A DNA stretch of 63,513 nt, the filler included, from Folioceros fuciformis (Eukaryota): the NCBI GenBank assembly GCA_049999805.1. It is 4 parts of 3 records of this genome, joined end to end, with 100 filler letters (N's around TTAATTAATTAA, not from the genome) between each part and the next. Parts side by side here need not be neighbours in the genome. Positions count along the whole stretch, not along the records: positions 23,668 to 53,842 come from JBNGIO010005636.1; 3 more parts are not named here. One strand, 5' to 3'. The notes beneath the pieces are model-generated. The model searched no databases. It saw nothing but the letters and a program-made list of their open reading frames with translations, and had not been told where the DNA came from. Of this stretch, positions 1 through 63,513 are shown piece after piece. Made by a program: the position numbers and the translations under genes. Each line of letters begins with the position of its first letter. Position 1 is the first letter of the stretch.

Positions 1-1330
1 GCGGCGGTTATGACCCCTATTTTATCTCGTACTCTGCCTTGCGTTAGCCATGACCCCCCTTTTTTTTCCTGCACTCCGCTCTTCGGCAGCCATGGCCCCT
101 TGTTTTTCCAACAATCCGCCCTACGGCAACCATGTCTCCTATTTTTTCCCTGACTCCGCCTTATGGCTACCATGACCTTCCTTTTTTTCCTGCACTCTGC
201 CCTGTTGTAGCCTTGACCTCTTGTTTCTCCTACACTCCGCCCTGCGATGGCCTTGTCCTCTATTTTTTTCCCCAACTCTGCCCTGCGGTGGCCATGTCCC
301 CTATTTTTTCCAGCTCTCCGCCTTGCGGCGGCTATGACCCCTATTTATCTCTCACTCCGTCCTATGGCGGGCATGACCCCCGTTCTTTTTCCTGCACTCC
401 ACCCTGCGGCAACCATGACCCCTTGTTTTTCCCACACTCCGTCTTGCAGTGGCCATGTCCCCTATTTTTTCCCCGACTCCGCCCTGTGGCGTCCATGTAC
501 CCTATTTTTTCCAATTCTCCACCGTACGGCAACTATGACCCCTTGTTTTTCCTGCCCTCCGCTTTGCCGCAGCCATGACCCCTTTTTTTTTCCTCAACTC
601 CGCCCTACGGCGGCCATGTCCCCTACTTTTTCCCCAACTCCACTCTGCGGCTGCCCTGTTCCCTATTTTTTCCTTGACTCCACCCTATGGCGGCCCAATA
701 CCCTATTTTTTCTGGCTCTTCGCCCTGCGGCGGGAATGGCCTCTATTTTATTTCGCACTCCCCCTGCGGTGGCCATGACCTTCCTTTTTTTTCCTGCACT
801 TCACCGTACGGTGGCCATGTCCTCTATTTTTTCCCCGACTCCGCCCTACGTGGCCATGTCCCCTATTTTTTCTAGCTCTCCGTCCTACGGTGACTATGTT
901 CCCTATTTTTTCTTCGACTTCATCCTACGGTGGCCATGTCCCCTATTTTTTCTAGCTCTCCGTCCTACGGTGACCATGTCCCCTATTTTTTCTTCGACTC
1001 CGCCCTACGGCGCCCATGTTCCCTATTTTTTTCCTGACTCCACTCTGCAGCGGCCATGTCCTTTATTTTTTCCTCGATTCAGCCCTGTGGCGGCCCTCTT
1101 TTGTATTTTTTGCCGCTTTCCGCCCTGCAGCAGCGATGACCCCTATTTTATCCTGCACTCCGCCTTGCGGCAGCCATGACCCCTTGTTTTTCCAACATTC
1201 TGCCCTGCAGTGGCCATGTCCTCTATTTTTTCCCCGACTGTGTCCTATGCCATGCCGGCCATGACCCCTATTTTGTCTCCACTCCGCTCTGCGGCAACCA
1301 TAACCCTCATTTTCTCCCCAACTCCGCCCT
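1..1330. repeat. Degenerate ~40-bp tandem satellite, about 30 copies, running off the window start
   Basis: Recurring unit CTCCGCCCT(A/G)CGG(C/T)GGCCATG(T/A)CCCCTATTTTTT(T)CC..GA throughout; each unit carries a small CCGCC-n4-GGCGG hairpin. Confidence 0.95.
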
Positions 1331-2110
1331 GAAAAATCAACTAGTCCAAGTCTGGACATATGATAATAGTGTTTGTGCTTGGATAGCGATTTTGTCAAAA
1401 TATCGTCTGTGTTTTCTTTTGTAGGAATATAGATGACTTTCACCGCTCCTCTTGCAACCACATCATGTATGTAGTGATGTTGTATTTCCATATGCTTGGT
1501 TCTTGCGTGGAACCTTGGGTTTGCAACTAGGTCTAGGGCAGAAATATTATCACATTGTTAAATCGTGGGTTGTTGCTTTTGTTGATCAATACTGACAAGG
1601 AAAGAGCATTCCCACTTCACCTCTTTTGAGGCCTCTATAAGACTCTTGTATTCAACTTCTGTGGAGGATATTGCTATTATCGTTTGATTCTTGCTACTCC
1701 AATTGATTGTTGCAGAAGACAATAGGAAACAATAAGTAGAAAGGTCTCTTTTGGAATCTCCATTCAATGCCCAATCTGCATTAGTATATCTAAGGTGAGA
1801 AAGCTTGTATGGCTGCTCTTGTATTGCAAACCATAAATTTGAGTGCCGTTTAAATAGCGAAAAACACGTTTTGCAGCTACCCAATGGGTAATTTTTGGTT
1901 TCTCAAGAAATTGAGAAAGTGTATTTACAATATCAGCTATGCCCGACAGCTTGGGCCTGGCAACTTGGTCCAGTTAGCAATAAACAATAAACTCCCCACA
2001 ACATGTTTGTAAAGGTATGCCGACTAACCGAGCCTCATATACCTAGCTATTTCCCCTTCAGCATTTAATTTAAGTTTAACCACCCGTGTATAGGATGTGG
2101 GTTGACCTCC
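1331..2110 (-). mobile_element. Decayed Ty1/copia RT C-terminus and RNase H fragment
   Basis: Translations YKHVVGSLLFIA, WVAAKRV, YTNADWA, INWSSKNQTIIAISSTEVEY, HARTKHMEIQHHYI, IPTKENTDDILTKSL; interrupted by frameshifts and stops. Confidence 0.9.
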
Positions 2111-2180
2111 ATATGGCTAATCTACAAGTTTCCAAGTACCATTCTTAATCAAAGAATTTCATCATCGACAACCATTTTCC

Positions 2181-2264
2181 ACTTGTCTTGGTCAGGTCTA
2201 CTAAGTGCTATTGATAATGACTACTTGTCTTGGTCAGGTCTACTAAGTGCTATTGATAATGACT
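2181..2264. repeat. Perfect 42-bp tandem duplication
   Basis: ACTTGTCTTGGTCAGGTCTACTAAGTGCTATTGATAATGACT occurs twice in a row. Confidence 0.95.
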
Positions 2265-3610
2265 ATGGTTCTAGGTGGATAGTCATAGATGCAGAGTGAA
2301 CACTCTCTGCATAGGATGTCCGAAACTTGTCATTGTTCATAGGAGCCCGGCACTATCTGATCAAACTAAGAAGGGATTCAGGACTAAGTTCTTCTCATCC
2401 GCGTTCCGAATTGTTTTGGCTGTATCGTGTCCCGTGTTGAACCTTTTCACATTGCCTTTAACAGGATAGGGTGGAAGTGTCTAGGTTTTCTAGCGCGACC
2501 GTCGCTCCCCCTTGCATGATGCAACACGCAATTCAAACTCGCAGGGGTTTCACTCTCGGATGATCAGAAGGGCTTCACTTCATATTTTTGCAGAACACTG
2601 CCGGAAATATCTCTTCTTGTTTGCAAGGACGCCTGCAGCAAGGATACCTCTTGCTGAAGAGGTAGAGTGGCATGGAGAACCTTGTCATCCCGAGGTTTAC
2701 AACACAGACCTTCCTTCCTTCTCTAAGGGACGTGGATATAAGGCAAGTGCGGTTGGATACATGCACCTACCTCATAGCAAGGGCTGTCCTGACTGTGGAC
2801 TTGGTGCTGGAGGAGGACCAGGTTCTGCGGCAGGAGCACCAATCTGTCGTAGCAAAGTTACCGCGAAACACAAAACTGCAGCAGTGTTACACACAAAACA
2901 TGCTGTTACACTGCGAACATGGAAATGCGTACGCATGCACAAAACATCCGGCTGCGCGATTTTGTCCTCGAGGCACCACACTGGTAGGAGCACTAGTGTG
3001 ACAGTGCACAGATGGCACTCCAGGGAACTAGCTCTGACAGGATGCTGGAGTGGCATGGAGAGCTCGCGAGCCTTCCGTTGTTGCAAAAATTCCGTGCCGG
3101 GACGTCACGGCGGCAGGCCGGGGAACTTGAACGTCCGCAGTGGCGTCGGCCGGGCATTGAATCCGAGAAGCACGAGATTCGACAGCCTCGTTGTGGAAAG
3201 CACAACAAGGTTCTTGGACAGCTGAGATTTACGCTCGACTCAGGATTAGGGGAAGTGAATCAGGACCTGAGATCAGAGGCTATGTGCCTGCCTAGAAGTT
3301 CTGTCGATGAAGCCTGTAGCGTGCACGAAGGTGTCCAAGTCCATGCGTTTTGCAGCGGCAGCAATAGATGGCAACGTCTTCTCCGGCTCACGTATTGCAC
3401 ACGTTCAGGCGGATCCAGCGGAGAGCTTCACCGCGAGAGCAGTGGAGGAGGTGGAGCTTCCTCTGCTTCACACCCGGGTCATGTTAACGCTGAAAGAGAG
3501 AAGAAGGGTTCAACTAAGTTAAATAAAATGAAAATTGAATTGGATTGAATTGAATTCAATTAAAAAAATTGGTTGCGTTGCGTCGTGGCCCCTTCTGATA
3601 GGGGTGGCTC

Positions 3611-6502
3611 TCATTTCCGCTGGTTCTTGGAGTTGAATCGCAGGACGACGTAGAAGCAGAGACGGTAGAGCAGGGCCCAGGCGAGGAGGATGAGCACGCA
3701 ATTCCAGCGGCTGAGGCTGCCGACGCCGAGCTGGTGGAGAAGGTGGTCGCCGGTGAGGGCGCAGGCGGGATCGGAAGCGGTAAGGCGCTCGCCATCCCAG
3801 CAGCGGGGGTTATGGCTGAACTGGTTGAGGAGGAGCGCCTCGTAGGGGTACTTGATGGTGGAGAGGTAGTGCACGGGGAGCCAGTAGGGCGGGATCTGGG
3901 AGCGCGGCAGGAAGTAGCCGCAGGTGAGGAAGAAGATGGCGGTGAAGGCGATGACGGCGGCGTAGCCCAGGATGAAGTTGGGCACGAGCGCGCTGATGAA
4001 CATGACGAAGCTGTTGGTGGCGAGCAGGGAGGCGTAGAGCACCAGCCAGAAGAAGGAGACGGAGCCGTCCAGGTTCAGCGCCCACCACGTGATGACGGTG
4101 TAGGTGAGCGCCTGCACGGCCAGGAAGGGCAGGTAGGTGATGACGCCGGCGATGGTGTAGGAGGAGGCGCGGTACGCGTTGTGCGAGCTCTCGCGGATGA
4201 AGATGAAGCGCTCCTGGATGAAGGTGGGCACGGCGTCGTTGGAGCTGAAGAAGAAGAGGCAGACGGTGAAGATGACGAAGGAGAGCAGCTGCGTCACGCC
4301 CTGGAGGGACACCGGGGTGCGCCGGAACAGGGTGGCCATCATCATCCCCATCACCGTCAGCACCGTCTGCCGGGACAGGAAGAGCTCCGGGGTGCGGTAG
4401 ATGTTGTAGTAGTTGCGCACCATGAGGACCATCACCTCGCGGGCGAAGGGGTTGGCGAACTTGTGTCCCTCTGCTTCCCAGCTCCCGGACTCCAGCATCA
4501 TCTCGTACGTCCCTGGCCCCTCCGTCTCGTAGTCGGAACTGCACGGGGTGGCCGCTGTGGGAGTCGGAGTCGGAGTCGCCGCCCGTATCTCCGAGACCGG
4601 CTGCCGCAGCTGCTGGCTCCCCCTGTGCGCCCGGGAAGCTCCCATCCGGAGCATCATCATCGGGGTCTGCATCTGCATGTGCACCGGCTGCCCGGGCGTC
4701 CGCCCTGGTGTCTTCCCCGGCGTCCTCCCCGGGGTGCGGAGGATGTAGAGCGGGGTGCGGAGCGGGAAGCCCCCCGCGTCCAGCGGTCGGTAGTAGCTGC
4801 TGGCCAGGACCTTGGGGACGGCGCCCCCCACCCACGGGCTACCCCGTGTGAGCGACCGGTCGTAGTCGTCTTCGTCGTCCGCTCCGGAGTCCGCCACGCT
4901 CCGGAGGGGGCTGTGGAGCCCTTCTGGTTCTGCTGCTGCTGCCTCCACCTCGGGGCTGCGCCGACCGTACGGGCTCTTCCTGCAGGGAGACTTCTTCGCC
5001 GACCATATGTTGCCCGGAGTGGTGGTGGCCTTGGGCTGGAGGGTCGTGGCGCTGGGCTTGATTCCGTCCTTGTTGAAGGCCACGAGCGGGTCCAGGCCCA
5101 CCGTGGAGCGGTCGTATTCCTGGATCACGTCCAGTAGGAACTCGATCGGGTTCTCCCCCTTGGGCACGTCGCGCCCCAGGGCTTGCATGTGGTTCTTGAG
5201 CTGCGACGGCGTGCCCTGGTAGATGAGCTTCCCTCTGCAACAGCGACGACAAGAACCCACCGCTCTCTGCCAGTGAGTGTTCCCACGCTAACACAACAAT
5301 CAACTTGCGCAGAGCCAGGAGAGGAGAGGATGGATTGTCTGTCACCTGGCCAGGACGATGAGGCGGTTGAGAAGCATTTGGATCTTGTACGAGGGCTGGT
5401 GGATGGTCATGACGATGGTGCTTCCGGCCATGGCGATGTCGTACACCTTCTCCACCACGCTGTAGGCGCTGGAGGAGTCGAGCCCGGACGTGGGCTCATC
5501 CAGGAAGAGCAGCGACGGGCCGTGGATGATGTCCACCCCGATGGACACTCTGCGTCTCTCGCCGCCGGAGATTCCTCGGTGGCCCTCGTTCCCGATGTAC
5601 GTGTTCTCCGCGCTCTGTCAATTTGCAAAGCGGGAGGGGAGGAGTCAGGTGGGAGGCGGAGGGTGCGGGTGAGGAAGAGCACATCCGCGCCACGTCCTTA
5701 TCCAGCGCTAGCACGGAACACAAACACAGTGGGGTTGCTTGCACTCACAGTGAGCCCGAGCTGCTCGATGAGCTGCGTCACTCGGCTCTTCTTCTCATCC
5801 CGGGACATGGTGTGCGGCAGCCGCACCTCGGCCGCGAACAGCAGCGTCTCGTACACAGTTAGCATGGGGAAGAGCTGGTCATCCTGCATGACGTAGGCGG
5901 AAATGCGCTTCATGAGGCTGGAGTTGACAGGCCGCCCCTCCACCGTGATGAGGCCCTCCAAGCTCCCGCTGGCTATTCTGCCGGCCAAGGCGTCCAGGAA
6001 GGTGGACTTCCCGGCGCCGCTTGGGCCCATCACGGCCGTCACCTGGCCCTTGGGGGCCTGCCCTGTGATGTTGCTCAGCAGGTTCATCTCCCTCGTCACC
6101 CATACGCCGTCCCGTTTCTGCTTCGCCAGCACGGTGTAGGTGAGATCCTCGAATTCCAGCCCCGTCCCCTTGAGCGCTGCGCTCCCAATTCCGCACCCAC
6201 TCTCCAACCCTGCCCGTCACAGGACACTGTGCGTCAGTCTTGTACACATCAAACCCAGCACTCCACTCTCCAATCCTTGGACAGAATCCGAATCCCGAAA
6301 CAAAAGGCAACGTAAGGAGAAACCCACCGCCAGAAGCCGGATGAGCGAGCTGGTCGTCGATGGTGAGCAGCGTCTCCAACGTCTGCAGCGCGTCGGCCTC
6401 AGGGTGGCCGTTGTGCTGCTGCACATGGGGATGCGGCGCCGTCGAAGTACGCCCCAGATGGCTCAGTCCCCTGCCTCGGCCCTGCGGCTCGTACGAATTC
6501 AT
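3611..6502 (-). CDS. STR: Half-size ABCG transporter STUNTED ARBUSCULE (STR); exons 6502-6328, 6209-5749, 5614-5346, 5234-3611
   Basis: Walker [10 protein letters not shown], signature [12 protein letters not shown], Walker [17 protein letters not shown]-type segments [59 protein letters not shown] and C-terminal RFNSKNQRK. All three GT-AG introns keep the frame. Confidence 0.9.
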
Positions 6503-7265
6503 GGCCGCGACGTTGTTTCTCCCAAGCCCCTGATCTCATTGATCGACAAGCACGAAGGCCAGTATTGGAAGCAGCTGCGCATCCGAGCCGTGAGTTATAT
6601 GGGCGTATCCCAGCCAGCAATTCCTATCGATCAATTTGGCAGCAAGCTCCCAAGGAGTGGCAAGTGCAGAGCACACGGAGAGCTGGCGGGATCCAGCCCT
6701 GCAGTAATCCACACAGGCGGCAAATTCCACAAAGCGGGTCCGGAGTCCGGGAGGTGGCGGGCTATCTGCATCTGTAGGGATGAGGGCAATAGCACACAAA
6801 CATGTCACACAGGCTGTCGACAGAATCCACAAAATGGGTCCGGAGGCAAAGTCGAGGCACGGGCGGCTTCCCCGGTCGCACATGACGCTCCCGGCCCCAC
6901 CTCGGGAGCGCCGCCCCTTGATTCTCCGATGTCCACCTCTGTATCCAAATTCCTTATGAAACATGTGGCTTCAGAGGTCGGTCGGGCTTCCTGGATTGGC
7001 GAGATGAAACAACTCAATTACTAGACTTTATCCACACACCCGTTGCACAGAATCCCTGTATCTTAAAGTGAATGGCATCCTGATGAGAAAATACGTTGTC
7101 CGGGAGACCTCCTTGATGATGGCCTCATAAATAGTTACAGTAATCTCAACACATAGACACGACCGAGGGGGGGGGGGCTGACCACCGGCCATAGCTTCTT
7201 ATCTCAACTAAGCTATCCTCACTCACCTACCTTGAGGTGTTTTGATGGTGATCTTGTGGGCATGG

Positions 7266-8809
7266 CTATTGTAGGGAGTTCAGGAACAAAACTACGACGA
7301 CAACCACCCCTATCACAATGGGTATGCCGCTGACAAGGTAGAGGAAGCTGAACCCCTGCAGATGCAAAAGGCCACGTCAGAACATTCCCCTTGATGGATA
7401 GAACGAGTCATCTGTTTGAGATATGAAGTAGATCTGTTTGAAACATGAAGCAGAATGCTCACCACCGCAGGCGGTAAAACCTCGCTTAGGTTCTTCGCCC
7501 CTTCCCCAGGGCCAATCTCAGAGGCTGCATCCCAGTCCGCTTGAGCAAGCTGAGCAGCTACCTTCGGATCCACCCCTGTCTTGGTCACTTTAGCATAAGG
7601 CGAAACAGCTGGAGCGGTTGCCACGAACTCCTCCTGTACAAGGGAGAAACCAGAGGGATCGGTGATCCATGTCCGCAGACAAGGAGGCCACAGCCTTTAA
7701 AGCAGCTTTCACAGGCCCACCTCCAAGTTTGGCCAGGAACCCAGTTCCTTGGCAAGCTCCCGTAGCACCAGCCGGTCTGATGGGACCTTCCCTTCGAGAA
7801 CCTTGTTCCATACAAGACATTCAGGTACATAAGGCCTCAAACCTGATGGAAACACAGCAGCTCACGTCATACAAACTGGGAGGCTCAAGCTCGCACAACT
7901 CATAACAAATGCTCGCCACGCCGCAAGCAACAGAGAAACGCACCTCTGCGAGCGCGTTTCCCATGTCTTCCCTGGAGCAGCCTCTTTCAAAATCTACACC
8001 GAGCTGCTTTCTTCGTTCCACTTCCCGCGGATCCTCAATCATAACTGTCAGACGCACCTAGCGTTCGCGAAAGCAAGGTCACACTCCTCAACAAGACTGA
8101 AACATGCGCACACTCCTGTCACGCATCGGAGGATTGGAAGATATGACGCACCTCATTGGGCGTCATATCCCTTTTCTTCTTCAGAAGCTCCAGAATCTAC
8201 AATACAGAGCATGCATGCAATGAGACAACAACCAAAGCGACAAGTCCATGCTTTATCTCCACAATCAACACCGACGAAGAAAAGAAAGCACACAAACCCT
8301 CTTGATCTCCCGCACATAGGCCTGATCCTCTTCATCTTCAGGAGAGACGGCTTCAGCTACGCTTCCTTCACCTACACTACCTGCACCAGGTCCCTCCCCG
8401 GAAGAGCTCCGCACTCCAAAACTTCTCCTACTCCTGGAAACCGGCTCCCATGGCCGCACCACCTCAGATGCCGATTTCCGCACACGACCGAAACTCGCTC
8501 CTGCTGAAATTGCAGGCAGCGAGGCGCACCAGAGGCGGGAATGAGGCACAGAAAGCACGGGATTCCCAAGNNNNNNNNNNNNNNNNNNNNNNNNNNNNNN
8601 NNNNNNNNNNNNNNNNNNNNNNNNNNNNNNNNNNNNNNNNNNNNNNNNNNNNNNNNNNNNNNNNNNNNNNGACTCCCTGTTACCACTGTACTTACAGGAA
8701 CCAAGAGTGAAGGACAGCCGAGCATGAGCGAGAGACAAGGCTCACCAGAGGAAAGCGAGAGCTTGGCAGACGGACAAAGATGGCTGCGCGTGCCGCGTAA
8801 GTCTCGCAT
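7266..8809 (-). CDS. Y3IP1: Ycf3-interacting protein 1 (chloroplast photosystem I assembly factor), multi-exon; 5' end uncertain because of the gap at 8571-8670
   Basis: Spliced translation DQAYVREIKR|ILELLKKKRDMTPNE|VRLTVMIEDPREVERRKQLG..|VLEGKVPSDRLVLRELAKELGSWPNLE|..TGVDPK..DWDAA..|GFSFLYLVSGIPIVIGVVVVVVLFLNSLQ*. Confidence 0.85.
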
Positions 8810-8973
8810 TTCGTGCGGCCGCTGTAGCCGCGTCTGTGGTTTGCAGCTGCGGTTTCGCGCGGAGCAGCTTTGCGGAGTGCGTTTGCTTGCCCAGATCTGG
8901 GCGATGGCTATGAGGGAGTAGCTGCAGGCGCGGGCAGCAGCAGCCGCACGGCGGACTCGGGGCAGGAGCAGCC

Positions 8974-11513
8974 ATGTATAACGCCTGGGGAGGGTCGGTG
9001 GAGATAGAGGCATCCGTGGACAATGATGCCGACAGCCGCAACCTGGAGATTGACAGGGCGTCCGTCAAGAGTCTGGATGCCTCGCAGCAGAGCTGGCTGC
9101 TGGGGGAAACAGAACGGTCCAAGAAGAACAAGTTCATCGACCTGGGATGCGTGCAATGCAGCAAGCGCCTGTTCTTCACTCTCGTGTGCGTGTTCCTTAC
9201 CTTCGGGATTATAGCTGGCTTGGTTTCAGTTATAGTGAAGACAGCTCCCCGGAAGCATCATGTTCTCCCTGTCGTGGACAACTACACCCAGGCTTTGCAT
9301 CACGCTTTGAGTTTCTTCGACGCGCAGAAATGTGAGTTGTGCATGCGGGAGGACGATCATTCGAAGTTGTTTTGCGTGGATGTAGCTTGAGCTGTGGTTC
9401 GAAGTTTGAGGGTTCTGGGAGCGGACTTAATTCGAGGAGTGTGTGGTGGTTGTTACGCAGCCGGTCATCTTCCCAAAGGATTGTACAATATCTCGTATCG
9501 AGGGGACTCGGGAATGCAGGATGGACTTTCTCCTGACTCGCTTGGCGGGTACCCGGATTTGGTCGGAGGTTACTACGATGCTGGAGACAATATTAAGTTT
9601 GGATTTCCGCAGTCCTTTGCTATGACAGTACTCAGCTGGTCGGTAATTGAATACCGGGCCAAGTACGAGGCCGCAGGAGAGTTGGACCACATTAGGGAAA
9701 TCATCAAGTGGGGCACAGATTACATGCTGAAGACGTTCAATAGTTCTGCCCCGCCAGGGCAGGTGGACAAGATATGGTCTCAGGTCTGTAACTGCCCGAT
9801 TTTCACATTTTTTCTCCGTCCAGGTAGCAAGTATATGCCTGGAAATTCTGAGCATTGTTTTTCTGTGCGGGGGTAGGTTGGACAAGGCAGCGACCAAGCT
9901 GGAGTTCAAAATGATCACACGTGCTGGAATTCACCAGAGGAGATGAACTATCCTAGACCCTGTTACCCAGTTAGCCAAGGGGCAGATTTGGCTGCGGAGA
10001 TGGCAGCTGCTTTGGCTGCAGCTTCCATCGTCTTCAGGGATAATGTAACATATTCTTCGAAGCTTCTGTTTGCTGCTCGATCTGTGTATGAATTCGCCAC
10101 AGACAGGGGGAAGAGGAACCTCTACGTCCAGGAAAATCAAGATGCCCTCCAATTTTATAAATCTAGTGGATATCGGGATGAGATCCTATGGGGTGGTGCC
10201 TGGCTGTATTATGCAACAGGTAACGTAAGCTACTTGGACTACGTTACAAATGAAGACCGATATCGTAGAACCGGCGTTGCCGACACACGTGCGGATTACT
10301 ACGGAGTTTTTTCATGGGACAACAAACTTATCGCTGCACAGGTCTTGTGAATCGCTGAGCAAGAAACCGTTTTGTGCCGTGGACTGGGGTTGATAAGGCT
10401 CAGTCTTGTTAGTTTGACGGCTTTTTTTCTTATTACATGTGAAGGCTCCTTACATTGCCTGTGTGTGCAGGTGCTGTTGACAAGGCTCCGCATATTGCAA
10501 GGTCCTGGATACCCTTATGAGCAGATTCTGAAGCAGTACAACAACCACACGGATATTGTGATGTGTTCTTATCTGCCAGATTATGCAAGTTTTAATAGAA
10601 CAAGAGGTGAGGAGTGGAAAGTCTGTGCTGTTGATAGACCCCTTGGGGACTGTACAATGTGTGGAATGTAGAAGAGGTTGTGGCGCTTGCCGATGTCTGT
10701 CACCTGTTGTTAACTTGTTTGATGTCCTTTCTGCAGATGGCTTAATAATTCTGAACCACAACGGCCCCGGCACGCTGTTCTATACGGTGAATGCAGCTTT
10801 CCTTGCAGCTCTGTATGCAGATTACCTTGAAGCTGCAGACATTCCAGGCTGGTATTGTGGCTCATATTTTCAAAAAATCGAGGAGCTGCGGACTTTTGCG
10901 AGATACCAGGTAAGGCTGGTTGTGTGCCTGTTCCTTTTGTTCGTCGTCAGCTATGGTCTCGGGTTCCATCTTGCTCTGAGCACACTGTCTTTGCAACGTC
11001 TAGTGGAACGCCTAGTATGTGATTAGTACACTGTATGCTGACAGACTGTTGGTTGCGGCTTGGTCTGTGACTGATGCACCCTCTATTGTCGGCTCACAGA
11101 TCGATTACATCCTGGGGAAGAATTCAAAAGGCATGAGCTATGTTGTTGGTTTCGGGAACAAGTACCCTCTTCAAGTCCATCATCGTGCAGCATCGACTCC
11201 AACCGACAAAACCGTGTATGGTTGCCAAGAAGGTTTCAAATGGTTGAACAGCACCCAGCCCAACCCCCATGTACTTGTGGGTGCACTTGTAGGTGGGCCA
11301 ACCAACGGCACTGATGCTTTCAAAGACGAACGACGCAACTTCAACACCGCAGAGCCAACGCTGCACGGTAATGCGGGGCTAGTGGCTGCTCTCGTAGCTC
11401 TTTCCGAGGTTGACTCTCCAAACACCCCGACGCTGGATATGAACTCCATCTTTGCAGCCATACCTCCCATGTACCCGACCACTCCTCCGCCTCCTCCTCC
11501 ATACGCACCTTGA
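8974..11513 (+). CDS. KOR1: Membrane-anchored endo-1,4-beta-glucanase, GH9A/KORRIGAN type, multi-exon
   Basis: N-terminal WGGSVEI..DSRNL..QQSWLLG..IDLGC plus a TM helix; GH9 motifs [29 protein letters not shown] and [18 protein letters not shown]; Pro-rich tail PPPPPPYAP. Confidence 0.9.
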
Positions 11514-14134
11514 ATCCTCCTAGCTACAGCAGGCCTGCTTCTGGAGCCAGCACCAACCTCGAAGATGAGTCAGGCATGATGACACCTTTCTCTGAGATAC
11601 GACGGTCGCCCGGAGAACCCAGATAATGGAGACTAACCAGAGCAGTGTGCAAGGCCGTGTCGTGCAGATTAGCTTCCAACAATATTTTCCAACAATATTT
11701 TCCGTCAGCTGAACGCGCGACCGCGAAGCTGGGGTGAGCAGCCGTCGTGACACCCAGTATTAGCAAGGGCAAGTTGTTGTCCTTTATTGTTTGTCAGGAG
11801 CAATTTGTGTAGCTTTATGTATGAGTACTACTTCGCTTGGATTGCAAGCTTGCTCGGTGCCAGAGTTGAGCCATGGCGGCTGATAATAACATTGGCAGCT
11901 TGGTAACACAATACAAGGCTTCTCGAAAGGGCACATAGTTTACAGCACGATAACGAGCCTGGATGGGCACGGTCTCCTGTGTTCACCAATGTGTACAACC
12001 GATTACACGTGCTCGTAAGATTCTCAGCTTCGATTCCCAGAATTATGATCAGTTTTCTCATCTCCTTTCTTCTGTGTAGCTTGGCGTGCGAGTTTCTCAC
12101 AAGCTTGGACAGCTACAACCATTCAGTTACCGAATCCAGATCTCTTCTGGGACAAGCCCAGGGAAGGAAGGAAGGGATTTTGGTTCTGCCATTTTGCAGC
12201 GAAGAGCGCTTCAACATGAGCTGTTGCACAGGTGCTGTGAGCACAGTGTGTCTTCCAAGGCTGGGTCACGTCAACCTGTTTTTGTGTGTATGCATACATA
12301 CTTGTGGTTGTCATATGCGTTCAGTCCATGTGCATATGTATGGATGTACACACAATAGGAGGAAGCAGGAGAAGACTTACTTGTAGATGCTTACATACAG
12401 TATCGACAATGTATGGGGCCTCGTCTCGAGTCCAGGAAAGCCTTCGCTGGGCTGTCAGCGTGCTGTCTGAAGACCGCATCACGCACAGCCCCTGTGGTCC
12501 CCCCCTGCCCCTGCATTGCGTGTGGATCGGGTTAGGGTTGGGTTAACAGTTCACCTAACTTAACCTCCGTTGCCGTGCATTATCTTAGAGTGAAGATGCG
12601 ATGTAATCGAGTGCTGTCCCCGGCACGTGGCCCGCATTTATTTACAAGACGCACAAAAATTCGGCATTGGCGAAGGCTCCCATTTATTTCTGTACGTACG
12701 TCCATACATAGAACATTGTATTTGAGAACTGGTGGTGTACGGCCTTGAGTCGTGAAAAATCGCAGGGCAGCAGTGGGCGGGCTCTACTGTGTGTCCCTCA
12801 CTCACATGACTGCAACTCCGAAACCATAGCTTCCTCCCTAACGGGGAGGGTGGCAAGTGTGTGAACAAGGCTCCTTTCTCCCCTGCCTCCTGCGTTCCTT
12901 TCCCTTGTCGGGCCTAGGTCTGTGTTTGTGCAGATCTCGCCAGGGCTGCATCGGCATTGGAGTTGCTGGATCCCAGCTGCTTGTGTGTGCTCCATCTTGG
13001 CCTTGCCTCGGCCTCGCATCGGGCCTCGCGAAATGGCGTGGAATGGAGCGGAGCACGGTGCCGGATTGAGCGAGTGATGAGTGAGCGGGTTGCTCCAGTT
13101 CTTGGCGTTTTCACGATCGGCTGTGCTGGTTTGGCTTCCTTGGGAGAGAAGGAGGCATCGGGAGTTTAAGACGAGGAGTCACAGTGCAGTGTAGTGTTGT
13201 GCAGTGCAGTGCAGTGAGTGTTGAAATTCTTCCCGCAGCTTGTCCTGGCAGGCGTCCGGGAGCGGTTAGGATTGAGTTCCATGGTCCCCGCCCGTTTCGT
13301 CCTGCTTCTGCTCCACATTGGAGGGATTGTCTTGGCGTGGCGATGATTGGTCTGTGATGGCGGCGTTTTCTTGAGATTCAATCCCGACGGTCGCTGGCCA
13401 ATTGGGGGACCTGCTTGGCGCGCTTTTCGGATTCTCTGTCAACGGATTCTGTGGCCGGTTGTTTCTGGGGACGAGCTCAGGGCGTAGAGGAGCTGGCGGG
13501 GGGTGCGTTTTATGTTGAATCAGGCTGATGAAGGTGAGGGAGGCGGGACCCGGATCGGTAGTGTGGGTTTTGGGAGGTGGCATTTGGGGACGGAGGGGTG
13601 GAGTATGTAGGGGGGCAGCTTGGCTGATCTGAGCTGAGCTGAGAGGCAAGAGTGTGGGTTGGAGCTGCATGCCGGTTCGCGCATCTCTTGCAGGGCCAGG
13701 GCAGGGAGCAGGGGGAGCGAGTCTGGCGTTTGCCCTGACGGTTCAGTTACCGTTGTCATGAGGACTCGGAGGCGGTTGGTTTGAGCAGATCGCTGCCTGC
13801 AGGTGGCATGCCGCGCTTCGCACCGCTGGGAAGCCTCGCCGGCATCATGATTGGCTGTTCCCAGGGGCACTCAACACTGCGCCTTAGCACTCCAGCTCGG
13901 ATCCGGCAGGCTTCCGTGGTACCGGGGTAGGACAGGGCTGCAGCTACGCTACACAAGCAGGAATGGGGCAGGAGGTGGACTTGTTCCTCTCATGCAGCCT
14001 GGTACATGTGCTGATGCGGAAGGTGCTGAATTTGCTTCCCCCAGTTGGTGTACAGAAAGTGATTTCGTCACGCATTCCGCTCGTTTGACGTCTGGTGGTG
14101 CTTACTTGAGGGGGAGGCAGTGGGCCGATCCAGT

Positions 14135-17041
14135 ATGCTACGGCAGTCACAGGCCCAAGCGCAAGGGCAGGCCAGGCGAATTAGGTTACGTAGCGGAAGC
14201 TTGATCATGCGTCTCATCTGGGTCACTGGGTACTTCAGCGTCACTCTGGCGGCACTGTTGTCTACCTATCTTTTTCCAGCTCTGCTCTCCGGCTTGCGTT
14301 CGGAACTGTACACCTCGTCAGACAGGTTGATTAAGGTAGGTGTTTAGCTTGCTCGTTGCGTGTCCGCATTGAGACTGGGTTGGCTTCAGGCTCTGGGAAA
14401 CGCCAGCTGCTGTCTCATATGTTCGTCCTTCTCGTCTACAGGCTGACACGGGATTACCAGGCTTTACTAGCTCGGAGATGAGCTGGAAGCAAGAAAGTTT
14501 ACCTCCTCATTTGTCCAGGTGGATGAACTCGCAAGAGAATCCTTTGCAACAAAAGGAAACTTATCGTAAGGTGAGCCACTGGGATCTCTGTTGTGCTAAA
14601 TCATTCAGTCTATTTTTTTCGGGAAAGCTTATAAGGGCTCCCTCATTCACCTTGCATCTTCCTCCTCCCTAATTTTTGGGTCTGCACTGGCCGCTGGCTC
14701 AAAGTATTGCGTCCTAGTAACAGAGAGGTATGAAGAAATCATGAGAATACAGTGCCACGGATTTACATGCTTGCAAGGTTCTTATGTCTAACCATGGTGG
14801 GTACATGGTGGGTACTCTGAAGCTTTGGAAACCTCCCGTGAACCGAGGATTCGGACAATGTGTGGACCCAAGCCCAAGATATACGCGTATGCCTCCTCTC
14901 ATTTAACAAAAGGCTGATCGATGGTTGACGTGTGACATGATTTTAGCCCAAGTTTTCCCTAGATGGGTGAAGTTCTAAGTCTTTACGAGTCCGGCCCTGT
15001 ATGACCATGGCAGCTCCGGGGACATCAAAAGGCTATTTGCTAGTAAGCAGCAACGGGGGCCTTAACCAGATGCGAGCAGGGGTAGGTTTCGGTTTCTTAA
15101 TCAGTATTAGCATGTTGGGCTCCTTTATGGAAGGGGCCTGTTCTTTCATCTCAACTTGTCTCCCTGTTTTGGGCTGTGCAGATTTGTGACATGGTTTCAA
15201 TCGCACGTATTATAAATGCAACGTTGGTTGTCCCCGAATTGGACACGGGATCATTCTGGCAAGATTCCAGGTGAAGACTGTCACACGTAGAAATGAGATC
15301 ATGATACTTGCTCTCAGGGTTCTCGTCACATTCTTATCTTATGGCTGACTTACCTGCTGTGCAGCAATTTCTCGGATATTTTTGATGTGAACCATTTTAT
15401 CAAAGCTCTGGAGAACGACGTGGAAGTTGTTGTGAAGCTGCCTGAGGAGTATCGCCACTCGCCAAAGGCTTCTAAACAGTTTAGAAGCTGGTCCGGCATG
15501 GAGTACTATGAAGAGGACATCGCCAGCCTGTGGGAGGACCACAAGGTGTTCATCATATGCCTTGTTGCATTATATGCATCTTGCCTAGGATGTTTGTTCT
15601 CATGTGCCCTGGTTGTGCAGGTCATCAAGGCTGTAAAAACAGACTCTCGCCTGGCCAACAATGACCTGCCAGCTGATATCCAGAAATTGAGGTGCCGTGT
15701 GCATTATGATGCTCTTCAGTTTGCACCTCGAATCAAAGCTTTTGGAGAGGTATGCTTTGCCGCTACATTGGATTAGTTGGTTGTTGTAACTTGACAGAGT
15801 TTTATGACATCAACTGCACGGCACTGAGCAGAAGCTCGTGGAGAGGATGAGGGCCGATGGACCTTACATAGCATTACATTTGCGATATGAGAAGGATATG
15901 TTGGCATTTAGTGGCTGCACACACGGTCTCACTGGGGAAGAAGCCGAGGAGCTCACTCGGATCAGGTATCGAATTTGCGTAACAACTTACCACTGCACTG
16001 GGGGGAGGGTCAAGAGTTGAAAGGTGTTCTCTGGAAGTGAACCGCGGATACCATGGTCTTTGCTGCAGAGAGGAAACTAAACACTGGAGAGTGAAAGAGA
16101 TCAACTCGACAGAACAGCGGGAGAAGGGTTTCTGTCCACTTACTCCAAGAGAGGTCGGCATTTTTCTAAGCGGGCTCGGTTATCCTAACGAAACGCGAAT
16201 CTACATTGCCGCTGGAGAAATCTATGGGGGCCAAAAACGAATGATGGATCTTAGTTCCCACTTTCCCAACTTGATGCGCAAGGTCTGCTTTTCTCACGTA
16301 GTCATGCTTGGTACCTTGTGGACTTTGTGTCGTCTGTCTAATGTTGGGTGTCCCCGGGCGCTCAGGAAACTATTGCCAGTGGCGAAGAACTTGCACCCTT
16401 CGCGCAACACGCCTCTCAGATGGCTGCCTTGGATTACACCGTCTCCGTGGCGAGTGATGTTTTTGTGCCCTCATATTCGGGGAATATGGCAAGGGCAGTG
16501 GAAGGCCATAGGCGGTTCAATGGACACTTGAAAACCATCATTCCAGACAGGTATAGGAAGCTGATCCGTTAGAGCTTGTTTTCTTCTTATGCCCGTAGGC
16601 TCTCTGACCGAGACAAGGTGTGACTGTAGGAAAGAGTTGGTGGCACTGTTTGATAAGTTGGACAGGGGTGAGCTGACTGAGGGTGAAAAATTATCTGCAG
16701 CAATCACTCAGCTTCATAGACGCAGGTATTTCTATTCGAACTTGTCTTACCCACTATATTGTCTTGATGGTCGGCACATTTGATTACTCCTCATATCACT
16801 TGTCAATCTCGGCAGGCAAGGAGGTCCCCGGAAAAGGAAAGGGCCAGTCCCAGGTAGCAGAGGGAAGGATCGCTTCAGAACTGAAGAGGCCTTCTATACC
16901 AACCCTAATCCTGATTGCATCTGTCAGAAAACTAGCACTGCTGGGGACTTAGGTAAGGCCGGTGTCACGTACAAGAGTACTTCTCAAAGACAGCTTTCGA
17001 AAGGGATGGCGGAGGGGAAGAAGGGTCTCCATCCTCATTAG
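14135..17041 (+). CDS. O-fucosyltransferase family (GT106) glycosyltransferase, multi-exon
   Basis: N-terminal TM helix; [111 protein letters not shown]. Confidence 0.88.
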
Positions 17042-17389
17042 ATTGTTCTCTGGGATGGTATACTATCTGTACTTTCACGTCGGGCCCGATCGCTGCTACG
17101 GCAATACTGCATACCTCTCAATTCAGGAGAGATACCTTTGGCGGCGACAACTGCTAGTGTTTACAAGGAAGGAATTGCTTGTACGCACCGTGACAGAATC
17201 TGATCGTTTTAAACCTGGGTCTCAAAGTTCGAGTTCGCGACCTGAGAGCACTTCACACCCGGATTAGCACCATGAGAGCGTCAAATATCCCTCAGGAAAA
17301 TCAAGTCTGTTGGGCGGGACACTCACCATTTTGTGCCCTTAGAAATGGTGAAGCCACGTGAGAAAAAGAATCGACCACCCCAGGCCACC

Positions 17390-18745
17390 CTAGGCCATCA
17401 CACCTTTCAAGAAAGACGTCTGCTTCCTTTGCCGATCTGTATACGAGGGCTCGGTAGGGCGGAGCAGCAGCGGGATATGCCTGCCCCCGCACTTTCTACT
17501 GATCGGCTCGCGCGCCTCCGGCAGCTGCCCCACCACTTCCCGCAACAGCTCGGCTGAAACGAGCGTCTCCTTCAACAAAGAGTCGACATGTGAACGCAGC
17601 TGCCTGGCCGCCTCCTGGGAGCAGGAGAAGGCCACGCCCTGAAAGCTGCACGAGCGAAGCAGCAGCGGCTTTTCCGACGCGATCACATATTGCGGCTTTC
17701 TCCCGATCCTGTCGATGTCAAGCAGCTCGTCTACAATTCCCGGCGGCTCCTTCCCTTCCCCAACCATAAACAACACCGCAGCAATGCACCGCACCTGGTG
17801 CCACAAAAACGCGTTCCCCTTCAACCTCAGCACCCACATGCCCTCCGAACTCCTAACGGGGAACACCCCGATCTCGTTGATGGTCCTCACATAGTTATGC
17901 ACATTGGCTGCATCCATCTTGCAAAAATTCCGAAAATCATGTTCCCCGGCCAGCTTCCCGCACGCCTCCTGCATCAGCCCGACATCCAATCCCTGCTCCA
18001 GGAAGAAGTACGAGTACTCCCGTCCCAGGCAGCTAAACCTGGCGCTAAAGGACTCCGGCACAGGGCACCAGCCCAGCACCCGAATATCGCCCGGCAGAGC
18101 CCGGTTGAGCACTCCGACGTAATCCACCTCCCCATTCACCTCCTCGGCGGCCGCCATGGCCGCCACCTCCTGCTCCTCCCCGCGGCAAGCCCTGGCCGCC
18201 TCAACCCTATCCCTCTCCAAACCCTGGCCCGGTCCTCCTCCCGCATCCTTCCGGCTGGATCTGAGCCGGAGAGCCACCACCTGCCCCGCCGCCGACACCC
18301 CCTTGTCCGTCCGCCCGCACCGAGAATAACCCGCCTCCGCCCGGCTCCCCACCAGCAGCCTCGTGTGCTCCAGGGCGGAGAAGAGCGCCTGCTCCACCGT
18401 CTTCACGCCCCCCGACTGGGATGCGAAGCCCTGGTATCCGGCCCCGAGGTACATGAGCTTCAGCGCCACAAGCCGCCTGCTGTAGTGCGCCATGTCTCCC
18501 CCCGCGCTATCGTTCCTCTGCTTCCGCCTGCCCCTGCCGTCGCCCTGCTCGCTGTTGGAAGAATTCTCCGTTCCGCTTCCTGTTCCATTCAAGGGACCCT
18601 GAGGCTCCTCGTCCTCGACAAGCCCAACCTTCCGTAGGCGAGAATTCTCCGCCTCTAAGTGCTCAACTCTGAGCTGCAACGCCATCACCTTGGCCTGGAG
18701 CTCCGCGATACACCTCTGTGCATCTGCCACGCACTCCGCCTCCAT
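17390..18745 (-). CDS. PUS3: tRNA pseudouridine 38/39 synthase (TruA family, Pus3/DEG1), intronless; alternative upstream ATG at 18862
   Basis: VALKLMYLGAGYQGF, catalytic YSRCGRTDKGVSAAGQV, FSARFSC, GEHDFRNFCKMD, AFLWHQVRC, RKPQY. Confidence 0.9.
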   Translation of the reverse strand: MEAECVADAQRCIAELQAKVMALQLRVEHLEAENSRLRKVGLVEDEEPQGPLNGTGSGTENSSNSEQGDGRGRRKQRNDSAGGDMAHYSRRLVALKLMYLGAGYQGFASQSGGVKTVEQALFSALEHTRLLVGSRAEAGYSRCGRTDKGVSAAGQVVALRLRSSRKDAGGGPGQGLERDRVEAARACRGEEQEVAAMAAAEEVNGEVDYVGVLNRALPGDIRVLGWCPVPESFSARFSCLGREYSYFFLEQGLDVGLMQEACGKLAGEHDFRNFCKMDAANVHNYVRTINEIGVFPVRSSEGMWVLRLKGNAFLWHQVRCIAAVLFMVGEGKEPPGIVDELLDIDRIGRKPQYVIASEKPLLLRSCSFQGVAFSCSQEAARQLRSHVDSLLKETLVSAELLREVVGQLPEAREPISRKCGGRHIPLLLRPTEPSYTDRQRKQTSFLKGVMA

Positions 18746-19273
18746 GGACAAGCATCGCCACCTAGCCCACCAACCAGCCTTCTTCGCCACCAGCTTAACT
18801 ACCATCGACACATGATGAGAATGCACATGTCCCACCTTCTCTCGCCTACATCTCATTCCCATACATCATTACATGTTTATGACTTACGTACGTAGAGGGT
18901 TAGGGCTTTTATAGACAACGAGTGTGCTCGCGGGGTGTTCGCCAACTCCAACGCAAAGCGCTGGGCATTAATGGCAAGCCGGCCTAAGAGATATATTATT
19001 TTTTAATAATCAAATTAAATATATAAATATAAATCCCCCAAATTTAAATAAATAAATAACTAGATGAAATATTTCCATTGGAGATTGTCGTACTTCAAAA
19101 GATCTTGCATTTCAAAATCTAAATCTCTTCGACACCTAAGATTGTCTAAACTTAGTATGTGATATGCACCAAAAATAATGATCGGAGTAGCCCTCTTGGT
19201 CGCCCGTTGAACTCGTTAACGGAGTGGATGGGATATTTGTTTTTTTTTTATGTAATAATAATTTATTTCGACA

Positions 19274-19487
19274 AACCCTAAGTTCCTCGGAGTAGAAGGC
19301 ATGCCAGACCTACGGGGCGGAGTATGCTCAGTCATAGGCCCAAAATAAACCTGAGTTCCTCGAAGTAGAAAGCATGCCAAACCTACAGGGGCGGAGTATG
19401 CTCAATCGTAGGCCCAAAATAAACCCGAGTTCCTCAGAGTAGAAGGCATGCTACACCTACGAGGGCGGAGTATGCTCCGTCGTAGGC
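19274..19487. repeat. About 73-bp tandem repeat, 3 copies
   Basis: AAACC..AGTTCCTC..AGTAGAAGGCATGC...ACCTAC.GGGGCGGAGTATGCTC..TC.TAGGCC(CAAAAT) three times. Confidence 0.9.
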
Positions 19488-20761
19488 CACCATGGAGACC
19501 ATTCACGCGAAGGAGTGGCAGGCCTAGCTAAAACGGGAAACGGACTTTCAAGAGGCCTGCAAGCAACATACGGCGGACCAAGACCGGTATCGGAGAGAAC
19601 GGAACTGGGCTTTGCATGTGGAGAAGGAGCTCACACGCAAGGGAGCCGAAGCAGCCCAGTAGGCGGAGGAGTTGTGGGTGAAGCTTCAGGGAGTGCAAGC
19701 TGAGGAGAAGATGCCACAACATGAGGTCTGGACCCTAAGGGCAAAGCTTGCACTCATGCGTGGGAACATGCAAAACCACGGGGAACTCTGGGAGGCAGAG
19801 CATCGACAACTTGCGCACCAAAAATAAAGGACTTTAGGCAAGCTAACGGAGTACGAGTCGCAAGATGTCAACACGAAGGTCACCTTTTTCAAGGCACAAG
19901 CAGAGGCAATTACCAACCAACAACTATGGAAAGAAACAATGGCTACATTAGCGACTCTAGAGGAACTTTGAAGGCATGTCGAGGTGGCCACAACTCAACA
20001 CGCCGACCTACCCGAGGTCCGGTGGCGGCCGAAGTACCGAACGCTCTATAGGATGGTGATTGACATCATCCAACAACTCAACGACAGCTATGTGTTCTTC
20101 CATGGCGAAGTCCTCCAAATCCTGTGGAGGCAGTGGTAGGCAAAGCTCCCCCAACACCTTCCTTAGGCTTGTGAACCACACCTCCCAGTCCAGAGGCTGT
20201 CATGACTTAGAAAGTCTAGTAGAACAGCGAGTCTGTGTGAACTTGTTGTGTAGGACAATTTCAAGTTAGTTAACAAGCCCAAGCAAGTTGAGAGGACAAC
20301 AACAGTGTATTTTGATTAGAGAGGCGGTCAACAAATCAAAAATTATCGTGAAAAGGTAGTTGATAAGCGCGGTTGTTTTGATAGTTGACTTTGTGAACGG
20401 TTTACACCAGTTGAAGGTGTTCAACCAAGTAGTTAGCAACGGAATGTTGCAAGGATATAAGGGTCTGGAAAGAATGGACGGGCATTCTTTTGATAGTTCA
20501 ATAAGAAAACTCAAGATCAAGAGACAATCTATGTCTGGACTGGATCGCAAAGTAAATGGCAAACTGAACAATTGGATCAACGTTTTCAATATTGCGAACT
20601 TGCATCTTAATAATCTTGTGCATAAAAGTTGTAATGTCGTGACATCGGAGATAGCCGGATTGGCATCATGAGACTTGTCAATATCAAAAGAATACCTCTC
20701 CAAAATGAGCAAGATGATAAAAGATGAATGCTTTGTGGAGTTGGTATTTCTCTTGGATAAA

Positions 20762-20965
20762 TTGTCCTTGGGACATGAGTGTTGTAGCTGGGCAAGCGTT
20801 GTTTAGTGTGCAAGTTAGCAAAGTTGTCCTTGGAACATGAGTGTTGTGACAAGGCAAGCATTCTTTGGTGTGCAAGGTAGCAAAGTTGTCCTTGCAAAAT
20901 GAGTGTTGTATCTAGACGAGTGTTCTGTGGTGTGCAAGGTAGCGAAGTTGTTCTTGGGTCACGAA
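20762..20965. repeat. 62-bp tandem repeat, about 3.2 copies
   Basis: TTGTCCTTG....ATGAGTGTTGT...GTGTGCAAGGTAGCAAAG units start at 20762, 20824, 20886 and 20948. Confidence 0.9.
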
Positions 20966-22929
20966 CAACTAGTTTCGAAGGTAATGATATATAAGTGGTA
21001 GGGTTTAGTGATGAAAGCTAGTTGCAGAAAAGCTAGAAAGGTAGGCTGGGTAAAAAAAAAAAAGAATGAATGTGTCCATATAACTTCATTAAGGTCTTAA
21101 AGGAAATCACCTAGGTTGTGGACAGATAGCTCAAGTAATAGACGAGATGCCTGGTAAAGGGTCAAGTGGAAGTTTGAGAAAGACAAGGCAACATGTTGTG
21201 AAGTTATCAAAAGGTGAGGAGGGTGAAGTGGAAAGATGACAAATTGCTTGTGAGAAGAGTAGGTTCAAGCAAGAAGTTCAAAAGGAGAGAGTCGGGTAGC
21301 AGTAAAAGGGAGAAGAGTGTTGATATGAGGAGTATAGTCGCAAAGGTTGAGGGAAGTCGTGAGGAGAAGGTGTTAGTAGGTGGTGCTTTATTTTTTCTTT
21401 TAAAAGAGAAAGAGGACTTCAATTTAAGGAGAGATGGCGAGGACAAGTGTACTCGAGAAGGAGAGTAAAGATGGAGGGTGGAGAGCAACAGACACAATTG
21501 TTTCCGAACAATAGTGTTCGTTGCTCTCCACCTTGCTCTCGCAAAGTTCTCCTTGGAGAACTTTGCGAGCAGTTCATGATGGCAACGGGTGTGGTCATGG
21601 CAGGCAAGAGCAAGGAACAAGGGTTTGGTACCTCTAGGGCGCAGGCCAAGGAGCCTACCAAAAGCAAAGCGAGAGCGAAGTTGCCATCAATTAGGCTCAC
21701 CGAAGCGCAGCTTCAACATCAGATGCTGGAGCAAGTTGTGGAGTTGGAGCAGCTTAGGAAAGGCCTCAGCCCTTGCCTGGAAAGGCTAAGAGAGGCAGTG
21801 GTCAACGTTTGTGGGCCGCCAGTGCTGCCTCCGTTACCTAGTAGCGAAATCTTGCCAGGTGTAAGAACGTGTGACGTGGGTCAAGAAGTGAGCGGAAAGG
21901 TGGGAGGGAAGGCACAAGGAGATGGAGCTGAGAGAGAAGTGCCAAGGGAGGTAGTAGTGGGTCAGGGTGAGGAGGAGGAAGGAAGAACAGAAGTGCAAAA
22001 GGAGGTGAGGCAAAAGTATTCAAGGAAGGAGGGGAGCATGCAGGGGTCGCTGAAGGAGGAAGGAGTGGCGCGATGGAGTGACGACAGGTAGACGCAGAGC
22101 AAGGAATGTGTGAAAAGTGTGGGAAGTCCCGAGCTTGCGATGATTTGATAGTAGGAGGAGGGGAATGCAGCTTGTTTTTCAGGGGATTGTGGAAAGAGTG
22201 GAAGGCAGAAATCTCGTAGTTCAGTAGGGCAAGGAGCAAGCATGGCCGGGGTTTCAAAGGAAGCGGGCGTAGAGGCTCAAGTGGAAATAATAGCGTTGGG
22301 GGACGACCTGGACAATGGCACTAGGGTAGTAAAGGACTCCGATTCATGGAGTGTTTCAACATCTGAGGGTGAGGCAAGCCCAAAGGCCAGAAAGAAATTG
22401 TTGTTGGAATACAGTTCGTCTTCGGAGGAGGGAGGCAGTGAGGCTACGGAACCTTTGAGCGCTTCAACAATGGCTATAAAACCGTCGGTTTAGCAGACAT
22501 TGGAGAGCGGTTCAAAAGGTAGCAAGGAGGAGGGAGCTCAAAAAGAAGAGGAGGAAGCTTAGAAAGAAGAGGAGGAAGTGGAAGGAGAGGATGGTATTGG
22601 AGCGCGAGAGGCGCGAAACAGCAACAATCAAGTTGTGTTAGAGCCCAAGTGGAGTCTTGCAAAGACTCACAAGTTTTTTGATGAAGAGCTTCATCAGCTT
22701 TAGGAGCAAGTTGAGGACGAAGTGGAGGAAATCGAGAGGGAGCTTGCTTTACAAGTGGTGGAGAGGGAAAAGTTGTCCGTAGTTGCACGTGAGCTGTAAG
22801 CCAAGCAAGCAAAGAAGCGGCGTTTGTTGGTAGAAACATCCCTCTCTTAAGCCTACTAAGAAAATACCCTAAACCCTCTCTACCATAAACCCTTTTCTCG
22901 CAAAGAAAATAATTCTGATTATGAGTGGA

Positions 22930-23567
22930 AGACTCCTCCCACTTACAATACAATGGGAACCCTCTGCTAACGAATGTACATATATTGAGCACCAAAAGAG
23001 AGGGGGGGGGGGGACTAGCCTTAAGTCCAAAACTCAAGACAAGGCGCACAGAGAGTGCTCCCCTACACTATGGTACCCGCCGCCTACCTAAACCACTGAT
23101 ACACACACTTTGAAGTCTCTCAAAGACCCTAAAGGCTCACCTTCCCCAGGGGCACGAGTGATTCCAACCCGTATCTTTCCCAGGCGAAAGGAAGCCGGCC
23201 ATCCTCCAGTGTTTCCGCTTAAATTGCTTCCGGCGTGATTGCTCCAAGGCTTCTGCTACAATCAATAAATGCTCCCATATGCGCCATAATAGAGCTTTTC
23301 ACTGATGCTGACTCATGTTCTCCATAAAACACCGTGGACCAATTGACCTAGAGATAGAAAAGACAAGAGGACCACAGTAAGCCCCACCATTGGGCCTTCG
23401 GGAGAGGTTTGCCCGAGGCTCCGTCCAGCCCAAATAAGGCTGATTGACTCGTGATCCTGAGGTTAGCTCTAGGAAAAATCAATCGAAGCCACCTGTCCAC
23501 CTCCCCCCAGATCTCTTGGGCAAAGCAGCAGTGAAAGAACATGTGTTGACTCTTGTTCGGAGCACCA
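22930..23567 (-). mobile_element. LINE (non-LTR retrotransposon) 3' fragment: zf-RVT region and 3' UTR
   Basis: HMFFHCCFAQEIW..LFGL..WWGLLWSSCLFYL resembles the C-terminus of L1 ORF2; truncated by the linker; left boundary approximate. Confidence 0.65.
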
Positions 23568-23667
23568 NNNNNNNNNNNNNNNNNNNNNNNNNNNNNNNNN
23601 NNNNNNNNNNNTTAATTAATTAANNNNNNNNNNNNNNNNNNNNNNNNNNNNNNNNNNNNNNNNNNNN
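23568..23667. other. Artificial contig linker
   Basis: 44 N + TTAATTAATTAA + 44 N. Confidence 0.97.
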
Positions 23668-24256
23668 TGAGCGCTCCGTCCAGCAGGCTGGACAGGCTCA
23701 TGCCGGAGCTGCTCCTGTCGTCTCTCCCGAACCCCGCCGCCATGCTCCTCCCGGGGGGAAGAAACGGCTGGAAGTGCGTCCCCGACCCGTCCAGCTGCCC
23801 GAAGATGCTAGGGCCGCCATGGCTACTATCCGAGAGCGGCATGGTGAGCGGCAGCTGCAGAGGGGACGACGCCGAGTACGCCAGCTGCTTCATGTCGTCC
23901 ATGATGGAATTATCCCCCGCCCCGGCCATGTACCACTCCTCCTCCAGCATTGCCTTGGTGAAGCTCGCGCTGCAGCTCTGCAGCCCCATGCTATCCTGCA
24001 TCTGCACCTTGCATCAACACACCAATACTACTGTCAGAAGCAACCAACAAACAAACAACATCATGATGATCCAACCGAAGCGAGAACACCTTTCCCTCTT
24101 TTCTCATACGCTCATGCAGTTTCCCATACTGTGCACGAACTACTGCATCAATTGTTAGTCCATAGCCAAATCCTCCTCACTCACCTTGCCTCCCTGGTCA
24201 GCGCAGCTCGGGGCGTGGCACATTGCGGTCTGCCCCAGCCCTGCCTCATCTTCCAT
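23668..24256 (-). CDS. ICE1: 5' part of a SCRM/ICE1-like bHLH gene (exons 24256-24185 and 24007-23668), truncated at the linker
   Basis: SASFTKAMLEEEWY and FQPFLPP..SLSSLL resemble conserved N-terminal ICE1 motifs; in-frame GT-AG intron; the bHLH domain itself is not in the window. Confidence 0.6.
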
Positions 24257-24421
24257 TACCGCGCATGTACGACTGCAGTAAGCGCATCAGCCCGGCGCCG
24301 CTGCTGCACAGATTGTTCGCTCTGCTTGCCTTTCCTTGCAGGGCAAACAATTCTTTTCCTTTGCTTCCCAGCCTCCTCCACTTTGCAGCTTGCTTCCTTA
24401 CTATCCCGCTTCCTCGCTCTG

Positions 24422-24472
24422 CAGAAGAAGAAGAAGAAGAAGAAGAGGAAGGAGGAGGAGAAGAAGAATAAG
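24422..24472. repeat. (GAA)n/(GGA)n microsatellite upstream of the ICE1-like gene
   Basis: Direct read. Confidence 0.9.
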
Positions 24473-27072
24473 AGACGGTGGCCGAGGCAGAAGGAGGCAG
24501 CAGCGAGCCCTCCGCGTCTCAAGGAATCGGGCCAGCCAGCAAAGCGTCTCGCACAGCCGCGTCTCAGCGTCTCACCACAGCCTCTGCAGCCTCTGGCTCA
24601 GGCTCATCATCGGTAATGATGAAAGGCGCAGAAAAGAGCCTTGAGCGAATGATTTTGCTTTTGAAGGCATCGTACCGCGTCAGAGCGCGGCCCCTTGGCA
24701 AGGGCTGACACCGGGGAACCGGCTGCCCCAGCCCAGGCCAGCAACGGCTGGCACAAGGGCTAGCCCTACGCCAAGGGCTGTACCGTGCTTGCTACCTACC
24801 AAGACTTTTGTTCCTGGCCAGCTGAAGCGTTCGTACTCTACGGACAGCGGCAGGTAGCCAGGCTGGTGAAAGGGCCGGAATCGCCGGTTTCGCCAGCCGC
24901 CACCGCGGTTCCCGGTTGTCGTTTTGGAACGATGCTGCGTACCACCGCATTGAAGGCCCTTACGACCCGCGCCGTTCGCTTCCCAAGGAGCAGGGGGGTT
25001 CCATTAAAGCCCCACTAACTGTCCCAGCGCGGTTCGAACCCCGAGTGGATAGGCGATTCGATTCGCAAACGTTGGGACGGGCTCGCCTGTGAGACGTCCC
25101 GAGACGCGACTCGCGGCGCCGAGGCAGGCAGACAGATTGCCTCCCTGCTTCCCTGTGGCCCGCTTGCGTGCATCCTCGAGCTGCGAGCCGGTCCTGTTGT
25201 AACGGAGAGAGACTCTGCTGAAGGTGGTGCGCCAACAGACGGCATTGCGGTTGGGAGAAAGCGATGAGGACAGGTACCGATGTGCGCTCCATTGCTCTCA
25301 AACTGTGTGTGTGTCCTTGTCGTCGGTTGACTCCGGATGCTGGAAATCCGGGCCTGCCTCGCCAGCAAGACGTATCTGTCTCATCTCCCTCCGCTTGCTC
25401 GCCTCGCCTGCAAAGGAGCGCCACAGCGGTGATTTTGTATTCTGTAGATCCTTGCCCTGTCTAACAGTTAGCACACTCTCGCCTAGCCACCTGCGCATTC
25501 GTCTCATCAGATCGGCACTTGTGTGTCTCTAGATATGTCTGTTGCTTTAGGTGCAGGAGGTACCTGTTAGGTCACGACAGCTGGTAAATGCACCTGTGGA
25601 TCAACAGTGAGTTTTGTCAGCGAACAAGGTTTCCCTTCTTGAACAAGTAAGCACATGCCACGGATGCAGGTAACTTTCATCCAGCAGCCTCCCGGATTCT
25701 TTGCAGCAGACGCTTTAGTGTGGCTAAACAGGTACTTTGCCAGCCAGATTGAAGCCTCATGTTGAGCCTAAAGCCGGCTGATTTTCCGCGCGTTGTTGGA
25801 GTTGCAGACCTGTCATCTAGTGAAAGAGGTAATTGAGCACTGCTGTGGAGTATGGGCCATGACTGTTACACTTTGACATCCGTAGCCGACCAGCTCACTG
25901 TTGTATCTGTTTCGTTTCTGTTCCCGAGCAAGGTTGTTTGGACGTATGCTCTTTAGGGTGAAGTGGCAGCTCCTGTTCTTGTGCCACTTATCTCTGCCAA
26001 CAGGAATCCATGTGGATCCTGGCCATGTCTCTTTTCATTCCACATCCATACTGTGTCACTGTTCCCAGGGAGGATAAGCCCAGGCAAGGACAGGTGGAAT
26101 AACGCACTCCAATCGACAAAGCAGGGCACAAAGCACAATGCCAGTGCGCCATAACCATGAGTGCTGACCTTGTGGCGCACATATGTTTATGCCACAGAAT
26201 GTATGTACCTCTCACCTCTTGACTCAAGGGAAGGGAAGGGAGGTAAAATCTGAATGTTGCACATCCATGCTTATATTCCCTGCACGGTAGATCCCGTGCC
26301 TTGCCTTGGTTTTCGGGGCTTGATCATAACTAACCATGTCTTCAATAAGATAAGTCCAGGACAAGAGCGAGAGCGTTGAAACCTGAAGGACTGGATCCAA
26401 GTACAGGTCCAGTGAAATCTGATTATGTGTCCGAAGCCCTGGTGGCCGGAAGTGGAAACTGGGAACCCAAGCTTTGAAATCCTTACACCGCTCCAATTGG
26501 CTGAATGCCAAACATCACCGACCCAGGCTCCTCAAAAAACGGAAGAGAATCAAAACAGTTACACACGGCAGTCTGTACTGTACGACGACTGTAGCTTGTG
26601 ACATATTACAATTCGACATGTGCCACACCCCAGAAGCTTCCGAGTTCCACCCTCTAAGGAGGTACGAAGCCCTCTCCTTCCGTCTTTTGTTCCAGCACCT
26701 TCCAACTCCTCCCGGGTAAACGGGGGTAATGTGAGGCGTGACAAGTCATTTCGCGGATTCGGGTTCCAAGGTTGTTTGCAATACATTGTAAAAGCTAAAT
26801 CTGTTCTCAAATGCCCCCGTTGACGAGCGACACGGTGGCCACCGTAGTTTGTGGTTAACCTATCCTCCGATCATATCAATACTGGGATGTGAGATCATGT
26901 ATCTTATGTCATGCTAAGCGTGTCTGTCGTGGCCGCTGGACATGCGATTTCTTCTCTCACCCGCAACGCCCAAGGGCCCTTGGTTTAAGGGCCTTGGGGG
27001 ACCGAGGCTGCTGCCTGATGTGTTCTTTGTCCGCGAATGACCATCTCGGTATGTTCCTTGACTGCATGCATT

Positions 27073-27272
27073 GTATGGTTCTTGACGGCTTGCGGGTCGG
27101 TAACGGGGAAATGCCCGCATTGGAATTCATTGTATTACTTCGCTCGCATAAAATCTTTGTATTACTTCTACAGTGAATAAATCACTTCTACCGTATGGTT
27201 CTTGACGGGCATGCGGGCATTTCCCCGTTAATGCGCTATTTATTCACTATAGAAGTAATACAAAGATTTTAT
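27073..27272. repeat. Compound element: a direct repeat plus two interlocked inverted-repeat pairs
   Basis: 16-bp DR 27073-27088/27193-27208; perfect 20-bp IR 27101-27120/27211-27230; 35-bp IR with one mismatch 27148-27182/27238-27272. Confidence 0.9.
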
Positions 27273-29713
27273 TTCAAAACCAAGATGAAGAAAGCCATTC
27301 ATCTATAATAAGGTAAACAATGGAGAAAAGTATTTAGCTATGGCAAGGAGAAATATCTCTTAAAAGGACACATGAGCAAGGAACACTAACTCTATATGTA
27401 GCAAAACTTATTGGACTTAGTACTAGTATTTGTAGATGTGTTTGCTTCCTTCTTCTTGTTTGGTAGTGTCCATTTTGGATCACTTCCATAAGTGCTCTTT
27501 GTCCTTTGGAGCCGGTTAACCTTGCTACCATTCTATCGTTAGGGGTCTTCATGTTTTAGAGCCTCTTCTTGTTTTCTGCCTTACCATTTAAGGCATTTGT
27601 TTGTCCATGAATTTGTGGTCTTTATGCTCTCAAGCCTCTCCTTGTTCTTAGGCTCACCATTAATGCATTTCATTGTCACTCTCTTAGTGTTAGTTATGGT
27701 CGATTTTGGATTGCTTTGATTGGGGGCCTCCATGCTTTGAAAGTCTCTCCTTGTTGTTGGCCTCCAAACTAGAAGGATTGTTCAATTCTTCTCACACTCC
27801 CAGAGCTCAAAATATAGAGGATCTCTAACACTACATCCAAGTATAAATGAAGTTGTTAAATGCAGAAGTTATACTATAATTAATTGTAGAGCTCCAAAGA
27901 AGTCATGTTGGGATGTGTGTCTACATTAGAGGGCTAAATGCAATTCTCAGAGGGTGCATTTAGAACTTCATCAAAGTTTGGGAATGCAACCACATGTCTT
28001 CTCAATTGGCTCATGTAAAGTTAGAAAATGCTCCTGAACCATTAGCAGTTTACAATCTATGACAACTTGATAACTTTGGGCTTGAGCCATGTAGAAGATA
28101 CATCGAGAGGCTCTATGGGAAAAGATGAGCCCATTAACTTGAGTTGTGTGAGAGCGGAAAAGAGAAAGAGAATCAAACATATGAATGGTGAGAGATATGC
28201 ATTGAGAAGGGAAAGTGAGGTTTGATAAGGTAAGTGGTGAGAAAGCATAGAGAAAGGATAGAAAGCAGAAGAGAAGACTTATAACATGACCTGTGCAAGA
28301 GATTCATTCACGAGGACAACGAGAGCATAATATGACGAATTTAAGTTACAAGGATGCACATCTATAATAACGTGGCTCAATCCATATTAAAGTGGGAAGG
28401 GTAAGGTTCCATAGTCCAAATGAATTAGGCCAAATGATCCACACACTTGTTTAGATCCATGTTTACATGAGAAAAGATGACCTTACTTTAGTAACTAAGT
28501 ACATACGTACAAGTCTTGCTTAAGAAGCCAAGTGCTATATTGCAGCAATTCCCATGACTCGATGGAAGTCCGTCCTGGACTGAATCGAATTCGAATTCTT
28601 CTATTCCTCTAGCACTTTTTGCACACCACATAGGTCCCACGGTAGGAAGGAGTGGATGGTCTATATATAGAAGGCAGTAGTTGCGCACGTTATTGGCTGT
28701 TAGCTGGTGGGTTGTGGTTCGCACTTGCAGCCACGCTGGAGAGCATCCTTGTCAGGATACGTTTTTATTTGGTAGTTCCCACGTCTCTCTGACACGATTC
28801 CCGTCTTGAGACCAGATGACACCCCAAGGGAATTTCGGAGTACGCAGAAACACATACTATTACCAGATGAGAGTAGAATTTAAAAATGTACTGGTTCCCA
28901 CCTCAGGAAACGGAGGCGACAAGCGTACCCCCTTCAGCAAGCTGGTCATGCCGTTTGCCAGCAGACGTGTGGACTGGAGCAGCACACAAGCAATCCTGCA
29001 CGCAAACAGTTCAGTCCACGCTTACCAACCGCTTGCATGCTTGCAAGTATGCTTGCATTGCCGTTCCAGCTGGGCCAGGCTCAGTGTATGCTTGTAGGAT
29101 TAAACTACAGTATGTGCATGCGATTGCTTGCGCAAGCTCCGATCAAGCTTCCACCGGAAACACTCGGTGCACCTTCCCCACCACAGGGGTTTTGCGTCTT
29201 TGACGATAAGCCTGGATCCAAAAAATTGCGAGAGCGAGCACAGAATTTGCAGCGCTGCGAGGATCTGTTGACCCAGAGAAGTGATGGAGTGGACGTTTCA
29301 AATTCGAGCCATGGATTCAGTTACGAGTGAAGAACGACGTGCAAACAGGACATGGCCATTGTCAGGCTCTCTATCTCTTGCCAGACGTAGGACAGCACAG
29401 CTACAGAGGCGTAGGCAATCATGTGCCGTGCGCAGAGTGTCAAGTCAGGCCCACACCTGCACGAGAGCGATCTGGCTGCCTTGAAGCATATCAATGCCTG
29501 CGCGTGTGCGGATCAAGACAGTCAGTAGTAACAATCGCTGCACAGTTTGGAAGACGGCCAGCGTCGACCTCCCAGCTTGTTTGCAGCACATACAGACATC
29601 TGCCCAGCCGATTCGATCGATCTGAGACCATAGGCGTACCGGTCCCCCGAGCTGTCTACCCTGTGTACGACGTGCAGATCCGGAAACCTGAGCTCGCGCA
29701 CACTGATCTACCG

Positions 29714-31800
29714 ATGGCAGCAAAGGCAACCGACTACTCCTTTCAAGCACAAGGAAGCCCAGGAAAAAGGATCACAGTGCTCAGCGTGGATGGCGGCGGT
29801 GTTCGGGGGCTCATCCCGGCCACCGTTCTTGAGTATCTGGAAGCTGAGCTGCAGGCAAGATATTAAGAGTCGACTTGCTGCTTCTCATGAGATCGCATCG
29901 AAGAGATCTACATCGATATCTGTGTCTTGCTATTCGATTTGAGTCTAATCGATTGGGGCGCTGCAGCCCCCAATTGATTCATAACAACCGGCATCCTGAG
30001 CTAGCTCTGCCTTACGGAGCTGGCTACAGGGACATTTGAGTGTGTGTGTGTGTGTGCTTGAATTAATTCCGGATCCATTCCTTGCACCACTTTCCGCAGC
30101 CCTTTAGACACCCCCTGAGCTTTTGATGCAGAAACTGGACGGGCCGGACGTGCGGATCGCGGACTACTTCGATATCATTGCTGGAACCAGCACCGGAGGT
30201 TTGATCGCGGGAATCCTAAACCTGGTGGATCCAGCCACTCAGCGGCCTGCCAAAACCGCGACTGATATCACCAAGTTTTACTTGGACCAGTCCAAGAACA
30301 TCTTCCCGCAGAAAGGCAGGTAAGGCATCGACATCCAGAGTCGGAGCAAAGTCCGAACATGATTTCATCACAGCTGCTTGAAGAGATGGCAGAGTCTGAA
30401 CATGATTTCATTGGAGCTACTTGAAGAGATGGCAACCTGTTGCAGTGGTTTCATTGCCAGCGTCCTCACCGTCTTTTCTCTCCTCGCTGGCCCCAAGTAC
30501 ACCGCAACTCCTCTCCAGCAGCTTCTGCTTCAAAATTTCGGCGAGGTACGACTGCATGAGGCTTTCACCGATCTCGTGGTTCCCGTGTTCGATGTGAAGC
30601 AAGAGAAGCCCGTCTTTTTCTCCAAGCTGGAGGTAAACAAGCTGAGCCTCCTTTCCTCGACGCTCGAACCTCTTTGTTTAAGCTCATAAATGCGGCCGGA
30701 CTAAGGCTAACAGCGCAAGGCGGCACTTTCAGGCACAGAACAATCCGCTATTGGATCCTCTCATCCGTCAGGTTTGCCAGGCCACTTCCGCTGCTCCCAC
30801 TTTCTTGCCGGCAGTCTATTTTCAGACGTCGGATCCCTCCACAGGAAAGACACAGGACTTCAACTGCGTCGACGGTGGCCTCGCAGCAAACAATCCGGTT
30901 AGATGAAGCATATGAAAAATCAACAGACCGAAAACGCCGCTGTTCTTTTTCTCACCGTGTTTGTGTGGATCCATTCCTTGTTGCTTGCCCATCGCTGTTT
31001 GCAGACATTTGTCGCCATCTCACATGCCATACAGCAGATGGAAAGGGGCCACGTATTCCACGAAGTCTCAAGCTTCCAGGTGAGTACACTGCTCCACTTA
31101 CTCCACAACGTTCCTCGTTCAAAGTCAGGTCAGACTGCAGATCCTCATGTTGGAGCCTCGGCAGGCCTACTCGGATTTCCTGGTACTATCGCTTGGCACA
31201 GGGGACAAATTGTCGCCCTACCAGGCACCCGACGTAGCAAAATGGGGGATTCTGTCCTGGGTTTACAAGAATGGCGGTGTTCCTCTGGCGAACATGGTGT
31301 CTGCGGCAAGCGCGAGCATAGTGGACTACAGCATATCTACCATGTTCGCAGCACAACAGTGCTCTGACAACTACCTCCGAATTCAGGTTGCTCTACATGA
31401 ATGATGTGCTGTGCCTGATGTTCGCCACCTCACAACTTACGATGCTAAGGTGACCTGTTGCACGAGCAGGCCTTCGACATGCCGGGCGAGACGCAGTCCG
31501 TGGACGACTCTTCGGCAGCCAACATGGCAGCTCTGAAGAAAGTCGGGACAGACCTTCTGTCCGCACAGGTGGTCAGTTGGAGTGTACAAAACGGACAGAT
31601 AGTTCAGCGACCTCAGCAGGGCACGAACGCTGAGGCTTTGACAAGGTAACGTGGCCCACCAACTGCAACATCCACAACTGTAACATCCACAGCGAAGGAA
31701 AGGGGAGGAGTCGTATCTTGCTGAACTCTGTGTGAACTCTATTTTCTGCAGATTTGCGACAGAGCTGTCAGCAGAAAGGAAAGCTCGGTTGGTGCAATGA
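29714..31800 (+). CDS. Patatin-like phospholipase A (pPLA-II type), multi-exon
   Basis: [34 protein letters not shown] (catalytic Ser), [13 protein letters not shown] (catalytic Asp), [14 protein letters not shown], last exon [16 protein letters not shown]. Confidence 0.92.
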
Positions 31801-31819
31801 GGTTGCCGAAGCCAGGTTG

Positions 31820-33322
31820 TTAAATCTTCAGAATAGCATATGCTCGCTGACGCGCAATTCGAACTTCACTAATGCGTCCGAGATGTCGCAGAATCTACAT
31901 TCACGACAGAGATGTGAAAGGAGGTAGTAAAATGCACCACCATCTGTATCAAATCCACCAATTATATATAGTGCCCCACCGTGAGGACGGATTTGCCTGT
32001 GTTGTCCAGCTTCAGAATTGATCCACGCATGTCTGTCTCCAAAAAGAAGTGCTTTCCCTTTACATTCTCGGAGCTGGCCACGTCCCGTAGTTCCTGTTTA
32101 CGAGTTTGATCGGGCACAGGAAAGCCATGTTAGAGGCTACTACTACTGGCAAGCCTGACTTGACCCGTGACTGCAATCCCAGCAACTTTCGCTCTTACCA
32201 AGACTTTCTCCAACGCCTCATCCCCCAGCTGCCATGGCCACATAGAAAGATACATTTAGCATTACAATGCAGCGACAAAGCACAAGTCACAGTCAACCAC
32301 ATTACATATCCCAACCTTGTTTCTTGGAGCTGCCAAAAGTCGGGCATTCAATTCTGCAAAAGTTGCCATCTCATCTACTGCCGCGTTCACTTTGTCCAAG
32401 GTCAGCCTGCCACGCATGTAGCTGTCACATGTGCACGCAGCAGCATTAAGAGTTTGGAGGATAGCAGGACTCGGAAGAGACTACCCACCAACACGACTGA
32501 TCCATACCTGGACACAGAAGCCAGCTCATCGATAGTGACATAACACCGGGGAGGAGGACCTCGACCCTTCTTCTCCTGCGTTCCCGGGCCATTCCGGTTT
32601 GTTGAACAATTGAGCAAAAGTATCCACTACCAAGCAGAACCGGTCATGTCATGACTTACTAGCTTCCGGGCTGGAGTTGCTGCAGCTCCCGATCCAGAAT
32701 CCGCGTTTCCACTTGCATTCCCATTACTGGAAAAGGAGCTGGAAGTAAGTTTTGAGATGGGCACCAATGTAGCCACCCTTCACATAAAAGGGGAAACAAG
32801 GATGACCAAACCTTGCAACAAAGTCATCCACATGCACATCTTTGCCTGGAAGACGTGCAGGTAGATGCTCTGCAATGTGCTGGACCTTCCTCTGCTGCTG
32901 TAAGCACAACTCAACGAAACCCTGCATCTCAAGTCAGACAGAACTGACAAACTTGGAACTTGCGCATTTGTGAAGTTCAGCTACCAGGTCGGCAGAACAG
33001 AACGAGTTCTACCGTGGCCCTGGAAATAACTTCTTTTTCCCCCTGAATATGAAGGTGGATAGCATGCATCTGTTGCTCAAGCACAAGCACCGCCTGCTCA
33101 ATAGCTGCCATCTCTGCTGCTCGTGGCCCCGGAGCACCTGCATCCACCACGACCAACACCGTGCTGGATTGAAACAAAAACCAGAGACTGAAACTCCGCC
33201 CATTCCACACGCAACTGGTACCAACCTCTGATGAGCACCAGCTCTTGCAGTTTGGCCACTTGGCTGTCAAATGCTGCCATTACCCTCTCCAAGGGCACGC
33301 TGCTGCTGGTATCTTGAGACAT
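31820..33322 (-). CDS. SKA1: Spindle and kinetochore-associated protein 1, multi-exon
   Basis: FDSQVAKLQELVLIR, EKKGRGPPP..YVTIDEL, YMRGRLTLDKVNAAVDEMA, VKGKHFFLETDMRG..LKLDNTGKSVLT|ILRHLGRISEVRI. Confidence 0.9.
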
Positions 33323-34034
33323 CGGTGCGAGCACGAGCTGCGGAAACTATCCAAGCCAGGATCGCGCGATTCAAACCCTGCTACAAGTTCACCCCTTGAT
33401 GAAGCATTGTTGCTCACCGCAATGTTGCCTCCGTCATACTTCCAACTTCTTTTTGGCGCCAAAACCAAACGCATATCTCGCGTAGAAAGTACACGACGCA
33501 GGAACTTTCCAAATGGATTTGCGCAGAAGGTGATGCAATGCCCCACGGATCGTGGTGTAACGTGTATAATATAATCGTTTACTGTTAACTTCCAGACTGG
33601 ATTAGCTAGCCACGGCACCTTGAAGGGTGCCCTGCAACAGTCAGCGACGCGCTCCCAGAAGGGAATTGCACTGTTTACTGTGTGGGCCTGGCCGGAGACA
33701 TGATGGGCATACATCACCGTTGGCCTGAGGCTCGAGCTGCACGAGCAAGCGTCCGAGTCAAGACATGCCGGTGGATTCACACTCCGGGACTGAAGAGGGA
33801 CAACATGACGCCTGTGCAAGGGACTTCTTACTCGTGTGATGGACGCATAATACTTCTTTCTTACTGTTGGGGACCAGTACAGGTGTGCGCCTTCCGGATC
33901 TGTACACGAGGAAGCATCGCTTAAAGCATCCAGCGTAAACCGCAGTGGCTGAAAATAACACACTTCCATGACCAGATAGCAGCAGATAGGGCGACTATGA
34001 CCAGTCCGTAGCTATACAAGGATACTACCTGAAC

Positions 34035-36292
34035 TCAAGGAGTGAACTGGTCACCATCCACTGAAGGTGAGAATGATTGATGTTGCTGCACACTTCGGAT
34101 CTCTCTTAACAGTGCTTTTGCCTCTTCCTTCGCCTACAAGACAGGCATTCCACAATAATCAAAGAACAAGATGCAGCTGGCAATTGGTCCGAGTACGAAG
34201 GATGATGGTGATGCAATAATTACCCAGGGAGGATCACAAAAGCATTTGCACTTACAGGGCCTCCATAGTCTTGCAACCGTGTGCAATACGTTTCTGCTTC
34301 AAAGAGTAGTCGGCGATTTTTACTGTACGTGGCAAGAAACAGTAAGGCATCAACAATTTCTTGCCCCTCGCTTCGATCTGCTTCCATCCTTTCCAAGGCT
34401 TTCCTGTAATAGTAGGCAGCCTCCTCCGTTTCTCCTAGCTGATTGAACAGTTTTGCAAGCTTGTTCAAGGCAATGCCCTCCCTGTCATTGTTACTGACTG
34501 CCCGTTTGTAGCACCTGATGGCCGCATCATGCATCTGAAGATGGTCATTTTCATAGATGCCTCCCATTGCACACCACATCCGTGCATCATGCGGCCTGAG
34601 CTGCGTGGCACGTTGAAAGTAATACTGGGCATAGTAGGGCATATGCAGGATCTCGTATGCCTGACCAAGACCATACCACGCACGATAATCTCTTGGGTTG
34701 ATGTCCACAGCCCTCCTATATGCGTCAATGGCAGCAGGAGTATTTTTCAGTTCAACATATTCATGGCCCATGAGTGTCCATGCCGACAGATACTTTCGAT
34801 TGAGCTTTAGCGCCCTTCTGAAATAGAGCACAGCTTTCTCATGTTGTGCTTTCAAACTGTAGTAGTTCCCGATGATGCAGCAGGTCTCCGGTCGATACTT
34901 GTCCGTGAGAACTGCTTTGTGTGCCAAATGACTCAGAGATGCAAAGCATTCCTTGACGTAAAGAATGTTGGAGTATGTATCCATCCCATCTATCCGATAT
35001 GGATCTATCCTGAGAAGCTCCTCAAAAATAGCTTCTGCTTCATCAAAGTCACGCAGGTTATAATGAGCAGTTGCTGTTTGCGCCAATACGTGATCACTCC
35101 GAGGAAAAGATAGATGCAATGATCGGTAACAGGCAAGGCCATCCGAGTTCCTCTGCAAATCCAGATAGACACTGCCCAAGAAGAAGTCTCGCATCCAATG
35201 CTCGTTGAGATCAAGGTTGGATAGAATATCACTATCCGTGCACAGAGCCTGCAGCTCAAGCCACGCACTCCAGTTCCATGGATACTGGTTCACAGACTTG
35301 CACAATGTAGCACGAGCTTCGGCATTGCGCTCCCTTTCATGTAGAACCACGCCATACAGATACATCCCAAAGGCATCCAGCATATTCTTCCTGTAAAGAG
35401 CTGACAGCTCCTGCTCCAACCCAGCCAGCTCCGGGTTCACAACATCACCGGTGCCAAGAGGTCCTGCCAGCTCTATGATAGCCTCCTCCTTCCTCTTCTC
35501 TCCTGCCTGAACATCAAAAAGACGCATCAGTTTCCCTTCCAAGACGACTTCGTATCACCTGAGCTCCACACCCGACCTGAACCCACTCCGCAAACATCGT
35601 CAAGCCAGCTTTCAACAAAGCACTTGACCTTGCCCTGAAAATGTGGCAAACCTTGGGAATGAAAAAGTTACTCGACCAGATAAATGGCATAACACCGGAG
35701 GAACAGACTCTTGTGCCCGGTGCAGCCTCGGAGTGCATGTGCTGCCCGACGGTACTCTCGCAGGTCAAAAAATGACTTGGCCAGCAGATAAACATCGTCG
35801 TCCTCGTCTTCCTCCTCGGCCACCAGGCTTTTCCCAGGAACAGGAGTGGCTTGATCTCTCTTACTGGAGAATCTCTTGGACGTGGACCTATCCGACCGGC
35901 TATCAGCTCCCAAAATTCCGTCGTCCAACACGCCAACTAGCTGCTCTGCAGCCCTGTCATCCAGGCACCGATGCTTAAGCGGACGCGCACCAAAATCCCT
36001 CGTCAACAAGAGTCATATGGCAAAAACCCTGCCAGCATCAATCTCAACTGGTACACCAGAACTCGACGGCTGACGGCTGCTAGTACAAATCGGAGAAAGA
36101 AGGAAGACAACTCGCCAGATTACAACCACGAAACAATTTCAAACTCGCAAATGCACTTCAACTTCCGCACTGCTGACCAGAAGACGCCGCTGTTTACCAT
36201 TTGGCAGCTGCAAAAAGGCCGCGATCCCGGAGCTGACAGACAGCATTGCGTAGCTCCCTGCGGTAACAAGAAGCCACACCGCTAACCTCCAT
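34035..36292 (-). CDS. APC8: Anaphase-promoting complex subunit 8 (CDC23), 4 exons
   Basis: RELRNAVCQLRDRGLFAAAKW|AAEQL, YLLAKSFFDLREYRRAA, YPWNWSAW, DKYRPETCCIIGNYYSL, AWTLMGHEYVELKNT and TPR repeats; last exon AKEEAKALLREIR. Confidence 0.95.
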
Positions 36293-37168
36293 ACCACCAG
36301 GGTGCCGGCCAAGCCACTGCAAAAGTGAAGGCCAGAGATGGAATACGAGGAACTTCACTGACTTGGTTCCCGCAACAACGACATCGATGTGGAAGCCAGT
36401 TCCTTTCGAGAGCCTTGGTTGTGGGAAGGCTGGTTCCCCCTATAAGATGTCCCGGTGTTATTGAAGATTTAAAACGCAGAGCTACATTTAGCACTTCGCT
36501 TTCAGATTACGATAAAATGAAGGGAGGCTTGGCCTGGGCCCTTAAGTGGGAACAACCCGGTAAAAACGACTCTGACTGAAGGCCTTACCATACACATGGA
36601 ATCTTCCATCTCTGCTTCTTCTTGTAAAGCCAGCCTTTATGCTCATTTTATTTTTAAAAGTCAGTTCACTTGGACTCAGCTCACAAGGGGAGTTAGCGAC
36701 TAAGGGCGCTTTGTTAGTTGGAAATTTTCAAAGTGTTTGGGAAGAAAGAGCACATATCCTTTCGTAGGTTCAAATCTCCAAAGAAGCCACAATGCTGGAT
36801 ACCAAGTTTACATGTAGGGACAACGTGGGGTAGTCATTGTTTTCGTGTATATACGTAACGGGTAAATAAAAAATATGTACACATCAGACCGATCCACCTG
36901 TTTCGCTAGCCGATCGGTTGTTACGTCAGAGAGACCTGGCCAGCCTGTGCCCCTATGTCTGCAGCTTCATACGACCCACCATCAGCGTCCTGAATCAGAG
37001 GGTAGTCAGATTGATTTCCATCGCAGCAGTACCGGGATGAGTCGTGGTGTGTGGATGTCACGATACTGGGGCTGACCATGCCACTTTGAGATCAGCAGTG
37101 AAGAAATTGTGGGAGACTTCATAGTGACTGATGTCATGTCCGCGATGTATTCATTGAGGTGTCGTCAC

Positions 37169-38701
37169 TCAACGATACTGGATGTGGCCTGTCTTGTTAA
37201 AATGGCACTTGAGGGCCTTAGGATTTGCCCAGGCTGAGGATATATAAGAATCATCCTCATCCTCTTGCAGTTTCTGCGTAAAACCGTGTGTTCTTCATTA
37301 AGAGTAGAATCAAGAGGGTGGAAAAGGAGAGAATACCGTTTTACAGTTCTCAATACATACTTCTTGTTCTTTTTGCTGTTTGTAGTACCATGCCATCATA
37401 GCCTTCTGCGTCTCTTCGTCCACTGGCTGGCAACAAAATATAGCACGCAGACTCAACTGTAGGTCGTAATCTCTCTGTTACATTCTCATGGTGTCTACAA
37501 TAAAGTTTGATCTCCACTTACTGGTTCTCTAGCGGGAGCTTGGAGACCCTTGCCTTGCAGCTTGACGACAACCTGGAAAAGGGCAGCATACAAAGTTTCA
37601 ACGAACCCGACATCGATTGACCGGTTTTGCGAGAACGGTGAGCTAGTTTGGAAATTGCAACAGGATGCTTCCATTACCTTGGTTTTTTCATTTTTCCCTA
37701 GGTGGTCTCCTATCTTTTTTTCTCTGTTGAACTCCTTGCCTGCCCACCACATCTGAGCTGTATCTGGATCAAAGGTATCCTTGCCTGCTTTGCATCAGCC
37801 GGAGAGCCATGACCCATTAGACGATCAATCTGGTTGAAGGAAAATGAGACCGAAAGTTCAGGGCCTGTACATGACGTACGTTCGAAAGTGCCGATCAGCT
37901 CTTGCTGAACAGGATCATATCTGGGCAGGCCCATAGGATAGCATATTGCAACAGCACCCTTTACGTCTAGCAGAACTTCTTTCAAGGATGACAGATCAAG
38001 GGGCACCTTGTGCAACACCTGCTCCTGCAAGTAATTACTTCACATGTTGAAGCTTCAGCCGATACAGACGACATTCAAGTTTTTCTCGACTGAGACCTGC
38101 TGACTTCTGCCAATAAGAGACAACACCGTTTGAAGAGAAGACTGCAGCATTAGGAGACACGACCAGAGCACAACGAGCCCCTGAAACAAAGTTGACCAAG
38201 GGAAACGGGTGGATTTACCTTAGAGACACAGGCTGCAGCGTCAGCAAGCGCTTTGGTGAGAACTTGAGCGACCTCGGGATCGCATGCTGAAAGAAACAAA
38301 ATCCTTGAGACCAAATTGCCAGACAGAATTGTAGCCACAGAGAGAGAGAGAGGGAAAGACATGGTGCAAAATCGTGTGTGCAAGGGCAGAGGTTCCAAAC
38401 CTTCTCCTGTACGGGCACCAGAGGGATCTTTGTTGTAAAAAGGACCCCTAGGTTTATGATGCACGTTGCTGGAGCATTGGGCAGCCCCAGGTTCGTCATC
38501 GCTGTCTTCGTCCTCACATTCAGGATCCCTGGCAGGGCCGTGAAGAGCCAGACGGTTGCCCTCCTCCTTCAGATGCAGCAGCCGCAGCTGCATGTTATGG
38601 ATGCGAACTACATCCTTCACCACGTCATCAACACTTGATGAGGTTGAACACTCGTACAGAAACTGGTGCTCCTCGCTCTGCTTCAGGTGTAGCCGGACCA
38701 T
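37169..38701 (-). CDS. CFAP298: Cilia- and flagella-associated protein 298 (C21orf59/FBB18), multi-exon
   Basis: MVRLHLK..QFL, KDPSGARTG, GAVAICYPMGLPRYDPV, AQMWWAGKE..LGKNEKTKV, QAPAREP, EDEDDSYISSAWANPKALKCHF. Confidence 0.88.
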
Positions 38702-38919
38702 GGTGCTTGACGACACCACTTGCCTGCCTGCCTGCTTCAGGAAAGCATTTGCCGTGGGTCGTGAAGTAAGAGATGCTCACGTCCCTGTACCCCGAGTTCC
38801 GTCACACTTGCGACAGTTACGTTAGGGCCGTTTCTCTCGCTCTCGGTTGAAAGACAATTTTGGCGGGCTTCTGGTAGTCCAAACGAACGGGTTCGAGGGC
38901 TTTCGATTTGCGTGGTGCG

Positions 38920-40022
38920 ATGGCGGTGGGTATAGTTGCAGTGGCAGAACGCGATGCGGAAGGGCGACCCTGCCTGGACGTGGATGACGGGGAATCTGGG
39001 TTTGCGCTGGTGCAGCCAGCTGTGGGCATCGTGCTTGGCAGCTCTCCCTCAGCTCAGCTGGGCACTTTGTACATCACTACCAGGCAAGTGCCTGGTTCTG
39101 TGAGAACTTGCTTCCATGTTCGGAGGTGTGGGGACTGATGCAGTTCGAATACTGTTCCAGGGAGGAACAATGCAATTAGCTGACCCGAACCCTTTGTTGC
39201 AGGCGGCTCATATGGCTGAGTGATGAGAACGCGGACAAAGGATACGCAGTTGATTTCTTGTCGCTGTCGATGCATGCAGTTTCCAGGGATGTTAGCGTTT
39301 TCCCTCAACCTTGTATTTACACCCAGGTACTGCTGCCTTGGCTTACGGTGGATTTTGTTCCCACACAACCGGCATTCACTGTCCCTTGTTATCGGGTCTC
39401 AGATAGAGACTAACGGAATGGATGAGGAAGACGAAGATGAGGGTGGCGAAGACGACGAGGCTTTGCAGGCAGAAGGAGGTGTTCCTGACTTGTCAAAGGT
39501 GCAGGAGATGCGGCTTGTGCCACAGGACCCCAGTGTCTGTATCCTTGGAGTAGCAAACCATGTCGATACCTGATTTCGGGTGTAGCCGAACAGGCCATTG
39601 CTCTGGACCCGATTTTCCTTCACTCTCAGTTAGTGGACAACGTGTTCCAAGTTCTCTGCGACTGTGCAGCTTTAAACCCAGACCCTGAAGGAGGTATGTG
39701 CACGTGATCTGCTGCGCTTGCCGAGTGTCCTCTTTCCAGTTTCAGGCTTTTCTCACATGCTGGCTCGGACTTCAGAACAAGAAGGTGAAGGCGAATGGTT
39801 CTTTAATGCGGCCGAGGTCATGCCGTGTGTCATTGGAGGAGGGGTTAACGGGCACCATGACATCTCCAACGTATGATACTTCACCTTTGTTATGTGCTTG
39901 GCATTTAAGCATATAGCATGTTTAGTGAGGTGGAGATTGCTCTAATCGTCCGTGGCTCGCCACAGCTTGTGATAGATGACGCCAGGTACGAAGATGCAGA
40001 AGAGGAGGACTTTGGAGAGTGA
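38920..40022 (+). CDS. ICLN: pICln (methylosome subunit / chloride conductance regulatory protein), 6 exons
   Basis: GTLYITTR|RLIWLSD..KGYAVDFLSLSMHAVSRD..PCIYTQ, acidic tract, EMRLVP, F..LCDCAALNPDP, C-terminal DARYEDAEE. Confidence 0.88.
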
Positions 40023-40260
40023 CAAACTGATTTCCGGACAGCCATGGTTGACCAGCCTTTTCGAAGAAACAGTAGCTGATGGTTGATACCTGGCTGGCTG
40101 GTGTCCTCATCGATACGTATACATAGGAATGCTCTGGGCTTCTCAGACTCGAATACCTGACACTGTAGATGCATCGATCGACTTTATTGTTGGATTGTTT
40201 TGATGTAACTGTAACTGAAATTCGACAAACTGATTTCATGACGAGGAAATAGCACCAAAT

Positions 40261-41893
40261 TCACGGTAGGAATGGCAGCTGGACACGTTCAAACGAAGAG
40301 AATGTTACATGGCCTGATTCAACGCATGCAAACTTAACTGGCACACCATTATTACTTCTCTCCAGGTCCTCTACCTCCCTAAGCTCGGGAGGACGGTCAC
40401 TGCAGTCACAAAGTGGCAATTCAGTTCTCGCACGACCTGAAGAGGGAACGAATCTTAACAATGCTTGGCACCCTCACCTAATACAAAGGCTGAACGCAGG
40501 CCTTCCTGGTGCAGTCTTTTTGAACTTGCTGTTAGGCAGGTGCACATCATACATGAGCACGAGATGGGAGGTTTGTTGGGGTTGATCAGCATGACCTTTG
40601 AGAGACTCTGCATTGAAATTCGAGACTGTACCACCAGCTTCTACTTCCTGCCCCTCCCAGTGTCTGACCAGATCCGCCCCACCCAACTCGTCCAGCTTCT
40701 CGCCAAACCCCTCTGATAGACTGGCTAGAGAGGTTTCACTGTCACATTTTGCCACCGACGGTGAGCTTAGTAGCTCATTCGTGGGCACTCCAGCCTCATC
40801 AGTCCCCACATCTATCTCATCCGATGATTCCTCGTCTTCCGTAGATTGTTCCTTAACATCTAACAAACTCATCAACTGAACCGTGGACGATGCACTGTCA
40901 TAGCTGCTACTGCTTGTCTGCTGTTTTTCAGAAGACTCCAGGTTCTTAACGAGCCTTCTCGCAGACTTATTTGTCCACACCACGTCATGTCTACGGACAA
41001 CGTAGCCAAGCTTCTTCAAATAAGCATAACACAGATAAGCACTCCAAGAACAGCCACACGACGTGCCGGCCAACATCCTATACAGGTCGGCAGTTGGCAT
41101 CAAAACTTGCCCCATCATGAGAGCTAGGCTTCCATGCTCCACCAACCACCTGGACAAAAGGACCTGCTCTCAACCACCCAATCCAGCAGAGCAATTGGAA
41201 TCTGGTATAGCAGCAACAGCAGCATGGGAAGAAAATGAAACGCACAGTGCTTCTTCAAAATGACAGAAAATCTTGCCGTCCCGAATAATCCCAGTCGTGT
41301 TCCACAACTTGCCTCTCCTTACCACAAGCTCTGCCATGCCTCTCTCTGGCTGCCAAACTGCAACAGACACATCCTTCCTACAGCACAGAGACATCATCCA
41401 GACAGTCACACAACTCCAACATTTTCAGCATTGTCGTCGTTTACCGAACCTGCAAGGTTGCATGCATAAGTCACCTGGAAAGCTGCTCGCATGGCCTAAT
41501 CTGGTGGGCTGTAAAAACGTCCCCACCCGTATCTCCACGGTCGATGGACCCGAGCTCTGTCACGCAGGCAGCAGCCTTTCCGGCCGTGCATGGTCCAAAA
41601 CAGGGCTCAGCAGCAGACAGAGACCACCCTGCGGAAACACTGCCACCCTCATCGCCACGGTCGATGGACCCGAACTCTGTAACGGAGGCAGCAGCCTTTC
41701 CAGCCGTGCATGGTCCAAAACAGGGCACAGCAGCAGACAGAGACGGCCCTGTGGAAACACGGCCACCCTCATCTCCACGGTCGATGGACCCGAACTCTGT
41801 AACGGAGGCAGCAGCCTGTCCGGCCGTGCATGGAGCAAAATAGGGCTCAGCAGCACGCAGAGATCGTCCCACCTCCGAATCTGAGGCTTTCAT
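40261..41893 (-). CDS. SEN54: tRNA-splicing endonuclease subunit Sen54, with an N-terminal repeat extension
   Basis: KDVSVAVW..GMAELVVRRGKLWNTTGIIRDGKIFCHFEEAL, YAYLKKLGYVVRRH, YDVHLPNSKFKKTAPGRPAF, VKFACVESGHVTFSSF; start codon inferred. Confidence 0.82.
41524..41869. repeat. 120-bp (40-codon) tandem repeat, about 3 copies, inside SEN54 exon 1
   Basis: The core CCACGGTCGATGGACCCGA recurs every 120 bp (near 41535, 41655, 41775). Confidence 0.95.
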
Positions 41894-42295
41894 GAGGACG
41901 CAAACATTTGCAAAGCCTTCAGCGCAGAAGCCGCAGCACGATTGAGCCACCCATCGCGCAAGACATCATATCCTTGCCCAAGAGCCCACATCAGGAGGGG
42001 AACTGGAAGTAGGAGTTTCCCGGCATAGCATGTCCGTGCCACAGTTCTCGGATCCGAATTTCAAAATTCAAGGAAACCACATCAAAAAGCGGCGGGGAAA
42101 GAACAATCCGTTGGCACAACTCCTCCACCACACCCAATTCTCCACGTTCACTTATTACAGCACGTCGGCTAGCCAACACAGCTCCTGCCCTCGGCTACCG
42201 CACTTGGGGAAACGGCAACTGAGTTGTGTAGAGAGATAGTTGCAGAAATGAGCTGTGGCTGCTGTTGGTGTACTGTCGAGCAATGACTTGTGATA

Positions 42296-44912
42296 ATGCA
42301 TCATGCCCGATCGCGCATCGGGGCCAGTCAGGGAATGAAGCCATCCGTTTCACGGCCCACACACTACCTTCTGATTGCCGCATGTTACTGCGTCTTCACC
42401 TGTTCAAGCCAAGTGCAACCAGGTGGGTAGCAATCCGAGTGCATCCCAGCACGCCCAGCACGCTGTGAGCTAACTCCTTTTGCCTTACGTTGCAGCAACA
42501 GGAACAGAAGCGGTGCTTTGCCCTGCTGGATGGCAGGCGGAGCCCGGTGTCGGCCGCTGCCTTTTGGTGGAGGCCGGGGCCAGCAGCACTTGGAGCGAAG
42601 CCGAGATGTCGTGCCGTGAGGAAGGAGGCGAGCTGGCGGCTCTGAGCTCGCTGCAGGAGCTGCTGTATGTACAGACGGAGTGCGGCCCAAGCTGCTGGGT
42701 GGGTGGCCACCAGGTGGAAGACGGCAGGGGCGGACTGATATGGAGCTGGAGCGACTGCCAAGTTGGCTGGAACAGGTCGGGGCCTTTGGGAAATCCTGCA
42801 TTGCCCAACACCACGTCTGCCGTGGATGGAAAATGCACCTTGGTTGCACAGGGAGTGGCCACTCTTGTGGCACAGAATTGCAGCTCGTTACACAGTTTTG
42901 TTTGTTCACAAAGAGGTGATGTTTTGATTTGGTCTGATCTGGTCTGGAGATGGTGGGTGCGAGCCTTCTCCGGCTTCTGATGTTGATGATGCTGTTGGGG
43001 AAATGCAGGAATAGGATGCGCAGGGAGATCCCAGCACAAAGAGTATATAATCATACTAATAGCTGTCAGCTGTTTCATTCTTGCCACCACTCTGGGAGTC
43101 CTCATCTGGCTCCTTGCTTTCAAGAGAAGCAGGAGAAGGAGGAAGGGTCGGAGGCATGGCAGCAGCCCTTCCTCCTCAGCCTTCATGTCACCACCATGGA
43201 TCCTGTACACCTCCAGTGACCTGAGCTCAGCCACCGGCAGCTTCAGCGAGAGCAACCGGCTGGGGGAGGGCAGGGGGAGCACCTACAGAGGCGTGCTGCC
43301 GGATGGATCCGTGGTTGCCGTCAAGAGGCTCAGGAGGTCCAGCCTCCAGGGAAGGAGGGATTTTCTGGCTGAGATGATTAGTATCGCGCGGCTTCGCCAT
43401 CCTAATTTGGTGGCGGTGAAGGGATGCTGCTTCGAGAACGGGGAGCGGTACATCGTGTACGAATTCGTGTCCAACGGGCCTCTGGACAAATGGCTCCACG
43501 GGCTTCCCAAGGGATCCAGGAGCCTGGACTGGGATCTGCGGATCCACATCGCCGCCACGGCCGCGCAGGGCATTTCGTAAGGCCATTGGAAACCCTAGCT
43601 TTGTGTGTGATTCTTGGCCTGGTTTGATTGACTTGGCCTTCCATTGCTCTGCTTGGAATTGCCTTGCGCTGTATGGCTTTGCATTGCTTTGCTCTGTAAT
43701 ACTTCGTATTGCGTTGTTTCGCTCTGTATGGCACTTCGTGGCCTGACTTGCGTGCTTTGTTGACTTCTCGTGCGTTCCTTGATTTGATTACGCAGCCGAT
43801 TCTGTCTGCTTTGCTTGCGTGGTCTGTTTTGCCTGTTGTGATCGCTGTCTTAGCCTGCTGTGGACCTGTTTGCTATGCCTGCTCTTCTTCCGTTGATTGT
43901 TGTCAACATTCCGTTTGGTCTGCATGTTTTGATGTTGTTTGTTGTCAACCATGGATTTGGTCTGCATGTTTTGATTCATCAGCGTGCTTTGGTTGCGTTC
44001 TCAGCCTACTCCGCTTTCCTTCCGTCCCCTCCTTAACTTGCTCTGTCGATCACAGTCGACAGAGCAAGTTTCTCCCGATTGATCGACTTGCTGCTGTGCG
44101 TGCCTCCTTAGGCCGCTTTGGATTGTTTAGTTGCTGTCCTTGTTTTGATTGATCGGCTTGCTTTGCTTCACTGGCGTGCTTTGGCTTGCTTACCCTAATT
44201 TGCTTTGTCTGCCTGAAGGTTATAGAAAAAAAGAGAGATGGAAGTTCCATCTACCCAAGGGGAACCTGTTTATGATTGAACCGCCTTCTTTTCCCTGCTT
44301 AACCTGCTCTGCTTGTCTTTGCTGCCGTGCGTGTGAGGTCGCTCCCTCACTCGCTCACTCACAGCGTGAGTCTTGCCTGCCAGGTTTTTGCACGACAAGG
44401 TGAAGCCCCACGTGGTGCACAGGGACATAAGGTCCAGCAACATCTTGCTTGACGACAAGTTCGAGGCGCGGGTACTGGGAGTGGGACTTGTGAAGATGAT
44501 GCCGCGGGAGGCAGTGAGCGAGCAGCCTGTGGCCCGGAACTACGGCTACCGAGCACCCGAGTTTATGTACCGGAACGAGCTCACGGTGAAGAGCGATGTG
44601 TACAGCTTCGGGGTGCTGCTGCTGGAGCTGGTGAGTGGGAAGAAGCCTGAGGACGTGGGGACCAATGGGCAGAGCTTCCTGGAATGGGCTACCCCGCTGT
44701 TCCAGGCCAAGCGGCTGGCCGAGATACTAGACCCTGCCATAGTGACAGTGCCGGACGTGAGCAAGATCCAGCTGGTCGTGGACCTCGTCAAGGCTTGCAC
44801 ACAGGCGGTGCCCGCCATGCGCCCCAGAATGTCTTACGTTTTGCACCAGCTGCAGGGCATCGATGTGTCTGACATATCGGACGCCAGCCAGCCGGAGAAC
44901 ATCGTCTTCTAA
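42296..44912 (+). CDS. C-type lectin receptor-like kinase (At1g52310-like), 4 exons
   Basis: Signal-like exon 1; C-lectin CPAGW..C..WSEAEMSC..GGELAALSS..CWVGG..WSWSD; TM helix plus RSRRRRK; kinase VAVKRL, HRDIRSSNILL, GVGL in place of DFG, GYRAPEF, KSDVYSFGVLLLE. Confidence 0.9.
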
Positions 44913-45369
44913 ACGTTAACGGCTTGCCTTGTTCCTTCTAGACGAAGGAAGTCCTTCACACGTCAGAGGCACTATAGTGCGTCCTCAGGGGAATGGGGAC
45001 AAATTCAGACAGGTTGGTCACTCTAGCATCCAACTTCTGTTGTTTGTACATACAATAACTACTCGTCAGCAGACAAACCATGAGAGTACGAAACTTGTGA
45101 TGTTGAGTTGGATTGTGCGAACTTGGTTTGCGTAGAAGGGAGACTCGTGCGTTAAAGGCGTTAAGATAGACAAATTACGTAATTAACTTACTGCGACCTC
45201 CACATAACCGGTTGGTCACTCTAGCATCCAATTACATACAACATCCCCGCCTTTGATAGCAGATCTACCTCGTCTGCAAACAAACGATGAAACTCACCAC
45301 TTTTCTGAACAAAAATATGAATTGGGAAAGGCACTTCTCACGTTGTGCTGAGCCCCAGGCTTCTAGACA

Positions 45370-47313
45370 TTAAGCTGCATCTGCTGCGACGGCAGAGGGG
45401 TTTGCTTCTCCACCCTCCACTGCATCCAACTTGGCGTTATCGAGCTCCACGGCAGCCACAGCAGCAGGTTCTTGCTTCAAGACGTTACCAACCTCCACGA
45501 TGCCAAGGTCATCTTCAGCCACCTCCACGATGCCCAGCTCCGGTTCTGTGATGCTCAGTTCCGGCTCGGAGATGCTCAGTCCCAGATCTGTCACCTCGAC
45601 GATGCCCAGCTCGGGCTCTACGATGCCATCGTTCTGTTTCTTTTCAACATCCTGAGTAGTGGTGTCAACACTTCCTTGTGGACCCTCCAGACCTTTACCA
45701 TACTTGGCTGGGCCCTTGCCGTTTCCCACCCTCTCAGGACACAGTGGTGGAAACTCCAAAACGGTACTGCTAATATCATCGGCGTCTGGCACCTCCAAAA
45801 TGCCAAGTTCCTCTCCTGCCACGCTGTCAATGTGACCATTGCCGTTTTCATCCTCCGCTGTATCTCCCCCATCCTCACTTCCACCAAAACCATTTACAGC
45901 TGTTCCGTTAACTGCATCCGAAACCCTAGTCTTCTGAAGGCCAGCATCTCCGAGAAGTGCCTTTTTCTCTCTGGCCTCCCTTGCCTCCACTTGGAGGGCC
46001 AAAAACTTATCCTTGGCCGCCTTCACGTCCTCTAGGCTCTTGGTAACATCTCCGATAGTCGAAGGAGGTGACAACTTAATTTTGGCAAACGAGGATAAGG
46101 CATCTACCGAGAGTGTGATCCTCTCCTTGTCCTTGTTCCTGAGAGGGGCTGGCGCTCTTGTCTTCTTCCCCTTCCCTTTGCCTCCTCCACAGCCTGCGAA
46201 CCATCCATCTAGGTCGCCATCGCTCTTCTTAGAGGACACCACCATCCCTTTAGGCGCAGCAAACTCAGCTTGAACGGCCGCCGACGTCACCTGACTCTCC
46301 CCTGCCGGAGTAACATACTTACACAAGTACGAAGAAAGCTGATCGCAGAGAATGAGCTCGTCTGTGAAGGGCTCCACAAAGTTTTCGAGCTCCTTCTGCT
46401 TCCTGAAGGCCTCCCTTTCCTTCCTTTCAGCCTCACGCTTTTCATAATTCCTCTTCCTGTCAGCGAACTGTTGGTCCTTGAACTCCCTCTCCCGCTGCCA
46501 GTACTCATCCTCTTTTAGCCTGTGCTCATGCCTGAGCACCCTTATTTCGTCCGCAAGGATTCTCGTTTTGTCGTAGGCACTCTTTTTCTCTTCGTGCAAG
46601 AGAGGAAGTTCAGAACCCTCGGCACTTTCCTTCTGCTTGATTTCCGTCATGACCTTCTTCTGAAGCTCCTGCTTCTCCTTCACGTCGTTCAGCAACTCGT
46701 TGATTGACTTCATCTTTTCGAGAAAGACTGATCTAGAGCCTTCGTCCTCCGCTATATGCTCCAGCAGCTCATTGTACTGGTTGATGGATTCCCTTGACTT
46801 AGTCAACTCCTTGATCTGCTGAATGACCTTCTTCTCTTCGGAGAGGGTCAAGGAGGTGTGAGACATCTTGTACTCCAGCCTCTTAACCTCCTCATCTACC
46901 TGGTCCAACTTCACAAACTGCAGCTTGTCCCGCATGGCTCTCGCTTCTCCCCTCATCTGCTCCCTCGCCTTGTCAGCCAAGTCCAATTCATCCCGAATAG
47001 CTTTCTTCTGCTCCACCAGAGTCCGGAACTCGGTGTTCAATTCGGTCTGGCGACTACGAGCTTCCCCAACCTTCTGGCTGATTGCATGCCTGTTCTCATG
47101 TTTGCTCTGCAAGGCTTTGTTGATCTCAGCAATCCTCCCTTGCAGCGCCACTATTGCCGCCTTCTTCTTCTCCACTTCCTGCTCCAGCGCCGCTTTGTCA
47201 GGACGTTCGAGCCTCTTCACTCGCCCCGTCCCGCTCTTCACCCCCTTCCCCACAGGCACCGAATCCGTCGCCTCCGCGGCCACTGCCACCGGCACTTCCC
47301 TTAGTCCCACCAT
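45370..47313 (-). CDS. Long coiled-coil protein, Bfr1 / proton-pump-interactor-like, intronless CDS
   Basis: 650-aa ORF; LEYKMSHTSLTLSEEKKVIQQIKELTKSR, PFTDELILCDQL, LSVDALSSFAKIKLSPPST; C-terminal ELGIVEV repeats. Confidence 0.7.
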   Translation of the reverse strand: MVGLREVPVAVAAEATDSVPVGKGVKSGTGRVKRLERPDKAALEQEVEKKKAAIVALQGRIAEINKALQSKHENRHAISQKVGEARSRQTELNTEFRTLVEQKKAIRDELDLADKAREQMRGEARAMRDKLQFVKLDQVDEEVKRLEYKMSHTSLTLSEEKKVIQQIKELTKSRESINQYNELLEHIAEDEGSRSVFLEKMKSINELLNDVKEKQELQKKVMTEIKQKESAEGSELPLLHEEKKSAYDKTRILADEIRVLRHEHRLKEDEYWQREREFKDQQFADRKRNYEKREAERKEREAFRKQKELENFVEPFTDELILCDQLSSYLCKYVTPAGESQVTSAAVQAEFAAPKGMVVSSKKSDGDLDGWFAGCGGGKGKGKKTRAPAPLRNKDKERITLSVDALSSFAKIKLSPPSTIGDVTKSLEDVKAAKDKFLALQVEAREAREKKALLGDAGLQKTRVSDAVNGTAVNGFGGSEDGGDTAEDENGNGHIDSVAGEELGILEVPDADDISSTVLEFPPLCPERVGNGKGPAKYGKGLEGPQGSVDTTTQDVEKKQNDGIVEPELGIVEVTDLGLSISEPELSITEPELGIVEVAEDDLGIVEVGNVLKQEPAAVAAVELDNAKLDAVEGGEANPSAVAADAA

Positions 47314-49602
47314 GTTGTCCACGGATGCTGTACCTCACACAATCTCAGATCTGACAATCCTGCACCTCCTGCTCCCAATCCCGCAGCTTCTCCTACCAGA
47401 AAACACAAGCTTGGAAGCTCCTGCAACCTGTAACATAACCTAGCGCCAGTGCATGCGAGTTGGAAAGATGCAAGTCCTCACGGAACGGAATTCCGCACCT
47501 CTGACTCCGATCTCCTTCGGCTGCTCCCCCCGCAGCTCAGAGAAGGCTCTGACAAGGGCTCCGGACCCCGGAGCTGCTTTTCGAGCCCTCGCAACCGATG
47601 GTGGCACAATCCACCGCACCAGGCCTCACTCTGAGCAGAGAGGAGCAGAGGGCGAGTGCATGGATGCGATGTGAAAGACCCCCAGCAGTTTCTAATTCTG
47701 TACCTACGGCTGACAAAACGTAAGATCTTTACAGTGACTATAGTAGAATTTAGAAACACAGCTCCCCTCCACTAACTTTTCACGATATTTAACTAACAAA
47801 GCCTATCACCCCAAGTCTCTCTCTTCTTCCCACGTCTCTATTTATTGAGACAAGGAAGCCAAGTTTCTCGGAAGAATAAGTCGCTTAGTTCAGTTAGGCT
47901 GGAGGTGCTAATTCCAGTAATGTTGGTACTTATATCTAACCGAACAACTAATGTATACATATATAGATGTATATAAGTTCTCAATTAAATTTCTTGTCTT
48001 TAATTATATTTTTTTATACACAATCATTCATACACTTACATGTAATCGAAATCAAGCTTACCATTTTCGAAATTATATCAAACCTAAGGCTATATATGTA
48101 AGGCCCTATAGACCAAACAACACCAAGTAAGTTAAGCTTTGCTAACGAGCTATTCCTCTCCTTCTTTAGTTGTTATATCACTCAAGTACTTCACGAATGA
48201 GGGATCCTTCTTTAGTTGTTATGTCACTCATTACTTGGACGATTGACTAGACTATAGTCATCTAACAAGTACTGGGCTGTAACTTAGACTAAGAGAAATA
48301 CCCTAGGCATGCTATAGGCATAAGATTCATACCATGTTATTATGGATTCAGTGAGTGGGTCATTCGAATTGCAAAAGCTTGTGCACATGATCTTATGTGT
48401 GATAGTGGCATAAAAGGTTCTTTCGTGCTTCACATGCATACTCATTGTTGAATTGCTCGCACATAATTGTTGAGGTTGTTTCTGCAGTCCAGTATAAAGC
48501 CTACTATTCCAATAAATAGCAAGACTACCTTCTTTGCATTGGTCTTATGTTATTAGTCTACATTAGAGATGGGTTCCTTCCATTGATATCTCAAACTTGA
48601 GGTATGAAGGGTGCAAAAGAAGGGTGCAAAAGAAGCCAACTGGTTTCACATGAGGACCACAAGCATAAGACCCTTGCATGAAAGGTAGTTAGAGAACACC
48701 ATCTATTGGGATAGTAGTACTATGCTTGACTGCAGGAAGTGCCTCATCATCTATGTGGGACGCAATTCAACAATATGTATCCTTGTGATGCAAGTAAGTG
48801 CCTTACATGGGATGGATTTCAAAAGTGTATATCCATCATGCAATGCAATGCAATGGAATCCACCACTAGTGTTAATGCAAAGTGTGGTTGGCTTAGGAGA
48901 TCGTGGCTCAAAACTGGCCAACCAACACAAGATTACATAGTGTCACTAACTCTAGTGGTTGGTAGAGCCTTACCATCATATTTTAGGTTCAGTCACTAGG
49001 GCTTCAAAAGTTAGTCTCTAGTGTCCCTACCATGATTTATTTCCTTGTTAGGGTAGATAGGTTTTCGGGTTTTCCATCTTTTTCTTCTATAATAAATATC
49101 TTTTTTTTCCTCAACCTTGAAAGTTGGGCGGCTAAGGGTCCTGCGTAATGGACCAAGACCTACAAATATACCTCCATCCAAGCACAAAAGAAGCAAGGTA
49201 TGCTAGAGAAGAGATTGAACCTACAGAAATATTAGTATCAACGTTACCCACCTCAAACCCGACACTAGAGGGCCTACTGGTTGCTAAGCCTAAATATTTG
49301 TTCGCCAAGATATGGGCTCGCGAACCGACATGCCATGCCATGAGCATGGCCTTCCTCTCCCCTACTCCTCTCTCTCTTATCTGTGCCAACCCGCGACCAA
49401 GCTACCAGGAGCAACAGGAAACTAATTCAAGTTCCCGTCACCCTGATTGTCATGCCAATTCTCGCGGAGATACTACTCGCCCTTCGTTCGTTTCAGTTGA
49501 GAACGAGAGCGGAGAGAGCGCTCCGCTCAAAGCATGGCACACAGTAAGAGTTGAAAGACCGAAGGCTGGGGAGGATGCACGTATATTGATCGTGCTCCAG
49601 CG

Positions 49603-52157
49603 ATGGATGAGGATGCAGTGCATTGTCCTTTTGCAGTTCAAAGGCCTGGTGGAAGGAAATTTTCTTTCAATGACTTGGTATGGCAACAATCCTCATACAA
49701 GCATCCATCTTGTCTTGGCCAAGACAAACAACGACAGCTAGCTTACATCCCTTGGACCAGAGTGCAGGATTTCATAGAGGGCATGAACTCATTGCCACAT
49801 GCCCCTACAAATTATTACAAGGCATCTCGTAGAGGGCCGGCCAGCAATACTTCAGTAGTAAGTTGTCTAAAGCTAGATGCAGCCATTGTTACAACAGGGT
49901 ATGTATGGACCCTAAGGATTCAATTCGTTTACTTTCTACTGGTTGGTATCATTGAAAGATTTCATCTTCAGTGTTTTGCTTCCAGTTATTGGTGTGGATA
50001 TGGGCCACAGGACCTGCAGAGTGTTCCCATGCCTCCACCACCTGTACTTATTATTGTGGAGGGTGAGAAGAAGAAGCGGTCTCGGATTGCTAACGGTGAA
50101 AGCATCAAACACGGTTGTCAAGCTTCGTTTGCCATTGCACAGTTATGAAGATGGCCAGTAATTGCTCAAATAACATTATACGAAACTATGCATGTGGATG
50201 TTTCTGGAAGAGTCTGTTATGGCCCAGAGTACGTAGACATGCCAAGAGATGTCAGGGCTCCTCACTTAGCCCCTCACTTGAGTGCTGATAAGAAGGCATG
50301 GGTAAAACATGGTTTACTATGTAATGTTTCTGTGTTAGAGATTCTTAGACGACACCAAGAGCAAGTGCGGGCGAAATGTTATGGGCTTTCAACAAGCTTG
50401 GAGCATGAGTCACAGTATGTGCTGATTAGAGATGATTTCTTGACACGTGCAAACATTGACAATCTTGCTGTCGACTTGCTAGGTATAGTGTGAAAATATC
50501 ATCAGGATGACAATATTAGTGTGGGTATATGGACGCGGCTCAATGCTGCATTTGTGTTTCACAAGTCCACTGCTGATCAGTCGTTTTGTTTGGGGATTCA
50601 GACCCCGTTCATGCTTTAGACCTGTTTTACACATGGTAGGAATAATGTGCTCGGGATTGACTCCACGTTTGGTGTAAACCAGTACAAGTACTAGCTCTTC
50701 ACAATTATGGCTTTCGACCTTCACATCAATGGTATTCCAATAGCGTGGGTTTTGGCAAAGGACGATACAAGTGACACCATAGCCAGGTGGTTGACTTCTT
50801 TTCATGAGGTTTTGTTAAGTAAGGATGCAACTTGGTTGCCCTCCGCAATATTGGTTGATGATTGTGCAGCTAAGATTGCTGCAATTTGAAAGGTTTACAA
50901 TTACAATTACGTTCTACTTTGCCTCTGGCATGTGCGTTGTGCTTGGCTCCGTAATCTTATTAAAAAAGTCCAAAACAGGGTAGATAAGAAAGCCATATGG
51001 CAGAAATTAGGTGATTTGATGGACATCAAGGGCTCCAGCACATCAATTCGAGATACAATTCGGGAGAGTGAGCAGTTGCTATTTTCCTTTTATGCTAAGT
51101 GGGAGAAACGACAACCCGTGTTTGTGGGCTATTTCAGAACAACATGGGGTGCACAACTAGGTTAGTCCATATCTTCACCCTCGTATTCTCCCTTTTCAAG
51201 CTTGTGCACATACACATCTTCACAAGGCCTGTTTTGATTGTAGACATGTTCATAAAAAATGCCCGCATGCTTCTGCATGCAGGGCAAGATTGTGCCTCTG
51301 CTATAGAGGCATGGCATCAATTTTTTAAGCAGAAACTTAATCTTACGAGGGCATCTCTTGCTGGTAGATGAGTAGACTAGCTTTTACATCAATTGTGCTT
51401 CGTAATTGCGTCCCATTATTGGTATGTGAACCATTGCAAAGAAGAAGGGTATGTGGTTAACACAACCGAGGAGAAACTGGTGCACACTGCAATAGATTGG
51501 GCAACTCTGATTGAGGATGATAATGTTACTTTGCCTTCCCTACCTTGTACCATAGCTTTATGTAGGAGTTCAACAGATGCCCATGTGACATATACAATTG
51601 AGAATGCAGATTCCATGTGGGCTACATGTGAGTGTGTTCAAGGGAGGAAAGGCTTTATTTGTAAACACATCATGGAAGTGCAGGATATGCTTGGAGTGCT
51701 CTCATACACACTCCAGATGAAACGTCAGTATATAGCAACAAATGGTCTGGTAATTCAGGAGCCTATAACAACTCTTGCTTTATGTGATAATAGAAAACAG
51801 TTGATGGAAAGCATTTCGTGCAACCTGCAACCCGCTGTGGAGGGTGTTTTATGTAACGAAAGCGGAACATAAGATTAGATTCACTTCCTGGAACAAGGTT
51901 GTAATGCTATTGTGAATTTGATGCACAAGAATAAGGAAGTCATGGGGGATGCAGCACTTTTGGTGACATGTACACTCATGGTTGTCCAGCGCTTGATTGC
52001 ATATGAGCAGGAAATGCCTGCAACACGGCAGCCTCTTCAAGCATTCACCACCAACGAGGGAGACAACAACATCGTTAGGACTAAGCCATTCTTCTCACTA
52101 AGAAAGAAAAAGAAGAAGAGAGTGACTTGGAAGTTATTAGCAAACAAAGAAAACTAG
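49603..52157 (+). pseudogene. MULE DDE plus SWIM zinc-finger transposase with premature stops; introns at 49899-49985 and 51161-51243
   Basis: GIDSTFGVNQYKY, GIPIAWVL, ILVDD, LLCLWHVRCAW, SAIEAWH, SWIM ATCECVQGRKGFICKH; in-frame stops at about 50146, 50491, 50887 and 51369. Confidence 0.85.
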
Positions 52158-52212
52158 CGTAAGTATAGGTGCGATGTAGGTGCCGGTAATGTCTCCCTTC
52201 ACATGTTTTGAC

Positions 52213-52291
52213 AATGCTGCAATTAATCAAAAACTCAATCTTGACCAATGCTAAAATTAATCAAAAACTCAGTCTTGACCAATGCTGCAAT
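52213..52291. repeat. 34-bp tandem repeat, about 2.3 copies, inside the MULE
   Basis: AATGCT..AATTAATCAAAAACTCA.TCTTGACC twice plus a partial copy. Confidence 0.85.
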
Positions 52292-52849
52292 AAGAGTGAT
52301 CGTCCTCTCCGCTCGTCTTGATCATCCTCCTCCGCGCTTGCCTCATAGCGTTGCGCATGCCTGAACGTTGTGCGTGCCGACGAGTTCGACTTTATATCGT
52401 GCCAGAGTATTGCCGCGGTATTGAATCAGTTCCCCTCGCCCCCGGTGGCCCAGTCGCGGGTTGGCACGCATACCAGAGAGAGGGGCAGGGGAGAGGAAGG
52501 CCATGCTCATGGCATGGCATGTCGGTTCGCCAGGTCGTACCCTGTCGAACGATCTTTAGGCCTAGCCCCTGCTGGTGGCACAAGCACACTGGATAATGAA
52601 ATGGCCAAGATAATTCATCCAAGACGAGAACGAAGGATCACTGAGCGAAAGACGAGCTCTTACGACATCGCGGTGACGTACATCGGGTGGTGGCACGTTC
52701 CACAGTCGCATTTGAAAATAATATAAATTAACTTAAAATAGAAACAGACGATATAAGACAGACGGTAAGGTTGTATGGTTCTCCGCTTCTACATTGCTCG
52801 GAGCCCCAAGGTTGTACAAATTGAACTACATTCCAAACATCAAGGCACC

Positions 52850-53842
52850 TCGGGGACAGACGCTGGGGCGTGGCGACGGGAAGGGGATTTGCTTCACCCA
52901 CCTTCACGGCGTCCGGCGATGAATTATCAGCCTCATCGCTGCAGCTTCCTCTCCACTACGGCAAGGCCACCTCCAGTTTTGTGTACTCGCCTTGCTGTAC
53001 ATTCTTTCGAAGGCCGTAGTGGTGGAAACTCCAAAATAAGCCTGCTAACAACATCAGTGTCTAGTAGTACCTGCAAGATGCCAAGTCCCATTTGTATCCA
53101 GGTGAATTCATACATTGTCGCCATTCTCGTCGTCACCCTCGGCAGCATTCCTTTCAGCCTCACTTCCAAGAACAACTTTCTCAGACTGAGCCTTGACTGC
53201 ATCCAACACCCTCGCCTTCGAAAGGCTGGAGCATCTCCCTGCTCTACTGGTTTTGTCTCCGCCCTGCGTTGCCTCCGCTTTGAGAGCCAGAAACTTTGCC
53301 TTCGCTTCCTTCACGTCCTCTACACTCTTGAAAACTTCCCCAACAGTGGAAGGAGGCGCCAAGCTGAGTTTGGCAAACAAGGACAATGTGTATTTCGACA
53401 GAGTGATTCTCTCCTTGTCCTTATTCCTAAGAGGGGCGGGAGCTCGTATCTTCTTCTTCTTTCCTTTGCCTCCAGCAGAGCCTGCGAACCATCCATCTAG
53501 GTCGCCATCACCCTTCTTGCACAGCACCATCCCTTCAGGTGCAAAACCCTCAGGTTGGAAACGTGTCCACGTTGAGGAACTCTCTCCTGACAGGGATGCA
53601 ATATAGTTCTGAAGGGATGAGGAAAGTTGATCACACAGCACAAGCTCGTTTGTGGAAGGCTGCACAATATTTTCCGATTCCTCCTCCTCCCTGACGACTG
53701 GAACTAAATGTACAGGGGCCACCTTGGGGACAACCTCTGAGACAGCCACTTCGGAGACAAGCTCCGCGACAACTACCTGGGGGATACACTCTGCGACAGC
53801 TACCTCGGGGACACACTGTGCAACAGCTACCTCGGGGACACA
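52850..53842 (-). pseudogene. Partial paralog of the 45370-47313 gene (C-terminal half) with a different repetitive N-terminus; frameshifted tail
   Basis: DGDLDGWFAGS.GGKGK..RAPAPLRNKDKERITLS is nearly identical to the upstream gene; LGILQV..ILEFPPL lies in another frame after a stop at 53108; 5' end cut by the linker. Confidence 0.75.
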
Positions 53843-53942
53843 NNNNNNNNNNNNNNNNNNNNNNNNNNNNNNNNNNNNNNNNNNNNTTAATTAATTAANN
53901 NNNNNNNNNNNNNNNNNNNNNNNNNNNNNNNNNNNNNNNNNN
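53843..53942. other. Artificial contig linker
   Basis: 44 N + TTAATTAATTAA + 44 N. Confidence 0.97.
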
Positions 53943-54114
53943 ACTTGAAGACGCTTGTCTGTGGACACATTGTGCACCTACTGAGAAATTTGAGGTTTGT
54001 GTGCGCCTAGGCTGCAAGGAGGTGGAGCAGGTGTTGACGTCTACATGACGAGGGAAATGAATTTGCCATACCCTTCTATCCTAAAGCACTCCCAGGACTT
54101 CCGCTGTGGCTGAG

Positions 54115-54195
54115 GTAGAGGCAGAGGCAGAGGCAGAGGCAGAGGCAGAGGCAGAGGCAGAGGCAGAGGCAGAGGCAGAGGCAGAGGCAGAGGCT
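54115..54195. repeat. (GCAGAG)n hexamer microsatellite, about 13 copies
   Basis: Direct read. Confidence 0.95.
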
Positions 54196-54699
54196 GAGTC
54201 ACCTCCATATAGTGCCTCCCAGCTTCGAACCTCTTCTGCAGCAGCAGCCTGCACACGCTACATCAGCCCTTCAGGTCCGGGCGTTTCCGCAGAGAGGTTT
54301 CTTATGAACTTATTACGGTGAGATGGGAGGCAGGTTTAGCGTGGGCTAATCGTGTTCTTCTTTCTCATGGCCTCATAAACAACCAGTAATTATTATTTAG
54401 GGTTTAGCGTTTAAGCCAGGGTTTAAACGCCGTCCGAGTACACTACAATTCTTACATCATTTGATGTGTGTACCAAAATCGTCGATAAATTTTACTAGAG
54501 ATCTCACACTTTCCCAAAGCGATATACAAGAAGCGCTGCTCTTTTACTTCAGACTTAACATCACTGGAAAATTTTGATAAGAGTATATCACCCATATTGC
54601 CAATGGCTGTTACTTGTTAGCCCTATATATATCTCTATATCTTAGCTGCTGTAGAGGCAGAGGCACCTCGACCATAGTTGAGACCTGTGGGTGCGGTCA

Positions 54700-55035
54700 T
54701 GAGGTGAGGCGGGAGCGAGGAGCGAGCGAGCCCGGCCAGAGCACGGGCTGAGAACCAGCCCAGTCGGTAGCTCGAGGCCGGGGGCCGGGGGTCGGTAGCT
54801 CCGGGCCAAGGGCTGAGAGCTAGCCCGGTCTAGGGTTGGGAGCAAGCCGGCCTCGGTACCCGGGCCAGCCCGCCCGGGGAGCGGGGTTGAGAGCCAGCCG
54901 GGCCGGGACGGGGGCTGAGAGCTCGACGCCCGGTCTAGGGTTGAGATCGACTCTCGGGGGGTGAGACCGGCCAGAGAGCCAAACCGAGCCGGCCCCGACT
55001 GGTAGCTCGGTTTGGCCGGGGCCGGGGGCTGAGAG
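54700..55035. repeat. GC-rich degenerate repeat cluster
   Basis: Recurring GGGGCTGAGAG, CCCGGTCTAGGGTTG and GGTAGCTCG..GCCGGGGCCGGGGG motifs. Confidence 0.7.
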
Positions 55036-55075
55036 TTCCTTCTCCTTTTCCGTTGCAGAGGTGACTAGTCTATGA

Positions 55076-55300
55076 GGCCTGCAGGCCCTGATGAATCCCC
55101 ACGTGTCGTGCACGTTGTCCAAAGTGATGCTTGGGATGCCCTCTGCCCGTTCCGTCCCTTCAGCAAGGTAAGACGGGTCATTTATAACCTCCCCGTAAGA
55201 TTTCTGCATGCCACGTCGCAATTCAATCGAAGTTCACATAACAGGCGAGAAATCGGCTTACGCTTCGGATTGGTAACAAAGTACCTGGATAGGGTCTAGG
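55076..55300 (-). pseudogene. 3' fragment of an organellar-type tryptophanyl-tRNA synthetase gene, retaining its last intron (55204-55284)
   Basis: Spliced translation (H)LDPIQ|KSYGEVINDPSYL-AEGTERAEGIPSITLDNVHDTWGFIR resembles the TrpRS C-terminus; GT-AG intron in phase 0. Confidence 0.7.
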
Positions 55301-55695
55301 TGGGTTGCGGTGGTCCTTGCGCCGCAAACCACCGCAACGATTTGCGCGTGTGGTGAGCGCGTGTGGTGAGCGCGTGTGGTGAGCTGTCAGCGGTGTGCGG
55401 TGGTGTGCGCGACGGTTTTTCCCGACGGTTTGTGGCGTGCGGTGAGCTGTCTGAAGGATCACTAAAAGGAGCTACACGGTGAAAGAGGAGAGGAGGAGAA
55501 AGGATAGGTCACACTCTCACACAGAGTCTTAATAGCAAGGGAACTCAAGGGGGTATTTATATCCTCTAGAAGAGCTCCCTAGGAAGCTTCATAAGAAGCG
55601 CACAGGACGCTGCACGATAGTGGGATAGTGGGATAAGTGTGGCCACTATAGGACGAAGCTCAGGGAGCGCCACTCCCCAAGATCCGCCCGCCACA
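55301..55695 (-). mobile_element. LTR (TG...CA, 395 bp)
   Basis: The minus strand starts TGTGGCGG and ends AACCCA; TATAAATA near 55555-55562; internal 13-bp tandem repeats; it separates copia pol from host sequence. Confidence 0.6.
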
Positions 55696-58600
55696 CTTTT
55701 GTCCATATCCCCTGCATAATCAGCATCCGTATATCCCACGACAAATGCATCTTCACTACCAAAACATAAGCACAAAGCTTTCGTACCATTCAAGTACCTC
55801 ATAACTCCTTTCACTACCTCCCAATGCTTCCTGCCAGGGTTTGACATAAACCTGCTAACCACTCCCACTGCAAAAGCAATGTCAAGACGTGTAGCAATCA
55901 TTGCATACATCAAACTCCCTACAGCTGATGAATATGGAGCCTTCTCCATTTCAGCTTGGTCCTCCGCAGAACTTAGGCAATCCTTGCTCGACAATTTCAC
56001 ATATGGAGGCAACAGAGTACTCAATACCTTCCCCTTTTCCATATTGAAACGTTGAAGCACCTTGTTAATGTACTCAGTCTAAGACAAGTAAAGCAAACGC
56101 TTCTATCTGTCTCGATGAATACGCATACCAAGAATATGGCTTCCCTCTCCCAAGTTTGTCATGTCAAAGCGAGCATTCAACTTTGACTTCAATGTTGAAA
56201 TCTCATCATTGTTAGTCCCAGCAATCAACATATCATCGACATAGAGGACCAGAATGAGCAAGCTTCCATCCTTAGCTTGCTTCGTATAGAGGCAATGATC
56301 CTCATCGCTACGCTTGTAGCCTTGAAAAAGCATAAATGAGTGGAACTTGAAATACCACTCCCTGGGTGCCTGCTTCAAACCATAAAGGCTCTTCTTTAAC
56401 CTGCACACCAGACTCTCTTTGCCCTTCTCAATGAAACCCTCTGGTTGCTGCATGTATACCTCTTCCTGGAGATCACCATCTCCCACTTGTCCTTGTCAGT
56501 CACTAACATGGCCTCTTGATAACAAGAGGGCTCCCCACAATCCGTCAACATGACATAATCAAGAGATGCAACATACCTGTCAAGAGGACGTGAGATCCTT
56601 CTTGACCTACGAAGCTTTGGCGCCTCGACCAGAGCTGGTTGCACTCTCTCCTCTTCTAGAAGTGGAGGAACTTGTTCCTGCACATCACGACGTTCAACCT
56701 CCGCGGGACGGTCAAGTCCATCTTCTTGGAAGACCACCCGACGCACTTCCACAATTGGAATAGGCTTCTTGTGCATCTTGGTCTCATTGAAGAACACGTC
56801 ATTGCTACGAACCATCCTCTTGGCCTCTGGATCCCACAGATGGTATCCCATCTCACCAGATTCACCATAGCCAAGAAAAATACATTTTCTTGACTTAGGA
56901 GCCAACTTGTCCCGAAACTCCTTCGGAACATGGTAGTATGCCTCGCAGCCAAACACTCGTAGATGCTTGTAGGACGGCTTCTTTCCAGACCACATCTCAT
57001 CTAGAACCTGTTCATCCACAGCCCTATTAGGAGATCTGTTAATAAGATGCACTGCAGTAACCACCGCTTCGGCCCAAAATCCGTTAGGCAATCCAGAGTT
57101 GGACAACAAACTACGCATCCTCTCTTGGATGGTCCTGTTCATCCGTTCAGCCACACCATTCTAGGGAGGAGTATACGGCACAATCAATTCTCTCTTGATT
57201 CCCTTGGAATCATAGAATGACTGGAAAGCCTTCGAAACATACTCTCCCCCATTGTCTGTCCTTAGACACTTCAATCGGAGGCCAGATTGATTCTCCACAA
57301 GGGTAACGAATTTCTGAAACACTGTCAGAACATCATCCTTTTTCCTCAAAGGATAAACCCATACCTTGCGTGAGAAATCATCCATGAAAGTGACAAAATA
57401 GGATGCACCGCCTAACGATACAGTGGGCATAGGTGAACAAACGTCACTGTGAACCAACTCAAGAGGTTTACTTTTGTGTTTACCTCTTGCTCCATGTGGT
57501 GACTTTGTCTGTTTCCCATACAAACAGTGCTCACACACAGAGAAATCGGAGAAGTCAAAAGCAGGGACGTAACCAGAACGAGATAGTATCTTCATTCCTT
57601 TTTGAGACATATGCCCTAACCGACTATGCCACAAGGAAACACTTGGCTGTTCCGTTACACAAATCACATGATCCTTGACAGTGGTTACCTGAAGTGAGTA
57701 CAAAGTGCCACACTTCGATCCACGAGCTAACACAAGAGAACCTTTGGAGATCTTCCAAGAACGATCTCCAAACCAACAATGGTAGCCAGCGTCATCCAAC
57801 TGCCCTGAGCTAATCATGCTTTTGATCAACTTCGGAACATGCCTAACATCCTTCAGTATGAATGAAGATCCATTGTCAAACTTCAGCTGCATATCACCAA
57901 CGCTTGCAATCTCGCATGCGTAGTTATTTCCAAGCCGAACACATCCTTTCCTAGTAGCATCATAAGTGCTAAACCACTCCCTATGAGGAGTAACATGGAA
58001 AGATGCTCCAGAGTCAATTATCCAATCAGAGAATAAGTGACTCTCCACGGCTGTCAGTTGTGTAGAATCGAAGAAAGAAGAGGTAAGAACATCTCGATCA
58101 TCAATAGAGTTCACCTCGTCATGCTTCACACTCAGACTTTCCTTGTTGTCGCTCTACTTCTACTCCTTGCCTTTGTCCTTCTTGAACTTCTCGCAGTCCC
58201 TTCTGATGTGATCCTTCTTGTGACAATGGTAACACTCAACATTGTTACAACTACGAGACTCACTACGGGAACGGCTTCGCTCCTTGTACTTCCCCTTTGA
58301 AGTGGACCTTCCTCTCACCATGAGGGCATTGAAACCTTTCGAGGGTTCCATATTCTTCCTGTTCACCTCCTCTGTTAACAGGCTACCTTCTACATTTACA
58401 ACGATAAGACCACTGGCAGTGGTGGTACTCAGAGCTGTACGAAAGGTGTCCCAGCTCTCTGGTAATGCTCTCACGGAATTTGGGAACGAGATACCTTAAG
58501 ATGAGAGCTGGCTGAAAATGGTATTGAACTCATTCAGGTGATCGGACATCCTCATCCCTTCCTTTATCTTCAAGTCCACCAACTGTTTCAACTAGTACAC

Positions 58601-58828
58601 CTGAGAAGCCGGACTTTGCTTCTCATACACGTCACACAACTTCTGCCATAGCTCGTAACTTGTGGTCTTGTCTTTCACGTTGAAGTAGACCGACTTCAAC
58701 AATGTTAACATGATGGTAGACCTAGCAAGCTCATCTAGATCTTGCCACTCATCCTAAGTCATGCTAACAGGTTTCACTCCTAGCAGCTTGATCTGCCTCT
58801 TATGTACTAGAACATTATACACTTGTTC
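55696..58828 (-). mobile_element. Ty1/copia (Tnt1-like) internal region, defective
   Basis: gag with CYHCHKKDHIRRDC, protease WIIDSGASFH, integrase LELVHSDVC..CLRTDNGGEY..AERMNRT, RT LKKSLYGLKQAPR and LYVDDML, RNase H truncated after YTDADYAGD; stops and an internal deletion near 56480. Confidence 0.95.
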
Positions 58829-59361
58829 NNNNNNNNNNNNNNNNNNNNNNNNNNNNNNNNNNNNNNNNNNNNNNNNNNNNNNNNNNNNNNNNNNNNNNNN
58901 NNNNNNNNNNNNNNNNNNNNNNNNNNNNTTGATACTCAGCACTCTGGCGACCGCGATCTGGCGTCCGTGACGTCGCTCTCGCCCGTGCCTCGATCTGCGT
59001 TTGCGCACGCGCCCCCTTCGGCTCCCGCGGCCTGCTTGCGTCGCGGTGGCGGCAATCGCGTCAACGCTCGACGTCCCGCCGTCCGCGATGCTCGCTCGCC
59101 TCGTCCGCCGGTGCTGATGGCGCCCAGCGGCCTTATTGTTGGAATAACGATTCGCTTAACCCTAATTCCATTATATAGCCAGGGCAGATACGAAAAGACG
59201 TAGTTTTATTTTAGGGTTACATATGACGGTTAAAAACTGCCGAGTCTTGTGAACTTCACGTGAACGCGAATGTGCGTAATTTTTCTCTCTTGCTTGTTTA
59301 TATGTCTTCCTAGTGCACGCTTGCGCGCCTGATCGATCCTAATCACATGGAATAATCGTCA

Positions 59362-59374
59362 TGGTATCAGAGCC
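59362..59374 (+). promoter_or_regulatory. Primer-binding site for initiator tRNA-Met
   Basis: TGGTATCAGAGCC immediately after the LTR-terminal CA. Confidence 0.9.
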
Positions 59375-59606
59375 CTATTAAATGTTGATTTCTTTGGCGC
59401 CTGCAAGCGCGTAAAAAAAAAAAAAAAAAAAAGATGGTCTAGGTTTGCCTTAGATTCAGGCGAGACCTGTGCAGCAATGATCAGCAGTTGCGCACGCACG
59501 TGACGCTGATCTGTAGATCCTCTGATGTAGCTGAGACTCGAATCACGAAGATGAAGGCGAGCACAGTCGCGCCTGCACAAATGAAGGGCGAGAATCAGTC
59601 AGGCTC

Positions 59607-60119
59607 ATGAAGATGGCACACCGCCAAAGGCGTAGCCGGGGAAACCAGCGACGAGTCTTTCATGCTGTTCCATCTTATGGCCTACTGACGTACAGTTTTC
59701 TTGATAGACTCCCACACCTTGTCACTGCCAATCCAAGCAATCACGCTTACCGCAGGTCTCTAGCGCACAGTCGTAGAGAGCTAGAAGAGTGTCGTCAGGT
59801 TGAGTCTTTGACAAGGGAAAGGGAGGACGAGTCCCTCACTGCTGCTGTACAGCATCTCACACAAAGGCTTGACAATATTAACAGCACAGCACTCTGTCGA
59901 ACCCAGCATATCCTCACCACGTTAGACAGACTTACAGATCACATAGTGCGGCTGGATGACCACTTGCAGCAAATTGATGTTAAACTATGTGTGTGGATGA
60001 GACCACAGCTGCAAGAGAGTGACAGGATTGCCCAAGTTTTTGTGTCAAAGCAACAACAACCAAAGTGTGCTGAATGTCAGACCAAACCGGTGGAATCAAA
60101 TCATGCAGATAGCTGCTGA
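59607..60119 (+). CDS. Uncharacterised 170-aa ORF with heptad pattern, between the copia PBS and gag
   Basis: ATG-initiated and open; heptad run LTQRLDNI..LTTLDRLTDHIVRLDDHLQQIDVKL; no homology recognised. Confidence 0.4.
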   Translation: MKMAHRQRRSRGNQRRVFHAVPSYGLLTYSFLDRLPHLVTANPSNHAYRRSLAHSRRELEECRQVESLTREREDESLTAAVQHLTQRLDNINSTALCRTQHILTTLDRLTDHIVRLDDHLQQIDVKLCVWMRPQLQESDRIAQVFVSKQQQPKCAECQTKPVESNHADSC

Positions 60120-62136
60120 TTGATGAGCGACGACGAGACCTATACAGTGCCAGAGTGGCTAAGGAATCTCGCTCAAGAGGTTGGACTTGCGGATTTCGAT
60201 GATGATTCGCAAGGAGATGAGGATGTTCCTTCAGATCAAGCCTCTGTAAACACAAATTTGTCAAACGAGTATTACTCTTGGTTTCGAAGGCCAAATATGG
60301 GTGATGAAGAGAAAGATCGGGTGAGGTACTCAACACATTGCAATCTCTTACCAGTGGTGGTTTTAAAGAAAAAGACCGACTGGTCACAGGATCAGAGTAT
60401 GATGTCTGGGTTATGAGAATGCGAGTGCTTGAAGTGAAAAATTTATGGAGGCTGGTTAGTGGCGATTTACCCAAACCAGCAGATGATTCTACCGACCTTC
60501 CCTTTTGGCAGCTGGCAGATATAAGGGCACGAAACCTGATAAGGTCAGGTCTTGGTCCAGAGATGATGCGCCAGGCATCTGATGGTCCAAGTGATTCAGC
60601 ACAAGATATTTGGAATCACCTTGCTATGATGTTTGCCTCCCACGATATGGCGGCGTCCATGTCTGCGTCAATAAAATACCACAGTTTGAGAATGACAGAA
60701 GGGGAGACGGTTGAACATTATATAGCAAGATTCAGAATTGCTCGTGCGAGAGTAAGCTCAACAGGGACCAAGATTTTTGATTATGACGTAGCTTGTAGAC
60801 TGCTGAGTTCCTTACCCCCTAGTTACGGTCCCTTTGTTACTGGTCAACAGGCCATGGCGAAGGTGGAGGCCAGAATAGCCAAAGCCTTGAAGCTTGATGC
60901 AGATCCTCTAACTTTCAATGGAGTTGTTATTGCGATGCTGCAGGAAGAAGCCACGCGGCTGTCTTCACGCTTTGCCAAACAGCAAACACAAGGTCAGCAA
61001 GCCCTTTTTGCAGGCAGAGGCAAACCATTCAAGCGAGGCCGAGGTAGCAGGAGTTCGAACCGTGGTGGTAGGACAATTGCTAGTGGACCTGGTCAGAGTT
61101 CAGGCAGCCAGAAAAGGAGTGGCAATTGTAATTGGTGTGGTATACCAGGCCACTGGGCAAGGGATTGTCGAAAGAAAAAGGCCGGCGAGCCTAAAAAGGA
61201 AGGTGCTGGATCTCCTGAGGCACATACTGTGCAGGCACCAAAGAAGAAGCAGGCACCAGTGATTCTGACTGTGTGTCTTACCACTGCTGGTTCACATACA
61301 TCAGCATGGTTTATTGACTCAGGTGCCTCCGCCCATATCTGTCATAACAGGGCATCGTTTATTGAGTATAAGCCATACATGGAAGCACAATCTGTGCTGT
61401 TAGGAGATGAACGCACACTACCCATTGTTGGAGTAGGCAGGGTACTCTTACTACTATATCATGGAGGGAGCCTCGAATTAAAGGAAGTTCTTCATGTACC
61501 TGCATTAACCAAGAACTTACTGTCAGTGCGGCAGCTTATTGCTGACAGAGCACTGCAGGTGTTTGTTCGAGGAGACAAGTGCACCATAGTGAGGAGCATG
61601 GATCCAGGTGCAACAATTGCTGAGGCATTTCCAGTCAACGATATTTACCAATTAAGTATTCCCGGTAGTACTTTACCTACCCTGAATATTGCTGGACTTG
61701 GAGGCCGAGTTGCTTTGTAGGAGGCGGCTACTGTTTGGCACTTGCGGTGTGGTCATCCTCACGGAAAGAAGTTGCAGGCCATGGTTAACAGTACCTTGTA
61801 CTCTGATGGCATTCCAGGTCAAGTGGGGGATTTGCCACTATGTGAAGCATGTGTCTATGCTAAGCACCATGAATTTGCTTTTGACAAGTCAGGAGCTCAC
61901 CGTGCTGCTGCTCCGTTGGACCTGGTGCACTCGGATATATGTGGTCCCATTTCCGTCCCAAGCATTGGTGGAGGGTCCTACTTCATGACGTTCATCGATG
62001 ACTCTACTCGATACTGCATGCTGTATATCCTGAAGCATAAAAGTGAAGCCTTAGAGACATTCAAAGAGTATTTGCTCATGGTTGAACGTCAGCATGGCAG
62101 GTCGTTGAAATGCCTGCGATCCGACAATGGTGGGGA

Positions 62137-62236
62137 NNNNNNNNNNNNNNNNNNNNNNNNNNNNNNNNNNNNNNNNNNNNTTAATTAATTAANNNNNNNN
62201 NNNNNNNNNNNNNNNNNNNNNNNNNNNNNNNNNNNN
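62137..62236. other. Artificial contig linker
   Basis: 44 N + TTAATTAATTAA + 44 N. Confidence 0.97.
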
Positions 62237-62258
62237 CTTGTTTTAACCTCCTTTGAGC

Positions 62259-63513
62259 ATGGCGGGGGTGACATCTCAACAGGTTATGGGCCCACACACC
62301 CAAGGGACCGTCACTCTACAAGTTATCTCAAAGTTTGGAGGTGACAACTTCAACTTGTGGAAGTTCAAGATGCAAATGTTGTTGGCTGAAAAAGGCCTTT
62401 GGGGAATTGTGTCGGGGACCGAGGAGCGTCCAAATGAAGTGGAGAGACAGCCCAAGTGGGATGAGCTTGCAGGCAAGGCCTTTGCAAATATTTGTTTCAA
62501 CTTAGAAGATGCACAATTGATGCATGTGACCACTTGCAAATCAGCAAGAGAGGCTTGGTTGAAATTAGAGGCTTTGTATGAGAACAAGAGCCTTGTGAAT
62601 CGCTTGTTCTTAAGGCGTAGATTCTTTTCCATTCAAATGGGTGAGAGTGATAGTGTGATTGAGCATGTAGACAAGGTGAGGAGTCTTTCCCAACAATTGG
62701 CAGTCATTGGAGCTCCTGTGACGGATGATGACCTTGTGATGACTCTTCTTGCAAGCTTGCCGGAGTCATATAACAATTTGATTGTAGCTTTAGAATCAAG
62801 AGTAGATGCTCTTACATTTGAGATTGTTGTGGGAAGACTACTCCATGAGGAGACCAAACGAAAGGAGAAGGGGAAGACATCGGAAGAATCAGCCTTTGTG
62901 ACCAAGAAGATTGGCGATGGATCAGCCAACCTTGTGAAACAAACGGAGGCCTCTTCATTCACGGGGAGAAATCGTAGATCTAATCTCACTTGCAATTACT
63001 GTGGCAAGGTTGGACATTTTGCAAGGAATTGCTTCAAGAGAGATCGAGATGAGAAGACAAAGAGTCAAGGAAACTTGGTGGAAGAGAATGAGGAAGCTTT
63101 TGTGTGCACACATCATCCCTCCAAGCAAGTCGAAGAATGGTACATTGATTCGGGAGCTACGGAGCACATGACCAATAGGCGTGAGTGGTTCCAATCTTTC
63201 AAGTCCATTGCTGCTACCAAGATCTATTTGGGTGATAATTCAATCCAAATGTGTGAGGGGGAAGGTGTTGTGGCAATGGATATGACCACACCTAACGGAG
63301 TAGTGCGTGGGATGTTGAAAAGGGTGCTATACGTACCAGGCTTGGGGAAGAACTTGTTTTCCGTGAGTGCAGCCACCTCTCTAGGATTGGTAGTGAGATT
63401 TGAAGGATCTAATGTGTCTTTCACTAATGCGCACGGAAAAGTGAGGGCACAAGGAGAAAAGGTTGACAAGCTCTATTGCTTGAGTGGGAGCGTTGTCATG
63501 CCGAGGTCGAGCA
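62259..63513 (+). mobile_element. Ty1/copia gag-protease ORF, uninterrupted to the window end
   Basis: My translation: KFGGDNFNLWKFKMQMLL..LWGIVSG, LLASLPESY, CNYCGKVGHFARNC, WYIDSGATEHM, VLYVPGLGKNLFSV. Confidence 0.93.

Follow-up and report, generated by a model that had tools for sequence, protein, structure and literature searches.

Mutator/MULE transposons generate TSDs of 8 to 11 bp, typically 9 bp and of no fixed sequence, and MULE domestication is well known as a process. Muta1 of Aedes aegypti and ISCth4 of the IS256 family, as described in the literature (PMC5225508, PMC6446971), have, like the element presented here, long TIRs, a 9-bp TSD, D-D-E and CxxH residues, an ISCth4-like RNase H core and a C-terminal SWIM finger. 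In Muta1, the exchange H307A lowered transposition by 99.5%, according to the Muta1 report (PMC5225508). The element differs from these systems in having neither the PF03108 nor the PF03101 domain, in its longer N-terminal domain, in a core for which PF21056 (ZSWIM1/3 RNase H-like) gave a match as well, and in being represented by a dead copy. MUSTANG and FRS/FAR1 are, like the host genes considered below, whole transposases that retained their DNA-binding domain, core and SWIM upon domestication, but they stem from a different transposase lineage. One source (PMC4948706) places the MUSTANG and FRS/FAR1 exaptations all within angiosperm evolution and states that MUGA was not found outside angiosperms; SAME1 of Brassica is given as Brassicaceae-specific in another (PMC13110187). 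Our literature search returned no paper linking the present transposon lineage to host SWIM genes, although one supplement may include the genes, and At4g13970 and At1g60560 were each mentioned in the searched literature in a single, unrelated paper.

A multi-copy Mutator element in Folioceros fuciformis

The window, i.e., the whole stretch of 63,513 nucleotides (filler included) analysed from the F. fuciformis assembly GCA_049999805.1, contains an element with the following ends:

49273..49281, no strand: left TSD, 9 bp, CCTACTGGT, 8/9 identical to 52568-52576; the 9-bp register is the best across copies
49282..49430, + strand: left TIR, 148 nt, 81% identical to the right TIR, 27 matches in its own genome
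52421..52567, - strand: right TIR, 148 nt, 81% identical to the left TIR, 29 matches in its own genome
52568..52576, no strand: right TSD, 9 bp, CCTGCTGGT, 8/9 identical to the left TSD

A sequence-only reading of the locus had proposed TIRs of about 150 bp, and these were indeed found, with 49283-49430 pairing with 52421-52566. Its span of 49281..52567 was right at the right end but one position off at the left, where the true terminus is 49282, and the possible 8-bp TSD gave way to one of 9 bp: in the eight two-ended copies, a 9-bp register gave 72% matching positions, compared to 12 to 31% for registers of 6 to 8 and 10 to 12 bp. The TSDs matched at 7 to 9 of 9 positions in six of these eight copies, all with different sequences, whereas 56 mismatched end pairs, used as a control, never exceeded 6/9; copies L029 and L031 had no TSD at the 9-bp register (2/9 each). 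Copy L036 is inserted in a sister element, and in five of the six uninterrupted sister copies looked at, the 9-mer is present once. Since these represent the empty site, target duplication is proven. The element at 49282-52567 is thus confirmed as a Mutator-superfamily DNA transposon.

A single-copy TIR would have spoken against mobility, but the TIR was found at 17 places in the genome, with both ends at 8, and with distinct TSDs. The wider lineage has at least 150 protein matches in this genome. The sister families L077 and L078 have TIRs of their own and perfect 9-bp TSDs, a sister family has an intact 790-aa ORF, and L074 encodes an intact transposase. Pairwise divergence among seven full copies was 7.9 to 9.6%, with two to three times as many transitions as transversions and with differences spread evenly over codon positions, and the window copy is about 9% from its sister copies. 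Between the window copy and L074, in contrast, divergence per codon position was 0.43/0.33/0.64, highest at the third. This lineage is the only MULE detected in the assembly; a search of the genome with FAR1 and MuDR DNA-binding profiles, run without a positive control, gave no match.

The transposase gene

The gene of the window copy is composed as follows, all on the + strand:

49603..49898: exon 1, with the inferred start codon and, of the beta-rich N-terminal DNA-binding domain, the first half (FSFNDLVW and AYIPW..DF blocks)
49899..49985: intron A, phase 2, GT-AG, directly before Y-W-C, predicted from alignment; position of host intron 1
49986..51160: exon 2, with Zn-ligand C/C/H, helix-turn-helix and RNase H-like core; 5 premature stops
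50659 (D), 50857 (D) and 50920-50931 (CLWH): core residues of exon 2
51161..51243: intron D, phase 1, GT-AG, predicted from alignment; position of host intron 4
51244..52157: exon 3, with catalytic E at 51306 and SWIM finger at 51627-51668; 4 premature stops
52104-52121: basic KKKKKR tract of exon 3

Two frame-preserving introns had been postulated, and both are borne out as predictions; their splice signals were compared in six sister copies, the junctions being predicted from alignment. Intron A is missing from four deeper subfamilies of the same genome. The copy retains the entire postulated D-D-(CLWH)-E set as well as the C-x-C...C-x-H residues of SWIM, but the ORF is not intact: the window copy has nine premature stops and is therefore dead, by neutral decay. 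In addition, the zinc-finger His of VCHG is Tyr in this copy. Exon 2 matched PF10551 (MULE; E = 2.2e-11, over the cut-off) and PF21056 (E = 3.2e-8), the Pfam SWIM profile gave no score on exon 3, and neither PF03108 (MuDR) nor PF03101 (FAR1) was found in the exons.

The long N-terminal domain was matched by no Pfam family, and a sequence search of the PDB gave no match. In a fold comparison with the fern relative P0170, the best match was ISCth4 (Z = 15.4, rmsd 4.7, 263 aligned). The C/C/H/C/H ligands of the N-terminal domain are invariant, and its likeness to the WRKY-GCM1 fold is weak (AFT2, Z = 5.8; WRKY18, E = 0.035). By analogy to Muta1 and ISCth4, this putatively WRKY-GCM1-like zinc domain, together with the helix-turn-helix, would have bound the TIRs, and the DDE core would have excised the element and re-inserted it with a 9-bp stagger.

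Likeness to seed-plant SWIM genes

The sequence-only reading had compared the protein to an angiosperm family of two types. The SWIM genes were indeed recovered, but the family reaches Ginkgo and has three types: A ("like AT1G60560," P0254), B, which we take to be the At4g13970 type, and C (the Ginkgo Gb_37568 type), with types A and C occurring in Ginkgo. The window transposase aligned with all three over about 630 aa with 26 to 29% identity. Colinearity of the N-terminal blocks with the host genes, also part of that reading, was supported by the scores of exon 1 against host proteins, which were 56 to 93, compared to maxima of 41 to 45 in 500 shuffles each, in four of four proteins. Only three longer homologues were found, and all are seed-plant host proteins (28 to 31% over 98 to 99%).

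A comparison of intron positions had been suggested as a check, and both element introns, as predicted, coincide in position and phase with host introns: intron A with intron 1 in 7/7 host loci and intron D with intron 4 in 6/7, the fourth host junction of locus L174 not being recovered at the shared site. The two common positions provide independent support for a kinship of element and host genes. The host introns 2 and 3 have no counterpart in the element, so that two of the four host introns are common to both.

Host genes and element have in common the N-terminal ligands (all five C/H ligands are invariant in 120/120), SWIM, introns 1 and 4 and a land-plant clade. Unlike the element, which is multi-copy, TIR-bounded and broken in its ORF, the host genes have two more introns, short branches and no TIR pair in the five loci scanned, and they carry lesions at catalytic positions: the His of CxxH is Arg in 92/98 type A and 6/6 type B proteins, and the first catalytic Asp is His in 13/15 type C proteins, the lesion of angiosperm type C. 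D-D-E is retained in types A and B, and some nuclease activity of these host proteins is therefore possible.

Place and history of the lineage

For tree reconstruction, 28 near-duplicate, gappy or long-branch rows out of 69 were dropped, and both trees gave the same groups; the tree holds no ordinary MuDR, FAR1 or MUG protein, and its outgroup rows are on long branches. Element and host genes fall in one land-plant clade (100/98), with the algal relatives outside and the host genes nested within transposase-like rows. Types A, B and C form a clade (100/99), with Ginkgo within A and C.

Colinearity over the full length and the two common introns speak for the element being a direct sister, or a surviving copy, of the very transposon from which the At1g60560/At4g13970 family was domesticated. 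However, the host genes group with multi-copy sequences of Taxus and Cryptomeria and an Amborella gene (99/97), the elements of the F. fuciformis genome form a separate clade (99/98), and monophyly of element plus host genes was rejected (AU test, p = 8.7e-6); moreover, a fern protein (33%, 333 bits) surpasses every host tested (26 to 29%, 209 to 278 bits) in similarity to the window protein. Direct sisterhood is thus largely refuted by the tree groups and the AU test, and we regard it as the least probable of the alternatives. The element is a cousin, not a sister, of the host genes, and the conifer sequences are closer to them. The view that it is a relic of the mobile lineage behind the host family therefore stands at the level of the lineage but not as direct ancestry.

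The reverse direction, in which an old SWIM gene of the host came to lie between TIRs by capture (Pack-MULE) or regained mobility, and so gave the transposons, is very improbable as well. The common introns fit both directions, and certain liverwort and conifer relatives look catalytically dead, too; yet the full D-D-CxxH-E set is present in elements and not in hosts, several families have TIRs and TSDs of their own, the hosts are nested as described, and no host-type orthologue with more than 40% identity was found in the assembly, which may be incomplete (58/252, then 81/81 candidates scored). Hardly more probable is that the likeness reflects similarity among MULEs in general, with the element being an ordinary MuDR/FAR1-type transposon. 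DDE, CxxH and SWIM are common to all MULEs and the tree is without the ordinary clades, but the host genes were among the top ten matches (E = 1e-52) in a search of 1.84 billion representatives, none of 55 long relatives passed the PF03108 or PF03101 cut-off (there was one weak FAR1 hit), the exon 1 similarity is missing from the two distant relatives tested, and two introns match exactly. The best full-length relatives are members of this lineage and seed-plant SWIM host genes, the distance to MuDR/FAR1 being judged from search rank and absent Pfam domains only. Neither the regions flanking 80 metagenome loci nor the rest of the window contained another MULE, and the ESM Atlas gave streptophyte, arthropod and fungal MULE clusters only.

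Very probably, then, the element is a decayed, once-autonomous cut-and-paste MULE of a lineage distinct from MuDR/FAR1 that was the source of the seed-plant host genes, and a cousin of their domesticated ancestor. Its family would have expanded in a single burst, followed by decay in which C-to-T change predominated. Since the protein and two introns tie the element to the host genes, the latter have the appearance of transposons that were tamed very long ago. Two of the three host types are present in Ginkgo, and domestication therefore probably predates the gymnosperm-angiosperm split and would be earlier than that of MUSTANG or FRS. A seed-plant member of the lineage would have been immobilised before that split and then duplicated to give the three gene types, keeping the DNA-binding domain and losing catalytic residues. 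That the host genes act as DNA-binding regulators is a moderately favoured reading. Evenly balanced, in our judgement, is the widest proposition: an undescribed MULE lineage, passed down through green plants, was the origin of an unreported domesticated family of seed plants with three types, at least some 300 million years old and older than MUSTANG/FRS, with complementary lesions (CxxH His in A/B, first Asp in angiosperm C), and was independently tamed again in liverworts, conifers and Amborella.

Judged by its TIRs and TSDs, the protein family to which two conserved, unstudied genes of Arabidopsis belong would be a working transposase family, and the taming of these genes probably predates the seed-plant split. 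Orphan genes across seed plants thereby gain a concrete hypothesis, that of DNA-binding regulators, with the TIRs as a candidate class of binding sites for the host proteins, and the intact relative L074 offers a before/after comparison of a transposase becoming a host factor. In seedless plants and conifers, the land-plant lineage appears to persist as multi-copy sequences, going by the cluster lists. Proteins of Adiantum, Riccia, Calypogeia, Cryptomeria, Taxus, Mesostigma and Ostreococcus, annotated as hypothetical proteins, belong to the lineage of the element; most keep D-D-CxxH-E, and the cluster from Taxus comprises 18 members (90% identity).

The Mutator element and its relatives in Folioceros

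The element is a Mutator-superfamily (MULE) transposon whose transposase gene is interrupted by two introns, A and D:

49282-52567, whole element
49603-52157, plus strand, transposase gene with three exons
49899-49985, plus strand, intron A, predicted GT-AG
51161-51243, plus strand, intron D, predicted GT-AG

The terminal inverted repeats (TIRs), for which a sequence-only reading had given about 150 bp, pair over 148 nt and are 81% alike. The target-site duplication (TSD) is 9 bp long (CCTACTGGT left, CCTGCTGGT right, one mismatch) and not 8 bp as proposed, and the 9-bp register was also the best across copies. Exon 2 matched PF10551 MULE (E 2.2e-11) and PF21056 (E 3.2e-8) in a Pfam profile scan. 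The Pfam SWIM profile gave no score on exon 3, and the SWIM C-x-C...C-x-H ligands lined up in the alignment. D, D, CLWH and E are all there, as described, but the frame of 794 codons has 9 premature stops. With two corrections, the observation of a Mutator element is confirmed. A 34-bp tandem duplication (52212-52279) lies within the element, 3' of the stop codon.

When the TIRs were used as queries against the genome of origin, 27 matches were found for the left and 29 for the right end. Across the 87-Mb assembly, these matches mark 17 places, and 8 of these have both ends. Six of these 8 have a 9-bp flanking duplication (9, 9, 8, 8, 7 and 7 of 9 matching), each different; the other two have none (2 of 9 each). 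Matching in other registers was 12 to 31%, and 56 mismatched flank pairs, used as a control, never scored above 6 of 9. A deleted derivative of 825 bp (L036) interrupts a sister element at its left end; in the uninterrupted copies of that sister that were read, 5 out of 6, the 9-mer is single. The family's history reads as one burst followed by neutral decay, because the seven near-full copies diverge pairwise by 7.9 to 9.6%, with transitions in 2- to 3-fold excess and differences spread evenly over codon positions. Between families, divergence by codon position is 0.43/0.33/0.64 and thus highest at the third; therefore, the transposase protein was under selection while mobile. The element's behaviour is that of an ordinary dead transposon.

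The wider lineage has at least 150 protein matches in this genome (150 of 175 candidates scored). All 61 PF10551 matches in the assembly fall on it, and no domain of MuDR or FAR1 type turned up in a profile search of the assembly. Two sister families, L077 and L078, carry different TIRs of their own, with perfect 9-bp TSDs. Another sister-family copy, L074 (G000:C5629, 1318-6615), has an unbroken spliced ORF of 790 aa, a first intron of 1.4 kb made of 158-bp tandem repeats and, as its right end, a fold-back palindrome (6048-6615) without a properly oriented TIR; it could be an immobilised but still coding copy. The near-identical L075 holds a copia-like insertion.

Kinship with the seed-plant SWIM zinc finger genes

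The window protein aligned with these host proteins over about 630 aa (26 to 29%), exon 1 included and far above shuffles, which bears out the claimed N-terminal colinearity. Three longer homologues were found, all host proteins (Tasmannia, Ginkgo, Mercurialis; 28 to 31% over 98 to 99% of the query), and the intact L074 exon retrieved fern, liverwort, conifer and angiosperm proteins as its top ten among 1.84 billion representatives. A profile search yielded 182 proteins; nearly all of the 120 listed were seed-plant "SWIM zinc finger" proteins, one being "like AT1G60560." By motif, these 120 comprised 98 of type A (At1g60560-like), 6 of type B (At4g13970-like), 15 of type C (a third type, that of Ginkgo Gb_37568) and 1 unsorted. 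On two metagenome contigs, type A lies beside DHNS/F-box genes and type B beside HSF/F-box genes, presumably the neighbourhoods of At1g60560 and At4g13970. The DNA-binding domains of ordinary MuDR/FAR1 proteins passed the cut-off in 0 of 55 long relatives.

Seven host loci of 80 fetched, covering types A, B and C, were examined for introns, of which there are four. Intron 1 (phase 2) lies directly 5' of Y-W-C in 7/7 loci, and intron 4 (phase 1) lies five codons past the Trp of the W-x-P-x-I motif in 6/7 (L174 not resolved). Both the element and L074 have introns at exactly sites 1 and 4 and are without the middle two; the two introns originally reported match host introns in position, as judged from predicted junctions. 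Intron A occurs in most subfamilies of this genome and is absent from four deeper ones.

Trees were calculated from 69 rows (quick) and 41 rows (careful, mixture model), with ordinary MuDR/FAR1 proteins not among the rows. Types A, B and C make up a single clade (100/99), in which both A and C include Ginkgo, and this clade joins Taxus, Cryptomeria and one Amborella protein (99/97). The Folioceros elements stand apart in a clade of their own (99/98), close to rows from a fern and liverworts (87/88). Elements, host genes and relatives share a 100/98 branch; further rows from liverworts and algae fall outside it. The element as direct sister of the host genes was rejected: forcing the Folioceros elements together with the hosts cost 55.6 log units (p-AU 8.7e-6), and the conifer and Amborella rows group with the hosts. 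Of the proposal that the element is a relic of the mobile lineage behind the host family, the part on the lineage stands; the element itself is a cousin of the domesticated ancestor. Branching roughly tracks plant phylogeny, which is what vertical descent would give. In Taxus, the 18 members of the cluster are spread over several chromosomes, and the Cryptomeria cluster has 3 plant members, which suggests mobility.

Signs of domestication and a proposed mechanism

Across 120 host proteins, there is no variation at the five N-terminal ligands, the catalytic E or the four SWIM ligands. Arg replaces the CxxH His in 92/98 type A and 6/6 type B proteins, His replaces the first catalytic Asp in 13/15 of type C, and no credible TIR pair was found around the gene in 5 host loci scanned. 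This pattern fits proteins that would have lost transposition but retained DNA binding. Since Ginkgo has types A and C, domestication would be older than that of MUGA, which PMC4948706 reports as not found outside angiosperms, with the gymnosperm split at 290 to 310 Ma.

P0005, P0037 (Riccia), P0019 (Cryptomeria), P0012 (Amborella) and P0006 do not fall within the A/B/C clade; these full-length relatives have broken catalytic motifs and are candidate independent domestications. P0140, P0105, P0072 and P0109 (265 to 445 aa) have the lineage's N-terminal domain and HTH only; they are possibly stand-alone DNA-binding derivatives, or else truncated predictions. P0138, an Ostreococcus-like relative, has a Ulp1 protease domain (PF02902) between N-terminal domain and catalytic core.

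The fern relative P0170 was modelled (predicted structure, pLDDT 78.8). Its best fold match was ISCth4 of the IS256 family (Z 15.4, rmsd 4.7, 263 aligned, Foldseek E 4e-6), followed by Hermes and RAG1. In Muta1, D214A, D283A and E419A each abolish transposition, the CxxH mutant H307A lowers it by 99.5%, and insertions produce 8- to 9-bp TSDs (PMC5225508). Because of this fold and the Muta1 mutant and TSD data, the element's protein would have transposed by cut and paste. The N-terminal model, folded from P0140, gave weak matches to AFT2 and WRKY domains, followed by an HTH resembling those of mariner transposases; a domain of this predicted kind is a lead only.

The lineage is apparently undescribed so far. 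At1g60560 and At4g13970 are absent from the main text and 10 supplements, some pages of which are pictures, of an exapted-TE screen that tested 50/67 genes (PMC5715367). The words moss, fern and Selaginella are absent from the accessible parts of a MULE survey (PMC6446971), as is the family from those of PMC1702500, PMC2528002, PMC12973397, PMC8599713 and PMC13110187; a preprint (10.64898/2026.08.24.746577), as far as its available text goes, counts 309 MuDR-derived genes in 38 domestications. The element is direct evidence of mobility bearing on how an old and unstudied gene family of seed plants arose.

Surroundings in the window

3611-6216, minus strand, half-size ABCG transporter, GC-rich
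45370-47334 and 53018-53694, both minus strand, coiled-coil gene and its partial copy
55566-58153, minus strand, and 60308-61720, plus strand, copia-like gag/pol fragments, by eye
23568-23667, 53843-53942 and 62137-62236, gaps (44 N, spacer containing TTAATTAA, 44 N)

The gap spacers were rejected as biological palindromes; they are scaffold linkers. The adjoining APC8 gene marks the host as a seedless land plant, its matches being Calypogeia (81%), Selaginella (79%), Sphagnum (78%), Adiantum (75%) and Ginkgo (68%). The ABCG transporter may resemble the symbiosis genes STR/STR2. The partial coiled-coil copy lies 450 bp right of the element (71% over 683 nt), and nested imperfect inverted repeats left of the element (48409-48809; arms of 48 and 40 nt) are possibly a MITE.
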